Positions 1 to 64,000 of a stretch of DNA of 64,000 nucleotides are shown one piece after another (the stretch's first letter is position 1; every line of letters starts with the position of its first letter). The notes under the pieces are model-generated. The model did no database searches, was not told the origin of the DNA, and saw nothing but the letters and a program-made list of their open reading frames with translations. This DNA is from Alphaproteobacteria bacterium. Lineage in GTDB: Bacteria; Pseudomonadota; Alphaproteobacteria; MPNO01; UBA830. Where the stretch lies: NCBI GenBank assembly GCA_964291215.2, contig OZ219791.1:2976001-3040000 (forward strand). Reading direction: 5' to 3'. The translations under genes were made by a program, and so were the position numbers.

Positions 1-38
1 TCCAGGCCGCAAAAAGTGCCAACTTGGGTAAGAGCTCG
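1..38. repeat. IS-end-like sequence shared with 21479-21515
   Basis: tccaggccgcaaaaagtgccaacttgggtaagag (1-34) matches tccaagccgcaaaaattaccaacttgggaagag (21479-21511) with 3 mismatches and 1 gap. Confidence 0.6.
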
Positions 39-355
39 TCGGTCGCTGTATTCCAATAATCCCGATGAGTCCGGAACTTGGTGCGAACATCCTTCGTCAG
101 GTCCGTAATCACCACTTCCAATTTGACAGGTATGGGATTTTCATCGCCGTCCAGATAGCGCCGCTGGAAGAAGTCATGTTCGTCTATCGGGTTGCTTCGA
201 GACAGGCGGTCCGGCCCAAGCAAGAGATCCAAAGCCTCGCAGAGGGTCGACTTGCCGACGCTGTTTCCACCGATGATGACTGTGTGACCGGGGAAGAGGA
301 CTTCGCCGTTGGCGACGCTGCGGAAGTTCGTGAGGTTGAGGCGGCGTATCCTCAT
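1..355 (-). CDS. OLD-family / GajA-like ABC-type ATP-dependent nuclease, 5' part (runs off window; possibly interrupted by an IS end at about 1-38)
   Basis: Not in the ORF track. Manual translation from ATG 355 gives MRIRRLNLTNFRSVANGEVLFPGHTVIIGGNSVGKSTLCEALDLLLGPDRL..., a typical OLD/AAA_15 N-terminus with Walker A GGNSVGKST. Confidence 0.8.
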   Translation of the reverse strand, partial: MRIRRLNLTNFRSVANGEVLFPGHTVIIGGNSVGKSTLCEALDLLLGPDRLSRSNPIDEHDFFQRRYLDGDENPIPVKLEVVITDLTKDVRTKFRTHRDYWNTATDELLPKLALFAAW

Positions 356-400
356 ACATCATTCCTTGCTGACCGATTGGGGCTGGAAGGTTGCCATATT

Positions 401-1210
401 CTACGGCAGGGCGGATTGCGATAGCGGGAGCCTCACGAGGTATCGGCTCCCGATCAGGGACATGAAGTGTCCCTCGATCCGGTGCGCGATGAGCTGCGAG
501 TCCGCGAGGAGGCCGAGTTCGATGTTTCGTTCCTGTGCCGCTTCCGTGAAATTCGCGGAGGTCACGAGCGCCTCGCGGCCGTCGATGACCACGCACTTGG
601 CATGCATGGAACTGGCGGTGCGGCCTGCGGGCTCCAGCGACCGGGGGTCGTAGTAGACGCGAGGCAAGCGGTTGCCGGGCCATTCGTTGCGCACGAATTC
701 GTTTGCGAAGCGCCGGAGGATGTCGCGGTCAATGGACGTATCGCTGTGTTGACGGCGGGCGTCGATGCAAAGGACTGCATCGAAAGACCCGTCGTTGTCG
801 AGCCGGTCGGCCAGGGTCTTGAACACGGACTTTCCCTGATGCACCGCAAAACCGACAGCCAGCACTCGCTCGCGCGCCTTGCCGAACAACTGCCGCATGA
901 CCGCGCCGGTATCGCGCGTGTCGCCGGTCGCATCCGGGCCGCTGACGACCACTTCGATGGGTATTGAGGAAGCACCGGTCGCTTGAGCGCCAGCGGCGAA
1001 GGCACGAAGCAGGAGCGCGATGTGAGCGGGCGGTATGCCTTTCGCATCCAATTCCCCGAGGCATCGCGCCAGCGGTGCGGCGTGCGCCGCAGCAAGGTGA
1101 TCGCGCAGCGACAGCGCACTCAGGGGCGGCGTCAGAAGGCCGGCCTCCAGCAGGTCGGCCAGCCGGAGGAGATCCGGCCGGTTGGCTGCAGCCAAAGCAT
1201 AGAATTCCAT
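401..1210 (-). CDS. drmC: DISARM phospholipase D-family nuclease DrmC
   Basis: HKD motif MHAKCVVIDGREALVTSANFT; last gene of the drmA-drmB-drmC run; start abuts the drmB stop. Confidence 0.9.
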   Translation of the reverse strand: MEFYALAAANRPDLLRLADLLEAGLLTPPLSALSLRDHLAAAHAAPLARCLGELDAKGIPPAHIALLLRAFAAGAQATGASSIPIEVVVSGPDATGDTRDTGAVMRQLFGKARERVLAVGFAVHQGKSVFKTLADRLDNDGSFDAVLCIDARRQHSDTSIDRDILRRFANEFVRNEWPGNRLPRVYYDPRSLEPAGRTASSMHAKCVVIDGREALVTSANFTEAAQERNIELGLLADSQLIAHRIEGHFMSLIGSRYLVRLPLSQSALP

Positions 1211-3018
1211 CACGACCCGTGTTCGGAGGGATCGAAGAAGGCAGCATCGGCCAGACTGACGGTCGGAACGACAAGCGCCCGGTCGAGGAAATCGTTGCGT
1301 TGTTCGCAGCTCGTTTCCGCGATGAGCAGGCAACCGTGACAGGCGGCTCCTTGCAGCAAACGACCTTCGAGTGGGAACTCAGGCGCATGTTCGGCGCACA
1401 CCGGATCGTTGGAACACAGTTGGCCGTCGCGGACAGCGCGGCGAAGGTGATCGCCGAGGCGCCGGCCTGTCTCCACCAGTCCGCCCAGCGTGCCTTCGGA
1501 GTCGGACGATCCGGTATAGATCAATATTCCGTACCCACCATCGCCGGAATAGACGCGTTCGCGCAGGGAACTGGCGGGATAGCCGCAATCGAGTGCGATC
1601 GAGGTCATCAGCATGTGCGAGAGAGAGTGCAGCATGACATAGGCCAGTCCGGGAAATCCGTCCTCGGGGCGATGGCGCTCGGCGGCCCATATGCGCCACC
1701 CCTCCAGAAGCTGGTGTCCGCGATCCTGGACGCCAGGACGCGCGAGCCACTTCTCCATCGCCTCGGCCCTGAAGGAAAGGAAGATGCCCTCGCCGCGGTT
1801 TTCGACGGCGGGCAGCCAAGTGACGGTTTCGGCGAGCGAGGCTCTGATAACATCCAGATCGAGCTCGCCGTCCTTGTCCGGGCTGACTGCCTCGAACCGG
1901 GTGAATCCGAGCAGTGACACGACTTCGCGCAGGCGATGCACCAGCACCAGCTTGTCGACAGGCGCGAGCAGGGTGTCCTCGTCGGGATCCCAAACCTGGC
2001 GCGGTAGCGTCTCGGCGTGAAACTTCGAGCGCGGGTCGTTCTCACCGATGAAGTCGTCTCCCTTGTCGAGGATATCGAACTCGGCGGCCTTGACCGGCAC
2101 GTCGTCCCGCTCTCCGCCGCCCTGCTGGCGGTGGTACTCGGCAAGCACGGTTTCGTCGCCGGTGCCGGCGAAGGCGGCGTCGAGTTCCGGCATCTTCCGG
2201 AAGTTTTGCAGCGCGCCCAGATCGTCGGCCGCCTTCAGCCGGTCGTAGTGCACGGAGACCTTCGCCGCCAGTCCAGCGTCGTATTCGGGCAGCGAAATGA
2301 CGCTCATGACCTGCGGAAAGTATGCGTTGCTCGCGGTGCGCACCAGCAACCGGTAAGGCTCACCACAAGCCTCCCTCGCATACTGCCCGATCCACGGGCG
2401 CTTTCCTTCGCACTGGCCGAGGGCGCCCGTGCCGGGGCTCGAAGCCTCGTAGAGCGAGCGCTCCTCGCCGCAGTCGCAGACACAGAAGGTGTCGCCGATA
2501 TGTGCGCCTGTGCCGCGTTCCTCGAGCCAGAGCGGGCGCCGGCATGTCCTCCCGCTCTGGTGAACGAACCGGCGCCAGTCCAGGTCGTCGATATGGCCGC
2601 GCCGACAGCCGCAGACGAACCTCACGGGTACCACCGGTTTGCGCTTGCCGTCTTCGTCGCGAAAGCGGCCTCTGTCGAGGTGATCCCATCGCACCAGCCG
2701 GCGCCGGCGCCACTGGGGGTTGCGGGGCGATGGCCTGGCGTCCTTGACCAGGAACCAGGTGGGGAAGATGCGTGCGCCAACGGGCGCGACCTGGCGAGCG
2801 TTCTCTTCGTGGCGCGGCGGCGTCCAGAGTTCAAGCGAGGGAACGTCCAGCAATCGCTGCAGCTTGGCGGCAAGACGTGGCTCGTCGACTTTCTCCCGCC
2901 GCAAATGAGCCCAGTCCTGAAGGCCGGAGACGATGATCGAGTAGTCGGGGAGGTCGATCATCGCTCCCGGCCCATAGGTCGTGATCAACTGGCTCTGGCG
3001 AACGATATTGTCGGTCAT
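1210..3018 (-). CDS. drmB: DISARM DrmB (DUF1998)
   Basis: N-terminal VRQSQLITTYGPGAM; C-terminal DUF1998 motifs HSLSHMLM, GTLGGL and CSNDPVC..ACHGC..SCE. Confidence 0.92.
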   Translation of the reverse strand: MTDNIVRQSQLITTYGPGAMIDLPDYSIIVSGLQDWAHLRREKVDEPRLAAKLQRLLDVPSLELWTPPRHEENARQVAPVGARIFPTWFLVKDARPSPRNPQWRRRRLVRWDHLDRGRFRDEDGKRKPVVPVRFVCGCRRGHIDDLDWRRFVHQSGRTCRRPLWLEERGTGAHIGDTFCVCDCGEERSLYEASSPGTGALGQCEGKRPWIGQYAREACGEPYRLLVRTASNAYFPQVMSVISLPEYDAGLAAKVSVHYDRLKAADDLGALQNFRKMPELDAAFAGTGDETVLAEYHRQQGGGERDDVPVKAAEFDILDKGDDFIGENDPRSKFHAETLPRQVWDPDEDTLLAPVDKLVLVHRLREVVSLLGFTRFEAVSPDKDGELDLDVIRASLAETVTWLPAVENRGEGIFLSFRAEAMEKWLARPGVQDRGHQLLEGWRIWAAERHRPEDGFPGLAYVMLHSLSHMLMTSIALDCGYPASSLRERVYSGDGGYGILIYTGSSDSEGTLGGLVETGRRLGDHLRRAVRDGQLCSNDPVCAEHAPEFPLEGRLLQGAACHGCLLIAETSCEQRNDFLDRALVVPTVSLADAAFFDPSEHGS

Positions 3019-3025
3019 GGGGCGG

Positions 3026-6000
3026 CTATTCGATGTCTCGACCTTCGGGGGTCTTGATGCCGAGCAGCACGCCCGGTTCGACATCACGCAACGACCGTGG
3101 CGCCCGGAACCGAAGCTGTATGTCGTTGAGCATGTCGCGATCCGGATCGATCATCTCGCGCAACAGCGGCGTGGCCGTGCCGCTGTCTCGGCCGCGCGCA
3201 TAGCCGAAGGCTACGCCGCCCTGTCCGGCTTCGTGGGCGAGATTCGCCCAATCGTCGAGGAGGCTCTGCACGCGGTTGCCCACGTGAGCTGCGAAGCTTT
3301 CGGGAAGGCCGTCGGCATGGCTGCGCGCCCTTTCGCTAACGGCCCGAGCCAGGGCTGCTGTTTGCGCGCCGTGGTTCTCGACGCTTCCCGCCGCCTGCAT
3401 CGGGGTCAGCTCAGGAATGCCGAGCCTCGCCAGGGCAACCGTGACCGCCGGCAGGGCGCGGTCCATGGCGCGCGGCGAGAACGGTGTGACGCTGGTCGCC
3501 TCGACGCCGCGATAGAAGGACTCGTGCCAGGCGGCGAAGCGTTCGTAGTGCGAGCGGTCGCGCGGCTTGTGGATGTTCAGGAGCGTCACCACCAGGCCCG
3601 GCCGTTCCGGGTCGCGGCCAACCCGGCTCGTCGCCTGGATATACTCCGCGGTGGTTTTCGGCTGGCCGGAGACGAGCATCAGGCCGAGCCGCGTGATGTC
3701 GAGCCCGACGGAAATCATGTTTGTTGCCAGGGCCACGTCCACACGGTCTTTGTCCGCGAATCCCAAGGAGAGCCGACGCTTGGCTTCGGCGACATGGGCA
3801 GTATCGACTCGGGAGGTCAGTTCGACCGGCTCGAATGCGATCTGTCTGTCGGCGAACAGCCCGGTCGTCTCGTCGAGGCGTTTGTGTTTGGCATAGATCT
3901 GGAGACGGGAGCCGACCTCGTCCTCGACGATGCGCCGCGCGCTGCCCAGTTCACGCAGGGCATTGAAATACGCGACGGCCGTCATGTAAGGGTCGGCCGG
4001 GTTGATGCCGCCCGGTTTCGCTGCGGCCTCCCATGCGGCCTGCGCCGCAGCCATCAGAGTGATCGTGCTTCGCAGGAAGATGACCTTCGGCCCCCGCCCC
4101 TGCGCGGCGATGCCGAGATAGAGCCGGGGGTTCGCCTCCTGCGGCAGCGCCTGTCGGGCGAAGAACGAATCGCGCCGATCAATGCCCGGGGCCGGAAACA
4201 CCGCGACAGAGGACCGGCCGAACAGGGCGCGAATCTGCTTTCGAGCGAGACGGACGGTCGCGGTCGAGGCGATGATCTTCGGGCGCACTTCCCTGCCGTC
4301 GATCCGGCGTCGACAGAGGTGGTCCACCGCCGTCTCGTACAGACCTGCCATGGTGCCGAGCGGCCCCGACATGAGATGCAACTCGTCCTGGATCACGAGG
4401 TCGGGCGGGCGCGGATCGTTCGGATCGCCGCCCCGGAAGAACCTTGCCGTGTCTCCGTTCCACGGCATGGCGGCGAACTTGTCGGCGGTCGCGATCATGA
4501 AGGCGGGCAGGCGATCGTATATCGGCTCGTCAACGGCGACGATGGGCAGAGGACGCCTCCCCGCGAAATCGCAGCGGCGGCTCGCACAGCGCACCAGCAG
4601 GTTCGTCGGATTGTTGGTATCGGGCGTGAGGAGGAAGGAGTGCTTGCCGAATTTCGTGCCGCACCAGGGACACCGATCCAGAGGCAAGGGAGGATCGCGG
4701 GAAGTATCGCGCGCGAAACGCAGGGTCTTGGTGCGCGCGGTCCTGTCGGACGAATCGCCCTTCCGGCCCATGTGGTTGGGCGTTGCAGCGCGGCCCACCC
4801 AGAGCGCAATCTCGAACGGCCACGTTCCAAGCCGTTCCGGATGTGCTTCGCGTTCCAGCTCAAGGGCGCAGATCAGCGCCGCGGCGCGCCCCAATTGGTC
4901 GAGGGTCAGGAGCCGAAGCGTGTAGCGCATCAGCACCGAGAGGCCGCGATGGACGGGATCGGGATCGCGCAGCCGGCGCAGGACCAGCGTGAACGCCGCC
5001 AGTCCGAGATAGGCTTCCGTCTTGCCGCCGCCCGTGGGAAAGAAAAGGAGATCGACGATCTCGCGTTCGACATGGATGGGCTCGGCGATGCCGCGCAGGT
5101 TCATAAGGATGTAGGCAAGCTGGAAGGGGCGCCACGCGGGCGGGTCCACCGCCTCGGGCGCGATGCCTTCTTCCTGCGCCCTTCGCCGCCGGGCCGCCGC
5201 CGCCATGGCGCGGTTGGCGATGCGAAAGGCATCCAGGAGGTCGGGGTCATCAAGCAGATCGATGCCGGCCTGGATGCGATCCGCTGCAACGGCTGCCTGG
5301 CTCACCAGCTGGTCCGCGACCTCTCGTCGTCCGCCCGAGAAGGCTTGTGCGTGTTTGCGCTGGTCTTCGATCCAGGCGCGATAGGCGCCGACCAGAGGGT
5401 TCAGCATGTGCCTGGCGTCGGCCCCGTCGCTCAGGGCGCCCAACGCCTCCATGCCGAACTCGACATCGGCGACAGGCGACGGTTCCACACGCTCCACCGC
5501 TGCTTGGGGCATCCATTCGGCATGCAACCGGCGACAGTCGCCGTCGGTGGTTTCGGCTCGCGCGGACACGTTGTGGCCGACGGCATATTCGACCGCATCC
5601 CGGTAATGCAGGTCGGCGAGACGGTCGTCCCAGTCGTCCCTGTCAATGCCGCGAGGATCGTGTCGAGGGACGAACGGTCTGTCCGCTTCGACAGCCATCC
5701 CGACCTGAAAGGCAAAGGCCGTGTCCTGCACATCGTCGTCCTTGGCGGCTGGCCGCCGATTGACGACGAACAGGGAAATGGCGCGGTCGTCGAGATCGCC
5801 TTCCGCCCCTCGTACCTTGATCGGGCGAACGAGGCAGACGAGTTCGAGACCGCCGCTCTCCGGCATGTCGAAGCGCGTGCGCGTCCCGGACTGGATCGAC
5901 GCGAGATCGATATCGACGGTGTTTGCGCCCGGTCGGCGACGCCATGGCGCGAAGCGACGCTGGGCCGGGCCTGCGACCGCATCGCCGCTGTCGGGCTCCT

Positions 6001-6418
6001 CGTCGCCGGCTGCGGTATCGCCCGCGTCTGCTTCTTCTGGCGCGTAGTCGCCCCAGGAAAGCTGCACACGCAGATGCCGGGCGGTCGCGTCCGCCAGAAC
6101 GCTCAGCCCCATGGATGAAGGCAGAAACACGCGCTTGCCGCTGCCGCGTTCCGGCGTGCCGGCGTCGTCGCCTCCCTGCGCGGGTTCAGCCCCTTCGTCG
6201 AGCTCTTCTTCGGCGTCCTGTGCCCGCTGCGCGTCCGATGCGCCTGTCGGTACGAGGAACCCGGTCAGATACCAGCGGGATGGCGCCATTGACAGGCGCT
6301 CGTGCTGAAGCGCTTCGTCCCCGGGGCGCGGGCCGACCAGGTTGAGCCGCAGCGCCTCCACCAGGTAGTCGCGGACGTCAGCACTCGCGTTCAAGGGTGT
6401 GTTCGGCTCGCCTTTCAA
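3026..6418 (-). CDS. drmA: DISARM helicase DrmA
   Basis: SF2 motifs FPTGGGKTEAY, IQDELH, ATNMISVGLD and QATSRVGR; PSRWYLTGFL and PSSMGLS at the N-terminus; adjacent to the DUF1998 gene. Confidence 0.93.
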   Translation of the reverse strand: MKGEPNTPLNASADVRDYLVEALRLNLVGPRPGDEALQHERLSMAPSRWYLTGFLVPTGASDAQRAQDAEEELDEGAEPAQGGDDAGTPERGSGKRVFLPSSMGLSVLADATARHLRVQLSWGDYAPEEADAGDTAAGDEEPDSGDAVAGPAQRRFAPWRRRPGANTVDIDLASIQSGTRTRFDMPESGGLELVCLVRPIKVRGAEGDLDDRAISLFVVNRRPAAKDDDVQDTAFAFQVGMAVEADRPFVPRHDPRGIDRDDWDDRLADLHYRDAVEYAVGHNVSARAETTDGDCRRLHAEWMPQAAVERVEPSPVADVEFGMEALGALSDGADARHMLNPLVGAYRAWIEDQRKHAQAFSGGRREVADQLVSQAAVAADRIQAGIDLLDDPDLLDAFRIANRAMAAAARRRRAQEEGIAPEAVDPPAWRPFQLAYILMNLRGIAEPIHVEREIVDLLFFPTGGGKTEAYLGLAAFTLVLRRLRDPDPVHRGLSVLMRYTLRLLTLDQLGRAAALICALELEREAHPERLGTWPFEIALWVGRAATPNHMGRKGDSSDRTARTKTLRFARDTSRDPPLPLDRCPWCGTKFGKHSFLLTPDTNNPTNLLVRCASRRCDFAGRRPLPIVAVDEPIYDRLPAFMIATADKFAAMPWNGDTARFFRGGDPNDPRPPDLVIQDELHLMSGPLGTMAGLYETAVDHLCRRRIDGREVRPKIIASTATVRLARKQIRALFGRSSVAVFPAPGIDRRDSFFARQALPQEANPRLYLGIAAQGRGPKVIFLRSTITLMAAAQAAWEAAAKPGGINPADPYMTAVAYFNALRELGSARRIVEDEVGSRLQIYAKHKRLDETTGLFADRQIAFEPVELTSRVDTAHVAEAKRRLSLGFADKDRVDVALATNMISVGLDITRLGLMLVSGQPKTTAEYIQATSRVGRDPERPGLVVTLLNIHKPRDRSHYERFAAWHESFYRGVEATSVTPFSPRAMDRALPAVTVALARLGIPELTPMQAAGSVENHGAQTAALARAVSERARSHADGLPESFAAHVGNRVQSLLDDWANLAHEAGQGGVAFGYARGRDSGTATPLLREMIDPDRDMLNDIQLRFRAPRSLRDVEPGVLLGIKTPEGRDIE

Positions 6419-6474
6419 TTTTCCAGCCTCAGAATTTCTTCTCTAACGATCCTGCAGCGCACCCCGGAAAGGGG

Positions 6475-6480
6475 ATTATA
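6475..6480 (-). promoter_or_regulatory. Possible internal -10 box (TATAAT) upstream of drmA
   Basis: Perfect TATAAT on the minus strand about 55 bp upstream of drmA in a 200-bp AT-richer gap; no convincing -35. Confidence 0.3.
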
Positions 6481-6620
6481 TCCATTGCTTGGAGTCTGCG
6501 CCGCAGAAAATTCTATTGGACAGCACCAAGTCATCCTCTCTCGTAAACGTAACGTCGCCGAAGTTCATCCGGACGGATCATGAGAGCGGGTGAAATGTTG
6601 CCATTTGTCGCCACAAGAAA

Positions 6621-7169
6621 TCAGCGGCCCACCAGACGGGCAGCGTTATCGACCCATGTGCCGAGGTCGTTTGCCGAAGTGAATATGGAGGCTCCCGGTT
6701 TCCAAGTATAGGTCTCGAAGCGCTGGCTGGCTTTCTCTGGGTAGATCTTCTGGGGCCCGTTCTTCGGCGGCATGTTGTGGTTGTCCAAGGGATTGGGTGG
6801 CGGAAAAATGACATCGGTGACAGGATCGGTAAAGGATCGAGGATCGTCCCGTTCGCCTTTCAGTTTCAGCGTGTGTATGTACACGCCAAGTAAACCCATG
6901 CCTTTGGCAATGGACTCTTTGATCTCGAAATTGACCCATCTGCTCCGGTGGGTGGCAGTGCCGATCAGCACGCAAGTGACCGAGCAGCCGCGCATCTGAT
7001 TTCGAATCCAGTTCTTGATGGCGATGTCGCCGGTTCGCTTGACTTGCTCGTATTCCGCCTTGTCCCGGAAACCCGAGCGTTGCTCGCCGATGAATCTGCC
7101 CGAGTTGCGGACCTGGTTGACGCGCCATACATCGTCGTAGTCGAAGCTGAAAAATACGACTCTGGTCAT
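6621..7169 (-). CDS. ThsB-like TIR-domain protein (MTH538/DUF1863 type)
   Basis: VFFSFDYDDVWRVNQVRN, IKNWIRNQMRGCSVTCVLIGTATHRSRWVNFEIKES (catalytic Glu retained) and GLLGVYIH; AAGGAAAA RBS. Confidence 0.9.
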   Translation of the reverse strand: MTRVVFFSFDYDDVWRVNQVRNSGRFIGEQRSGFRDKAEYEQVKRTGDIAIKNWIRNQMRGCSVTCVLIGTATHRSRWVNFEIKESIAKGMGLLGVYIHTLKLKGERDDPRSFTDPVTDVIFPPPNPLDNHNMPPKNGPQKIYPEKASQRFETYTWKPGASIFTSANDLGTWVDNAARLVGR

Positions 7170-7235
7170 CGATTTTCCTTGTCCGTTCCCGGAAATCGGA
7201 GAGTGGGCGCTCGGAGCATGGCTGCGGTTTCTGGC

Positions 7236-7640
7236 TCACCCGTCAACGGCAAACACGACGGCCAAGACAAATATAATCAGGGTGCCGTAAAAGAACGTCA
7301 GCGTGCGGGAGAACATTGTCCCAAGCCAGCTTCGGCGCAATGGTCCTCTGTAGGTGCGGACATCCATCGAGAAATCGATGTTCTCGGCAGGCAGGGCGCG
7401 GACATTGTCGTAGTGGGCCCGGAAGAGGCGTTCCTGCCACAGGAAGTAGCCGTCGAGGCCCCAGAAGGCGACAATGGGGAGGAGCGCGATGTAGCCGGAG
7501 TCGAAGGCACCCTGGCGGGCCAGGAGGACGAACAGGGCGGCGACCAGGAACACGGTCCAGCCCTTCATGCGGAAGGAATCGGAAGCAAGGCGGTTGATGA
7601 CGACCTGAATGAGTTCCAGGTGCTTGAGCTTGCTTTCCAT
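7236..7640 (-). CDS. Small (134 aa) predicted 3-TM protein, putative membrane effector paired with the TIR
   Basis: MESKLKHLELIQVVINRLASDSFRMKGW followed by three hydrophobic segments (TVFLVAALFVLLA; YIALLPIVAFWGLDGYFL; TLTFFYGTLIIFVLAVVFAV). Confidence 0.8.
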   Translation of the reverse strand: MESKLKHLELIQVVINRLASDSFRMKGWTVFLVAALFVLLARQGAFDSGYIALLPIVAFWGLDGYFLWQERLFRAHYDNVRALPAENIDFSMDVRTYRGPLRRSWLGTMFSRTLTFFYGTLIIFVLAVVFAVDG

Positions 7641-7668
7641 TGGTAGGGCTCTCGAGTGGGTGGAGGGG

Positions 7669-10600
7669 TCAGGCACTGCGTTCTCGTTCCCTTCTGGCGC
7701 GCTCGGCGTTCAGGGCCAGCAGGCGGGCGAGCACTTCGTCGCGAATGCCGTCCGGCCAGCGGTAGCGCCAGGGTTTCTTCCTTCGGCCCTGGGTCTCCTC
7801 GTCGATCTCGTAGTCCAGCAGGAACTCGCAGTCGGTCCGGATATCATCCCAGCCATAGGCATCGAGAACGGCACGATCCATGGTGGCATGAAGCCGGCGC
7901 AACTCCGCTATCCGCGGGTCGCGTTCGTCCGGGTCGTGGAAACGGTTGTAGGTCTTCGTCATGCCCTCGTCGTTTTCCACTATCAGCGCTGCGCGGAAGT
8001 CGTAGTAGGCTTCTCCTGCCTCTTCAAGGGCCGGGTGTTCTTCCCAGTCGTCCGGGAAAGGGAAGGTCTCCAAGCAGTCGGAGGGGGTGTAGCGGAGGTC
8101 GTCTTTCATGGACGACCCGAAGAAGCGGGCCCAGGTCTCGTGGGGCCGGGATTGCAGGGCGCAGAAAGCGGCTGCGGTGTCGAAGGGAAAGACAATCGTC
8201 GACTCGGCATAGACTAACTTGCCCGGCAAGAAGGTGAAGGCCGCTTGCTGTCCTACTCTGGAGATCACCAGCACCCGATCAAGCCCCCTTATAGCGATAT
8301 ACAGTTCGCCAGCAGAAGAACCGTACCGCCACCAGAAGTCGGCTCGTTTCCGCCCGATGGTATTCGTCGTGAGATGCGCACGAGCCGGCTTCACCTTCTC
8401 CTCGACAATCGCCAGCAACTCGGGCCAGTCGGCGGCCACTGGACCCGGATAGTCCAGCGGCACGTTTCCCGAGCGGCGCCAGTCCCGCCGGGCGTCCTCG
8501 CTCGCCCCTTGCCATGTCTCTCCGAGATCCGCGCGCCGCAGCGGCCAGTCGCGGAAGTTGATGACATGGCGATGGTAGGCGTGGGTCGGGCTGGTGTTGA
8601 CCTCTTCGCCGCCGATATAGGGGAAGATGACCTCTCGATTCCGCGGATTTTCCGCGATCAGGCGGCGCATTTCGGCCAGCGGCGTTGCGACGCCCCTGCG
8701 GTCGGCGTCATCGAAGGTGAAGCCCATGCCGAGTACGATGCTGCCCTGGAAGCTCTTGCCGGCATTGGCCTTGAGCCTTTCGGGGTCGTCGTGGCTGCCG
8801 TCATGGAACAGAAACGCGGTGATCCTGTCGACCTCGCGGCCGTCGAGTCGGCGCGGGCCGGGGTCGATTCCCTTCGCAATATGGATCACGCTCACGACCA
8901 CCGCGGCCTCTCCCAGCCATTTGAGTCGACGCCGAACGCAGTAAATCTGGCCGCTGTGCTTGCAGAGCCAACGCAATCCGGTCGAGCGCGTGTCGCCCTG
9001 TCCAATAGTATTGGTGGCGATCAGGCCAAGTGTGCCGCCTTCCCGCAACAAATCGAACGCCCTTCGAAAGAAGTGAGCGACCAGATCGGCGTTGCCGTGA
9101 CTGTCGGGGTGACATTGCTTGAGCCAGTCGGGATAGCCAGCGGGGTTCGCGGCGGCCACCGTGTTCTTGCCGGCGAAGGGCGGATTGCCCACGACCGCAT
9201 CGAACCCCGGGTTCTTGCGCTCGAACACCTCCGGAAACTCCAGTTCCCAGTGGAAAGCGGCGACCGGCAGCTCCGTTGTCGCCAACGTCGCGTTCGCAGC
9301 CCGCCCATCGAGCAGCAGACTCGCATAGTTGAGGCGCCTGGTCTCGCGATGCTTCGGTTTCTCGTCCTCGAAGAACGCCGCCAGCACCGCGGCCCCAACG
9401 CACGGACATTTCGGAGTTCCCGTTCGGCTTCATCCAGAAGCTCCCGAAGTTCGTGCTCGGGTGCTTCGTCGCCGAGTTCTCGAATCATTTGGCGCAACTC
9501 GGAGACCCGCGCCACGTGCTTTTGCACTTCCATGGTCTCCATACCGAGTTGAAACCTGGGTACCTCGGCATTCCAATGGAATCCCTCGATCTGCCTGCGG
9601 GTCAGGCCAACCAGGGAATCGCCGTGCCGCAGCGCGTGGTCGACGAACGTGAACTCGTGATCGCACGCCAGGGTCACAAGCCATAGCGAGAGCCGCGCGA
9701 GGTCGATGGCCATGGGATTCCTGTCGACGCCGTAGAGGCATCTCTGGGCGATCAGACGCCGGGCGTGAAGCAGTTCGTCCTCGTCGGCAGGCAACGCCGG
9801 CGGGCCGCCGTGCCTGCTCCAGGCGTCGACCAGTCGCGCCGACAGTTGGCGGCACGCCTCGACCAGAAAGGCGCCCGATCCCGCGGCGGGGTCGAGCACT
9901 TTGAGACCGAGGATATCCTCGGGCCGGGCAGCCGGCCCCAGACAATCGAATATCGGTCGCAGGGCTTCGGAGACGATCGGCTCGGTCAGCGAGCGTGGTG
10001 TGTAGTGGCTCCCGGACCTTCGGCGCTCGTCCGTCGGCTGAAGAATGGGCGTTTCGTGAGGCACGATGTCCGGAGTCGCATCGCGATCGACAGCAAGGTC
10101 GAGCGCCGCCACGATGTCTTCGGCCGTGGTGGCATCGCGAAGGGCAGCGGCGGCGGCTCCCGCGAGCTGCCGGTCTGTCCGATCCCGAAGCTCTCTGGCT
10201 CTTTTACCGCCGTCCAGTTCCAGCAGGCGGTCGAGATCGACGATGACCGCGGCGCCGGTGCGTTTCGGCGACGCCACGGCGATGGAGCGCCCGGTCGTCA
10301 ACTCGACGCGGAAGCCCATGACGGCCTCGTAAACCGATCCGATCTGCTCGACATCGAGTGTGCGGTAGGACAAACGCTCGCCGTCCAGCACCATAAGCAA
10401 TCGCAGCACATTCCAGACGGTCGCGTCGGGGACCATGGGGATCGCCGAGTCGCCGGCCGGTTCGCGCCCTTCGAGGAAGGGAAACCGGGCCGGATCGAAC
10501 AGCGCGCCCTTGCGCGCGACGAACGAGAGGCCGGCGTGGCCGCCGCCGCCGTGGATCAACCGGAACAAGACCAGCAATTGCGCCCAGGCGCCGAAGCGCT

Positions 10601-11597
10601 GGTCCATGGTGTCGGGCCATGCCGCCGCATCCGCGCGCAGCCGGGCGAACAGGCCGCCGAGGGAATAGTGCTGCTGGTAGACGGGATGGTCGGGCATGAG
10701 GCCGCGGTCTTCGGCGTAGAGCACGAAGACCAGTCGCATCAGCGTCGCGATCAGTCCGCCGTACAGCCGATCGGGATCGCGCCGCGCCAGTTGCGTGATG
10801 GCCCCGGCGCCGTGTGCATCCGCCGCGACGAAGCCGCGCAAGAGCTCATGGAGGGCGGCGAGCACCTGCCGGGAAAGTCTGGTGGAGACTTCGACCTGCG
10901 CATCGCGGCTCCTGGACAGAAGCGTCGGCAGCCGAGCCTCGGGGTCGCTCCCGAAGAGCGCCTCCGCCGATAGCAGCATGTCGAATGCGGCCAGGATGGG
11001 CCGACCCGCCGGCAGCGCCATCTGGGCAAAGTCGAAGGTGATGTGCCCGGACGACTCGCCTTGCGGCGCATGGACCAGACGGATGCGCTCGTCGGTGCAG
11101 AGCAGGCCCGTCGGAACGCCGGTTTCCCGCAGCAACCGTTCGAACCGGGCATGACGGCTCGCATTCCAGCCGGCATCGTCGGGCGGTTGGTCGAAATCGG
11201 CGCCCTCGTCCTCCCTCCGGACGAGCATCGTCCATTCTGCGTCCGCGTCCCGATCGCCCGGTACCGCCCAGGTGGGGGCGAGCATGACCTGCAACTCCGG
11301 CAAGGCAATCTCGAGCGTCTCGCGATGATCGGACGCACTCACGAGATCGCCGTCCTCCCAGCCCAACCAATCCGTGAACACCCGGCGCAGATCGGGCGCT
11401 CGCCAGCGGACCGTGGCGCCCTCCCCATCCTCCTTGAGCAGTGCGCGAAAGTCGCGCTGGCGCCCCGATACATTGCGGTCGGGGACCACCTGGGCGTCGA
11501 CCATGACGGTCGGCGCGACGACGAGGCCCACCGGCTGAACGAAACCGAGCCATTCCTGATGGGCGAAGATCAGTTTGCCGCGTTCGCGATCCGCCAT
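7669..11597 (-). pseudogene. drmMI: DISARM N6-adenine methyltransferase DrmMI, split by a -1 frameshift at about 9393-9396
   Basis: The upstream ORF has GSHYTPRSL and VLDPAAGSGAFL (SAM-binding); the downstream frame has VVGNPPF and DLRYTPSDC. One base is missing in TTG-GG-GCC-GCG-GTG; restoring it gives about 1309 aa. Confidence 0.85.
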
Positions 11598-11600
11598 GGT

Positions 11601-14600
11601 CTACCCCGTTCGCGGCCAGAGGTAGACGAGACCGAGCGGATCGACACGGATGGCGCGCACCTTGTACGCATCCGCGATCCGGGCCGGCTCGGTCTCAAGC
11701 TCGGTCTCGATGGCTTCCAGGCGCCGCGTCCAGGCCCGGCGCTCGGCTTCGCGCTGGCGCCGTTCGGCCTCGTCGAAATCGAACATCATCTGCCGGTCTT
11801 CTCTGCCGGCCGCCTCGGCGATCCTCCTGCGCTGGCGCTTGAGCAAATCGATCATGCTGTACTGTTCGGTTTTCGACCGTTGGGCAAGCCGTTCCTTCGC
11901 AAGCTCCGCGAAGTCGTCTGCGCGGCGCTCCAGATGCGGAAGCAGATCGGCGATATCGGTTGGCGCCGAAGCCGCGAGACGCGTCCGGACCGGATCGGGC
12001 ACGCTGTCCCGCCCGGCTTCGTCGAGCGCCGTCTGCAAGGAAGCCAGGGTCGTCTGCTCGCCGGCCCGGCCGTAAGGCGCAAGCGCGCCCTGTCGCTGCA
12101 CGGGATCGATCCAGCGCGCCGTCACCGGCACGATCTCCTCGTGCAGGCGTGCGGCGCATGGTCCGTAGACGGCGAGCCGGCCGAGCAGCACAACGCGCGG
12201 GATTGCATCCGGGGCGACCGTAAGACAGGCCTTGGACAAGTCGTGGTGGATCAGGCCCTGCGCGGCGAACCGGCCAAGCAGGCGCCGGACTACACGGTGT
12301 TCGAGATGCAGGTGCACGGCGTTTTCGCCAAGACGTCCGGTGTCTTCGAAAGCCACGGGCCGGATGGCCGCCCGACGGCGCCACGCGCCCAGGGACTCGC
12401 CGCTCTGCCGTCGCGCGCGCAGCGAATCAAGTGCTGCGGTCCAGCCGGGATCGCTCGCAAGCGCACGGTCGGCGGCGGGAAAGACGAAGCGGCGCGGAGC
12501 GTCAGACACCGGCTTCTCCTGCCCGTCGGTCTCGGCGATTGCGGGAGCCCCGGCGAGCTCCAGGCTCATCGACAGGGCCTGACGGAACTGCGGCGCGGTA
12601 AGACCGATATGGGTGCGCGACTGCTCCAGGCGGGTGCGCAGGCTATCCACGTCCTCGCGCAGTCTGTCCTGGCGCAGACGCGCGTCCTCGAGCTCGTCCT
12701 CGACAGTGCGCCGCCGTTCTCCGGCCGACAGGTCCCGGATGGAGGCTGCGAGACCATCGATCCCGTCACGGCGCATGCCTTCCTTGCCGATGGTCCGTGG
12801 AATCCGCGCTTCGAGCACCTTCGCGGCGCTGCCAAGCTCCTCGCGAATGCGTTCCACCTTGTTCACCAGCACCTGCAGGACACGGTCTTCCGGCCGTTGG
12901 ACGAAGACGAAGTACCGGCAGAACACTTCGTCGGCGGGCTGCAGCTTGCGATCAATGCGGCCGTTGCGCTGGTCGAGACGGCTCGGGTTCCAGGGCAGGT
13001 CGAAGTGAAACAGATCATGACAGTGGCGCTGCAGATTGAGGCCCTCCCGAGCTGCGTCGGTGGTAATGAGAATGCGCAGCGGGTGGTCGCCCGGCTCGGC
13101 ATTGAAGGCATGCTTGACGTCTTCCCGCCTGTGCCGGGAGGTCGTCCCCGTGAAGGTCGCGATACGTTCGTGCGCCTTGTCGGAATGCGCGATGGCCTCG
13201 TTCAGGCAGCGCTCAAGCCAGCGGCGCGTGTCCTCGTATTCGGTGAAGATGAGGAGGCGGCGTTCGTTCCACTGCGGAGGCCCGGCCCCGAGCGCGGATC
13301 GAACCGGGCACATGTTGGCGTCGATCCACTCGATGATCCTGTGTACGCGCGGGTCGGCATCATGGCGTCTTGCCTCGGCGACCTCGCGCATTTCGTCGAC
13401 GAGCGCGAGTTCGCGCATCAATGCGGTCCGTGCTTCCGCGCGTCGGCTGTCGGTCGATAGCGTTGTCGCCGCCGCCATCAGCTCGGCGAAGTCGAGTTCC
13501 GAAGGATCGGATCGTTCCGGATCGTCGGGCGCGTCGGCTTCGATATCGCCGTCACCACCGGTTGTACCGTCGCCCGTTTCCTCGCCGACGGTCAGCCGTT
13601 CGAGGTCGGCCAGCAAGTCGTTGGAAACCGCGATGGCTTCGGTGGATCGCTCCAGCGCGCGTTCCACGCTCCTGCGATGTACCGCGAGCGTCTTCGCGAA
13701 GGCCTCGATGGACGACAGCAGACGCTTTTGCAGCCCGCCGATCACCAGCGCGCCCGCAGCCTGCTTGGATCGTGTCTCGTCCTTCAGACGCTTCTCCCGC
13801 TCGGCCCGGTAGGCGTCGAGCATTCCTGGCAGGACGAGTTCGGGTGCGACCGGCGGCAGGCCGTCGATCTTGACCGGAACCACGGTACGCTTGGGAAAGC
13901 CGCCTTCGAGATCCCGGATATCGGACTTGAGGCGGCGGACCAGTACTTCGTCGAGTTGTCCCTTCAGCACAGGGACCCCGCGGCAGAAGCGCTGTGGGTC
14001 GAGAATTTCGAGCAGGGCGGAGAAACTGTTCGAATGCCCGTTGTGCGGTGTCGCCGAGAGGAACAGGCGATGCTCGAAACGCGGCGCGATATCACGGATC
14101 GCCCGTGTGATCTGTGAATCGATGGCATAGCGCGCCCCGCTCGCAGGCGCGGCGTTGTGCGCCTCGTCGAGAATCAGAAGGGTCTGGGGCGCGAACTCTC
14201 CAAGCCAGCCGCGCAGGCCCGAGGCATAGGTCTCGTCGATGAGCAGGCGGTGGGAGATCAGGAAGTGCGAGTGGGTGGTCCAGGGATTGACAGAGAAGCC
14301 GCGCTCGCGGCGCATCCGCGTCACATAAGCCCGGTCGAGAATGGTGAACGCGAGGCCGAAACGGGCCTCCATCTCGTCCTGCCACTGGTCGAGAATCGCA
14401 GGAGGACAGGCGACAACAATTCGGTCGATGCGGCGGCGCAACAGCAGTTCGCGCGCAATCAGCCCGGCTTCGATGGTCTTGCCGAGCCCGACATCGTCGG
14501 CGATGAACAGGTTGACGCGCGGCAGCCGAAGCGCCTTGCGCAACGGGTCGAGCTGGTAGGCGTCGATGCGGATGCCCGCACGGAAGGGCGCCTGAAAGAG

Positions 14601-14900
14601 ATTGGGGTCGGTCGCGGTCACGCAGTTCCACGACAGGGTGCGCAGATAGGCCGCGAAGAGCGCCGGATCGTCGAAGCCCTTGTCTGCCACGGCGGCCCAG
14701 CCATCGTCCTTCAGAATGCGGGCGTCGATCTCGTGGTCCCACAACACCGACAGCGGCTCGCCCTGCGCATCGTCGTCAAGGCACGACAACTCGACGAGCA
14801 TGGCTTCATCGGGGGATGGCGGCGGTGTCGCGTTCTCGACGAGGTAACGGCGCTGGCGAACCAGGGCGATGCGTCCGCGTTCGGGAGATTGCGCCGTCAT
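11601..14900 (-). CDS. drmD: DISARM SNF2-like helicase DrmD
   Basis: IADDVGLGKT, LDEAH, LSATPHNG, TDAAREGLNLQ and QRNGRIDR motifs; ATGA overlap with the upstream AbiEii gene. Confidence 0.93.
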   Translation of the reverse strand: MTAQSPERGRIALVRQRRYLVENATPPPSPDEAMLVELSCLDDDAQGEPLSVLWDHEIDARILKDDGWAAVADKGFDDPALFAAYLRTLSWNCVTATDPNLFQAPFRAGIRIDAYQLDPLRKALRLPRVNLFIADDVGLGKTIEAGLIARELLLRRRIDRIVVACPPAILDQWQDEMEARFGLAFTILDRAYVTRMRRERGFSVNPWTTHSHFLISHRLLIDETYASGLRGWLGEFAPQTLLILDEAHNAAPASGARYAIDSQITRAIRDIAPRFEHRLFLSATPHNGHSNSFSALLEILDPQRFCRGVPVLKGQLDEVLVRRLKSDIRDLEGGFPKRTVVPVKIDGLPPVAPELVLPGMLDAYRAEREKRLKDETRSKQAAGALVIGGLQKRLLSSIEAFAKTLAVHRRSVERALERSTEAIAVSNDLLADLERLTVGEETGDGTTGGDGDIEADAPDDPERSDPSELDFAELMAAATTLSTDSRRAEARTALMRELALVDEMREVAEARRHDADPRVHRIIEWIDANMCPVRSALGAGPPQWNERRLLIFTEYEDTRRWLERCLNEAIAHSDKAHERIATFTGTTSRHRREDVKHAFNAEPGDHPLRILITTDAAREGLNLQRHCHDLFHFDLPWNPSRLDQRNGRIDRKLQPADEVFCRYFVFVQRPEDRVLQVLVNKVERIREELGSAAKVLEARIPRTIGKEGMRRDGIDGLAASIRDLSAGERRRTVEDELEDARLRQDRLREDVDSLRTRLEQSRTHIGLTAPQFRQALSMSLELAGAPAIAETDGQEKPVSDAPRRFVFPAADRALASDPGWTAALDSLRARRQSGESLGAWRRRAAIRPVAFEDTGRLGENAVHLHLEHRVVRRLLGRFAAQGLIHHDLSKACLTVAPDAIPRVVLLGRLAVYGPCAARLHEEIVPVTARWIDPVQRQGALAPYGRAGEQTTLASLQTALDEAGRDSVPDPVRTRLAASAPTDIADLLPHLERRADDFAELAKERLAQRSKTEQYSMIDLLKRQRRRIAEAAGREDRQMMFDFDEAERRQREAERRAWTRRLEAIETELETEPARIADAYKVRAIRVDPLGLVYLWPRTG

Positions 14901-15919
14901 GCCTTCGTCTCGTTGGCCCGGGTCTCCATCCGGGCGCATCGTTCCATCAACAGGTCGAACGACTCGTTGTGGTCCAGCAGCATGCCATCGGCAAGCATCC
15001 GGGCGTAATCATCGGCGAGCACCGCACGCGCGGCGCCGGAGGGGACGAGTTGGAGGTCACCGGAAACGGCCGCTTCGTAATCGATCCGCGAGCCGGTCGC
15101 GTCGTTCTCGGTGAAGAACATCGCCTTGTGGCGGGCAACCGACAGGGCGAGGGCACGGTCTGCGAGCGCGTTTGCCGCAATTCCCGCCTCGTCAAGACGC
15201 GCGAGATCGTGCCAGTGCCTCGACAGACGCTCGCCGCGCCGCCGCTCCTGACAGCAGAAGACATGGATGGCGGTCGCCTTCTCCCAGAACGTGCGCTCCG
15301 CCAGCATGACGGTGGGATGCGCTTCGGGAAACGCGAGGCGGGGAAGATGTGCGGCCGCGTCGCACACAACGGGGCGGCTCGCGTGCGGCTCGCCGGTCGA
15401 TCGGGCACCGAACTCGACTATGACTTCCGGAGCAACGAAGCCGCTTGTCTCGAACATCGGTTCGTATGCGACGCAGAGCTTCTCCTCTTCCGCTCGGACC
15501 CGCGCCACGAAACCGGCGTCGGAGAGACCTTCTTCAACAATGGGGCGGGCCTCGTCCCGGACCCATTCCGCGAGACGGGTGCGGATGGCGCGCGTCCAGC
15601 GCTTCTCCTGGCTGCGCGTGGGCGGAAGCGCCTCGTCGCCGGCGCCGGAAACCAGATCCGGCGCAAACGACCGGATATCGTAGGTGATGTCGACATCTTC
15701 GGAGAACCGGCGGATCGCCCGCCACACTTTCGACAGCGACGTGCCGCCCTTGAAGGTCAGGTGCCCGGCGAACGGGGCCTCGAACAGCACTGCGAGGGTG
15801 GCGACGACCCAGATGTCCTTCTCGAGCAAATGCGCCCGGTATTGTCCTTTTTCCTGAGCGACCCTCAGCGCGTGGAGGCGGTCGCCGGCCGAAAGGCTCT
15901 GGAACGGCGTCTCAGCCAT
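14897..15919 (-). CDS. abiEii: AbiEii/AbiGii nucleotidyltransferase toxin (type IV TA)
   Basis: LEKDIWV, FKGGTSLSK, IRRFSEDVDI, ERTFWEKA and SRHWHD motifs. Confidence 0.9.
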   Translation of the reverse strand: MAETPFQSLSAGDRLHALRVAQEKGQYRAHLLEKDIWVVATLAVLFEAPFAGHLTFKGGTSLSKVWRAIRRFSEDVDITYDIRSFAPDLVSGAGDEALPPTRSQEKRWTRAIRTRLAEWVRDEARPIVEEGLSDAGFVARVRAEEEKLCVAYEPMFETSGFVAPEVIVEFGARSTGEPHASRPVVCDAAAHLPRLAFPEAHPTVMLAERTFWEKATAIHVFCCQERRRGERLSRHWHDLARLDEAGIAANALADRALALSVARHKAMFFTENDATGSRIDYEAAVSGDLQLVPSGAARAVLADDYARMLADGMLLDHNESFDLLMERCARMETRANETKA

Positions 15920-16508
15920 GTGCGAGGCGTGCGCTCAGCGGTTCGGCCATCCAGTTGGGCATGACGGCCCTCGCGACCGCAAGCTCTTCCCGCTCCGTCT
16001 CGGAGAGCGTCGGCAGAACCGCTTCGAGGCCGTCCTCGACCTCCCCGGGGCCGAGCCATGCCAGGGCGCGGATGACCTCGCCCGCCTTGCGGTGCGGCGC
16101 CGCCAGTTGCCAGCGCGGCGCGTGGCGCAGTTCCACGATGGACGAACCGAAGTGCAGCATGCGGCTGGGACCGGAGGTGAGATAGACCTCACGCACCGGA
16201 TTCTGCGTGGTCAGGCGCAGGCGATTGGCCGCGGCGCCGCCGCACGGCACGATGGTCTCGCCCCAAAGTGCCGAAAGGGCCTCAAGAGCCTTCCGGGTGT
16301 GCGGCGCACACGTTCCGAACCGGGTCTCGACCGGGCGCATGTAGACGCCCTGGCAGATGCGCATGAGACGGTCCGAGCGCGCGAGGCGGGACAACGCCTG
16401 GTCGACCGCGGCCCGGTTGCCGAGATGCAGCAGGGCGGCCGGACACAGCGGCGTCGCCTCCGGAAGGGCCTCGGCATGCTCCATGATGCGACGAGAGAGG
16501 CCGCGCAT
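15912..16508 (-). CDS. DUF6088 / AbiEi-like antitoxin (wHTH)
   Basis: AVDQALSRL..RICQGVY and GAAANRLRLTTQNP; overlaps the start of abiEii. Confidence 0.85.
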   Translation of the reverse strand: MRGLSRRIMEHAEALPEATPLCPAALLHLGNRAAVDQALSRLARSDRLMRICQGVYMRPVETRFGTCAPHTRKALEALSALWGETIVPCGGAAANRLRLTTQNPVREVYLTSGPSRMLHFGSSIVELRHAPRWQLAAPHRKAGEVIRALAWLGPGEVEDGLEAVLPTLSETEREELAVARAVMPNWMAEPLSARLAHG

Positions 16509-16595
16509 GTTCGTATCTCCAATCCAGTCTGTCAGAAATCCAGTGATCAGATTATCGCGTTACAAGCTCGGAGAAAAGCCGTTTCGGCTTTGTGC

Positions 16596-16794
16596 CAGGA
16601 TGATTTTACGCTAAATTCTGTATGATTTTTCAAGGCAGTACTTGGGTTTTCGGGGGCGCGGGTTGGTGCGGGAGATTTTTTTCAGTTTTCGCTGGCTTTC
16701 CTGCACTGAAGTTGTCATGGTGCGGGGATGTCGGTTCACAAGCACATCGCGTCCTGTCCGATTCACGTCGCAGCTCCGGAAGGGTCTGTCCGAG
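16596..16794 (+). repeat. Left end of a DUF4338-ISAs1 element (copy 1)
   Basis: About 200 bp nearly identical (about 8 differences) to the reverse complement of 62502-62701; starts with the TIR CAGGATGATTTTACGCTAAATTC. Confidence 0.85.
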
Positions 16795-16991
16795 CATCCA
16801 TGTTTCTTGGCAAGGTTTTTTGCGGGTGTCTGCGGTGATGTTTTCTGTGGTTGTCCACAAGCGGTGTGGGATTCCGCCTTGCTCTGCGAGCGAGGCGACA
16901 TGAAGCTTGTGATCCCGGCGGCGGGTTGCCGTCCATTGGTCACGTGAACGCGGCTACCTTGCCGTCCCCGGGCATGGTAACGTGACCGTCG

Positions 16992-17150
16992 TCAATTGGG
17001 TTCCAGGTGTCCCGTCCACAAGGCGCACGGCGGTTCGGTCTCCTCGATGTTGACCTCGACGATGATCTGCAGATGTTCTCCCCAAGCCGTGTCGTAGAGG
17101 GAGACTGTCGAGACAGTGCCGATCGCGCTCTCGGCAGGGGTGATGGCCAT
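16992..17150 (-). CDS. Small hypothetical protein (52 aa)
   Basis: GAAGGAGA RBS before ATG; MAITPAESAIGTVSTVSLYDTAWGEHLQIIVEVNIEETEPPCALWTGHLEPN; no recognisable family. Confidence 0.3.
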   Translation of the reverse strand: MAITPAESAIGTVSTVSLYDTAWGEHLQIIVEVNIEETEPPCALWTGHLEPN

Positions 17151-17179
17151 GAGGGTGTCTCCTTCGCTCACTCACCGGT

Positions 17180-17916
17180 GCTTCAGGCAACGCTGCTGTC
17201 GCAGCAAGATGTTCGCCAGAGCTTGCGCATCACGGCGACAATCGCGACCTTGCTTGCCGGCAGTCTTGAGGCGCACCAGGTCCGCGTTGAAGCGTGCCGG
17301 TTGCGGCCAGGAGATCGCGTGGCCTTCGGCGCCCGCCACGGATGTGCCGGGCACCGTGGTCGTTGGCACCACCCCGATCAAGGCTGCCGACGCTGCCGAG
17401 TTCGGGCATCCAGAAGGGCCGTGGCGGTCACCGGATCGAGGTCAGGATGGCGTACCTCTGCTCGGGATCACCGGCGATCATCGAGATCGGCCGCCGGGGC
17501 CCTTATGACGGTCTCGCCATCCACCTCATCTGCACCTGTTTGGCGTCGACAAGCGCGCCACTAGGAGATCCTCCAGGCTCTTGAGGAAGACGGAGCCACA
17601 GGCTCACCGTGCCGATCTTGGCGTCGACGCGGTTGGCCCATCGCCTCGGCGAAGCGCCCGCAACGGGTTGACGAGGAAAACCTCGAAGCCCCGGTCATAA
17701 AGACACTGGTGAACCTTGCGGTGATAGCGGCCTGTCGCCCACCACCCGGCTCACCCCGAGGCCGCGAAGCCACCTGCTCAGCGCCCGCCAGCTCGTGGCG
17801 TCGTTCGCAAAACGTAACTGCTCACCCCCTGGTTCCGGCTTGATGTCGGGGTAGAGTAACGAACGGGTTTTCGTGGAGATTTGACACTGCAGGCCGATTC
17901 GTTTAGTGGTGGTCAT
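17180..17916 (-). mobile_element. IS110-family transposase remnant (multiple frameshifts)
   Basis: Fragments across frames: RFAND..WRAL..WL, ATGRYHR, EVFLVNPLR, FAEAMG..RVDAK, ILTSI..VTATALL..MPELG, RHIRGGR and AGK..KVAIVAVMRKL. Confidence 0.75.
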
Positions 17917-17937
17917 CGAGAATGACGGGGACCGCCA

Positions 17938-18060
17938 GTGGGCTACTTTGGATCGAAGGCGACGAGCGGGCTGTGCCAGCTGCTTCCGGGGCTCCAGCCT
18001 CCGCATGATCTGTATGTGGAAACGCATCTCGGAAGCGGCGCGCTGATGAAGCGCAAGGCC
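17938..18060 (+). pseudogene. N-terminal fragment of a Dam/D12-class adenine methyltransferase
   Basis: GYFGSKATSGLCQ..PPHDLYVETHLGSGALMKRK resembles the YxGxK...YxExF.GxG start of Dam-family MTases; truncated. Confidence 0.55.
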
Positions 18061-18119
18061 GGGCGGCGGAGTACCGGAAGATGCCGCCGGGCGAGCGCCA
18101 GGCAATGCTCGTGGCGATC

Positions 18120-19320
18120 ATGACCGTCGAGGCCGGGTGATGGCGACGGGCGGCGCGCGAGGAGTTCGAAGCGGCCAGGATCGCGGCGCTGCGTGCGGCC
18201 GGCAAGGTGTCGGAAGAGGCCGTGATCCGCGTCCTCGACATCCTCATCGTCGTCCTTCTGGAGAAGACCACGCGCAAAAACGGACAAGAGCGTGAGGCGT
18301 GCCGGGAGCAACGGCCCGAAGCCGAACCAGCAGACGGGCGACAACCTGCGCAAGACCATCCGTCGAGGAGACGGTCGCGGTCGATACCTGCGACGCCTGC
18401 GGCGCCGACGGCGTCGACCCCGTCGATCGGGAGCGCCGCACGACATCGTGTTCGAGGTCGCGCCGCGTCGACGCCGAGGAATGCCCGAAGTGCAAGGGCC
18501 GGTTCCCCGACAACATCCCGTGCAGTACGGCATCCAGGCCCTCGTCATCAACCTGCTGGTCGCCCAGATGCTGTCCCTGCGCCGTGCCGCTCGTGCAGGC
18601 GATCTCCGGCATCAAGCTCTCCGAGGCCTCGGCTATGGTTTTACGATGCGTCATGGGAGGAGGCCGCCGTGCGCACCTCCTGCAACGCCCGATGTCGACG
18701 ATTTCGGATCAACGGCAAGTGGCTCCATGTCGTCGGGACGTGCAAGTTCCCGCACCGCAAGCGCGGCCGGGAGGCAAGAGATCGGCATCATCCCATGCTA
18801 CAAGGGCGTCCTGGACCTCGTACATGGCAGTGTAGCCACCAGCGGCAGCCACCTGCTGCGCGAACTGACCTTTGTCGTCGAGGCTACCGCGCGACTGATG
18901 AAGAGCCTGCTCCGCGAGGTCTGCCACAAGATCAACAAGAGCGCATCCAGGACCCTGAACGACGCCGTGCGCAAGCGCTACCGCACCATCAGGGCGCCAA
19001 GGAACTGCCCGACATCCCGACGAAAGGAAAACGCATCGCAAACGCGCACAACCTGCACGAACGTCTCGTGAAACACGAAAACCTGCCTTCACAGACGACC
19101 CCGATGTCAGCTTCACCAACAATGCCGGAGAACAGAAGATCAGGATGGCAAAGGTCAAGGTGTCCGGATGCTTCCGCTCCACGCAAAAGCATGGTGCCGG
19201 GGCTCAAGCTACCTCACCTCCATGGCGGCACTCGGCTACAATCATCACGTCGCCACCCAGATCGCCCTCGACGGAAAAGCCGCAGACATCATCAACGAGC
19301 ACTACGACCAATCAGAACCC
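18120..19320 (+). mobile_element. IS66-family transposase remnant
   Basis: Fragments EECPKCKGRFP, PVQYG..INLLVAQMLSLRR, FRINGK.WLHV, HRKRGREA, SHLLRELTF and FTNNAGEQKIRMAKVK.SGCFRS. Confidence 0.75.
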
Positions 19321-19323
19321 AAC

Positions 19324-20614
19324 TAGTAGTCCACCGGCATTGTATTGATGGTTTTTGTGGGTAGTATTTTCGTGTCGGCGTTCGTTGGAATCTGGACAGT
19401 GCCGATATCCACACGGGCAGATGCCGAACAGGCAGGCAGCCGCAGCCTCATGCGCAGGTCCGGACAACGGGCATGCCCGCAGGTCTTCGGCGCAATGACA
19501 GGAGCGGCGCATATGGCCAACTCTCGAGGCAGGAAGCTCTACCGCGTGACCCTTTCAGCGCAGGAGCGCCGGGATCTGAAGGCGATCGTCGACGGCACCG
19601 GGGCTGCCTGGCGTCGGCGCCGGGCACAGGTCCTGATGCTGGCTGACGAGGGGGCGCTCGGCTTGTCGATGCCGACATTGCGCAAGGGCTGGGCATCGGC
19701 GACGGTCGAACGCTTGCGCAAGCGCTGCGGGGGCTGGACGCCGCCCTCAGCCGCAAGGAGCAGGTGAACCGTCGGCCGAAACGGCTGGACGGGGCGATGG
19801 AGGCGAAGCTGGTCGCCCTGTTCGTCCCCGCCCGAGGGCTGTGGACGCTGAAGCTGCTCGCCGGCCGTCTGGTGGAGATGGAGATCGTCGAGCGCATTTC
19901 GGAAGAGACGGTCAGGAAGACGCTAAAAAAAGAGATCAAGCCGTGGCTAAAGCATTACTGGTGCATTCCACCGCACCGGAGCGCACAGTTCGTGGCGGCG
20001 ATGGAGGACGTGCTTGACATTTATCAGCGGGACTTTGTCGGGGACGAGGTGCTGGTGTGCATGGATGAAACCAGCCGGCAGCAGACGAAGGAAACCCGCA
20101 TCCCCCGTCTCGTATGGCCCGGTCAGCCGGAGGTGGTCGACTATGAATATAAGCGCAACGGCACGGCCAACCTCTTCATGGCCTTTGCGCCCAACGAGAA
20201 CTGGCGCACGGTGAAAGTCACCGACCGCCGCGGGACTGGGCGCACTTCATCCGGGAGCTTGCCGACGACCATTTCCCCGACAGAAAGATCGTGCTGGACA
20301 ATCTGAACACGCACAGTCGCTGTATGAAGCCTTTGAGCCCGAGGAGGCGAGGCGGGTGCGAAAGCGGTTCGAGTTTCGCTACACGCCCAAGCACGGGAGC
20401 TGGCTCAACATGGCCGAAATCGAGATCGGTGCGCTGTCGCGGCAGTGCCTTCGGCGACGCATTCCCGACCGCGACACCATGCTGCGGGAGACGGCGGCGT
20501 GGGTGGAACGGCGCAATGCGGCCGATGTCACTGTCGACTGGCGTTTCACGACGAAGGATGCCCGGACGAAACTGAAGTCACTATATCCGTCAATTTAATA
20601 ATGTTAGACTACTA
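19324..20614 (+). mobile_element. IS630-family element, degraded transposase, both ends present
   Basis: Imperfect TIRs CTAGTAGTCCACCGGCATTGTATTGATGG / rc CTAGTAGTCTAACATTATTAAATTGACGG with TA at both junctions; motifs WTLKLLA, MEDVLDIY, VCMDETS, DYEYKRNGT, LDNLNTH and YTPKHGSWLNMAEIEI. Confidence 0.88.
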
Positions 20615-20615
20615 G

Positions 20616-20736
20616 GGGTGAGTAGATACCTTGCGCGTATGACGCGGCGGCTGGCTGACGACTGGGCCTGCGGCCACCAGGTGATTGTGACGGAGACGTT
20701 CTGCGATCCGGAGCGTTTTGCGGGCACAAGGCGGCG
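20616..20736 (+). pseudogene. DUF4338 (DruA-like) fragment, continuation of the element starting at 16596
   Basis: RRLADDW..ETFCDPERFAGT; near-identical to the reverse complement of about 62170-62265. Confidence 0.7.
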
Positions 20737-21203
20737 ATGTGGCAGCGCTGCCAATTCCACTTGGCACAAAACGCCGTGCAGCACGCACCGAACAACGACA
20801 TCAGGAAACGTATTGGAAAACAGCTCAGAGCTGTCTGGAATGCGTCCTCACTTCAAACCGCCGAGGCTGAACTGGCCGCCCTCGTGGCCAGCTATCGCGA
20901 CAAGCATCCAGGCTTCGCAGACTGGCTGGAAAACAATGCGCCCGAGGGGCTCGCTGTCTTCACCTTGCCCGATGCTCACCACAAGCGTATGCGAACCTCG
21001 AACGGCATCGAGCGACTGATCCAGCAAGAACTCAAGCGGCGCACCTCCAAAGTCAGGGTCTTTCCGAACCTCGCCTCGTTGGATCGCCTCTCAACCGCAG
21101 TCCTCGTCGAGGAAAAATGGGAAACCGAAACCAAGGCATACATCAAATGGGGAACAGCTCGATCAGCTTCACGACAATTTCCAGACATCAGGTTGCGTAA
21201 TCC
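20737..21203 (+). mobile_element. IS256-family transposase, 3' fragment
   Basis: WQRCQFHLAQN and RTSNGIERLIQQELKRRTSKVRVFPN; the 5' half is deleted. Confidence 0.82.
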
Positions 21204-21259
21204 CCGGCACTGGCCGCATGAGATGAACAAATGGTACTGAGCCTGCAACTGTGCCATAC

Positions 21260-21515
21260 GAAACTCTTACCCGGGTCACCACGCGCCTGCGCCAGGCGCG
21301 TTGATCGTCAACCGACAGGACACGCGCCCGACCGCCGAGGTCGCCGAAATCTCCTCGGCGGCTGGTGTCGAACCCGTCGCACGAGGGGCCGCCTCACAAG
21401 CTGACAGAATTCAACAGGATGTAGTGCCATGTTGAAGTCGGCCGACAAAAAATCACGTTATATCAACGCGATAAAAATTCCAAGCCGCAAAAATTACCAA
21501 CTTGGGAAGAGTTTC
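21260..21515. mobile_element. MITE-like element with IS4/IS50-like ends
   Basis: Inverted ends GAAACTCTTACCC ... GGGAAGAGTTTC; the right end is repeated at window positions 1-38; no TSD found. Confidence 0.5.
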
Positions 21516-21618
21516 TTGCGCTCGCATCAATGCCCGCGAGATGGTGTTCTTGGCCGGAACGGTACCTATCAGCGTGGCGGTGCCCGTCCCGCCGGCAAGG
21601 CATCGCGTGATGGAAGAG

Positions 21619-22488
21619 CTAGGTCCTGCAGTCCAGTGCCCACGAGCGTTCCTCGTGGCCCGGATCGAATGAGGAGTTGGTCTGGTCGGGGTTGCGGTTG
21701 ACCAGCGGGCGGGCGAAAAGAGGATGGGTGAGTGACCGAATCTCGTGATCGAGAACGAACAGTTGGCTACCGGTGTCCGGATCTACTATGGCCTCGAAAC
21801 GATACTGGAATTGGTTGCTCTCCTCGGAAATCAGTCCGCGTTCCGTCAGCCTTCCATGGGGGCCGGAAAAATCCGCGATATAGATCTGGACGTGGTGGCC
21901 GTCAAATTCGGGAACGGGCTGTCGCGTTTCGCGGAAGACAAGAGCCTGCCGGTACCCCACCGGCACCCGGGCCTGGCCGTCGGCGAATTCGGCTGGCGCA
22001 CCCATGATCTCGCGGTAGAACCGAGAGATGCCGTCAGCGCAATCGGGCGGGACATCGAACTCGATCTGGACCAGGCCGAGGGCCGTGCGTCCGAACCGCT
22101 CTTGCGGCGTGTGGCATCGGAAACGGTTGCCCCACGGGCACGTGACGTCGACATGGCTGTCGCCCGACACGAAATCGAATGATGATTCGGCGAGCGGCTT
22201 GCGCACTGAATCGAGCCGTCGCTGCAGGTCATCAAGGTCCGGCATTACGAGCCCTATGCGCCCGCGCACGACCTGCGGGTCGCCGGTCGGCAGGTGAAAT
22301 TGCGAGCGGCCGGCATTGATCCACATGTTGGTTATACCCGTCACAAGGTAGGGGTCGCGTGTCAGGCCGAGGCCCGTGACGTAGAACAGCGTCGCCAGCC
22401 GCTGGTCCGGGATGCGGACGTTCACATGTTCCAGCGCGATGATATTGCCGGTGTCTTCGAGTGTGCGGTCGTAACGGTTGGTGGACAT
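21619..22488 (-). CDS. VOC/glyoxalase-like protein (two-domain)
   Basis: LEHVN..FYVTGLGL, QFHLP, CPWGN, RFYREIMGA and GHHVQIY. Confidence 0.7.
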   Translation of the reverse strand: MSTNRYDRTLEDTGNIIALEHVNVRIPDQRLATLFYVTGLGLTRDPYLVTGITNMWINAGRSQFHLPTGDPQVVRGRIGLVMPDLDDLQRRLDSVRKPLAESSFDFVSGDSHVDVTCPWGNRFRCHTPQERFGRTALGLVQIEFDVPPDCADGISRFYREIMGAPAEFADGQARVPVGYRQALVFRETRQPVPEFDGHHVQIYIADFSGPHGRLTERGLISEESNQFQYRFEAIVDPDTGSQLFVLDHEIRSLTHPLFARPLVNRNPDQTNSSFDPGHEERSWALDCRT

Positions 22489-22799
22489 CAGATTCTCCGC
22501 CCGCAAATGTTCCGGGCCGCTGCCGGAGCCTTTCGTTGCTCGGGCCTTTTCCGGCGGCGTGTCGCACGGTCGCAGGACGACCGACCGTGACATGAGCAGG
22601 CTTGGACGAACGGTTGCGATTTTCTCTGCCATCGATCCCGCCGGATTATATTGCTGACGGCGGGCGAGGTTCAAGCGGATTTGCCGGGACCGGGCCCGCA
22701 TTCGCGGGCCGATATCCCGGCATCGCCGTTACGGGGCAGCAACACGACGCCATCCGGGACTGGCGCGGCGAATCCGCATCTATCCGCGATGCGGGGCGG

Positions 22800-24128
22800 T
22801 CAATTGGTCATCAGGTTCGGAAGATAGGTTGCAAGCCCGGGAAAGAGGATCAGCAATACGAGGACGATCAGTGCGCAGCCGATATACGGAGCGGCCGCCA
22901 GCGCGACCTGCCATAGCGTGGTGCCACGGGGCGCTACTCCCATCATGACGAACAGCAGGAGGCCGAAGGGTGGCGTAGTCAGGCTGATCTCAAGCGCTAG
23001 CAGCATGACAAGGCCGAACCAGATCAGGTCAAACTGAAGGGTGGTCGCCAGTGGGAAGAAGATCGGTACCGTCAGCAGCATCATCGACACCTGGTCCATG
23101 AACATGCCCAGAACCAGGAGGACGGCGAACATGATCAGCAGCATGACGATGGGTGCGAGTTCGATTGCTGTGGCCCATGCGATCAGGCCGGCGCTGGCAC
23201 CGGTAAATGCCAGGAGCTGGCTGAACGTCGACGATGCGAGAATGATCAGGAGGACCATTCCGGTCACGCGGAGTGATCCGGAGAAGGATTTGACGATGAT
23301 ATCCCATGAGATGACGCGATAAGTGATGGCCAGGACAAGGACGCCGAGCGCCCCGAAGCCCGCAGCTTCCGTCGGGGTGGCGATGCCGAGGATGATCAGT
23401 CCGATGACGCAAAACACGACGAGGCCCATCGGCAGCACGTTGACGACGACCGACAGCAGGATCTCTCCCAGCGAGTGGCCCTCGACCGTGTATGCGGGCG
23501 CGGCGTCGGGATCGATCCGGACCTGGGCGTAGATCAGTATGGAGTAGAGGACCGCAAGCACGAGGCCGGGAAAGACGCCCGCGATCAGCAGCTTGCCGAT
23601 GTCGATTTCGGCGAGGCTCGCAAGCAGCACCGCGAGCGCCGAAGGCGGGATGATCATCGCGAGCCCTCCGGTCCCGAGGATCGGCCCCATCGACATGTGC
23701 TGCTTGTAGCCGCGGTTGGTCATTTCTGGAACCATCATCGAACCCATCATGGCGGTGTTCGCCATGGTCGAGCCGGAAAGGGTGGCGAATATGGTGCCGC
23801 CAGCGACCGTGATGTAGGAGAGTCGGCCGGGCAGCCGTCCGAAACACAGGTCCAAGGTGTCGAAGACCCGTATGGCGAGTCCGGTGTGGAAAAACAGTTC
23901 GCCCATGATGATGAACAGCGGCACCGGAATCAGGGCGAATATGGTGACCGATTCGACCGCGTTGACGACGATCTGCGGCATGGCGTCGAGGCCACCCATG
24001 AAGATCATCGCCCCGACGATGTTTGCGGTGAGGAACGAAAACGCCACCGGGATTCCTAGCAGCATGAAGGCGATGACCATGCCGACCAAGAAGCCGGCGA
24101 TCGAATACCACTCGGTCAACCACTCCAT
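22800..24128 (-). CDS. dctM: TRAP transporter large permease DctM
   Basis: GIPVAFS, PVPLFIIMGE, GGLAMIIPPS, GIATPTEAA and EISLTTPPFG. Confidence 0.92.
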   Translation of the reverse strand: MEWLTEWYSIAGFLVGMVIAFMLLGIPVAFSFLTANIVGAMIFMGGLDAMPQIVVNAVESVTIFALIPVPLFIIMGELFFHTGLAIRVFDTLDLCFGRLPGRLSYITVAGGTIFATLSGSTMANTAMMGSMMVPEMTNRGYKQHMSMGPILGTGGLAMIIPPSALAVLLASLAEIDIGKLLIAGVFPGLVLAVLYSILIYAQVRIDPDAAPAYTVEGHSLGEILLSVVVNVLPMGLVVFCVIGLIILGIATPTEAAGFGALGVLVLAITYRVISWDIIVKSFSGSLRVTGMVLLIILASSTFSQLLAFTGASAGLIAWATAIELAPIVMLLIMFAVLLVLGMFMDQVSMMLLTVPIFFPLATTLQFDLIWFGLVMLLALEISLTTPPFGLLLFVMMGVAPRGTTLWQVALAAAPYIGCALIVLVLLILFPGLATYLPNLMTN

Positions 24129-24640
24129 CACAGGGATTCCGAAGTTCCGGCCTTGCCGGAATAATAGGAATCGAAACCGAGGAGATAGCGTGCGAATTCG
24201 ATGGCGATCAGGCTGAAGCCGAGCGGAAACGGCAGGAACAATATCCACTTGGGCATGTCGATGGAGCGCAGGTCGAGCTCGCCGCTTGCCATCGCAGCCG
24301 TCATCTCGACGAAACCGTAATAGACGAAGAGAAGGGAGAGGACGATGCACAGCAGGTAGACGACTCTGGCCATGACGCGCCGGACTGCCGGCGGCATGGC
24401 CAGCGTGAGCGATTCGACAACCACGTGGCCCTTGAGCCGTACAAGCCATGGCGCCGCCAGCATGGTTGAGAACAGGAGGCAGTACTCGGCGATTGCGCTG
24501 TACCATTGCAGGGAGTTGAAGCCGGCCGTGCGAATGCCGACATCGGCGATGATGCCGACGAAGATGACGGCGAGCATCAGTCCCGCGATGATCGCGAGCC
24601 CGGTGATCAGGCCGTTATAGGCTCGGACAAGCATGTTCAT
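24128..24640 (-). CDS. dctQ: TRAP transporter small permease DctQ
   Basis: 4 TM segments and GHVVVE motif; lies between dctP and dctM. Confidence 0.88.
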   Translation of the reverse strand: MNMLVRAYNGLITGLAIIAGLMLAVIFVGIIADVGIRTAGFNSLQWYSAIAEYCLLFSTMLAAPWLVRLKGHVVVESLTLAMPPAVRRVMARVVYLLCIVLSLLFVYYGFVEMTAAMASGELDLRSIDMPKWILFLPFPLGFSLIAIEFARYLLGFDSYYSGKAGTSESL

Positions 24641-24691
24641 GGGTCGGGAAAGGCCGCAGCCCCGGCACGCCGGGGCCACGGCTTCGACGGC

Positions 24692-25687
24692 CTACTGGCC
24701 GTGATAGAGCCTGCTCAACATCTTGGCTTCTGGAGTATCAACCTTCTTGAGGCGCTCGATCGGCACGGTATTGGCGAGATCGAGGTATTTCTTTGCCGCC
24801 TCGCCGGTCATCGTGATCTCCTGCTGACCGAACTCCTTGGCGAGGATATCGCGTTCCTTGGCGACCAGCGGTTTCCAGTAGTCGTAGGAGATGCGTTCCC
24901 AGTCCTTGCCGGCCTGGATCATGATCTCCTGTCCCTTCCTGCTCAGCTTCTTGAGCGCCTTGTTGGAGATGAAAACGGAGGGTTCTAGCTGGTAGAAGGT
25001 GGGATAGACGCGGTACTTGACGAACTTGGCCCAGCCGAGACCGCGTGTCCACATCTCGGGAAAGGCGAAGCCGTCGACGAGGCCGCGTTCGAGCGCGTTG
25101 TAGATTTCCGGAACCTGGACGGTGATCGTCGTCGCGCCGAGTTCTTTGAGGAAACCGTCATAGACCGGCACCGACCGGATCTTGAAACCCTTCAGGGAAA
25201 TCATGCCGTCTGGCCCCAATTTGGGTTTGTCCCGCAGATAGAGGATGAACGAGACGCTGGTGGCGGTCTGCGCAAGGAGTATGCCGTCAAGCCTCTTGGT
25301 AAGCGCCGCGTCGAGCGCCGCCATCGCGCCGTTCTTGCGAGCGTCCCACGGGCGCAGTTGTGTTGCCGACAGGGCGTCGACCTCCGGCACCACGCCCCGG
25401 TGATAGCTCGCGGCGGTATACATCAGGTCGTAGAGGCCCGACTTGAAGCCCTTGGACTGGGCCGGCGCCTTGGCGATCTCGGGTCCGCCGATGTGGACGA
25501 TCTTGAAGTGGCCCTTGCCGCGCTTGTTGGCTTCTTCGATGAAACGCAGGAAATCGGGCGTCAGCGCGAAGTTCTTTGGCCAGCCGGCTATCCCCTTGAG
25601 CGTGACTTCCGCCGCGCTGGTCACCGGGCCAAACGAAAGCGTTGCCGCAACTGCTGCTGTGGCCGTGAGGGCCAACATCTTCTTCAT
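24692..25687 (-). CDS. dctP: TRAP substrate-binding protein DctP
   Basis: Signal peptide; LKGFKIRS, LGAT..EIYNALERGLVDG. Confidence 0.9.
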   Translation of the reverse strand: MKKMLALTATAAVAATLSFGPVTSAAEVTLKGIAGWPKNFALTPDFLRFIEEANKRGKGHFKIVHIGGPEIAKAPAQSKGFKSGLYDLMYTAASYHRGVVPEVDALSATQLRPWDARKNGAMAALDAALTKRLDGILLAQTATSVSFILYLRDKPKLGPDGMISLKGFKIRSVPVYDGFLKELGATTITVQVPEIYNALERGLVDGFAFPEMWTRGLGWAKFVKYRVYPTFYQLEPSVFISNKALKKLSRKGQEIMIQAGKDWERISYDYWKPLVAKERDILAKEFGQQEITMTGEAAKKYLDLANTVPIERLKKVDTPEAKMLSRLYHGQ

Positions 25688-25780
25688 GTGGAAACTCCCT
25701 GAATTGTCTTGATGAGATACAACTGGCTGGAGGCATTGTCTCATCGCTGAGCACAAAGGCAACCCCCGGCCCGTCCCGGC

Positions 25781-25905
25781 GAGGATATTCTCACGCTAAA
25801 TTCTGTTTGATTTTTCAAGGCAGCATCTGGGTGTTGCGGGGGCGCAGGTTGGTGCGAGGAGATTTTTGACAGTTTTCGCTGCCCCACTTCCAGTCTGAAG
25901 TGGGG
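25781..25905 (+). repeat. Third, diverged and truncated copy of the ISAs1-type left end, ending in a hairpin
   Basis: GAGGATATTCTCACGCTAAATTCTGTTTGATTTTTCAAGGCAG...; hairpin CCCCACTTC-N6-GAAGTGGGG at 25882-25905. Confidence 0.7.
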
Positions 25906-26130
25906 TCCATTTATATCGAGTAGAGTTTTGGATACACCTGCCACCGTCGCCAACAGGACCAGTGCGACGAAAAACTGGAATTGCCGATATGGTCCTTGGT
26001 CGTCAGGTTGTGCGATGGGCGTGGCAAGCATCCAGTGAACTTCTTCCAACAATGGCTCAACGCCGACCGCGATTGCCGCGCCGACAGCGCCAGGGAGCGA
26101 ATCCGGGAGTGTGAGTGGAGTGTATGCCAT
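25906..26130 (-). pseudogene. Truncated hypothetical gene downstream of the ATPase-TOPRIM gene
   Basis: ATG 4 bp after the upstream stop, with GAGGAA RBS; MAYTPLTLPDSL... reads into the IS-end repeat. Confidence 0.45.
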
Positions 26131-26134
26131 TTCA

Positions 26135-27829
26135 TCATTCCTCAACTGGATTCAATACGCTCGCGATTGCATCCAGTTTCTCCCTCACTTCTGGATGGAT
26201 TTCGTTTTCACTCATAACAGAAGCCAACAAATACAGATCCCGTTTGCGTGTACCTTTTCCGACACGGTCCAGAAGCGGTATCAAGAATTCTTCGCTTGCC
26301 TTTATGCGTGTAAGGGCGACATGGTCTTCAAACCAATCGGTTCCTTGGGGCACCTGCCGCTGAAATGCTTTATCAACTATAAGCTGCATCAATGGGAGGT
26401 GATCGACGAACCGCGCAATACTCTCCGGGTGCAAGAGATAATTTTCAATTTCATAGCGTCGCCATCTCAACACCTCTAATCCAGCTTTCGTCGTTTCCTG
26501 ATCCGGCTGATCGAGATTGTCCCCATCAATCAGACAAAGCCCTCGAATTCGAGGAAATGCCGCTCTCATTGCAAAAAAATGTGTTTTCGCTTCACGTAGA
26601 CTTCGTCCACCAAGCCAGTGAACAAACGGGCGTTTGAAGTACTCGTCAGATTCATGATTGAGAATGTGCGCCCATGCCTTCAGAATTTTCTCATCCGTCT
26701 CTCCCTCCACATAAAGCACCCCTCCGGCGTCTCGACCGAGCAGTAAATCAGTGGTCGTGACGCGCTTGAGAGCCTCCCGGACCTGGTCTCGTTCCGTTTC
26801 GCTCGTCAGTGCACGGGGCGCGTCACCGAAAAAGCCGAGCACGCGTTCCGGTTCCGTCGCATCAAGCACAACCTCGGAATGAGTGGCGATGATCACCTGT
26901 CCCCTTCGCTCGTGTGCAACCCGGCGAATCAGATCGTAGACTTGTCCTTGCAGCATGATATGCTGGTGCGCGTCGGGCTCGTCGAGGAGGATGACCGTGG
27001 CGGGACGCGCATACAGGAAGGCAAGCAGCAGGAGCACCTGAAGCGTTCCACTCCCCGCATTGGAGAGGTCAAGAGGCCTGTTGCTGCGCCCCGTCTTGTG
27101 GCCCAGTTCACGATATTCACACACGATGTACGGCTGAGCGGGGGAGTATACGGGCTTCAGCAACTCCACCTGGAACAAGTCTCGGATCTGCTCTGCCAGA
27201 GCTTCCCAGTCTTCCGTACGGTCACTCTCGGCTATTTCCAGCAGCAGATTCCTGAGAATCTCACCAGGTCGTCCCTGACCGACGAGCAGGTCTTGCATAC
27301 CGCGGTCGCGCCGCGGTTCATCGCGCTCGATCCCCGAGAGTGGCGGCACATGAACAATTTCCAGATCTTTCGCCGCTGCTGGTGGGAAATCCTGGATAGC
27401 TTCCCGATCAAGATCTTTCGCGCCACTGGGTCTGGCGTACACTAGCTCCAGATTAGCGTATTGGAGTTCGATTCCACAGCTCCAGGGCTGGTCATCCTGG
27501 AGACCCTCCACGACAATCTCGATAAGTCGTGGTGTTCCAGACATGCCTTGTGGACCAGCAACCCTCCGGTCTTCCCACAGCAGGTTCATTTCCCGAAGTG
27601 GCACAGCTGTGATGTCGGCGCGTGGTATGGCGACTCCCGTACGCCTGGCTGCCCTGCTTCCCTCTCGTTGGGAAATCCACCGATGCAGGGCCAGCTTCCA
27701 CATTGCGACCATTTGAAGGAGCGTCGATTTTCCGGCATTATTCGGTCCGGCCAGAACAACCGAATCCGACAGATCGAACCTCTGCTCGCGGAAGCATTTG
27801 AAGTTCTTGACTGTGATGCGGTGGATCAT
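26135..27829 (-). CDS. ABC-type ATPase fused to a TOPRIM-like domain (OLD/AriAB-like)
   Basis: Walker A GPNNAGKST, signature AGSGTLQ, Walker B LLDEPDAH, H-loop IATHS; C-terminal YVEGETD..LIDGDN..EIENYL. Confidence 0.85.
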   Translation of the reverse strand: MIHRITVKNFKCFREQRFDLSDSVVLAGPNNAGKSTLLQMVAMWKLALHRWISQREGSRAARRTGVAIPRADITAVPLREMNLLWEDRRVAGPQGMSGTPRLIEIVVEGLQDDQPWSCGIELQYANLELVYARPSGAKDLDREAIQDFPPAAAKDLEIVHVPPLSGIERDEPRRDRGMQDLLVGQGRPGEILRNLLLEIAESDRTEDWEALAEQIRDLFQVELLKPVYSPAQPYIVCEYRELGHKTGRSNRPLDLSNAGSGTLQVLLLLAFLYARPATVILLDEPDAHQHIMLQGQVYDLIRRVAHERRGQVIIATHSEVVLDATEPERVLGFFGDAPRALTSETERDQVREALKRVTTTDLLLGRDAGGVLYVEGETDEKILKAWAHILNHESDEYFKRPFVHWLGGRSLREAKTHFFAMRAAFPRIRGLCLIDGDNLDQPDQETTKAGLEVLRWRRYEIENYLLHPESIARFVDHLPLMQLIVDKAFQRQVPQGTDWFEDHVALTRIKASEEFLIPLLDRVGKGTRKRDLYLLASVMSENEIHPEVREKLDAIASVLNPVEE

Positions 27830-28028
27830 TAGAAAATCCCTGCGAGCAAGGAGTGATCTACAGCAATTGGACGTTGCGCAAACTGCCCTCTGTTCACATG
27901 TGATATCCTGAGGAATCGACTGCGGACGAAACACTCAATATCAGTGCAAGGCTGAAACCACTCATACCTATCATGGTAAGAAAGCTCCAATATCGGTTCT
28001 CTTCTTCTTTCCCGGTCCACGATGTCGG

Positions 28029-29194
28029 TCATGCCGCATCCTCCAAGAGCCGAGACATGAGGGAGGCATTCAGCGTTGCAGCGATCCGGCCGGCAACTGC
28101 CATGCGCTCGATTGTGGCTTGCGTCGCCTCCGCTATATCTGCGAAGCGTCTTTGCATGTTAATCGGAGGAAGGGGAATCAAGGTACTTTCCATAAAAGAC
28201 TTGGGGACACGTTGCTGCCCTGCTTTCCCCGTAAAACTGCTTTTAGCTTCGTTTCGAAACTCAGCCCGGCGTACGAAATGATGGAGATACTCTCCCAAAA
28301 TGAGCTTCTCTAGCCGAAGAACATAGAATTCAGTTGACCCCCGGCCAATGCCGTTGGTCAAGTTTCGCGCCAATGCTGTCTTCCCGTTCTTCATGCAGGG
28401 GGTAACCTTTGCAAACAAGACGTCTCCCTCTTCAAACGATGTGTAGCCTTTGGAAACATCCACTGCTGGACGCTTCTCGGAATGGATGATTTCTCCTGAC
28501 CATTCGTCAACAACCGCCATCGGAACGAAACTCACAAGAATGTTATCGGAGCGATAGAGCTTTTTAGCACGAGGATTGACTGTACAGACATCGCTCAAAT
28601 GCGCAGTGTCCCACCCCATCGGGTTGGTGCGGGGTCACTGAACATGTTGACGAACAGCGCGGGCAGGAACTCCCGCAGCCTTTCCTGCGCCTGCGTTTGC
28701 AGCTGTTCGATCTTCGCCGCCCGGTTCAGGATGCCGGCGATCCGCCGCTGCTCGTCGAGCGGCGGGAGGGGAACCGGCAACGACATCAGCGCCTTCATGT
28801 CGGTCCGCGGCATTCGGGAACCAGTTATCGACGACATCGTGTGCTCGACGGTCTGTGCTCGCCGAAGCAGGTGTGCAACGAATTCGCGATCAACGCCTTC
28901 CCGGGGCAAGAGCGGAATCAGTTCGGTCGAGCACCTCCCGCAAAAATCAGGAGTTGCAACCTTGTTTAGATACGGCCGAAGTTTTGCGTACAGGATATGG
29001 CGTTCGTCGAACCGGAAAGTCGTGCTCCTTTGACTCCCGACGCGCGAGCCGTTGGCAAAATTAATAACACCGTTTTGGGACTCGATGTTCTCCACGCCCA
29101 CGAAACGAAGCTCCGTCGCGGTAGAGTCGTCCGGGTCAAGCCCTTGCCAATCCATTTCACAGAGATCACCCAGCTTTACGACCGGGAAGCTCAT
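28029..29194 (-). pseudogene. hsdS: Type I RM specificity subunit HsdS, frameshifted at about 28600-28630
   Basis: Two TRDs (LYAKLRPYLNK/CSTE; GDVLFAKVTPCMKNGK/GSTEF) and PLPPLDEQRRIA / PLPPINMQRRFA; the MFxDPATNPMGW linker is broken by a 1-bp loss. Confidence 0.88.
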
Positions 29195-29340
29195 TCCTCC
29201 ACGACTCCCCACGCCGCGTCGCCCAATTCGTCGATCTCTGCGAGGATTTGCGTCTCGATGCTGCGCAGTTCCTCCAGAATCTCCAACGGGTCGTGGTGCT
29301 CGACCTTGGCGCGGCTCGGTGGCCGGTGGCGGTTGGTCCT
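29191..29340 (-). pseudogene. hsdM: C-terminal remnant of type I RM HsdM
   Basis: NRHRP..VEHHDPLEILEELRSIETQILAEIDEL with ATGA overlap onto hsdS; the rest of the gene is absent. Confidence 0.65.
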
Positions 29341-29592
29341 AGAAGAAAGCGGGAACCCCACGCTAATTACGTTGCCCCGCAACGTCTGGGCTAGAGTTTT
29401 CCAATTCAGCGATCCGGTCAAGAGCTTCGTCCAGATCTGCCGCAAAGGCTATCCATCCGGCTGGAGAATCGCCGGGAAATGTAAAATCCGACCAGTGCAA
29501 TAGCCACCGGAATGACAACGGCGACCAGCCCGATCAGCAGCGATAAGCCTTGCAGGTACAACGCAACAGGTACGCCCTCGCATGTCATTTGA

Positions 29593-29805
29593 TCACCGGC
29601 GCCGGGTAGGACGGCCTTTCGCAGCCTGTTCACGCTCCCATTCGAGGGCGGCATCTCTGGTCGTCGCGTGCCCGACCTTTTCGATATCGCCACTGCCGAA
29701 ATCGTTTCTATGCTCGGCTTCCCGACGCTCAAGATCGTTCGTGATGCCGGTGTGAACGATCCTGCGGCCCCGTTTGAAGTGATATTTGTAAGTGTCGCGC
29801 GCCAT
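29593..29805 (-). CDS. Minimal (70 aa) GIY-YIG-like protein
   Basis: YKY..IVHTGITNDLERREAEH..AALEWE matches the GIY-YIG pattern (Y..., G.T.DL.RR..EH, A...E). Confidence 0.7.
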   Translation of the reverse strand: MARDTYKYHFKRGRRIVHTGITNDLERREAEHRNDFGSGDIEKVGHATTRDAALEWEREQAAKGRPTRRR

Positions 29806-29872
29806 GATCAGTGCTTCCAATACCAGTATGATTCCGATAGTGACATGGAGTCAAAATGTCAAGCTCCCCGCA

Positions 29873-31573
29873 CAGGGCCATTCTTTTGTCGGGCCTGTGG
29901 ATTGCTGATGTGACAGGGACCTGGCATGGCACCTTGGGTTCACTGTGGGCCGGTTTCAGTGGCTGGTGCATCAGGCTGGGCACGCTTTTTCGAGTGTTCG
30001 AGCAGAGCTGTCCTGTTGCGTCGGCGCGTTCCCGGCTTGTGGCGCGGGGTCAGGAGCGAAGGTTTATCTGCGGGATGAGGATGGCGCGCGTCCCGGGCGG
30101 CGTAGTGCCGGTTGGCCTCGGGCATATGGTTGAAGTGTCCGCCGCAGCGCACGATGGCTGCGTTTGTCGAGAGGTTGCGCGGCGCACCCTGCAGCGGTCT
30201 TCGTCGCAGGTGAAATCGCGTACGTGGCGGAGTCGATTTTCCATGACCCGCGCGCCAGAAGCATCTCGGGGCGTTCGGGGCCGAGCGAGGTGAGGCACCA
30301 GGTGGTCTCGACGCTGCTCTCTTTGGTCTTGCAGATCTCGCGCTTGATGCGGATGGCGGCGACCGTGGAGAGCAGCGCAGCGGTTCCGCTCGGCGCCGGA
30401 GATGTCGACCACGGCGGCGGCGCTCGATGCGCCCTTGTCGAGGGTTTCGAACGAGCCCTCGAAGTCGATGGCCTTGAGGTCGTCGAGCATGGTCTCCTGG
30501 TTATTCTTGATCGCCGTGACGACATGCGGCGCTCGAGAAGCCGCCGCTCGTGCTGAGCGTGCATCGCGTCCATGGTGACGATGCGGCCCGTGACGTTGAT
30601 GCTGCTGGCGAGGGGGATCTCGTTGCTCTTCGCCTGGCCGAGAACCATCCGTGCTCGACCGCTGCGACCCGCCGGGCGTTCTCGGCTGGAGGCACCGCGG
30701 ATGTCCTTGCCGTCGTGTCTGCTGCCGGGCCGTCCACAGAGCGTTGTCCAGGGTCTCGGGTGACAGGTCAGCGAGGATGGTGTGGAAGGTTGTGGGTGCG
30801 GTGTAGCGCTTCGGGCTGAAGAACGAGTTCACCGCCGCAAGCTGTTCCTGGAGGGCGGCGAATGCGGTCACGCCGCAGTAGCTGGCGAGCCGCGAGAATG
30901 GTTCTCAGCGGATAGCGCTTGCGGCATACCTCGCCCAGGCACAGGCTGCGCAGCCGAGGCCCGGCACTGTCGTGCTGCGTTCCAGCTTTCCGGGATCGCG
31001 TCCCGGCTCAGCGCCTCGGCGGCCCCAGTTTGTACATGAAGATCTCCTGGCCGTGGTGACGGAAGCGCGCGGAGCCGCTCGCGACCGAGCGTCAAGCAAG
31101 CGCCAGTTCGCCGCGCGATAGCAGGTTCCGGCGAAGCGCTTGACGAACGTCTCCGCGAGGAACGCGCGGCCTCGATGTCCAGCCGTCGAAGGCTCAGGCC
31201 GAGCATGCGGGACGCCAGGTTCGGCATCCCCCCAACGAACCGGAAATTGTTCGCGATCAGATGCAGGCACTGCTGCTCCGCAGCGGTCGCGTGCAGCAAG
31301 CTTGAACGCGCCGCCAGCCGACCACCCAGGTCTCGCCGTGCAGGGCGACATGGCGCAGACCCTTGATGCCGTGAAACCGCAGCTAGTGATGCTCCTTCAC
31401 CAGATGGTCCCGGAGCCGGTGCTCACGTGCGCCACGGGCGCACCGTCACCTCGCGAAGGAGGGAATCCGCGGTCGCAAGGGTCGCCATGCCGGCACACTG
31501 CCACGGCGAAAACGGAATGCCCGGACCAAAATCAGCATGCGCCGATCGCTGGGACGACAACAGAATAGCCCTG
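29873..31573 (-). mobile_element. ISAs1-family element with DUF4338 domain, eroded, both TIRs present
   Basis: TIRs CAGGGCCATTCTTTTGTCG / rc CAGGGCTATTCTGTTGTCG; DUF4338 fragments (NLASRMLGLSLRRL, LAETFV..RFAGTCYRAANW) then ISAs1 fragments (GKDIRG, KSNEIP, GRIVTMDAMHAQ, IKNNQ, WKIENRLRHVRDFTCDEDRCR). Confidence 0.82.
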
Positions 31574-32400
31574 TTTGCCGGTCGAGGTCTGCGTGTTCAC
31601 CTGGCGCGGGCGGTCGATTGGCGCTGCGGGCTGGCAGACGGTCGTCCTCAGCTGCGCACCCGTTGGATTGGCTGGCGCCGCGAGGAACAGTTCAGGCGGT
31701 TGCCGGGAACAACACGAGGTTTGTTGTTCCTGGTGGTCGTTTCCGGGCCTCGTTTGCGTTGTCGCGGATGGTGCGGCGGCGACCGGGAGGCTGCCGTTGC
31801 TTGTTGCGGAGTCGTTTGTCTCGCCGACGAAGTTCAGCGGCACCATGTACAAGGCGGCGAACCGGGAGTGCGTTGGCAGGGGCCATGCGCGCGCCAGCGG
31901 GCGCCGACCGGGGAGGCGAAGGATCCTTACGTGTTTCCGCTGCGTCGTGACGCGGGATCGTTCGCCGCTTCCTGCGGCGTGGGAGTTGCGGGCGCCGCTG
32001 GTCGGCGCAGGAGTTGCGCTCGATTTATCAGCACTTCGGGGCGCTTTCCGGCGCGCGCAGGGGCATCGCCTCGGTGCTGTGCATGATTTTGCTGGCTTGC
32101 GAACCGGCGCGGTGGCGCACTACGACGCAGAAGGAGCTGGAGCAGCGTGGAAGAACAGGGACAAGCCGACCTCCAGATCGACCGTGCACCGGGTGCTGCA
32201 GAACACCGACCCGGGATGATGCTCTGCGGCGCGCAGCCGCAGGTCGGCAACGACGGCAAGCGCGGCCGCACCGGCGAGGATCATTACGAGACGGCCTCGC
32301 TGGCACGGGACCGGCATTCGATCCTCAACTATCACGACGGGGAGATCGCTGCCGTCCACGCCGCGACGGCGCCGGCCGTCTGCTTGGGTCCCGGCACATG
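31574..32400 (+). mobile_element. Second DUF4338-ISAs1 relic, divergent from the first, ends lost
   Basis: RTRWIGWRREEQFRRL, NNTRF, LLVAESFVSPTKFSGTMYKAAN, PTSRSTVHRVL and NDGKR. Confidence 0.7.
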
Positions 32401-32419
32401 CCGCCGCCGGGCGTGGCTC

Positions 32420-33610
32420 TCAAGCAGTCGCGGCGGATCTTCCGGCAAGCGAATACCAGAGTGTAACCGCGGTGGCGAGAACGAGCAGCGGCGCGGCACC
32501 GACATTGACCCAGGTCCAGCCGAAATAGTGGATCAGCGCGCCTGACGATAACGAGCCCATCCCGACCACCGTATACACGACCTGGTTCATCATGCCCTGC
32601 GTCTTCGCGCGTTCGGACGGGGTATAAGCCGTGGTCATGAGCGTGTTCGCCGCGGTGAACGAGAAGTTCCACCCGACGCCGAGCAGCACCATCGCCAGCC
32701 AGAAATCGAAGACCTCGATGCCGGAGAGCGCGACGGCGATGCAGGCCGCCTGCAGCACAAAGCCGGCAAGGATCATTCGCACCTCGCCGAAGCGGTTGAT
32801 CAGGGATCCGGTGACGAAGCCCGGCGCGAACATCCCCACGATGTGCCAGGAGACCACGTCGGCCGCATTGCCGAACGCGTGGTTGCAATGGGCGACCATG
32901 GCGATCGGCGTTGCGGTCATGAGAAAGTTCATGACGCACTGGGCGATGGTCGCTGATGTTGCGGCGGCGATGAAGACGGGCTGGCGCATTATCGTCGCGA
33001 GCGGCCGCTGCGGACCGGTCCTCTGCGCAACCGTGAGCTGCGGAATGTCGAGAAAGGCCAGCACCAGCGCCGCGGCCAGGGCGGTGCCGATCATGAACAG
33101 GAAGGCGCCTGCATAGACCGGGTCGGCGATGAGGTCCTTGCCCCACTTGGCGAGATTCGGGCCGGCGAAGCCTGCAAAGACCCCGCCGGCAAGGACCAGC
33201 GAGATGGCCTTGCGCTTGAAGGCCTCGGTAGCGACGTCGGCGGCCGCAAAACGGTAGAGCTGGGCGAAGCCGGAAAAGAAGCCAAACAGGAGGCCGCCGA
33301 GGGCAAGCAGCCAGAAGTTGCCGAAAACGACCGCACCGGTACAGGCGCCGCCGCTTGCCGCGGCAATCAGCGTGCCGGTGAGGAAGCCGGCCCTGCGGCC
33401 GACCCGCCTGCTGAAGAGCGAGGCTGGCATGGCCGCCAGCGCAGTGCCAACGACGATGAGCGCGGTCGGCAGCGTGGCCAGCGCCAGATGGGGGCCTATG
33501 CCGAGCGCCACGATGGGGGCGGTGACCATGAACAGCGACCGTCCCGTGCCGAACATCATCTGGCATGTCGAGAGGATCAGGACATTGTGCTGGTCGCGGG
33601 GAATCATCAT
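32420..33610 (-). CDS. MFS transporter
   Basis: About 12 TM segments; RRVGRRAG, QLYRFAAAD and GSLINRFG motifs. Confidence 0.9.
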   Translation of the reverse strand: MMIPRDQHNVLILSTCQMMFGTGRSLFMVTAPIVALGIGPHLALATLPTALIVVGTALAAMPASLFSRRVGRRAGFLTGTLIAAASGGACTGAVVFGNFWLLALGGLLFGFFSGFAQLYRFAAADVATEAFKRKAISLVLAGGVFAGFAGPNLAKWGKDLIADPVYAGAFLFMIGTALAAALVLAFLDIPQLTVAQRTGPQRPLATIMRQPVFIAAATSATIAQCVMNFLMTATPIAMVAHCNHAFGNAADVVSWHIVGMFAPGFVTGSLINRFGEVRMILAGFVLQAACIAVALSGIEVFDFWLAMVLLGVGWNFSFTAANTLMTTAYTPSERAKTQGMMNQVVYTVVGMGSLSSGALIHYFGWTWVNVGAAPLLVLATAVTLWYSLAGRSAATA

Positions 33611-33839
33611 TGCAGGGGCCGCCATTCACCGGAGCGATTCTGGGCCGACAGCACCTTCGGGTTCCGTCGGGGGGCATGGCATGCCGGCGGCGCCACGCCG
33701 GCCGCTTTCGGCGAAATCCGAAGCGCATGGAAACTCCGGCCCGCGAGCCGGAAGGCGCGCGGGCCGGTGTCTTGAACTCCTGTCCGTCTTGGACGGGTCC
33801 GTGGCGACGATGCCAAGCCGGACGGGACGGGCTGGGGAA

Positions 33840-34865
33840 TCAGGACGCCCGGTTGAAGAGTTCCTGCACCTTGCTGATGACGGCAGGCGGAGTTTTGAGC
33901 GTTTCGACAATCACCTTCTGGATGGAGGGGCCGGACGAGTAGGTTACCGAAAGCTTGCTCTTTTTCATGTCGGTAACGAATTTCGGGTCCTGGGCAACAT
34001 CCGCCATGGCCGCGCTCAGGAAGTCGATGCGATCCTTGGGCGTCTCCTTCGGTACGGCGAAACTGCGGCCGATGGTGACAAGCGACGTCATGAAATCGAC
34101 GATCGGCCGGTCTTCGGCCTTCACCAGATCCCGGAAGCGTGGCACGTTCGGGAAGTGGGCCGAGGGGCTGGGGCCCATCTGGATCACCGGCGTGACGAAT
34201 TTCTTGTCGAACCAGTCCTTGCGGTCGGTGACCCAAGCGAGGGAGCTAAGGTTGACGCCGGCCACTTCGCCCTGTTCGACCGCCAGCAGCATCTTGCGCG
34301 AACCCCTGTAGCCCTTGATGATCTTGATCTTGGTTCCGAGCAGCCCGTTGTAGAGTGCCGGCAGCTGGAACGTCTGCGAACCGACGCCCGAGGATCCGAA
34401 ATTCACCGCTGTCGTCGTCATGTCCTTCCACGACTTGACGCCGGTATCGCTGCGAAGCGCCGCCAGCGAGTTGACGCGGACGATGGCGCCGAGCCATGTG
34501 AAATCGTTGGAGTTGTACTTGGCAGCCTTCGGCTTGAGGAGCTGGGTGACGACCAGCGTGTCGGGCGGCAGGATGATCGCGAGGCCGTTCTTGGGGGCCA
34601 CGTTGGCGTAGTAGTTGGTCATCTTGAGGCCGCCCGAGCCCGGCATCGACTTCACGATCACTGAATCGGCTCCGATGCGTGGCTTGAGATGATTGGCCAT
34701 TGCGGTGGCGCTCTTGCCATAGGTGCCGCCGACGCCGTAGCCGATATAGATCTCGACGGATTTCCCCTTGTAGAATTCGGCAGCCGACTGGGCCGTCGCC
34801 GCAGCCGCCCCGCCGACGACAAACGCCGACGCAATCGCAGCCAGCCTGAAAGTCGCACGTGTCAT
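33840..34865 (-). CDS. Tripartite tricarboxylate transporter substrate-binding protein (Bug/TctC family)
   Basis: Signal peptide; FYKGK, GYGVGGTYG, MPGSGG, APKNGL and GYRGS..AVEQGEV. Confidence 0.88.
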   Translation of the reverse strand: MTRATFRLAAIASAFVVGGAAAATAQSAAEFYKGKSVEIYIGYGVGGTYGKSATAMANHLKPRIGADSVIVKSMPGSGGLKMTNYYANVAPKNGLAIILPPDTLVVTQLLKPKAAKYNSNDFTWLGAIVRVNSLAALRSDTGVKSWKDMTTTAVNFGSSGVGSQTFQLPALYNGLLGTKIKIIKGYRGSRKMLLAVEQGEVAGVNLSSLAWVTDRKDWFDKKFVTPVIQMGPSPSAHFPNVPRFRDLVKAEDRPIVDFMTSLVTIGRSFAVPKETPKDRIDFLSAAMADVAQDPKFVTDMKKSKLSVTYSSGPSIQKVIVETLKTPPAVISKVQELFNRAS

Positions 34866-35064
34866 GGGCCGTTGTCTCCCTGTTGCGGCGCCCCCGGGTC
34901 CATCCCGGAAGCGCCTTCGGTCAGGGGCCAAACGTAGCAGAAGGGCCGCCATGCCACAAAACCGCTCCGTCGCGGTGTCGGAGCGGGCGGCATCGACGGC
35001 GGGTTTGGCGGCCGGCGGGGAAGGGCCTATATTCTCGGTGGCGAAATCCTTCCGGAGGATGATC

Positions 35065-35691
35065 ATGGCAGCAGACGGCCGCACCGGCGAAGTCCCGGAG
35101 CAACTCGCGCGCATCGGCGCGCTTCCGGTTCCCGCGCCGGAGTCGCTTGACGAGGATCTGCAGAAATACATGGATGTATGCGAGGAGAAGCTCGGACACG
35201 TGCCGAACGTCATGAAGGTGTTTTCGCTCCGGCCGGCCAAGCTCAGGACATTCATCGCGAAGTACAACGAACTGATGCTTTCCGGCGAGACGGGCCTCAC
35301 TCGCCTCGAACGCGAGATGGTCGCGGTCGTCGTTTCCTGCGCCAACCGTTGCGTCTACTGCATCACTTCGCACGGCCAGGCGGTGCGGGAATTCTCGGGC
35401 GATCCGGTGCTCGGCGACATCCTGACAGTGAACTACCGGGAGGCCGAACTGACGCCGCGCCAGCGCGCGCTGCTCGATCATGCATGGAAGCTGACGACAA
35501 ACCCGTCCGAGGCCGGGGAGCAGGATCGCGCGCGGTTGCAGGACGCCGGGCTCACGGACGAGGAGATATTCGACCTCACCGACGTCATTGCCTATTTCAA
35601 CTACACCAACCGCATGACGCACGGCCTTGGCATGCAGCCCAACGAATACTATTTCGGGCGCAACCGCCTGCCCGACCCGGCGGCCGGATAG
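35065..35691 (+). CDS. Peroxidase-related AhpD/CMD-family enzyme
   Basis: EKLGHVPNV, LTRLEREMVAVVVS.ANRCVYC..SH and AYFNYTNRM. Confidence 0.88.
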   Translation: MAADGRTGEVPEQLARIGALPVPAPESLDEDLQKYMDVCEEKLGHVPNVMKVFSLRPAKLRTFIAKYNELMLSGETGLTRLEREMVAVVVSCANRCVYCITSHGQAVREFSGDPVLGDILTVNYREAELTPRQRALLDHAWKLTTNPSEAGEQDRARLQDAGLTDEEIFDLTDVIAYFNYTNRMTHGLGMQPNEYYFGRNRLPDPAAG

Positions 35692-35703
35692 CTGCCGCGC
35701 CGT

Positions 35704-36108
35704 CTATTGCTTGCGCCTGCTTTGGGCCCAGTCGTGGTCCGATATGTCGAAGACGAGGCCGTTCGGATCCTTGTACTTGGTCTCGGCATCGATTCCCGGT
35801 ATGCCGTCGGGCAGTTCCATGAAGAAGGAGCCGCCCTGTTCCTCGATCATGGCGCCGGATGCCTCCTTGTCGTCGACGATGAAGCCGAAATGGTGCAATC
35901 CGGCCCAGTCCGGCCCGTTGACGCCGCCCTTGGTTCCCTCAGGAAAATGCAACAGCGTCAGGTTTACGGTGCCGTCGGACAGCATGACGGCGTTGCCGTA
36001 TTCGGTCTCGACATCGCGCACCCGATCAAGCTCGAATATCCGTTCGTAGAAGGCGGCCGCCTCCTGGAGATTCGGCACCTGCATTGCTATGTGGCGCAGC
36101 TTGGCCAT
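35704..36108 (-). CDS. VOC/glyoxalase family protein
   Basis: KLRHIA, FYERIF, GLHHFGF and KYKDPNG..FDI. Confidence 0.88.
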   Translation of the reverse strand: MAKLRHIAMQVPNLQEAAAFYERIFELDRVRDVETEYGNAVMLSDGTVNLTLLHFPEGTKGGVNGPDWAGLHHFGFIVDDKEASGAMIEEQGGSFFMELPDGIPGIDAETKYKDPNGLVFDISDHDWAQSRRKQ

Positions 36109-36171
36109 GTCCGGCCCTCCCCCTTGCGGAGTGAAGCCGGGATTGTGTGCCAGAGTCGATAGTCTGTCCAC

Positions 36172-37323
36172 ATGCGCATTACCGCCATTCGCGAACGGGC
36201 CGTGTCGCTGGCGCGGCCGGTATCCAACGCTGCCATCGGCTTCCACGAAATGACCGCGTCCGCGGTTGCGGTCGACATCGACACCGGACGCGAAATCGTG
36301 ACCGGATACGGCTTTTCATCGGTCGGGCGCTACGCCCAGAGCGGCCTGATCGCCGAGCGCTTCGCACCGCGGCTGCTCGCCGGCCCCGATCTGGCGGAGA
36401 CCGGCAGCACGTTCGACCCGGCCGGCGCGCAGCAAACGATGAGGGTTGGCGAGAAGCCCGGGGGCGATGGCGACCGCGCTGGCGCGGTTGGGGTCCTTGA
36501 CATGGCGCTCTGGGATGCCGCGGCCAAGATCGCCGACATGCCGCTGTGGCGCCTGGTCGCCGACCGGCGCAGCGGCGTCGGGCCGGTGCCGGTTTACGCG
36601 ACGGGCGGGCACTATCATGGCGACGGCGATCTCGGGGCGCTCGCCGATGAGATCCGCGGCTATCTCGACCAGGGGTACTCGCGGGTCAAGATCAAGTGCG
36701 GCCGCGATGGCCTCGATGACGACAGGGCGCGCATCGAGGCGGTGTTGCCGCTGCTCGGCGGCCGTGGGGACCGCCTCGCGGTCGACGTCAACTGTTGCTG
36801 TCGCGACGCGGCGGCCGCAGTAGCGCTGGCGGAGGCGTTCGCCCCCTATGGGCTTGCCTAGATCGAGGAGCCCGGGCATCCGCATGACTTTGCGATGCTG
36901 GCAATGCTCGCCGCGGGCTGGCCGACGCCGCTCGCGACGGGAGAGAACCTGTTTTCGTGGCAGGAGGCGCGCAACCTGTTGCGCCATGGCGGGCTGCGGC
37001 CCGACCGCGATCTTCTGCAGATCGACCCGCCACTTGCCTACGGCCTCCCGGAATACGAGATCATCCTCCGGATGGCGGGAGCAGAAGGCTGGTCGAGGGC
37101 GCGGATGCTGCCTCACGCCGGACACCTGTTCGCGTTCCACCTCGTTGCCGGGCTGGGGCTCGGCGGCCACGAGGTTGCAGCGGACCCCGGCTTCGTCATC
37201 GGCGGCCTGCCCGCGGGTTCGATTGTCGACGACGGCCGTGCGTCGCTGCCGGACACGCCGGGCATCGGCTTCGAAGCCCATCCGCAGCTCCGGGCGGTTC
37301 CGGGGCAGTTGACGTCGCGCTGA
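36172..37323 (+). pseudogene. Mandelate racemase/enolase-family protein (D-tartrate dehydratase-like) with an in-frame TAG at 36859-36861
   Basis: GYGFSSVGRYAQ, EKPGG.G.R, DMALWDA and VKIK; GLA*IEEP sits where W-x-EEP is expected; the same frame continues ATGENLFS..LQIDP. Confidence 0.85.
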
Positions 37324-37468
37324 CCGGCGTGCCGGGAGGGCCACGACGTGTCGTCGGCCTTGAGGCCTGTCCGGCCGTTCACTAGAGTGGAGCGACGGCA
37401 CCAGGGGTTCAGTGCCGCCGCGGTTGCGCACCGCCGCACGGCGGCATAATCTGCGGTCCAGCACCTGA

Positions 37469-38689
<1,221 letters not shown>

Positions 38690-38740
38690 ACATCGCCGCC
38701 GGGCGTCGTGGCGGGCGGGCAAGCAAGGAGGACTAGGCAA

Positions 38741-40774
38741 ATGAGTGACGCTACGCGCTGCGCCGCGATCGTCGGCCCCTACCTGAGCGGCAAGACGACC
38801 CTTCTCGAGAGTCTCCTGTTCATGGCGGGCGCCATCCACCGCAAGGGCTCCATCAAGGAGGGCAACACGGTCGGCGACTCCTCGGAAGAGGCGAGGACCC
38901 GGCAGATGAGCACGGAAATGACCGCGGCCAGCATGACCTATCTTCGGGACGACTGGGCGCTCCTCGACTGCCCGGGCTCTGTCGAGCTGATGCAGGACGC
39001 GCTGAACGCGCTCGATGTCGCCGACATCGCGGTGATGGTCATCGAGCCGCTCGAAAGCCGGATCGCGACTTTGTCGCCGCTCTTCAAGGCGCTCGATTCC
39101 CGCGACATCCCCCACATGGTCTTCATCAACAAGGTCGATACCATCACCGAATCGGTGGCGGATGTCGTGACCGGGCTGCGCGAGGTCGCCAACTGTCCGC
39201 TTCTGCTTCGGGAATATCCGATCGTCACCGGCGAGTCCGTCACCGGCTATGTCGATCTCATCAGCCGCCGGGCATACAGCTATGTCGAGGGCCAGGAATC
39301 CGCCGAAATCGAGCTTCCTGCCGACCTTTCCGACGAGATCGAGCTGGCGCGGACGGAAATGCTCGAAGTCCTCGCCAACTTCGATGACGCGATCCTGGAG
39401 ATGCTGCTCGAGGACCAGACACCGGACGTCGACGAGATCTACGAGAAGGTCGGCGGCGCCTTGGGCGACGGACATCTCGTGCCGGTGTATTTCGGATCGG
39501 CGGAACGCAATTTCGGCATTCGGCGCCTGCTCAAGGCGTTGCGCCACGATACTCCCGGTCCCGGGCGGCGGGCTGCCGCGCTGGGCCTGGAAGGCGACGA
39601 CGATGCCACGGTGCAGGTCTTCAAGACCTACCATGCCCAACACAGCGGCAAGATCTCGCTGGGGCGGGTCTGGCGCGGCGAGATCAGCGATGGCCAGACC
39701 CTTTCCGGCAGCCGCATCGGGGGGGTGCAGAAGTTCCTCGGCGGCCAGATCGAGAAGGTCGAACGGGCGGGCTTTGGCGCTGTCGTCGGCCTCGGTCGCA
39801 TGGAAGCCGTGCGTACCGGAGACGCCCTGTCCGCTTCCGCATCGGAGCCCGACCGTTCGCGCTGGAGCGATCCTCTGGTTCCGGTCTATTCGCTGGCCAT
39901 CAGCTCTGCGAACAGGAACGACGAGGTCAAGCTGACCAGCGGGCTGCAGCGTCTGAACGAGGAGGACCCCTCGCTGATCTATGTGCAGAACGACGAGACC
40001 CATGAATTGGTTCTCATGGGCCAGGGCGACATCCATCTGCAGATTGCGCTGGAAAAGCTGCAGTCGAAGTACAGCGTGTCGGCGAACTCGACGCAGCCGA
40101 GCGTGTCGTACAAGGAGACCATTCGCAAGCCGGTAACCCAGAAGGGACGCTTCAAGCGTCAGACCGGCGGGCACGGCATGTTCGGGGATGTCACTGTCGA
40201 CATAGCGCCGCTTGCCCGGGGCGGCGGCTTCGAGTTCTCGGACAAGATCGTCGGCGGTGCCATTCCCCGACAGTACATTCCGGCCGTCGAGGCCGGAATC
40301 CGGGAATTCTCGGTCGAGGGACCGCTCGGTTTCCCGGTGGTCGATTTCACTGTCACCCTGACCGACGGCCAGTTCCATTCGGTCGACAGCAACGAGATGT
40401 CGTTCAAGCTTGCCGCCCGTGTCGCCATGACGGAGGGGTTGCCCAAGTGTGCGCCCGTGCTGCTCGAGCCGATTGCCAAGGTGACGATCGACGTGCCGTC
40501 CGAACACACCAACAAGGTGCACGGGCTCGTCAGCAGCAAGCGCGGGCAGATTCTGGGATTCGAGGCGAAGGGGGGCTGGAAGGGCTGGGATTCGCTGCAC
40601 AGCTACCTGCCCGAATCCGAGATCATAGACCTGATCGTCAAGTTGCGTTCGCTGACCCAGGGAGTCGGAACCTATACGGCCGAGTTTGATCACCTCCAGG
40701 AGTTGACGGGCCGGCTCGCCGACGACATAGTCGAGCGCCGGGCGGCGCAGCGCGAGGAGCAGCGCACTAGCTGA
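38741..40774 (+). CDS. Elongation factor G paralogue (EF-G-like)
   Basis: GPYLSGKTT, DCPG, NKVD, EEDPS, MGQGDIHL, YKETI, QTGGHG, HSVDS and LLEP. Confidence 0.9.
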   Translation: MSDATRCAAIVGPYLSGKTTLLESLLFMAGAIHRKGSIKEGNTVGDSSEEARTRQMSTEMTAASMTYLRDDWALLDCPGSVELMQDALNALDVADIAVMVIEPLESRIATLSPLFKALDSRDIPHMVFINKVDTITESVADVVTGLREVANCPLLLREYPIVTGESVTGYVDLISRRAYSYVEGQESAEIELPADLSDEIELARTEMLEVLANFDDAILEMLLEDQTPDVDEIYEKVGGALGDGHLVPVYFGSAERNFGIRRLLKALRHDTPGPGRRAAALGLEGDDDATVQVFKTYHAQHSGKISLGRVWRGEISDGQTLSGSRIGGVQKFLGGQIEKVERAGFGAVVGLGRMEAVRTGDALSASASEPDRSRWSDPLVPVYSLAISSANRNDEVKLTSGLQRLNEEDPSLIYVQNDETHELVLMGQGDIHLQIALEKLQSKYSVSANSTQPSVSYKETIRKPVTQKGRFKRQTGGHGMFGDVTVDIAPLARGGGFEFSDKIVGGAIPRQYIPAVEAGIREFSVEGPLGFPVVDFTVTLTDGQFHSVDSNEMSFKLAARVAMTEGLPKCAPVLLEPIAKVTIDVPSEHTNKVHGLVSSKRGQILGFEAKGGWKGWDSLHSYLPESEIIDLIVKLRSLTQGVGTYTAEFDHLQELTGRLADDIVERRAAQREEQRTS

Positions 40775-40898
40775 CCGGAAGCCCCCCGGGGGTTGCATCG
40801 GGAACAGGCCAGCAGCCGATTCGCCTTGGCGGGGGATCGCCCGGTGGGACTGTCGTATAGTGCGCTTCCGGCCCGCATTCCGCGCATGAAGACGCCCC

Positions 40899-42653
40899 AT
40901 GAACGTATTTCGCCTGTTCCGCGCCGAGATAGAAGCCTCGCTCCGGGCGATGGCTGCTGCTGGTGACCTTCCGTCCGACCTTGCCTTCGACCGCATTTCG
41001 GTCGAGCCGCCGCGCGACCCGGCGCACGGCGACATTTCCTCGAACGCGGCGATGGTCCTCGCCCGCGCCGCCGGGTGGAAGCCACGTGAACTTGCGGCGC
41101 GCCTTGCGACGATGCTTGAGGCCGGGAGCAAGGTGGACGCTGCCGAGGTCGCTGGCCCCGGCTTCATAAACCTTCGCGTCCCGAGATCCGTGTGGCAGTC
41201 CTGTGTGGGGGACATTCTCGAGGCCGGAGTTGGCTACGGCGATTCGACGATCGGAGCCGGACGGGCAGTCAACGTCGAGTACGTATCGGCGAACCCGACT
41301 GGTCCGATGCATGTCGGCCATGCCCGTGGCGCGGTGATCGGAGATGTGCTCGCTGCGCTCTTCGACAAGGCCGGATACAGGGTTACCCGCGAATACTACG
41401 TCAATGACGCCGGCGCACAGGTCGATGCGCTCGCGCAGTCCGTGCTGCTCCGCTATCGGCAGGCGCTCGGCGAGGAGATCGGCGAAATACCCGAAGGGTT
41501 GTATCCCGGCGATTACCTGGTGGCTGTCGGTGAGGCGTTGGCCGAGCGTGACGGCGACCGCTGGGCCGGTGCGCCGGAAGTGGATGCGCTGCCCGAAATC
41601 CGCGACTTTGCCGTCGACGCGATGATGGCAGCGGTCCGCGACGATCTTGCGGCTCTGGGAATCCGCCATGACGTGTTCCGCTCGGAACGGGAGCTGCACG
41701 AGGATGGAGCGATCGGGCGGGTGACCGAAGACCTTGAACGGCGCGGCCTTGTCTATCTTGGAACCATCGAGGCGCCCAAGGGGCGGCATTCGGAGGACTG
41801 GGAAGCGCGCGAGCAGCTATTGTTTCGAGCGACCGGGTTCGGTGACGACAGCGATCGCCCGCTGCGGAAATCCGACGGCAGCTGGACCTATTTCGCCGCC
41901 GACATGGCCTACCATCTTGACAAGTTCCGGCGCGGCTTTGCCGAAATGATCGATGTCTGGGGTGCCGATCACAAGGGATATGTGAAACGGATGCGGGCTG
42001 CGGTCGAGGCGATCACCGATGCCGGAGCGTCGCTTGACGTGCGCATCTGCAATCTCGTCAACCTCTTCGAAAGCGGCCGGCCGGTGAAGATGTCGAAGCG
42101 TACCGGCACGTTCGTGACGCTGCGCGAGGTGGTCGACGAGGTCGGTGCGGACGCGGTGCGCTTCATGATGCTGACGCGTTCGAGCGAGGCGGCGCTGGAT
42201 TTCGATCTCGCTGAGGTCGTCGCCCAGTCTCGCGACAATCCCGTATTCTATGTCCAGTATGCCCATGCGCGGGCCTGTTCAATCCTGCGCAATGCGAAGG
42301 ACGTGTTCCCGGCGCTCGCCACCGGCGATTCCGAGCTTGCCGGCGCCGACCTGTCGCTGCTCGAAGACGATGCCGAGCTTGCCCTCGTTCGCCTGCTTGC
42401 GGGATGGCCGCGGCTGGTGGAGACGGCGGCGTCGGCGCGTGAACCGCACCGCGTCGCCTATTATCTGCGCGATGTCGCCGGTGCGTTTCACGGCCTTTGG
42501 AACAAGGGCAACGACAACCCGGAGCTGCGTTTTCTTGTCGCCGATGACGAAGCGTTGACCCGGGCGCGTCTGGCGCTTGTCCGGGCCGCGGCGGTGGTCG
42601 TGGCGTCGGGACTCGCGGTCATCGGCGTGCGGCCGGCGGAGGTAATGCGCTGA
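40899..42653 (+). CDS. argS: Arginine--tRNA ligase
   Basis: [26 protein letters not shown] and YVQYAHAR. Confidence 0.97.
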
Positions 42654-43471
42654 TGGTGCGAAACGACCGGGTGGGCGCGGATAAAAGGCTTCCTGCGAGC
42701 GGTGACGGTCCGCCGTCGCCCGGACATCCGCTGCAGTTGCGCCTTGCAAGAACGCTGATCGCCGCAGCGGTTGTTCTTGCCGTCGGCGGGATTGCTACGG
42801 TCGTGGTTCGCATCGGCGGCGGCGACCCTGGCCGTCCGCCGCTGGTTGCGGCGCCGGCCGGATCGTTCAAGGCCCGGCCGGCCGATCCCGGCGGTGCCAC
42901 GATCCCTGACCGCGACAAGGAGATCTTCGAGCGTCTTGACGGCCGCGGACCGCGGTCAGCGGAACGGCTTCTTCCGCGGCCGGAAGAGCCCCTCCGCAAC
43001 CGGATCAAGAGCGCCAGCGCGCCGGCCGCTGCACCTGCCAGGGGTGCGGCCGGGGAAGCGACGGCGCCGATACCCGAGACGCCGGCAGCGGTCCCGGCAA
43101 CCGATCCCGCGGTTTCCCCGGGGATGCCGAAGAAGCCTGCACCGCGCCCGTCGGTTTCCGAAGAGGTGCCGAAGAATGCTGCACTGCAGCCGCGGGCAGT
43201 TGCGGACCCCCATCCGGACGGCCGCTTCATGGTCCAGTTGTCCTCGTTGCGTTCGGAGGGTGCGGTTCGCCGGGCATGGCTGGACCTGCAGCAGCGTCAC
43301 CGGGATCTTCTCGGCGGGTTATCGCTCTATATCCGGCGGGCCCTGCCGGCTGGCGAGAAGCAGGCCTTCTACCGCATGCGTGCCGGGCCGCTGTCAACGC
43401 GGAAGGCTGCAAAGGACCTGTGTTCGCGCCTCAAGGCCCGCCGGCTCGATTGCCTGGTCGTCAGCCGTTGA
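42653..43471 (+). CDS. SPOR-domain membrane protein (FtsN-like)
   Basis: TM segment, PADPGG, Pro-rich linker and C-terminal VQLSS..YRMRAGP..LC..LK...DC; conserved position after argS. Confidence 0.85.
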   Translation: MVRNDRVGADKRLPASGDGPPSPGHPLQLRLARTLIAAAVVLAVGGIATVVVRIGGGDPGRPPLVAAPAGSFKARPADPGGATIPDRDKEIFERLDGRGPRSAERLLPRPEEPLRNRIKSASAPAAAPARGAAGEATAPIPETPAAVPATDPAVSPGMPKKPAPRPSVSEEVPKNAALQPRAVADPHPDGRFMVQLSSLRSEGAVRRAWLDLQQRHRDLLGGLSLYIRRALPAGEKQAFYRMRAGPLSTRKAAKDLCSRLKARRLDCLVVSR

Positions 43472-44514
43472 CGACAGGTGGCAGGACGCGCCGCCTGCCG
43501 CCGAAAGCGGTTGTCTTCGGCTGTTCCGGGACGGTCCTCAATGCGGAGGAGTGGCGGTTCTTCGAGGAAAGCCGGCCTCTCGGCTTCATCCTGTTCGGGC
43601 GCAATATCGCGAGCGCCGGACAGGTCAGGAAACTTGTTGCGGACCTGCGCCACGCGGTCTCGAGGCCCGACGCGCCTGTCCTGATCGACCAGGAAGGCGG
43701 GCGTGTCCAGCGGCTCGGGCCTCCCTGCTGGCCACGGCGCCCGGCCATGCGCTTGTTCGGCCAGGCCATGGCCCGTGATCCCGAAGGTGCTGTCGCGTAC
43801 GCGCGCCTCAATGCGGAACTGATCGCTGCCGATCTCCGGGCGCTGGGAATTGATGTCAATTGCGCCCCTGTTCTTGACCTCGATCTGCCCGAGGGTCACG
43901 ACGTGATCGGCGACCGGGCGTTTTCCGACGATCCCGCGGTGGTGGCGGCACTCGGAGGTGCGGTTTGCGAGGGGCTGATGTCGGGCGGCGTCATTCCGGT
44001 CATCAAGCACCTGCCGGGCCATGGCCGCGCAACCGTTGACAGCCATGTCGGCCTGCCGCGCGTCCGGACCCCGGCCGGGCTGTTGTCGGCCACCGATTTC
44101 GCGCCGTTTGCGGCGCTCTCCGAGGCGGTGGCCGGAATGACGGCGCATGTCGTCTACGAGGCTATCGACGGCTCTGGCCCGGCAAGCACGTCCGGGGCCG
44201 TCATCGCCCGGACCATCCGGCAGGATATCGGCTTTGGCGGTCTTCTCCTTTCAGACGACATATGCATGAAGGCCTTGACGGGCTTGCCGGAGGAACGTGT
44301 TGCTGCCGTCCTTGATGCCGGTTGCGACATTGCACTTCACTGCGACGGTAATCTCGCCGATATGCGGGCCGTTGCGGAAGCCTGTCCGGCGATGACCGCG
44401 GACGCCGTGGCGCGGCTGGAACGCGCTCGCCGTGCTGGCCGGCAGCAGCCTGGCGGGCATCACCGTGCGGATGCGGCGCGGCAGGTCGCGGCTTTCCTCG
44501 CCGCGGCAGGATAG
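43468..44514 (+). CDS. nagZ: Beta-N-acetylhexosaminidase
   Basis: LFGRN, DQEGGRVQRL, IKHLPGHG..DSH, MTAH and SDDI.M. Confidence 0.95.
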   Translation: MTTGGRTRRLPPKAVVFGCSGTVLNAEEWRFFEESRPLGFILFGRNIASAGQVRKLVADLRHAVSRPDAPVLIDQEGGRVQRLGPPCWPRRPAMRLFGQAMARDPEGAVAYARLNAELIAADLRALGIDVNCAPVLDLDLPEGHDVIGDRAFSDDPAVVAALGGAVCEGLMSGGVIPVIKHLPGHGRATVDSHVGLPRVRTPAGLLSATDFAPFAALSEAVAGMTAHVVYEAIDGSGPASTSGAVIARTIRQDIGFGGLLLSDDICMKALTGLPEERVAAVLDAGCDIALHCDGNLADMRAVAEACPAMTADAVARLERARRAGRQQPGGHHRADAARQVAAFLAAAG

Positions 44515-44612
44515 CCGGCAAACCGTCCATGTGATTCGTCCGACCGGCGGGGAAACCGGTATAGTCGATGTGATCGGGGTGCGCCTTCGGTCGGCGTTTG
44601 GCGAGAGGTGTC

Positions 44613-45398
44613 ATGGAACGGGAAATAGACCAGTTCGAGGAGGAACCTGCACGGGAAACACAGGATCTTGTGCTTGAGCTCGACGGTTTCGAAGGTCCTA
44701 TAGACCTCCTGCTGACCCTGGCGCGCCAGCAGAAGGTCGATTTGGCCCGGATCTCGATCCTGGAACTCGTGGAACAGTATCTGGTCTTCATTGCCGCCGG
44801 CCGGACGCTGCGGCTGGAGATCGCGGCCGACTATCTGGTCATGGCAGCCTGGCTTACTTATCTCAAGTCCCGCCTTTTGCTGCCGGAGCCGGAGGCCGAG
44901 GAGGAAGCGACCGCGCCCGAACTCGCGGCAGCGCTGGCATTCCGGCTCAGGCGCCTGGATGCGATGCGCAATGCGGGCGCGACGCTGCTCGCCATGCCGC
45001 GTCTCGGGCGCGACGTGTTCGCGCGCGGCGCGCCCGAAGGAATGAAGGTCGCCCGCACGCCGGTCTACGAGATCACGCTGTTCGAACTGTTGAAGGCCTA
45101 TGGCGACAATCGCCGGCGCATCTCTGCCACCTCGAATCTCACCATAGAGGCGTCGAAGCTGTATTCGCTCGATGACGCGATCGAGCGTTTGTCAAGCCTC
45201 GTGGGCGGGGTCAGGGACTGGACGACGCTGTCTTCATTCCTTCCCGACGGGCTGATGAAAGGATTGCTGCTGCGTTCGGCGGTCGCGTCGACGTTTGCGG
45301 CAAGCCTCGAGTTCGCGCGCACCGGGGCGATCCGGGTGCGCCAGTCGCGTCCTTTTGGTCCCATAATGATTCGCGGCAAGGAGGCTGCAGATGCCTGA
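44613..45398 (+). CDS. scpA: Segregation/condensation protein A
   Basis: FEGPIDLLL and ADYLVMAAWL..KSRLLLP. Confidence 0.95.
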   Translation: MEREIDQFEEEPARETQDLVLELDGFEGPIDLLLTLARQQKVDLARISILELVEQYLVFIAAGRTLRLEIAADYLVMAAWLTYLKSRLLLPEPEAEEEATAPELAAALAFRLRRLDAMRNAGATLLAMPRLGRDVFARGAPEGMKVARTPVYEITLFELLKAYGDNRRRISATSNLTIEASKLYSLDDAIERLSSLVGGVRDWTTLSSFLPDGLMKGLLLRSAVASTFAASLEFARTGAIRVRQSRPFGPIMIRGKEAADA

Positions 45399-46185
45399 AA
45401 TCACACAGGAGATCCGTATCGCCGAAGCATTGCTGTTTGCGGCGGCGGAACCGCTGAGCGAGGAATTTCTCGCCGAACGCCTGCCCGAGGGTTGTGATGT
45501 GGCGCAGGTTCTCGAGGACATACAGGCCCTCTACGAAGGGCGGGGTGTAAATCTCGCGCGGGCTGCGGGCAAGTGGTTCCTGCGGACCGCGGAAGATCTG
45601 TCGTCGTATCTCTCGATCGAACGCAAGGTGCGCCGCAAACCGTCCAACGCCGCGGTCGAGACCCTGGCGATCATTGCCTACCACCAGCCGGTTACCCGGA
45701 GTGAGGTCGAAGAGATACGCGGTGTCTCGGTGGGCAGGGGATCGTTCGATGTCCTGCTGGAGGCGGGTTGGATCCGGCCTGTCGGTCGCCGCCGCACCCC
45801 GGGGAGACCGACCACTTGGGGCACCACTCCCGCCTTTCTCCAGGAACTCGGCCTCGATTCGATTGCCGACCTGCCCGGTGTCGAGGAACTCAAGGCTGCG
45901 GGCCTGCTGGACACGCGCCCGGCAAGCGCGGTGATTTCCGGAGAGTCCGGGTTGGCACCTGAACCGCTGACAAGCAACGGCTCTGCGAACGATGCGGGCG
46001 CCGAGCATGCGGGGTTGGCTGGCGGCGGCAACGGATTCGCCGGCGAGGGCGAACGCGACGGCAGCTCGGACGATTACGTCTCTGAAGACGGTACCGGGCT
46101 CCCGATCACCGGGATTGGCATCGAGCCGCCGCTCGAATTGCGGCCGCTTGCGGACGCGCCGGCCGACCCTGCGCCGGTCTCCTGA
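45391..46185 (+). CDS. scpB: SMC-Scp complex subunit ScpB
   Basis: EALLF, ETLAIIAYHQPVTR.E..IRGV and PGRP..WGTT. Confidence 0.95.
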   Translation: MPEITQEIRIAEALLFAAAEPLSEEFLAERLPEGCDVAQVLEDIQALYEGRGVNLARAAGKWFLRTAEDLSSYLSIERKVRRKPSNAAVETLAIIAYHQPVTRSEVEEIRGVSVGRGSFDVLLEAGWIRPVGRRRTPGRPTTWGTTPAFLQELGLDSIADLPGVEELKAAGLLDTRPASAVISGESGLAPEPLTSNGSANDAGAEHAGLAGGGNGFAGEGERDGSSDDYVSEDGTGLPITGIGIEPPLELRPLADAPADPAPVS

Positions 46186-46232
46186 CGACGCAGTTTGCGG
46201 CCGCGGACTTCCCGCAATAGCCTGCGGTCGCA

Positions 46233-47318
46233 ATGACGGGTGATGGCGAAAACGGATCGTCGGGCCTCTCCGTTTCCGGGTTGAGGCACAGCTTCGGTTC
46301 TCGATGTGTGCTGGCCGATGTCGAACTGCACATCGAGCCGGGCGAGATCGTGTGTCTGCTCGGACCGTCGGGCTGCGGCAAGACGACAACGCTCCGCCTG
46401 ATCGCCGGACTCGAAACCCTTCAGGCCGGGCGCATCTCGTGGAATGGTGCCGTGCTCGCCGACGCCACGGGCGCGGTTCCGCCGGAGCAGCGTGGCGTCA
46501 GCCTTCTCTTCCAGGACTTCGCGCTCTTCCCCCATTTGACGGTGGCCCAGAATGTTGCATTCGGCCTTGTGGACATGGCCAAGAGCAAGCGCGACGAACG
46601 GATTCACGAGGTGCTCGAACAGGTCGGAATGCTGGACTATGCGGACACCTATCCGCACCGCCTGTCCGGAGGTGAACAGCAGCGCGTGGCGCTGGCCCGG
46701 GCCCGCGCGCCGCGCCCCCGGATCATTCTGCTGGACGAGCCGTTTTCCAATCTCGACACGCAGCGCCGCAACCAGCTTCGCGATCTCTGCCTTCACGTCC
46801 TCAAACGCAGCCAGTCGGCCTCGCTCGTGGTAACTCACAACGCCGAGGAAGCGATGTTCATGGCGGACAGGCTGGCCGTCATGCGCGACGGCGCGATCGT
46901 CCAAAGCGGATCGCCCGAGGAGATATATTTCAGGCCGTCAAGCATATTCGTCGCAGGCCTGTTCGGTGAGCTGAACGAGATCTCGGGACGAGTTGGCCAA
47001 GGTTGCGTCGAGACCCCGCTGGGTGCCGTCGAGGCCGGGCACATTGCGGATGGTACGGATGTGATCGTGCTTATCCGCCCGGAAGCAGTAGTGGTCATTG
47101 CGCCGGATGACGGTGCTGCTGTCGGCAGGGTGCTGGCGGCACGTTTGCTCGGACGCACCAGCCTGCTTCATCTTTCGGTGTCCGGCGATGGATCGCCGGA
47201 GCTGCATCTTCATGCGCGGGTTGCCGAACGCCGTCTCCCGCCCGAGGGATCGGTGGTGGGCTTGCGGTTGGACCGGCAGAGTGTCTTCGTGTTTCCGGCT
47301 GAAGAGGATCGCGCTTGA
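46233..47318 (+). CDS. ABC transporter ATP-binding protein (FbpC/PotA-like, TOBE domain)
   Basis: GPSGCGKT, FQDFALFPH, LSGGEQQR and LLDEP. Confidence 0.9.
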   Translation: MTGDGENGSSGLSVSGLRHSFGSRCVLADVELHIEPGEIVCLLGPSGCGKTTTLRLIAGLETLQAGRISWNGAVLADATGAVPPEQRGVSLLFQDFALFPHLTVAQNVAFGLVDMAKSKRDERIHEVLEQVGMLDYADTYPHRLSGGEQQRVALARARAPRPRIILLDEPFSNLDTQRRNQLRDLCLHVLKRSQSASLVVTHNAEEAMFMADRLAVMRDGAIVQSGSPEEIYFRPSSIFVAGLFGELNEISGRVGQGCVETPLGAVEAGHIADGTDVIVLIRPEAVVVIAPDDGAAVGRVLAARLLGRTSLLHLSVSGDGSPELHLHARVAERRLPPEGSVVGLRLDRQSVFVFPAEEDRA

Positions 47319-47531
47319 CGCCGGTTTTTCGCGTGTGCCATCCTGCCCAGGCCATCCGGGCCGATGCTAGGCAGGCGCGCTCGCCCGAGGCCGTCCCCAA
47401 AGGAACCCCGCTTTCGCATGGTCACGATCCCTCTTCGCGACGGGTAATGGCGGGCGGGTGAAATTGCAAGAGCGGTGTTTTTCTGCCATTGTCCGCCCCA
47501 TGATTCGTTGGAACGGTTCGGGAGCCCTCCG

Positions 47532-47768
47532 ATGGGAGCCTTTAGTATCTGGCACTGGCTGGTCATCCTGGTCGTCGTGGTCATCCTCTTCGGCGGCGGT
47601 GGCAAGCTGTCGCGGCTGATGGGTGATGCTGCGCGCGGCATCACCGCGTTCAGGAAGGGCCTGAAGGAAGAATCGCAGACGGCGAAGCCGGCGCCCGAAG
47701 CAATTGATGCGAAGAGTGACGAGATCGTTTCCGACAGCGTCAAGAAAGACGAGACCGCCAAAGGCTGA
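47532..47768 (+). CDS. tatA: Twin-arginine translocase TatA
   Basis: [26 protein letters not shown]. Confidence 0.95.
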
Positions 47769-47808
47769 CAGACGGGCAGTGGCGTCGAGATGAAAGGAAG
47801 GCGCCGCC

Positions 47809-48312
47809 ATGTTGGACATCGGCGGTTGGGAATTCCTCCTGGTTGTCGTGCTTGGAATAATCGTGATCGGGCCGAAGGATCTTCCCGGCGCGATCCGGAC
47901 GGTCATGGCGTTCGTGCGCAAGGCGCGCGAGATGGCGCGTGAGTTCCAGTCCGGCCTCGAGGAAATCGCGCACGATACCGAACTGCAGAAGATCGCGGAG
48001 GAGGTCACGGGCGGCGTTTCCCCGAATGCCATTGGCGAGGAGTTGCGCCGGGATCTGGAACACACGATCGATCCCGACGGCGAAATGCGCGACTCCCTCG
48101 GCGACGGGCTGGATGAAGCCGAGCACGGACTTGAAGAGGCTATTCAGGCCGGTTACGACGGCGACCATGGGCTACCTGAAGCGGTGTCGGAAACCATGAC
48201 CGAAAGCAACGGAGCGTGTCCGGGCGATGCCGAGGACGAGATTGCGGCCGGGGACGACGCCCCCGCGGGCGGGGCTGGCGAAGCGCGTGACAAGGACGCG
48301 CCGGCGACATGA
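47809..48312 (+). CDS. tatB: Twin-arginine translocase TatB
   Basis: MLDIG..E....VIGPKDLP. Confidence 0.95.
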   Translation: MLDIGGWEFLLVVVLGIIVIGPKDLPGAIRTVMAFVRKAREMAREFQSGLEEIAHDTELQKIAEEVTGGVSPNAIGEELRRDLEHTIDPDGEMRDSLGDGLDEAEHGLEEAIQAGYDGDHGLPEAVSETMTESNGACPGDAEDEIAAGDDAPAGGAGEARDKDAPAT

Positions 48313-49130
48313 CCGACGAGGAGATTGACGACAAGCGAATGTCGCTTCTCGATCACCTGATCGAGTTGCGCACCCGCCTGATCTGGTCGTTTGCCGCCTT
48401 TATCGTTTTCTTCCTGGCGAGTTTCTTTTTTGCCCAGAACATCTATGACTTCTTTGTCCGTCCGCTGGCGACGGCGCTCGAAGGCCGGGAAGGCGCGCGT
48501 CTGATCTTCACGGCGCTCTACGAGCCGTTCCTGGCCCAGATCAAGGTTGCCTTCTATACGGCGCTGTTCGTGAGCTTTCCGATCGTTTCGATCCAGATGT
48601 GGATGTTCGTCGCGCCCGGCCTCTACCGCAAGGAAAAACGGGCCCTGCTTCCGTTTCTCGCCGCGACGCCGGTGCTGTTCTTTCTCGGCGGCGCGCTGGT
48701 GTATTTCTTCATCATGCCGCTGGCATGGGAATTCTTTCTGAATTTCCAGAGCGCCGGTTCCGAAGGTGCGCTTCCGGTCGAAGTCGAGCCCAAGGTCGAC
48801 CAGTACCTGTCGCTTGTCCTGCGGCTCATCTTCGCGTTCGGACTGGCGTTCGAACTGCCGGTCCTTCTCATCCTCCTTGCCCGCGTCGGCATTGTGACCG
48901 CCGACGGCCTGGCGGCAAAGCGGCGCTATGCGATCGTTGGCGTGTTCGTGCTGGCCGCCATCCTGACGCCGCCCGACGTTATCAGCCAGATCGGCCTCGC
49001 AGTTCCGATCATTCTTCTCTACGAGGTGTCGATTGTCGGTGCCCGAATGATCGAACGGCGGCGGGCGGCGGAATATGACGATCTTGACCTCGACGACACC
49101 GGCAGCGAGCCGGAGGCCGGCGCGGCGTAA
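48309..49130 (+). CDS. tatC: Twin-arginine translocase TatC
   Basis: [22 protein letters not shown] and TPPD. Confidence 0.96.
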
Positions 49131-49161
49131 TCGCGGCGCTTTCCAAGCGGAAACTCCCTTC

Positions 49162-50448
49162 ATGCAAGATATCAAGTGGATTCGTGAGAACGTTGACGCC
49201 CTCGATCACGGCCTGGCGCGCCGCGGCATTCCGCCGCACGCGGCGAGGATCGTCGGGCTTGATACCGAGAGCCGCCGCATGACGACCGAGTTGCAGGAGT
49301 TGCAGACCCGCCGCAACGCGAATTCGAAGAAGATCGGTGCCCTGAAGGCGAGGGGCGAGGACGCATCTTCCCTGATTCGGGACGTCGCGGCGATCAAGGA
49401 CCAGGCGGGAGATCTTGAGGATGGCCTGAAACGGGTTTCGGAAGATATAGCCGAAATCCTGGCAAGCCTCCCCAATCTTCCCGAACCCGAAGTTCCCGAC
49501 GGCGAGGACGAGGGCGACAACGTCACGTTGCGCGAATGGGGCGAGCGCCCGGTGTTCGATTTCGAGGTTCGCGACCATGTCGAGCTCGGCGAAGGGGCGG
49601 GCCTTCTGGACATGGAGCATGCCGCCAGGATGTCGGGAGCGCGCTTTGCCGTGATGCGCGGGCCGCTCGCGCGCCTCGAACGGGCATTGGCGTCGTTTAT
49701 GCTCGATCTTCATACCGAAGAGTTCGGTTATACCGAGATAAGCCCGCCGCTGCTGGTCAGGGACGGCGCCGTTTTCGGCACCGGGCAGTTGCCGAAATTT
49801 GCGGAGGATCTGTTTCGAACCGGCACCGAGCACTGGCTCGTACCCACGGCCGAGGTGCCGCTGACCAATCTTGTGGCAGGCGATATCCTCTCCGAGGAAG
49901 AACTGCCGCTCCGTTTCACCGCACACACGCCGTGTTTTCGCTCGGAAGCCGGAGCGGCCGGCCGCGACACGCGCGGCATGATGCGCCAGCACCAGTTCTA
50001 CAAGGTCGAGCTCGTCAGCGTTTGCCATCCTGATTCGTCGGTGGACGAGCACGAGCGCATGACGGGCTGTGCGGAGGAAGTCCTGCGGCGGCTCCAGCTC
50101 CCCTATCGTGTGGTCAGCCTGTCGACGGGGGACCTCGGCTTCTCGGCCAGGAAGACATACGATCTCGAAGTCTGGATTCCCGGACAGGACCGCTACCGCG
50201 AGATCTCGAGCTGTTCGAACTGCGGCGATTTTCAGGCGCGGCGCATGGGCGCGCGCTATCGTCCGTCGGGCGGCAGGAGAACGGAATTCGTGCACACACT
50301 CAACGGCTCGGGACTCGCCGTCGGCCGCGCCGTGATCGCCGTGCTGGAAAACTACCAGCGCTCCGACGGCGCCGTCACCGTTCCCGATGTGCTCAGGCCC
50401 TACATGGGCGGCACCAAGATCATTCCCGCCGGAGACGCGGGGACATGA
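49162..50448 (+). CDS. serS: Serine--tRNA ligase
   Basis: [41 protein letters not shown] and TLNGSG. Confidence 0.97.
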
Positions 50449-50629
50449 CGGTTGCCGGGCATTCGGTCCGCGAACTGCTGCCGCCGTTTCCGGAAGCGGG
50501 CAGTGCGCAGGAACTGCCTGCCGTGCGGCACCGACCGGACGACCGGCACAAGCGGAGCGCTGCTGCCCGGGCTGCTGCGCCGTTACCTGTCGCCGGTTCC
50601 GGGCTCGCCACTTTTCGGGCCAGCGATTC

Positions 50630-51271
50630 TTGACGACGACCGAGAACAGGCGCATGCGGCTGATCATGGAGCTGCGCGGCGACGGTATTTCCGACCGGCG
50701 GGTGCTTGCTGCCATCGAGCGCGTCCCGCGCGAGGAGTTCGTGCCCGACCTCTTCCAGAAGGACGCCTACGATAATCGGGCGCTCCCGATCGGTAACGGC
50801 CAGACGATAAGCCAGCCTTCCGTCGTCGCCTTCATGACTCAGGCGCTGAAGCTCGACACGCGTATGCGGGTTCTGGAAATCGGGACTGGATCCGGATATC
50901 AGGCCGCGGTGCTGGCCAGGCTTTGTGCCCGTGTTTACACCGTGGAGCGCCATCGGGATCTGCTGCGCGAAGCACAGCAGATATTCGAACAACAGCGGAT
51001 CGGCAACATCACGACGCGTTTCGGCGACGGCATGAAGGGCTGGCCCGAACAGGCGCCTTTCGACCGCATCCTCGTCACCGCGGCAGCCGACGGTGTCGTG
51101 CCGGCTGCCTTGTTCGAGCAATTGCGCCCGGACGGGATCTTGGTCGCCCCGGTCGGGAACGCGTTCGGAACCCAGCACATCTTCAGATACAGCATCGATG
51201 CGGACGGCGAGCTGATCGAAGAGCGGTTGTGGCCGGTAAGGTTCGTGCCGTTGGTCATAGGCAAATCCTGA
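50630..51271 (+). CDS. pcm: Protein-L-isoaspartate O-methyltransferase
   Basis: GQTISQP, VLEIGTGSGYQAA, APFDRI and VRFVPL; start approximate (TTG). Confidence 0.93.
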   Translation: MTTTENRRMRLIMELRGDGISDRRVLAAIERVPREEFVPDLFQKDAYDNRALPIGNGQTISQPSVVAFMTQALKLDTRMRVLEIGTGSGYQAAVLARLCARVYTVERHRDLLREAQQIFEQQRIGNITTRFGDGMKGWPEQAPFDRILVTAAADGVVPAALFEQLRPDGILVAPVGNAFGTQHIFRYSIDADGELIEERLWPVRFVPLVIGKS

Positions 51272-51486
51272 CCGGCGGCTTGCCGGCAGTCTGGCCTGCA
51301 CTGGTTCAGGCAATCGTCCGCCGGGGCGGCTCGGAGCGAGTTTTCCTGCCGGTCCCGCTTGATTGTTTTCTTCGGCCACGATTTCAGAGATAGCAGGAAA
51401 TCGGTCGGGTGAAGCCGCCGGTTTCAGGATTCGACACCGGGGCAGGGTTGGCTAAAGTCTTCCCCGTTTACAGAGGAGACAGAGGC

Positions 51487-52485
51487 ATGAACCGTTTCAG
51501 GATCCTCTCCGTGCTGGCTGCAGCGAGTGTAGCTCTCAGTCAGCCAGGTGCATCTGTGCATGCCGAGCAACAGGTGCCGCAGAAAGTGTTTTCCTCGATC
51601 GTGCAGATCAGCGCGACGGTTCCGGCGGAGGCGCGCACCGCGCAGACGCTTGGAACCGAGCGTGGCGGCAGCGGCGTCGTCATCGACGATGAAGGGCTGG
51701 TCGTGACCATCGGCTACCTGATCCTCGAGGCCGAATCGGTAATGGTTACCACCGAGCGTGGCGCTGTTCCGGCCAATGTCGTCGCGTATGACCATGATTC
51801 GGGGTTCGGCCTGGTCCGGACGGTGCGCCCACCCGGCGTGCCCCGGATGGAACTCGGTCTCTCGCGGCATTTGCGGGTGGGAAAGCATGCGCTCGTATCC
51901 GGATTTGGAGGCAGGAACCGGGTAATGCCGGCGGCTGTCGTCGATCGCAGGGATTTTCCGGGTTACTGGGAATATCTGCTTGAAGATGCAATCTTTACCT
52001 CGCCCCTCTATCCCCAGTTTGGTGGCGCAGCGCTGATAGACGAAAAGGCGCAGCTTGTCGGAATCGGATCCCTGATGGTGCCCAACGCGGCGACGCGTGG
52101 TGACAGCATGGTCCCCGGCAACATGTTCGTTCCGATCGATGCGCTGACAGCGGTGCTCGGCGACCTCATCTCGCGGGGCCGGTCCAGCCGCAACAACCGG
52201 CCTTGGCTGGGCGTCTACTCCGAGGTTCTGCGCGGACGGCTGTTTGTCGCGCGTGTTGTTCGGAGCGGGCCGGCCTGGCTGGCGGGGGTCCGCCCGGGCG
52301 ACATGGTCCTGGGGGTAGGTGACAGCCCGGTCAGCGGTCTCGCGGATTTCTACCGCAAGGTCTGGGCCTACGGAGATCCCGGAGTGGAGGTTCCGCTCCA
52401 GTTGCTACAGGGCAATACGCCGCGTCGGATAATGATTCGGTCGAGGGATCGCTACGACTGGCTGAGGCTCAGCCCCAGCTACTGA
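51487..52485 (+). CDS. Exported trypsin-like (S1C) + PDZ protein with a degenerate catalytic triad
   Basis: Signal peptide; GSGVVI, VTIGYLI (no His), QFGGAAL (no Ser), RPWLG and AGVRPGD PDZ. Confidence 0.85.
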   Translation: MNRFRILSVLAAASVALSQPGASVHAEQQVPQKVFSSIVQISATVPAEARTAQTLGTERGGSGVVIDDEGLVVTIGYLILEAESVMVTTERGAVPANVVAYDHDSGFGLVRTVRPPGVPRMELGLSRHLRVGKHALVSGFGGRNRVMPAAVVDRRDFPGYWEYLLEDAIFTSPLYPQFGGAALIDEKAQLVGIGSLMVPNAATRGDSMVPGNMFVPIDALTAVLGDLISRGRSSRNNRPWLGVYSEVLRGRLFVARVVRSGPAWLAGVRPGDMVLGVGDSPVSGLADFYRKVWAYGDPGVEVPLQLLQGNTPRRIMIRSRDRYDWLRLSPSY

Positions 52486-52725
52486 CTGTCCTCCGCGGCC
52501 GCAACCTGCTGGCCGCGGACCCCGTTCGGGCTCCGTCGGGAAAGGGGAGATGACTGTCGGCAGGATCACGGATATGGTGCGTACACAAGGTGAAAAATCG
52601 CGCGAAACCGTCTGCCTGGCGGGCGTTGCAACCGACTTGCTTGGCCGGGACGAACGTGCATCGCTGTCGCGCCAATGCCGTTGCGGATATTGATAAGTCC
52701 GGTGAACGCTCGTGGGGAATTTTCC

Positions 52726-54006
52726 GTGCTCCGGCTGTTGAACGGCTGGAAGCGCGCTGCGATCGGCCTTGCGTTGGCAGCCATGCTTGCCGCCTGCTCC
52801 TCCGGTCCCGCTCCGCTGGTGCAGGGCGGGGAGGGCGGTACGGTCGCCGTGCGGCCCGGCGATTCACTCTACAAGATAGCCCGGCGCCACAATGTGAGCT
52901 TGCGCGCGCTGATCGATGTCAACCGGGCGCTACCCCCCTATGTGATACATCCCGGCCAGACCTTGCGCCTGCCGTCGAGGTTAGTGTCCCGCGCCGCCTC
53001 GGCTGGCGGCCCGCGCCGCAGTAGTGGCCGCGCTCCCGCGATCGTCGCCGGGCGCAGGAGTGCCGGCAAGGGGAGTGCTGACAACGCCAGGAAGGCGGCG
53101 CAACCTGCCGCGATCGTCGCCGGGCGCAGGAGTGCCGGCAAGGGGAGTGCTGACAACGCCAGGAAGGCGGCTCAACCTGCCGCGATCGTCGCCGGGCGCA
53201 GGAGTGCCGGCAAGGGGAGTGCTGACAACGCCAGGAAAGCGGCGCAACCTGGCGCGAAGAGCGCGCGGGCGGACAGCGGGGACGCGAAAGCAAAGGGCCG
53301 CCGTGACGGCCAGGCCGGGCGGACCGTGGCGGTCGTGCCCCGGGCCAAGCCCAAAGCGCCATCACCCGGCGCCGGCGGCATTCGCTTCATCTGGCCGCTG
53401 AGAGGTACCGTGATCTCGCGCTACGGCCCCATCGGGAAAGGCCTCTATAACGACGGCATCAACATTGCGGCGCCGCGTGGAACCGCCGTGCGGGCGGCTG
53501 GCGGCGGTGTCGTTGCCTACGCAGGCAACGAAATCCGCGGTTTCGGAAATCTCATTCTCATACGCCATGCCAGAGGCTGGGTTTCGGCCTACGCGCATAA
53601 CGGCAAGATGCTGGTGGAGCAGGGGCAGAAGGTGCGCCAGGGCCAGGTGGTCTCCCGGGTCGGCGCCAGCGGCAACGTGAGCAGGCCGCAACTGCATTTC
53701 GAGCTCAGGCAGGGAAACAGGGCGGTCGATCCCGAACGCTATCTCAAAGTGCCGATCGCGGCGCTGCCGGGTGGGGGCGCATCATTCAAGCTTGGTTCCG
53801 GTCCGGCCGGCCAGGTACTGGACAAACTGCCATGCGACACGTCCCGAGCGAGCACCGCGGGTAACGGACCATTCGATCGCTTCCGCATGCAGGGTCGTGC
53901 GGTCGACCCGGATCCCGAAATGCTCCACATAGCGGTCGATGATCTCGAGGAAGATGTCCTGATTGCAGTGATGGAAACCGAGCCACAGACCGAAACGGTC
54001 GGATAG
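52726..54006 (+). CDS. nlpD: LysM + M23 peptidase-like lipoprotein NlpD
   Basis: Lipobox LAAC; LysM VRPGDSLYKIA; M23 NDGINI, AYAH and PQLHFELR; the C-terminal extension overlaps the next gene. Confidence 0.88.
   Translation: MLRLLNGWKRAAIGLALAAMLAACSSGPAPLVQGGEGGTVAVRPGDSLYKIARRHNVSLRALIDVNRALPPYVIHPGQTLRLPSRLVSRAASAGGPRRSSGRAPAIVAGRRSAGKGSADNARKAAQPAAIVAGRRSAGKGSADNARKAAQPAAIVAGRRSAGKGSADNARKAAQPGAKSARADSGDAKAKGRRDGQAGRTVAVVPRAKPKAPSPGAGGIRFIWPLRGTVISRYGPIGKGLYNDGINIAAPRGTAVRAAGGGVVAYAGNEIRGFGNLILIRHARGWVSAYAHNGKMLVEQGQKVRQGQVVSRVGASGNVSRPQLHFELRQGNRAVDPERYLKVPIAALPGGGASFKLGSGPAGQVLDKLPCDTSRASTAGNGPFDRFRMQGRAVDPDPEMLHIAVDDLEEDVLIAVMETEPQTETVG
53038..53253 (+). repeat. In-frame tandem repeat, 3 x 72 bp
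   Basis: Unit encodes AIVAGRRSAGKGSADNARKAAQP[A/G]; copies are nearly identical. Confidence 0.95.
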
Positions 54007-54639
54007 CGAAACCTTCTCCTGGACCGCTTCCCCGGGATTGATTCCGGTCGAGCGCTCGTTCTCGATCATCTCGCGAGGCATGAGATGACGCCGATTCGAT
54101 GTCGCATAGAAGATGACGTTCCGGGGCCGGCCCTCGATGCCCCCTTCGAGCATGGCCTTCAGCGACTTATAGGTGGTGTCGTCGGCATCGAAGGAGAGAT
54201 CGTCGCAGAAGAGGATGAAATTCTGCGGCCGGCACCGCAACAGAGCCAGAAGGTCGGGCAGGGACGGCAGATCCTCGCGGTGAATCTCGACGAGCGCCAG
54301 CGTACCGTCGACATCCCGGGCGACTGCCGCATGGACAGCCTTTACCAAGGAGCTCTTGCCCATGCCCCGGGCGCCCCAGAGGAGGGCGTTGTTGGCGGGC
54401 AGGCCGGCAGCGAACCAGCGTGTGTTCTCAAGTAATGAGTTCCGCATCCTGTCTATCCCGACGAGGAGGTTGATGTCGACCCGACTGACTTGCTGGACGG
54501 GAAGCAGCCGGCCGCCGTCGGCCCGCCATACAAATGCATCGCACATCTCGTCGAGCGGTTCGGAGTCCGCGGGCGGAGAGAGTCTGTCGAGGGCGTCGGC
54601 AATTCGCGTCAGCAATTGCCGTGCGTTTTCGTCGGTCAT
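53782..54639 (-). CDS. DUF815 AAA+ ATPase
   Basis: NALLWGARGMGKSS, FCDDLSF, YATSNRRHL, SLSDRFG and RSGRVA. Confidence 0.92.
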   Translation of the reverse strand: MTDENARQLLTRIADALDRLSPPADSEPLDEMCDAFVWRADGGRLLPVQQVSRVDINLLVGIDRMRNSLLENTRWFAAGLPANNALLWGARGMGKSSLVKAVHAAVARDVDGTLALVEIHREDLPSLPDLLALLRCRPQNFILFCDDLSFDADDTTYKSLKAMLEGGIEGRPRNVIFYATSNRRHLMPREMIENERSTGINPGEAVQEKVSLSDRFGLWLGFHHCNQDIFLEIIDRYVEHFGIRVDRTTLHAEAIEWSVTRGARSGRVAWQFVQYLAGRTGTKLE

Positions 54640-54765
54640 CGGAAGGACATCTGACGATAGGATCAGGATCGCACTGACGCTAACGGCGCACCGGAGCGGT
54701 TGCAAGCTGCAACGGCGCCGCTATATTCCGCGCAGTTCCTCTCACCTCCTGATGCGGAGAATCGC

Positions 54766-55179
54766 ATGTTGATTTCGCCAGCCTGGGCGCAGGACGGCGG
54801 CGGTTTTGGCGGCATGGAACAGCTGCTGCCGCTTGTCCTGATTTTTGTCGTCTTTTGGTTCCTGTTGATTCGCCCGCAACAGAAGAAGGCCAAAGCGCAC
54901 CGAGAGATGATCGGCAATCTGCGCCGTGGTGACCGGATCGTGACGAATGGTGGGCTGATCGGCACCATAACCCGCGTTCCCAACGATCGTGAACTGATCG
55001 TGCAGATTGCCGAGGACACGAAGGTTCGGATAATGCGCGGCATGATCGCGGAGAGCCTTTCTGGGGCTGAACAGGACGGAAAGGGGGCGGGGCGCCCGCC
55101 GGACGACTATGACGATGAGGAAGACGGCGGCAGCAATCGGAAGCAGGACAAGATTACCGACGAGTCGGCGCGTGGCTGA
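54766..55179 (+). CDS. yajC: Preprotein translocase subunit YajC
   Basis: FLLIRPQQK and LRRGD.IVT.GG. Confidence 0.95.
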   Translation: MLISPAWAQDGGGFGGMEQLLPLVLIFVVFWFLLIRPQQKKAKAHREMIGNLRRGDRIVTNGGLIGTITRVPNDRELIVQIAEDTKVRIMRGMIAESLSGAEQDGKGAGRPPDDYDDEEDGGSNRKQDKITDESARG

Positions 55180-55224
55180 ACCTCCACCCCTTCGCCAACA
55201 AGGGTTGTCAGCGGATCGCGGTGC

Positions 55225-56811
55225 ATGACCTATTTTGCGAATTGGAAGAAGATCCTCGTTGCGGTCATTTGCGTGTTCGGCTTTGCCTTTGCAGCCCCAA
55301 ACATCTTCAGCGATGAGAGCATCCGTGATGTGCCTTCGTGGCTTCCCAACCAGAAGATAAATCTGGGCCTCGATCTTCAGGGCGGCTCCCATCTTCTGCT
55401 GGAAGTCGATGTCGCGTCGGTTTACCGCGAGCGACAGGAAAGTGTCGTGGATGCAATCCGTACAGCGCTCAGGAGGGCGCAGCCTAGTATAGGCTATACC
55501 CGCCTCGGCGTTCGCGAGGGATGCGCCGGTTTCACACTCCGGTCGGCTGGTGACGCCGCGCGTGCCCGTGCCGCGCTGGAGGATGTCGTTGGCGAATCCG
55601 AGCTTGTCGTTGATGGCCTGGGCTTCCGCATATGCATGTCCGATCAGGAACGTGCCGACATCCAGACATCAGCTGTTTCGCAGTCGATCGAAATCGTGCG
55701 CCGGCGCATCGACGAGACCGGGACCCGGGAGCCGACAATCCAGCGCCAGGGCGAGGACCGAGTTCTTGTTCAGTTGCCGGGGGTGAAGGATCCGGAGCGC
55801 ATCAAGCGTCTTCTCGGAAAGACGGCAAAGCTGACATTCCATTTGTTGGAAAGGGGCGAAACCGCTGTGACGGCGTGCGGGCAGGGCCGCCGGCCGCCGC
55901 CCGGGGCGGTTTGTCTCGCCTCCGATGACGAGCGCGACGTCAATGACCAGCCGATCCAGTATCTCGTCAAGCGGCGCGTTATGGTCAGTGGCGATACCCT
56001 TGTTGACGCACAGGGCACCTTCCAGGATGCGCAGCCGGTGGTGTCCTTCCGCTTCGACGCCGTCGGTGCCAGGCGATTCGGCGACGTCACGAGAAAGAAC
56101 GTCGGCCACCCGTTTGCGATCGTGCTCGACCGCAAGGTCATCAGCGCTCCAGTCATACGTGAACCTATTCTTGGCGGCAGCGGGGTGATTTCGGGTAACT
56201 TCACGGTACAGTCGGCGCAGGATCTGGCATTGCTGTTGAGGGCGGGCGCCCTGCCAGCGCCGCTTACGGTGCTTGAGGAGCGCACTGTGGGAGCGGAGCT
56301 GGGGGCCGATTCCATAGCGGCAGGCAAGATGGCTAGCGTGCTTGCGATCGTTCTGGTCATCGTTTTCATCGCTCTTGTCTACGGCCTCTTCGGCCTGATG
56401 GCCAATGCCGCGCTGATCCTGAACATGATCCTTCTCGCCGCCGTGCTCTCGATGCTGCAGGCGACGCTCACGCTGCCGGGCATTGCCGGCATCGTGCTGA
56501 CCATCGGCATGGCTGTCGATGCGAATGTCCTCATCTTCGAGCGCATTCGCGAGGAGGCCCGTAACGGCCGGACTCCGATGTCGGCGGTAAGCGCTGGCTA
56601 CCAGCGCGCCCTGACCACCATTGTTGATGCCAACATCACGACATTGATTGCCGCGATACTGCTCTACGTCTTTGGGTCGGGGCCGGTGAAGGGATTTGCC
56701 GTCACCTTGGCGATCGGGCTTGTTACCTCGATGTTCACGGCCATCATGGTGACGCGCCTGATGGTAGTAACCTGGCTGCACCGTCGCCGGCCTGCAGCCC
56801 TGCCGATTTGA
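55225..56811 (+). CDS. secD: Protein translocase subunit SecD
   Basis: LGLDLQGG, LLRAGALPA and TLPGIAG..GMAVDANVLIFERIREE. Confidence 0.97.
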   Translation: MTYFANWKKILVAVICVFGFAFAAPNIFSDESIRDVPSWLPNQKINLGLDLQGGSHLLLEVDVASVYRERQESVVDAIRTALRRAQPSIGYTRLGVREGCAGFTLRSAGDAARARAALEDVVGESELVVDGLGFRICMSDQERADIQTSAVSQSIEIVRRRIDETGTREPTIQRQGEDRVLVQLPGVKDPERIKRLLGKTAKLTFHLLERGETAVTACGQGRRPPPGAVCLASDDERDVNDQPIQYLVKRRVMVSGDTLVDAQGTFQDAQPVVSFRFDAVGARRFGDVTRKNVGHPFAIVLDRKVISAPVIREPILGGSGVISGNFTVQSAQDLALLLRAGALPAPLTVLEERTVGAELGADSIAAGKMASVLAIVLVIVFIALVYGLFGLMANAALILNMILLAAVLSMLQATLTLPGIAGIVLTIGMAVDANVLIFERIREEARNGRTPMSAVSAGYQRALTTIVDANITTLIAAILLYVFGSGPVKGFAVTLAIGLVTSMFTAIMVTRLMVVTWLHRRRPAALPI

Positions 56812-56823
56812 AGGGTGGGTCCG

Positions 56824-57774
56824 ATGCGCCTCATCAATCTTGTACCAGTTGGCACGCGGATAGATTTCATGCAGTTCCGCCGGTTCGCCGGCGTGCTTTC
56901 CCTTGTGCTTTGCGTTGCCTCGGTCGGGTTGTTTCTGGCCAAGGGTCTCAATTACGGCATCGACTTCCGGGGCGGCATCCTGCTTGAGGTACGCACGCCC
57001 GGGCCTGCTGATCTGTCGGAACTGCGCCGTACGCTGGGAGGGCTCGACCTCGGCGAGGTCCAACTTCAGGAATTCGGCCGCGACACGGATGTGCTGATCA
57101 GGATCGAACGCCAGGCCGGCGGAGAGAAAGCGCAGCTTGAGGCTGTGAAGATCGCGAAGAAAGCCCTTGGCACCGAGGTCGACTACCGGCGGACGGAATT
57201 CGTCGGTCCGAAGGTTGGCGCCGAACTGATTGAGGCCGGGATAACTGCGGTGCTCGTCGCCCTGGCCGCCATGCTGGTCTATATCTGGTTTCGCTTCGAA
57301 TGGCAGTTCGGTATCGGGGCGGTCGTCGCCCTGCTTCACGATGTCTTTCTGACGATCGGGATTTTCTCCCTGATCGGGCTCGAATTCAACTTGTCGACGG
57401 TTGCAGCAATTCTGACGATCGCCGGGTATTCCATCAACGACACGGTTGTCATCTATGACCGGGTCCGCGAGAATCTGCGCAAGTACAAGCAGATGCCGGA
57501 GAATGAGCTGTTCAATCTGTCGATCAACGGAACGCTGTCGAGAACCCTCCTCACGAGTGTCACGACTCTGATTGCGCTGAGCGTGTTGTTCCTGTTCGGC
57601 GGCGAAGTGATCAAGGGATTCAGCTTTGCGATGATCTGGGGTGTCCTGGTGGGAACCTATTCGTCTATCTTCGTTGCTGTGCCTCTGCTGGTTTATATGA
57701 ACCTTCGCCGAACGGGCCTGATCGTGGGAGAGGTAGACGACGACGATGTCGCGGGCGAGGGCAGGGCCCGCTGA
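56824..57774 (+). CDS. secF: Protein translocase subunit SecF
   Basis: GIDFRGG, GYSINDTVVIYDRVRE and GTYSSI. Confidence 0.97.
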   Translation: MRLINLVPVGTRIDFMQFRRFAGVLSLVLCVASVGLFLAKGLNYGIDFRGGILLEVRTPGPADLSELRRTLGGLDLGEVQLQEFGRDTDVLIRIERQAGGEKAQLEAVKIAKKALGTEVDYRRTEFVGPKVGAELIEAGITAVLVALAAMLVYIWFRFEWQFGIGAVVALLHDVFLTIGIFSLIGLEFNLSTVAAILTIAGYSINDTVVIYDRVRENLRKYKQMPENELFNLSINGTLSRTLLTSVTTLIALSVLFLFGGEVIKGFSFAMIWGVLVGTYSSIFVAVPLLVYMNLRRTGLIVGEVDDDDVAGEGRAR

Positions 57775-58140
57775 TCGGGGAACGGCGGGCTGAACTGGGG
57801 AGAGCGGCACAGGCTACATCGAGCAGATTGCCATCGCATGGCGCGGCATCCCAGGCAATCGGCATTGTTGGCTGAGCCGTTGTCTGATGTTCTCTGCAGT
57901 TGGTCCGGTCTTCGGAGGTCGCGTCTGGTGTTCGTTTGGCGCAGGATGCCATTCGCTCCGCGCTGGATCGGCGGGCAAGGCAGCGTAGTCCGTCATCCGG
58001 ACGTTGAACCAGCTTCGTTGAACTGCCGAACCGTTGCCCCCGGGGTGCCGGGATCAGATGCCTTCGGCAGTGGCGAAGGTTACCGTGAAAAAACGGGTTG
58101 TCCGCATTCGGTCACAACCGAGGATAGCAGCGCCCGCAAC

Positions 58141-58622
58141 CTATCAATCTAACGCACGTAAATTCGTGTCTTCATCTCCTTCCGATTGGTACTCGTCCCA
58201 GCCTGCATGGCCCGAATGCTGATGACGGCCTGAGACAGGAACCTGACGCCCTCCCAGAGCTTCTGTGTCCCGGGCAGCGGCTGGCGCTTCGATGGATGGA
58301 TGCCGGCCAGCCCGCCGGTAAGCACGACGAAGCTCATGATGATCATGTGTCCCCGGGGAAGCTTGAAGCCGTGATAGGCGGCGAGGGCGCAGAGCGTCGT
58401 GATGTCCTCCCTCGTGACATACCGTTCGGCCGGGTCGTTCGGCCTCTCGCGGGCCAGGAAGGAGAGGTCTCAGACCCGGAACGCGGTGATCGCGTCGAAG
58501 ACGAAGCACTTCTTCAGGTCGTCGGCCTCGTCGAGGCGACGGTCCTCGATGCGGGTGCCAACCTTCAGGGCGTGGAAGAAGCGTTCGATCCTCCAGCGCA
58601 ACTCGTACCAGCGCAAGATGGT
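58141..58622 (-). mobile_element. IS4 (IS50/Tn5-like) transposase, 3' fragment
   Basis: WYELRWRIERFFHALKVGTRIE and LAG.HPSKRQPLPGTQKLWEG. Confidence 0.78.
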
Positions 58623-58718
58623 TGAGCGTTAGCACACTTTCTGACGGGGATTCCGTCGGTTCCGCTCGAATTGTTTGATGATCTGGGGTGTGTGCCCCTC
58701 AACCGCACGAACGAACGC

Positions 58719-58944
58719 CTACCCGTGCCCGGTCATCCAGCGTGCGCGGGCAAGATGACTTTCCAGGGCCTTGCGAACGCGCTCCGGTTCCTTGGCGGCG
58801 TCGATGCCGAGCACGATGCGCACCATCTCCTCCTTACAGCCCCCCTCGGCATCGGTGTCGAGAAGGAGAAGATACGTGATGAAGTGCTCTTCGTCGTATT
58901 CGGTGACCTGATCAGGGAACCTCGTCGACTATGACCGGAGCCAT
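58719..58944 (-). pseudogene. DUF2285-family (FseA-like) DNA-binding protein, frameshifted
   Basis: Pieced across frames: IVDEVP..VTEYDEEHFITYLLLLDTDAEGA..EEMVRIVLGIDAAKEPERVRKALESHLARARWMTGHG. Confidence 0.65.
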
Positions 58945-59049
58945 CTTGGCTGAGCTATGCCCATCGGCGTCCTCCCCCGCTCGAGCGATCTTGGTTTTTT
59001 TGTACTCGTTCTTGTCGGCGCTGGCTCGGCCGTCGCGATCTCGCGGGCG

Positions 59050-59508
59050 TCATGCTTCGAGCAGCGCAGTGAGACGAGCCGTGGCATCCGCGGCGAAGGG
59101 GTTGATAAACTCGACGCCGCTCAGGTGCCGGCCGTCCTGCATGTCCTCGCTGAGGATCGCGGAGCAGCCGATCTGCCGTACCGTGGCCCAGAGCATCGCG
59201 TCCCAGAACGATAACCGATGCTCCTCGAACGCGTCCATGGCATCGACGAGAGCCGTGTCGTCGGCGGAGGTGACGTGGAACACGTCAAGCCAGTCACGCA
59301 CGAAGGCGCTAGCCTGGGCGGGCTCGAGCAGGTTCTTCCGCGTGGTGGCATGGAAGAACTCGGTGAGCGCCTGGACGGTCAGCACGCAGTCTCGTTGGGC
59401 GGCTCTCCCCACGAGCTCCCGGGCCCGCTCGTGCCGTTCTCCGGCGTCGCGGTCGACGGCGTAGACGAGGATGTTGGTGTCGAGGGAGAACCGACCCTTA
59501 ACGGTCAT
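59050..59508 (-). CDS. vapC: PIN-domain toxin (VapC family)
   Basis: LDTNILVY, Q.L.EF, LSFWDAM and SEDMQDG. Confidence 0.92.
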   Translation of the reverse strand: MTVKGRFSLDTNILVYAVDRDAGERHERARELVGRAAQRDCVLTVQALTEFFHATTRKNLLEPAQASAFVRDWLDVFHVTSADDTALVDAMDAFEEHRLSFWDAMLWATVRQIGCSAILSEDMQDGRHLSGVEFINPFAADATARLTALLEA

Positions 59509-59743
59509 AGAGCTCTTCCCGCTCGACCTTGCGGCCGCCGAGCGAGGCACCCTCCTCCAAGCGCGCCGTCATTCGCTTATACGCCGCCGCCCACTCGGGG
59601 TCGGCCGTCTTGTCGGCCATGTGGGGCACCAGCTTGGCGATGGGGCGGCCACGGCGGGTGATCAGGAAGCCTTCGCCGTGCTCGACCTTGTTGATCAGCT
59701 TGGAGAACTCCTGGTTGGCGGTCATCAGGGAAACGGTGCGCAT
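59498..59743 (-). CDS. Phd/YefM-family antitoxin
   Basis: ANQEFSKLI..VE.GE...ITRRGRPIAKLVP; overlaps the toxin start. Confidence 0.9.
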   Translation of the reverse strand: MRTVSLMTANQEFSKLINKVEHGEGFLITRRGRPIAKLVPHMADKTADPEWAAAYKRMTARLEEGASLGGRKVEREELYDR

Positions 59744-59760
59744 TGATCTCGTTCAATAAC

Positions 59761-59772
59761 TAGTATATACTA
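59761..59772. promoter_or_regulatory. Probable TA operator palindrome
   Basis: Perfect 12-bp palindrome TAGTATATACTA 18 bp upstream of the antitoxin start. Confidence 0.6.
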
Positions 59773-59808
59773 TATTTATCGCCATGGCTCGTCCGTGTCA
59801 AGCGCCTG

Positions 59809-62701
59809 CAGGTGTTTCCCACGCTGCATTCAATTTTGCTGTCTTCTGCTGTCCGGAGGTTTCACAGCGTGCCGGGTTTTCTGGCTTCGGGGCCGTCCGC
59901 GGTTGCCGGCGCGTGGGCGGGTTGTTTTCGGGTTGTGGGCGGCGTCCGGGAATCGGCCGGACACCATTGGCGCTCAGGGCTGCGACGGCTTCCTGGCGGC
60001 TTGCGGTAGCATGCGGGCGATCTTGCCGGGGTAGTTGATCAGGTCCTCGAGCGGCACGTATCGAGCGCTGCTCGAGGCGGGCCTTGCTTCCTTGAAGCGG
60101 CCACTGGCTCCCGGTCGATGTCGTCGAGGATGTCGAAGGTTCCGGGCGCCCTTGACCGGGAAGACGTGGTCTGCGCCGCAGCGCCGGGTGATCAGCATCG
60201 CTGGCGTCGTGCGGGTGATCACCTTGCCGCGGACATCGGTGCGCTCGAGGAGGTGGCCGCCAGCTCGCCGTCGTCGAAGTTCAACAGCGCGAAGGGGGGC
60301 CTGAGGCGTGAGGGCCATGGTCTCGTGGTGGCCGCCGCGGATGCGCTTGCCGTCGGCGGCAAGCGCCCGGGCGAGCCCGCGGCCGAGCATGTCCTCGAGC
60401 GCCTCGGGGTCGACCGACTGCCCGGTGGAGGGTCGCCCTGGAGGGCGGCTCGCGCAGCTCCGTCCTCGGGTTCCGCCGATGGCCTCGAGCTTGTCCCGGG
60501 ACAGCGACCGCGCAAACCGCGCAGCTGCCTTTCATGTTCGCAAGCTCGGCAAGAACGTGAGCACACCGTGTGCTTCCTGCGCGGCGGAAGTCCTCGATCG
60601 CCGTCAACTCGTCGTGCAGCGAACGCATCACTTCGGAACCCCGGGGAGCGAGGAGGCAGGCGGCGCCAGCGCCTGCGGGCGCGATAGCAGCCGTAGTTGT
60701 GTCAAGAATTGTCTGCAATTTCGGTCGTGGCATGGGTCTCCGCTGTTGGGGCTGCCGTCCTGGCGGGCCCGAGGGCCCGCCAGGACGGACAGAAATCCCG
60801 TCGTCACGCGGCCTTTCGCATGCGCTCGCGCTGATGCTCCTTCAAGTGGATCATGTTCAGGTAGCGGCTGGCCTCCAGCCAGTCCTCGTGGATCTCGATC
60901 GCCAGCGCCCGCACCAGACGCAGGCAGCTCTCCTCGTTGGGGAAAATCCGCACCACCTGGGTGCGCCGCTTGATCTCCTGGTTGAAGCGCTCGAGCATGT
61001 TCGTCGACTTCAGGTGCTTGTGGTGCGCCCGTGGCAGGCTGTAGAACGCAAACGTCTCCTCGATGGTCTCCTCGACCCACGACGTCAGCTTGGCGTAGTG
61101 CGACTGCCAGCGTGACAGCCACGCCGCGAGATCTCTCCGCGCCTCCTCGAGGTTGCCGCGGTCGTAGAGCCAGCGCAGCTCCTGAAGGCAGTCGTCGTCG
61201 CGCTTGCGCGGCATGTGGTCGAGCGCGTTGCGCAGAAAGTGCACGTAGCACCGCTGCTGCACCGCCTCGGGCACAACCTCGCTCACCGCCGCGCCAAGTG
61301 ATCGTCCCGGACCACAAACCGCACAGGCCGCGCTCCTTGAGTTGCAGCAGAAACGCCTTCCACGACGAGGCGCTCTCACGGTTGGCGAGCTCTACCGCAA
61401 GAACCTGGCGCCGGCCGTCCCAGTCAATCCCCAGCGCAACCAGAACCGCCTGAGAGCCGATCACCCCGGCCTCGCGGACCCGCTCGTAGCGGGCATCCAG
61501 GATCAGATAGGGAAACGGCTCCTCAAGACGCCGGCGCGCAAACGCCGCAAGGTCCGCATCCAGGCGCTTGACGATGTTCGATATCGTCGACGCCGAAAAA
61601 CTCTGCCCGCAAAGCTCCTCCGTGATCCGCTTCACCTTCCGCGTCGAAACACCCTGCACGTACATCTCCGCAAGCGCTGATACCAGCGCCTTCTCAGAGC
61701 GCTGGTAGCGCTCAAATACCGAGAAAAATCCGCCACGATCCTGCGGAACCTGAAGCTCCAGCGAACCCACACGCGTCACAAGCGTCCGCTTGTAATACCC
61801 CGAGCGGTAGCCCACACGCGTCAACGTCCGCGCACCCTTCGAGGCCCCCAGAGCCGACGTCATCTCGCTCTCCAGAACCTCCTGCAGATAACCCCGGAGA
61901 CTCTCGCGAAGAAAGTCCTCGTCCCCACCCAAAATCTCCTTGATCTCGGCGATCCCCGCCTTACGCTTGCTCTCGGTCATGGTGTGCCTCCTTCGTTGCA
62001 CGAAGTGCTTCTCAATCACTGGCATGCCATGACCGGTCAGGCTTGAAAACCCTTTTGCAGAACCTTCTGTACACAACCGCAGCCGTCGCGCCGCACAACG
62101 AAAATCTCCTTGCCATGGGGGTCGGTGCAGCGCCCGCGGGCAAACCCCTTGGTCCAGCGCACGCCAGCCCGCCGCCTTGTGCCCGCAAAACGCGCCGGAT
62201 CGCAGAACGTCTCCGCCACCTGGTGGCCGCAGGCCCAGTCGTCGGCCAGCCGCCGCGTCGCAAGAAAGAAGGAGGCGAGGTTCGGAAACGTTCCCGGCGC
62301 CGCAAGCAGTCGCGTGTTGTCAGATCAAGCCACTGCTGCTCCGGCTTCCAGCCACCGGTCGCGGCACTTGAAGGACCCGTCACGCCGCCAGACCACTGCC
62401 CCCTGAAGGACGCAACATGGCGCAGCCCCGCCAGACGGCGAAACCCGGGATAGTCGTCCATCAACACATCCCGCAGCGGACGCTCCTCAGGCTTCGCGAA
62501 CCTCGGACAGACCCTTCCGGAGCTGCGACGTGAATCGGGCAGGACGCGATGTGCTTGTGAACCGACATCCCCGCACCATGACAACTCCAGTGCAGGAAAG
62601 CCGGCGAAAACTGCAAAAAAATCTCCCGCACCAACCCGCGCCCCTGAAAACCCAAGTACTGCCTTGAAAAATCAAACAGAATTTAGCGTAAGATCACCCT
62701 G
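59809..62701 (-). mobile_element. DUF4338-ISAs1 element (eroded), interrupted by IS256
   Basis: TIRs CAGGTGTTTCCCACGCTGCATTC / rc CAGGGTGATCTTACGCTAAATTC; DUF4338 fragments 62490-62090; ISAs1 fragments (LHDELTAIEDFRR, AADGKRIRG, DVRGKVIT, VFPVKG) 60690-59970. Confidence 0.8.
60695..62078 (-). mobile_element. IS256-family element with TIRs and an 8-bp TSD; transposase (61980-60804) frameshifted near 61300
   Basis: TSD GCAGCCGT at 60687-60694 and 62079-62086; TIRs AGTTGTGTCAAGAATTGTCTGCAA / rc GGTTGTGTACAGAAGGTTCTGCAA; motifs EMYVQGVSTRKV, LDARYE, QRCYVHFLRN and STNMLERFNQEIKRRT. Confidence 0.93.
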
Positions 62702-63192
62702 CCACAACATCGGCTGGGTCAATGTCGGCATCAGCCATGACACCGCGGCGTTTGCGGTGGAAAGTACCCGGCGCTGGTGGCGGCGCCTCGGGCGCTACCC
62801 CGGGGCGGCGGCTGATCACCGCCGACTGCGGCGGGTCGAACGGGGCCCGGCTGTGGAAGGTCGAACTGCAGAAGCTCGCCAGGGAACTCGAGATCATGAT
62901 CTGCCGCCCGGCACCAGCAAATGGAACCGCACATCGACTGTTCTCGTTCATCAGCCAGAACTGGCGCGGCAAGCCGCTGCGCAGCCTTGCGACCATCGTC
63001 AGCCTGAATCAGAGCAACCACCACCGAAACCGGCCTCAAGGTCTATTGCGATGTCGACGAAAACACCTGTCCGAAGGGAATCAAGGATGCCGAGATAAAG
63101 GCCCTCGACCGCGCAAAATTCCAGGGCGGGTTGGAACTATTCACTCTTGCCAACACCCGACACAGACGCGATTGTTTCGTGACGCGCCCTTA
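62702..63192 (+). mobile_element. ISAzo13-family transposase, 3' remnant
   Basis: GWVNVGISHDTAAFAVES.RRWW, ITADCGGSNG, PPGTSKWN and HRLFSFISQNWRGKPL. Confidence 0.82.
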
Positions 63193-63194
63193 AG

Positions 63195-63310
63195 TCCGCC
63201 TCTTCTTCTCCTTCCGATTTGCTTCGGTCCCAGTTTCGCATGGCCAGAACAGCGATGATGGTCAGTGACAGGATCTTGACGCCTTCTCAGAGCTTTTGCG
63301 TTTCTGGTGT
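63195..63310 (-). mobile_element. Short IS4 transposase C-terminal remnant related to 58170-58270
   Basis: Shared ttctccttccgatt..gtcccag..gcatggcc..tgatg..gacagga..tgacgcc..cagagctt segment. Confidence 0.55.
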
Positions 63311-63685
63311 CATCCGCCAAAAATACCGGAGAGCTCCGCCTTGGGTTTGCAGCCCTGAGCGGGCTGCAGGTGTTGCCGGCCTCGGCGGGGCAGCAGGCAA
63401 GGGGTTTGACCATCCGCTCTGTATTCAGTCGATGGTGATCGGCGAGTGAGTGCTCGACCGCTCGCGTGGTCGAATCCGTCCGGCGCTGCCGCAACGTAAC
63501 TCTGGAAACCGTCGACACGGTAGGCAATAATGTATCCGGGAGGCGCCGACTATGACTGCCCGGGCGGAAACGCCCGGCAGGCTTCGCAATCCGCCAGCGC
63601 GGATGCAGCCCGGCGAAGCGAGTTGCTGAAGGCAGCGACGATCCTGTCAGGACTCCGGTAACCCATCTTCCCGAAGCGAGGAGAC

Positions 63686-64000
63686 ATGAGCCAAACGGCC
63701 ATTAGACCCGCCCTGCGCACCGGCGAATTCGTTCCCCTCGTTGCCCTCCTGATGGCGCTTGTCGCGCTCGCGATCGATGCGGTGCTGCCAGCCTTGCCGG
63801 CGATAGGCGAGGATCTCGGAGCCGGGCGCCCGAATGACCTCCAGTTCGTCATCTTGGCCCTCTTTGTGGGGCTCGGCTTCGGTCAGATCATCTCCGGGCC
63901 GCTGTCTGATGCGATCGGCCGCAAGTCCGCGATCTATATCGGCCTCGCCCTGTTCATGGGCGGATGTCTCATGAGCATCTTTGCGCCCGCTTTCGAGGCG
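63686..64000 (+). CDS. Bcr/CflA-family multidrug MFS transporter, 5' part
   Basis: GAGGAG RBS; EFVPLVALLMALVALAIDAVLPALP..GPLSDAIGRK; runs off the window. Confidence 0.88.
   Translation, partial: MSQTAIRPALRTGEFVPLVALLMALVALAIDAVLPALPAIGEDLGAGRPNDLQFVILALFVGLGFGQIISGPLSDAIGRKSAIYIGLALFMGGCLMSIFAPAFEA

What the first reader, a model, noticed from the sequence alone, without database searches (positions are those of the whole stretch)
6621..7640. TIR + small 3-TM effector cassette nested inside a class I DISARM operon: candidate ThsA-less Thoeris-like system
Seen: two intact, co-oriented genes sit exactly between drmMI and drmA. One is a 134-aa three-TM protein with no soluble ligand-binding domain. 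The other is a ThsB/DUF1863-type TIR with the catalytic Glu (RWVNFEI). Known: ThsB TIRs make NAD-derived signals that activate ThsA (SIR2-SLOG or TM-Macro), and Pycsar uses a small TM effector (PycTM). No ThsA-like gene is in the window. Inference: the TM protein is the signal-gated pore/effector of a two-gene TIR signalling system, possibly a back-up abortive-infection layer that fires when DISARM is inhibited.
Basis: partly seen in the sequence, partly recalled or inferred. Interest (0 to 1): 0.8.

Follow-up and report, generated by a model that had tools for sequence, protein, structure and literature searches.

The report
Type V Thoeris pair inside DISARM
Two intact genes tucked inside a larger anti-virus operon encode an enzyme that likely makes an alarm molecule during phage infection and a small membrane protein predicted to respond by damaging the infected cell; the pair is already catalogued and is probably a system already shown to work in other bacteria, so it is an ordinary example.

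Summary
In detail: a 134-aa membrane-protein gene and a ThsB-type TIR gene (Glu82) lie intact and co-oriented between drmMI and drmA, and no ThsA was found. The pair is not undescribed. Both proteins match PADLOC candidate PDC-M50 (A and B) over their full length. The membrane family sits beside a TIR gene in 53 of 61 metagenome groups and 6 of 7 phylum genomes. It is weakly related to DUF2270, the label of the three-helix effector ThsF of type V Thoeris, validated in a December 2025 preprint. I could not compare with a tested ThsF sequence, so that identity is about 80% likely. Nesting in DISARM is a published pattern. Here the site is a cargo slot: a near-identical DISARM lacks the pair, relatives carry other genes there, and most homologues show no DISARM nearby. 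The 'back-up when DISARM is inhibited' idea has no support, and this strain's drmMI is frameshifted. The scan has reported this pair before in other genomes. Low interest.

The parts
7236..7640 (-). 134-aa helical membrane protein, PDC-M50A family, probable ThsF effector
   Evidence: PADLOC PDC-M50A E 7.3e-45, residues 1-130; AF2 pLDDT 94; weak DUF2270 similarity of the family
6621..7169 (-). 182-aa ThsB-type TIR protein with Glu82, probable signal-making enzyme
   Evidence: Pfam ThsB_TIR E 1.5e-23; PADLOC ThsB E 7.7e-47 and PDC-M50B E 3.3e-43; PDB 9B7D/6LHY E 7e-20
7669..9387 (-). drmMI, 3' part (second frame after the frameshift); context
   Evidence: PADLOC DrmMI profile positions 840-1318
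9021..11597 (-). drmMI, 5' part; homology ends near 9402, where the frame shifts; context
   Evidence: PADLOC DrmMI profile positions 9-789; one base shorter than the G059 orthologue; X2 contig spans the site without a gap
11601..14939 (-). drmD; context
   Evidence: NCBIfam DISARM_DrmD over cut-off
3026..6418 (-). drmA; context
   Evidence: NCBIfam DISARM_DrmAS over cut-off
1210..3087 (-). drmB; context
   Evidence: NCBIfam DrmB_fam over cut-off
401..1333 (-). drmC; context
   Evidence: NCBIfam DISARM_DrmC_I over cut-off
14897..16508 (-). AbiEi-AbiEii pair directly upstream of drmD; context
   Evidence: PADLOC AbiEi and AbiEii; same order in G059

Best explanation
This is a copy of the catalogued two-gene module PDC-M50, likely the same as type V Thoeris (ThsB plus ThsF), inserted as cargo between drmMI and drmA: the TIR enzyme would sense phage infection and turn NAD+ into a cyclic ADP-ribose signal, probably 3'cADPR, which is predicted to open or deform a ring of the membrane protein and stop the infected cell. 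Shown here: gene anatomy, family membership in PDC-M50, TIR linkage, the conserved Glu and the empty-site allele. Inferred: identity with ThsF, the signal, the ring, the binding pocket and independence from DISARM. The pocket would be built from conserved residues on the parts of helices 1 and 2 outside the hydrophobic segments (K4, H7, Q12, R17, K26, D63, E70, R71, R74, Y77), so no separate ligand domain is needed.
For: PADLOC: TM = PDC-M50A E 7.3e-45, TIR = PDC-M50B E 3.3e-43 and ThsB E 7.7e-47. TIR linkage: 64 of 80 metagenome loci, 53 of 61 groups at 90% identity, 2 groups truncated; 6 of 7 hit genomes among 400 drawn from the phylum, the seventh cut by a contig end; 9 of 10 plasmid loci opened. 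Partners include several ThsB/TIR subfamilies. Glu present in 71 of 74 aligned TIR rows, 3 gaps. Link to ThsF: the preprint describes ThsF as a DUF2270-annotated effector with three predicted TM helices in about 1.2% of genomes, with positively charged pockets between protomers. Here 16 of 141 family members hit DUF2270 at E<=2, and one, 47% identical to this protein, reaches the Pfam cut-off (25.2 bits, E 1.4e-5). The family profile ranks 25 DUF2270 proteins above all 411 hydrophobic decoys. Canonical DUF2270 genes had no TIR within about 1.5 kb in 9 of 9 loci, so this family fits the preprint's TIR-linked 'DUF2270' better than they do. Frequency 7 of 400 genomes fits. One preprint TIR cluster mixes type I, type IV and DUF2270 partners, and this TIR's best PDB match is a ThsB. 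Cargo: empty-site allele in run X3; other genes at the same slot.
Against: No tested ThsF sequence was available; the preprint's tables and alignment figure were not seen. The protein itself has no DUF2270 hit at E<=0.1 or E<=2. Profile-profile comparison with DUF2270 is weak: probability 0.9%, 5.7% and 0.1%. DUF3278 (17 members) and BBS7_hp (24) collect as many weak hits. The 9 DUF2270 control loci are related alphaproteobacteria. 6 of 61 groups and 5 distant homologues in same-order genomes lack an adjacent TIR. In the preprint one of two type V systems fed with 3'cADPR did not respond. No activity has been measured for this copy.
Confidence: 0.78

Rival explanations
1. Same mechanism, different type: the TM family is not ThsF but one of the preprint's other, untested membrane effectors (or this clade uses another ADPR-derived signal).
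For: DUF2270 similarity is only borderline. The preprint lists 29 putative types, many with TM effectors, and verified seven new ones. TIRs of one cluster make different signals in types I and IV. The nearest named Atlas family is 8xMP at 0.85, a lead only.
Against: Size, helix count, DUF2270 label, abundance and presence in Bacillus all fit ThsF. No other TIR-linked DUF2270-like family appeared in my searches, though I did not search for one systematically.
Confidence: 0.13
2. Roles reversed: the membrane protein senses infection and the TIR kills by depleting NAD+.
For: The preprint warns that some unverified TIR pairs may work this way. No ligand domain is present in the TM protein.
Against: The TIR is a stand-alone ThsB-type protein closest to solved ThsB structures. 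The TM family pairs with several TIR subfamilies, sometimes two at one locus. Two family members are fused to an N-terminal extra domain, a SLOG domain by Pfam in P0222, the module that binds the signal in type I Thoeris.
Confidence: 0.04
3. The pair is a guard for DISARM: the TIR watches a Drm protein and fires when a phage inhibits it.
For: The same arrangement recurs in G059, with intact drmMI, and in remnant form in G043; drmMI precedes the pair in L025/L026 and, with other cargo between, in L027.
Against: Only 6 of 80 metagenome loci show drm genes in the fetched flanks, though many contigs are short. An 84%-identical pair in G047 has no DISARM in 28 kb. A DISARM allele 99% identical over 938 bp of drmA lacks the pair. 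HTH-PIN, HEC-01 and PDC-M28A genes occupy the same slot in relatives. This strain's drmMI is frameshifted while the pair is intact.
Confidence: 0.05

Closest known systems
PDC-M50 (PADLOC-DB 2.0.0 phage defence candidate; method in Payne et al., bioRxiv 10.1101/2024.01.29.577857)
   Same: Both proteins match the A and B models over nearly full length. [quoted passage not shown]
   Different: Nothing found. The paper calls the 145 PDCs untested and its main text does not name M50; no held paper contains 'PDC-M50'. I read part 1 of 5 and ten passages; supplements not seen.
Type V Thoeris, ThsB + ThsF (Yirmiya et al., bioRxiv 10.64898/2025.12.03.692087)
   Same: Two genes; ThsB TIR with a small effector of three predicted TM helices labelled DUF2270; no ThsA; similar frequency.
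   Different: Sequence identity with tested ThsF not checked; signal and oligomer not tested; the verified copies named in the text are from Bacillus. I read parts 1-7 of 8 (main text, legends, methods); Tables S1-S4 and figures not seen.
Type I and type II Thoeris (ThsA SIR2-SLOG; TM-Macro)
   Same: ThsB TIR family; best PDB matches 9B7D and 6LHY (that 6LHY is B. cereus ThsB is recalled).
   Different: No SIR2, SLOG or Macro domain in the partner. The TIR has Phe at positions 6 and 7, not the Tyr reported for type II ThsB active sites (PMC11204291, passages; exact column not mapped).
TIR-IV of E. coli (Wang et al., PMC11350192)
   Same: Validated two-gene TIR system whose homologue list names many of the taxa that carry this family on plasmids.
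   Different: No accession match found; relationship unresolved. I read one results section, passages, the primer file and parts 1, 5 and 6 of 7 of the accession file.
PycTM (Pycsar), SLATT (type VII Thoeris, CBASS) and 8xMP membrane effectors
   Same: Small nucleotide-gated membrane effectors as a theme (PycTM and 8xMP roles partly recalled); 5 of 141 members hit 8xMP weakly.
   Different: No Pfam or PADLOC match of this protein to any of them at E<=0.1.

Membership tests
PDC-M50 | Protein matching PDC-M50A | tested here: met
   E 7.3e-45, residues 1-130 on profile 1-130 of 134
PDC-M50 | Adjacent protein matching PDC-M50B (TIR) | tested here: met
   E 3.3e-43, residues 1-178; genes 66 bp apart on one strand
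Type V Thoeris | ThsB TIR with catalytic Glu next to the effector | tested here: met
   Pfam ThsB_TIR; Glu82 aligns with the Glu of solved ThsB
Type V Thoeris | Effector with three predicted membrane helices | tested here: inconclusive
   Three long helices in AF2; two pass the hydropathy cut-off, the middle one does not; no TM predictor available
Type V Thoeris | Effector belongs to the DUF2270-annotated ThsF family | tested here: inconclusive
   Family-level weak similarity above decoys and one member over the Pfam cut-off; none for this protein itself; hhalign weak
Type V Thoeris | Match to the published ThsF model or tested sequences | not testable with these tools
   Preprint tables and DefenseFinder model not available; tested strains did not appear by name
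Type V Thoeris | Ring-shaped homo-oligomer (heptamer in the preprint's model) | not testable with these tools
Type V Thoeris | 3'cADPR made on infection and activating the effector; phage protection | not testable with these tools
   Needs experiment
Type I Thoeris | SIR2-SLOG ThsA partner | tested here: not met
   The partner is 134 aa without these domains. No STALD match in the genome (control silent); the three SIR2_2 matches lie far away
Type II Thoeris | TM-Macro effector | tested here: not met
   No Macro domain in the partner; no ThsA_Macro match in the genome (control silent)
Type VII Thoeris / Pycsar effectors | SLATT or PycTM domain | tested here: inconclusive
   No match at E<=0.1 and neither is among the 25 of 62 families shown for 141 members; fold searches gave no clear match, which does not exclude a remote relation
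Class I DISARM (host operon) | drmD, drmMI, drmA, drmB, drmC in order | tested here: met
   drmMI is split by a frameshift

The most novel reading that the evidence does not exclude
The PDC-M50A family is a Thoeris effector distinct from tested ThsF, or this alphaproteobacterial clade uses an ADPR-derived signal not yet identified, and it gains something from sitting in the DISARM operon, for example protecting a strain whose DISARM methyltransferase has broken. SLOG-fused members would then mark a route by which this effector switches signals.
Probability: 0.15. Interest if true: 0.45.

Novelty: new member of a known kind. Interest (0 to 1): 0.14.

Why it matters
It matters little as a discovery: the module is in a public detection database and probably already validated. 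Its modest uses are to tie the untested label PDC-M50 to type V Thoeris, to give a proteobacterial copy for testing whether the signal is 3'cADPR, and to show a filled and an empty allele of the drmMI-drmA slot in closely related populations. The SLOG-fused family members are the better lead.

Tried and rejected
Fold searches of the monomer gave no informative match: Foldseek had none at E<=0.001 and VIA-align's best Z 9.2 was to generic helical bundles. hhalign against DUF2270 was weak in three runs. The genome-contig scan with a Priestia homologue, meant to reach the tested Bacillus strains, returned one Bacteroidetes locus without an adjacent TIR by my profiles. Homologue and cluster look-ups did not name the tested strains. 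Accession matching to the TIR-IV list found nothing, and a by-eye check of one E. coli locus against the cloning primers was inconclusive. Complex prediction of the homo-oligomer was not available: no verdict. No RNA holder was listed. The promoter scan found no promoter-like site and one plus-strand terminator-like site, at chance level. A 12-codon-longer start for the TM gene (GTG 7676) was set aside because 11 of the 12 homologues viewed begin at the same Met. Literature: 'PDC-M50' 0 papers; among the 30 of 71 listed for ThsF/DUF2270/type V Thoeris/PF10028 only the preprint was on topic; DISARM+drmMI+drmA+Thoeris gave one 2021 review, listing only. PMC13069673 passages concerned type IV Thoeris with Pycsar, not this pair.

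Full report
Observation. The minus strand reads AbiEi, AbiEii, drmD, drmMI, membrane gene (7640-7236, 134 aa), TIR gene (7169-6621, 182 aa), drmA, drmB, drmC. Both genes are open. The TIR is a ThsB type (Pfam E 1.5e-23); its best solved relatives are 9B7D and 6LHY (E 7e-20), and Glu82 aligns with their Glu. The two genes are lower in GC (59.5% and 55.7%) than the drm genes measured (63-67%). AlphaFold2 models the membrane protein as long helices 2-43, 46-82 and 112-133 (pLDDT 94); hydropathy clearly supports two membrane segments and the middle one is marginal. No STALD, ThsA_Macro or SLOG cluster2 match was found in the genome, though the controls were silent. This is the genome's only ThsB_TIR match.

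It is catalogued. PADLOC assigns the membrane protein to PDC-M50A (E 7.3e-45) and the TIR to PDC-M50B (E 3.3e-43) and ThsB (E 7.7e-47). Payne et al. [quoted passage not shown] The nesting is therefore the pattern by which such candidates were found. The main text does not name M50, and its supplements were not seen.

The family is large and tied to TIR genes. It has 3,703 representatives at 50% identity with E<=0.001. In the best 80 of 471 metagenome loci, 64 have a same-strand TIR within 450 bp, 8 are truncated and 8 lack one; collapsed at 90% identity this is 53, 2 and 6 of 61 groups. Among 400 genomes drawn from the phylum, 7 carry the family and 6 have a TIR beside it; the seventh is at a contig end. 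Of 10 plasmid loci opened (131 records matched the window protein), 9 have a TIR within the flank. The partners come from several TIR subfamilies. Against this, five distant homologues (31-36%) in same-order genomes show no TIR within 1.5 kb.

It is probably type V Thoeris. Yirmiya et al. (bioRxiv 10.64898/2025.12.03.692087; parts 1-7 of 8 read; tables and figures not seen) define type V as ThsB plus ThsF, an effector with three predicted TM helices labelled DUF2270 and found in about 1.2% of genomes. They show phage-induced 3'cADPR, toxicity on feeding it, and loss of defence with Tad1 for the B. thuringiensis copy; a second Bacillus copy did not respond to feeding. I tested the DUF2270 link. 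This protein has no hit, but 16 of 141 family members hit DUF2270 at E<=2 and one reaches the cut-off. A 228-sequence profile ranked 25 DUF2270 proteins above all 411 hydrophobic decoys, and the reverse search scored 27 of 228 members against 2 of 411 decoys at 5 bits or more. hhalign stayed weak. Canonical DUF2270 genes, longer proteins, had no TIR nearby in 9 of 9 related loci. The simplest reading is that the preprint's TIR-linked 'DUF2270' is this family. That is inference; no tested ThsF sequence was compared, so I put it near 0.8.

Mechanism. Shown: a TIR with its Glu (71 of 74 aligned rows) and a partner with near-invariant H7, Q12, R17, S22, K26, W28, W60, D63, E70, R74 and Y77. Inferred from the preprint: the TIR makes a cyclic ADPR on infection, the signal binds basic pockets between protomers of a ring, and the membrane is breached. 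The signal cannot be read from the TIR sequence, because one TIR cluster serves types I, IV and V. Phe at positions 6 and 7 argues mildly against His-ADPR (PMC11204291 passages). The oligomer could not be modelled.

Relation to DISARM. The whole arrangement recurs in G059 with an intact drmMI, so it is inherited or transferred as a block. But it is dispensable. A contig in run X3, with 7 differences over 938 bp of drmA, joins drmA to the drmMI end with 149 letters in place of 1,373. G003, of the same genus, has an HTH_17 and PIN_3 pair between drmMI and drmA; G049 has PDC-M28A after drmMI; L027 has a TIR_2 gene, HEC-01 and this pair. An 84%-identical copy in G047 has no DISARM in 28 kb. Only 6 of 80 metagenome loci show drm genes, with the caveat of short contigs. 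In this strain drmMI is one base shorter near 9402 than its orthologues; a depth-70 contig of run X2 spans the site without a gap, while a 92%-identical X3 contig has the extra base. X2 may be the assembly's own source. An intact pair beside a broken drmMI fits poorly with a guard that fires on loss of DISARM.

Verdict. A real, probably functional TIR-signalling defence pair, already modelled as PDC-M50 and likely type V Thoeris, carried as cargo in a defence island. Earlier scan notes on other genomes reached the same reading; they are not independent evidence. New member of a known kind; interest 0.14.

Noticed in passing
window ~9402 (drmMI, 7669-11597): drmMI is frameshifted by one base relative to G059 and to an X3 contig; an X2 contig agrees with the window. 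The other drm genes are open, so this DISARM may lack its methyltransferase, or make it in two pieces.
   Followed up: partly
proteins P0222 (378 aa) and P0161 (362 aa): PDC-M50A domain fused behind an N-terminal domain; in P0222 it is SLOG cluster2 (Pfam E 1.7e-15), P0161 has a similar layout but no Pfam hit. Gene context not seen.
   Followed up: partly
L009-L013 (G051, G049, G002, G040, G059): Distant PDC-M50A-like genes (31-36% identity) with no TIR within 1.5 kb, mostly among unrelated genes; one (L010) lies next to what looks like a repeat array. Role unexplained.
   Followed up: partly
run X3, contig joining window 6377 to 7751: Empty-site allele of the same DISARM locus in a closely related population.
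   Followed up: yes
L113:375-1388, L111:614-1201, L027:813-5296, L115:2148-3581: Other cargo after drmMI-like genes in relatives: HTH_17 + PIN_3; PDC-M28A; TIR_2 + HEC-01 + TM-TIR; a type II restriction-enzyme-like gene.
   Followed up: partly
L032, L044, L045: TM gene directly after an intact drmMI but with no TIR after it in L044/L045 (4 kb seen); possibly a decayed cassette.
   Followed up: partly
L137:6742-13761 (G000:C2, left of the window): The island continues with a Ppl-like ATPase (partial match), a Schlafen/AlbA_2 protein and a second AbiEi-AbiEii pair.
   Followed up: partly
G000:C2:424141, C1:401084, C2:3225078, C2:1958394: Other defence-type genes in the genome: three SIR2_2 proteins (open frames of 392, 1242 and 1222 aa) and one TIR_2 protein.
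   Followed up: no
L128/L129 (G402): TM gene split over two frames beside an intact ThsB.
   Followed up: no
window 19400-21250: Fragments that look like transposase genes (judged by eye, not searched).
   Followed up: no
H61-H63 (Vibrio phage records PQ189363, PQ189372, PQ189378): Three 14-kb Vibrio phage records carry a homologue of the TM protein (36% over 69% of it); neighbours not examined.
   Followed up: no
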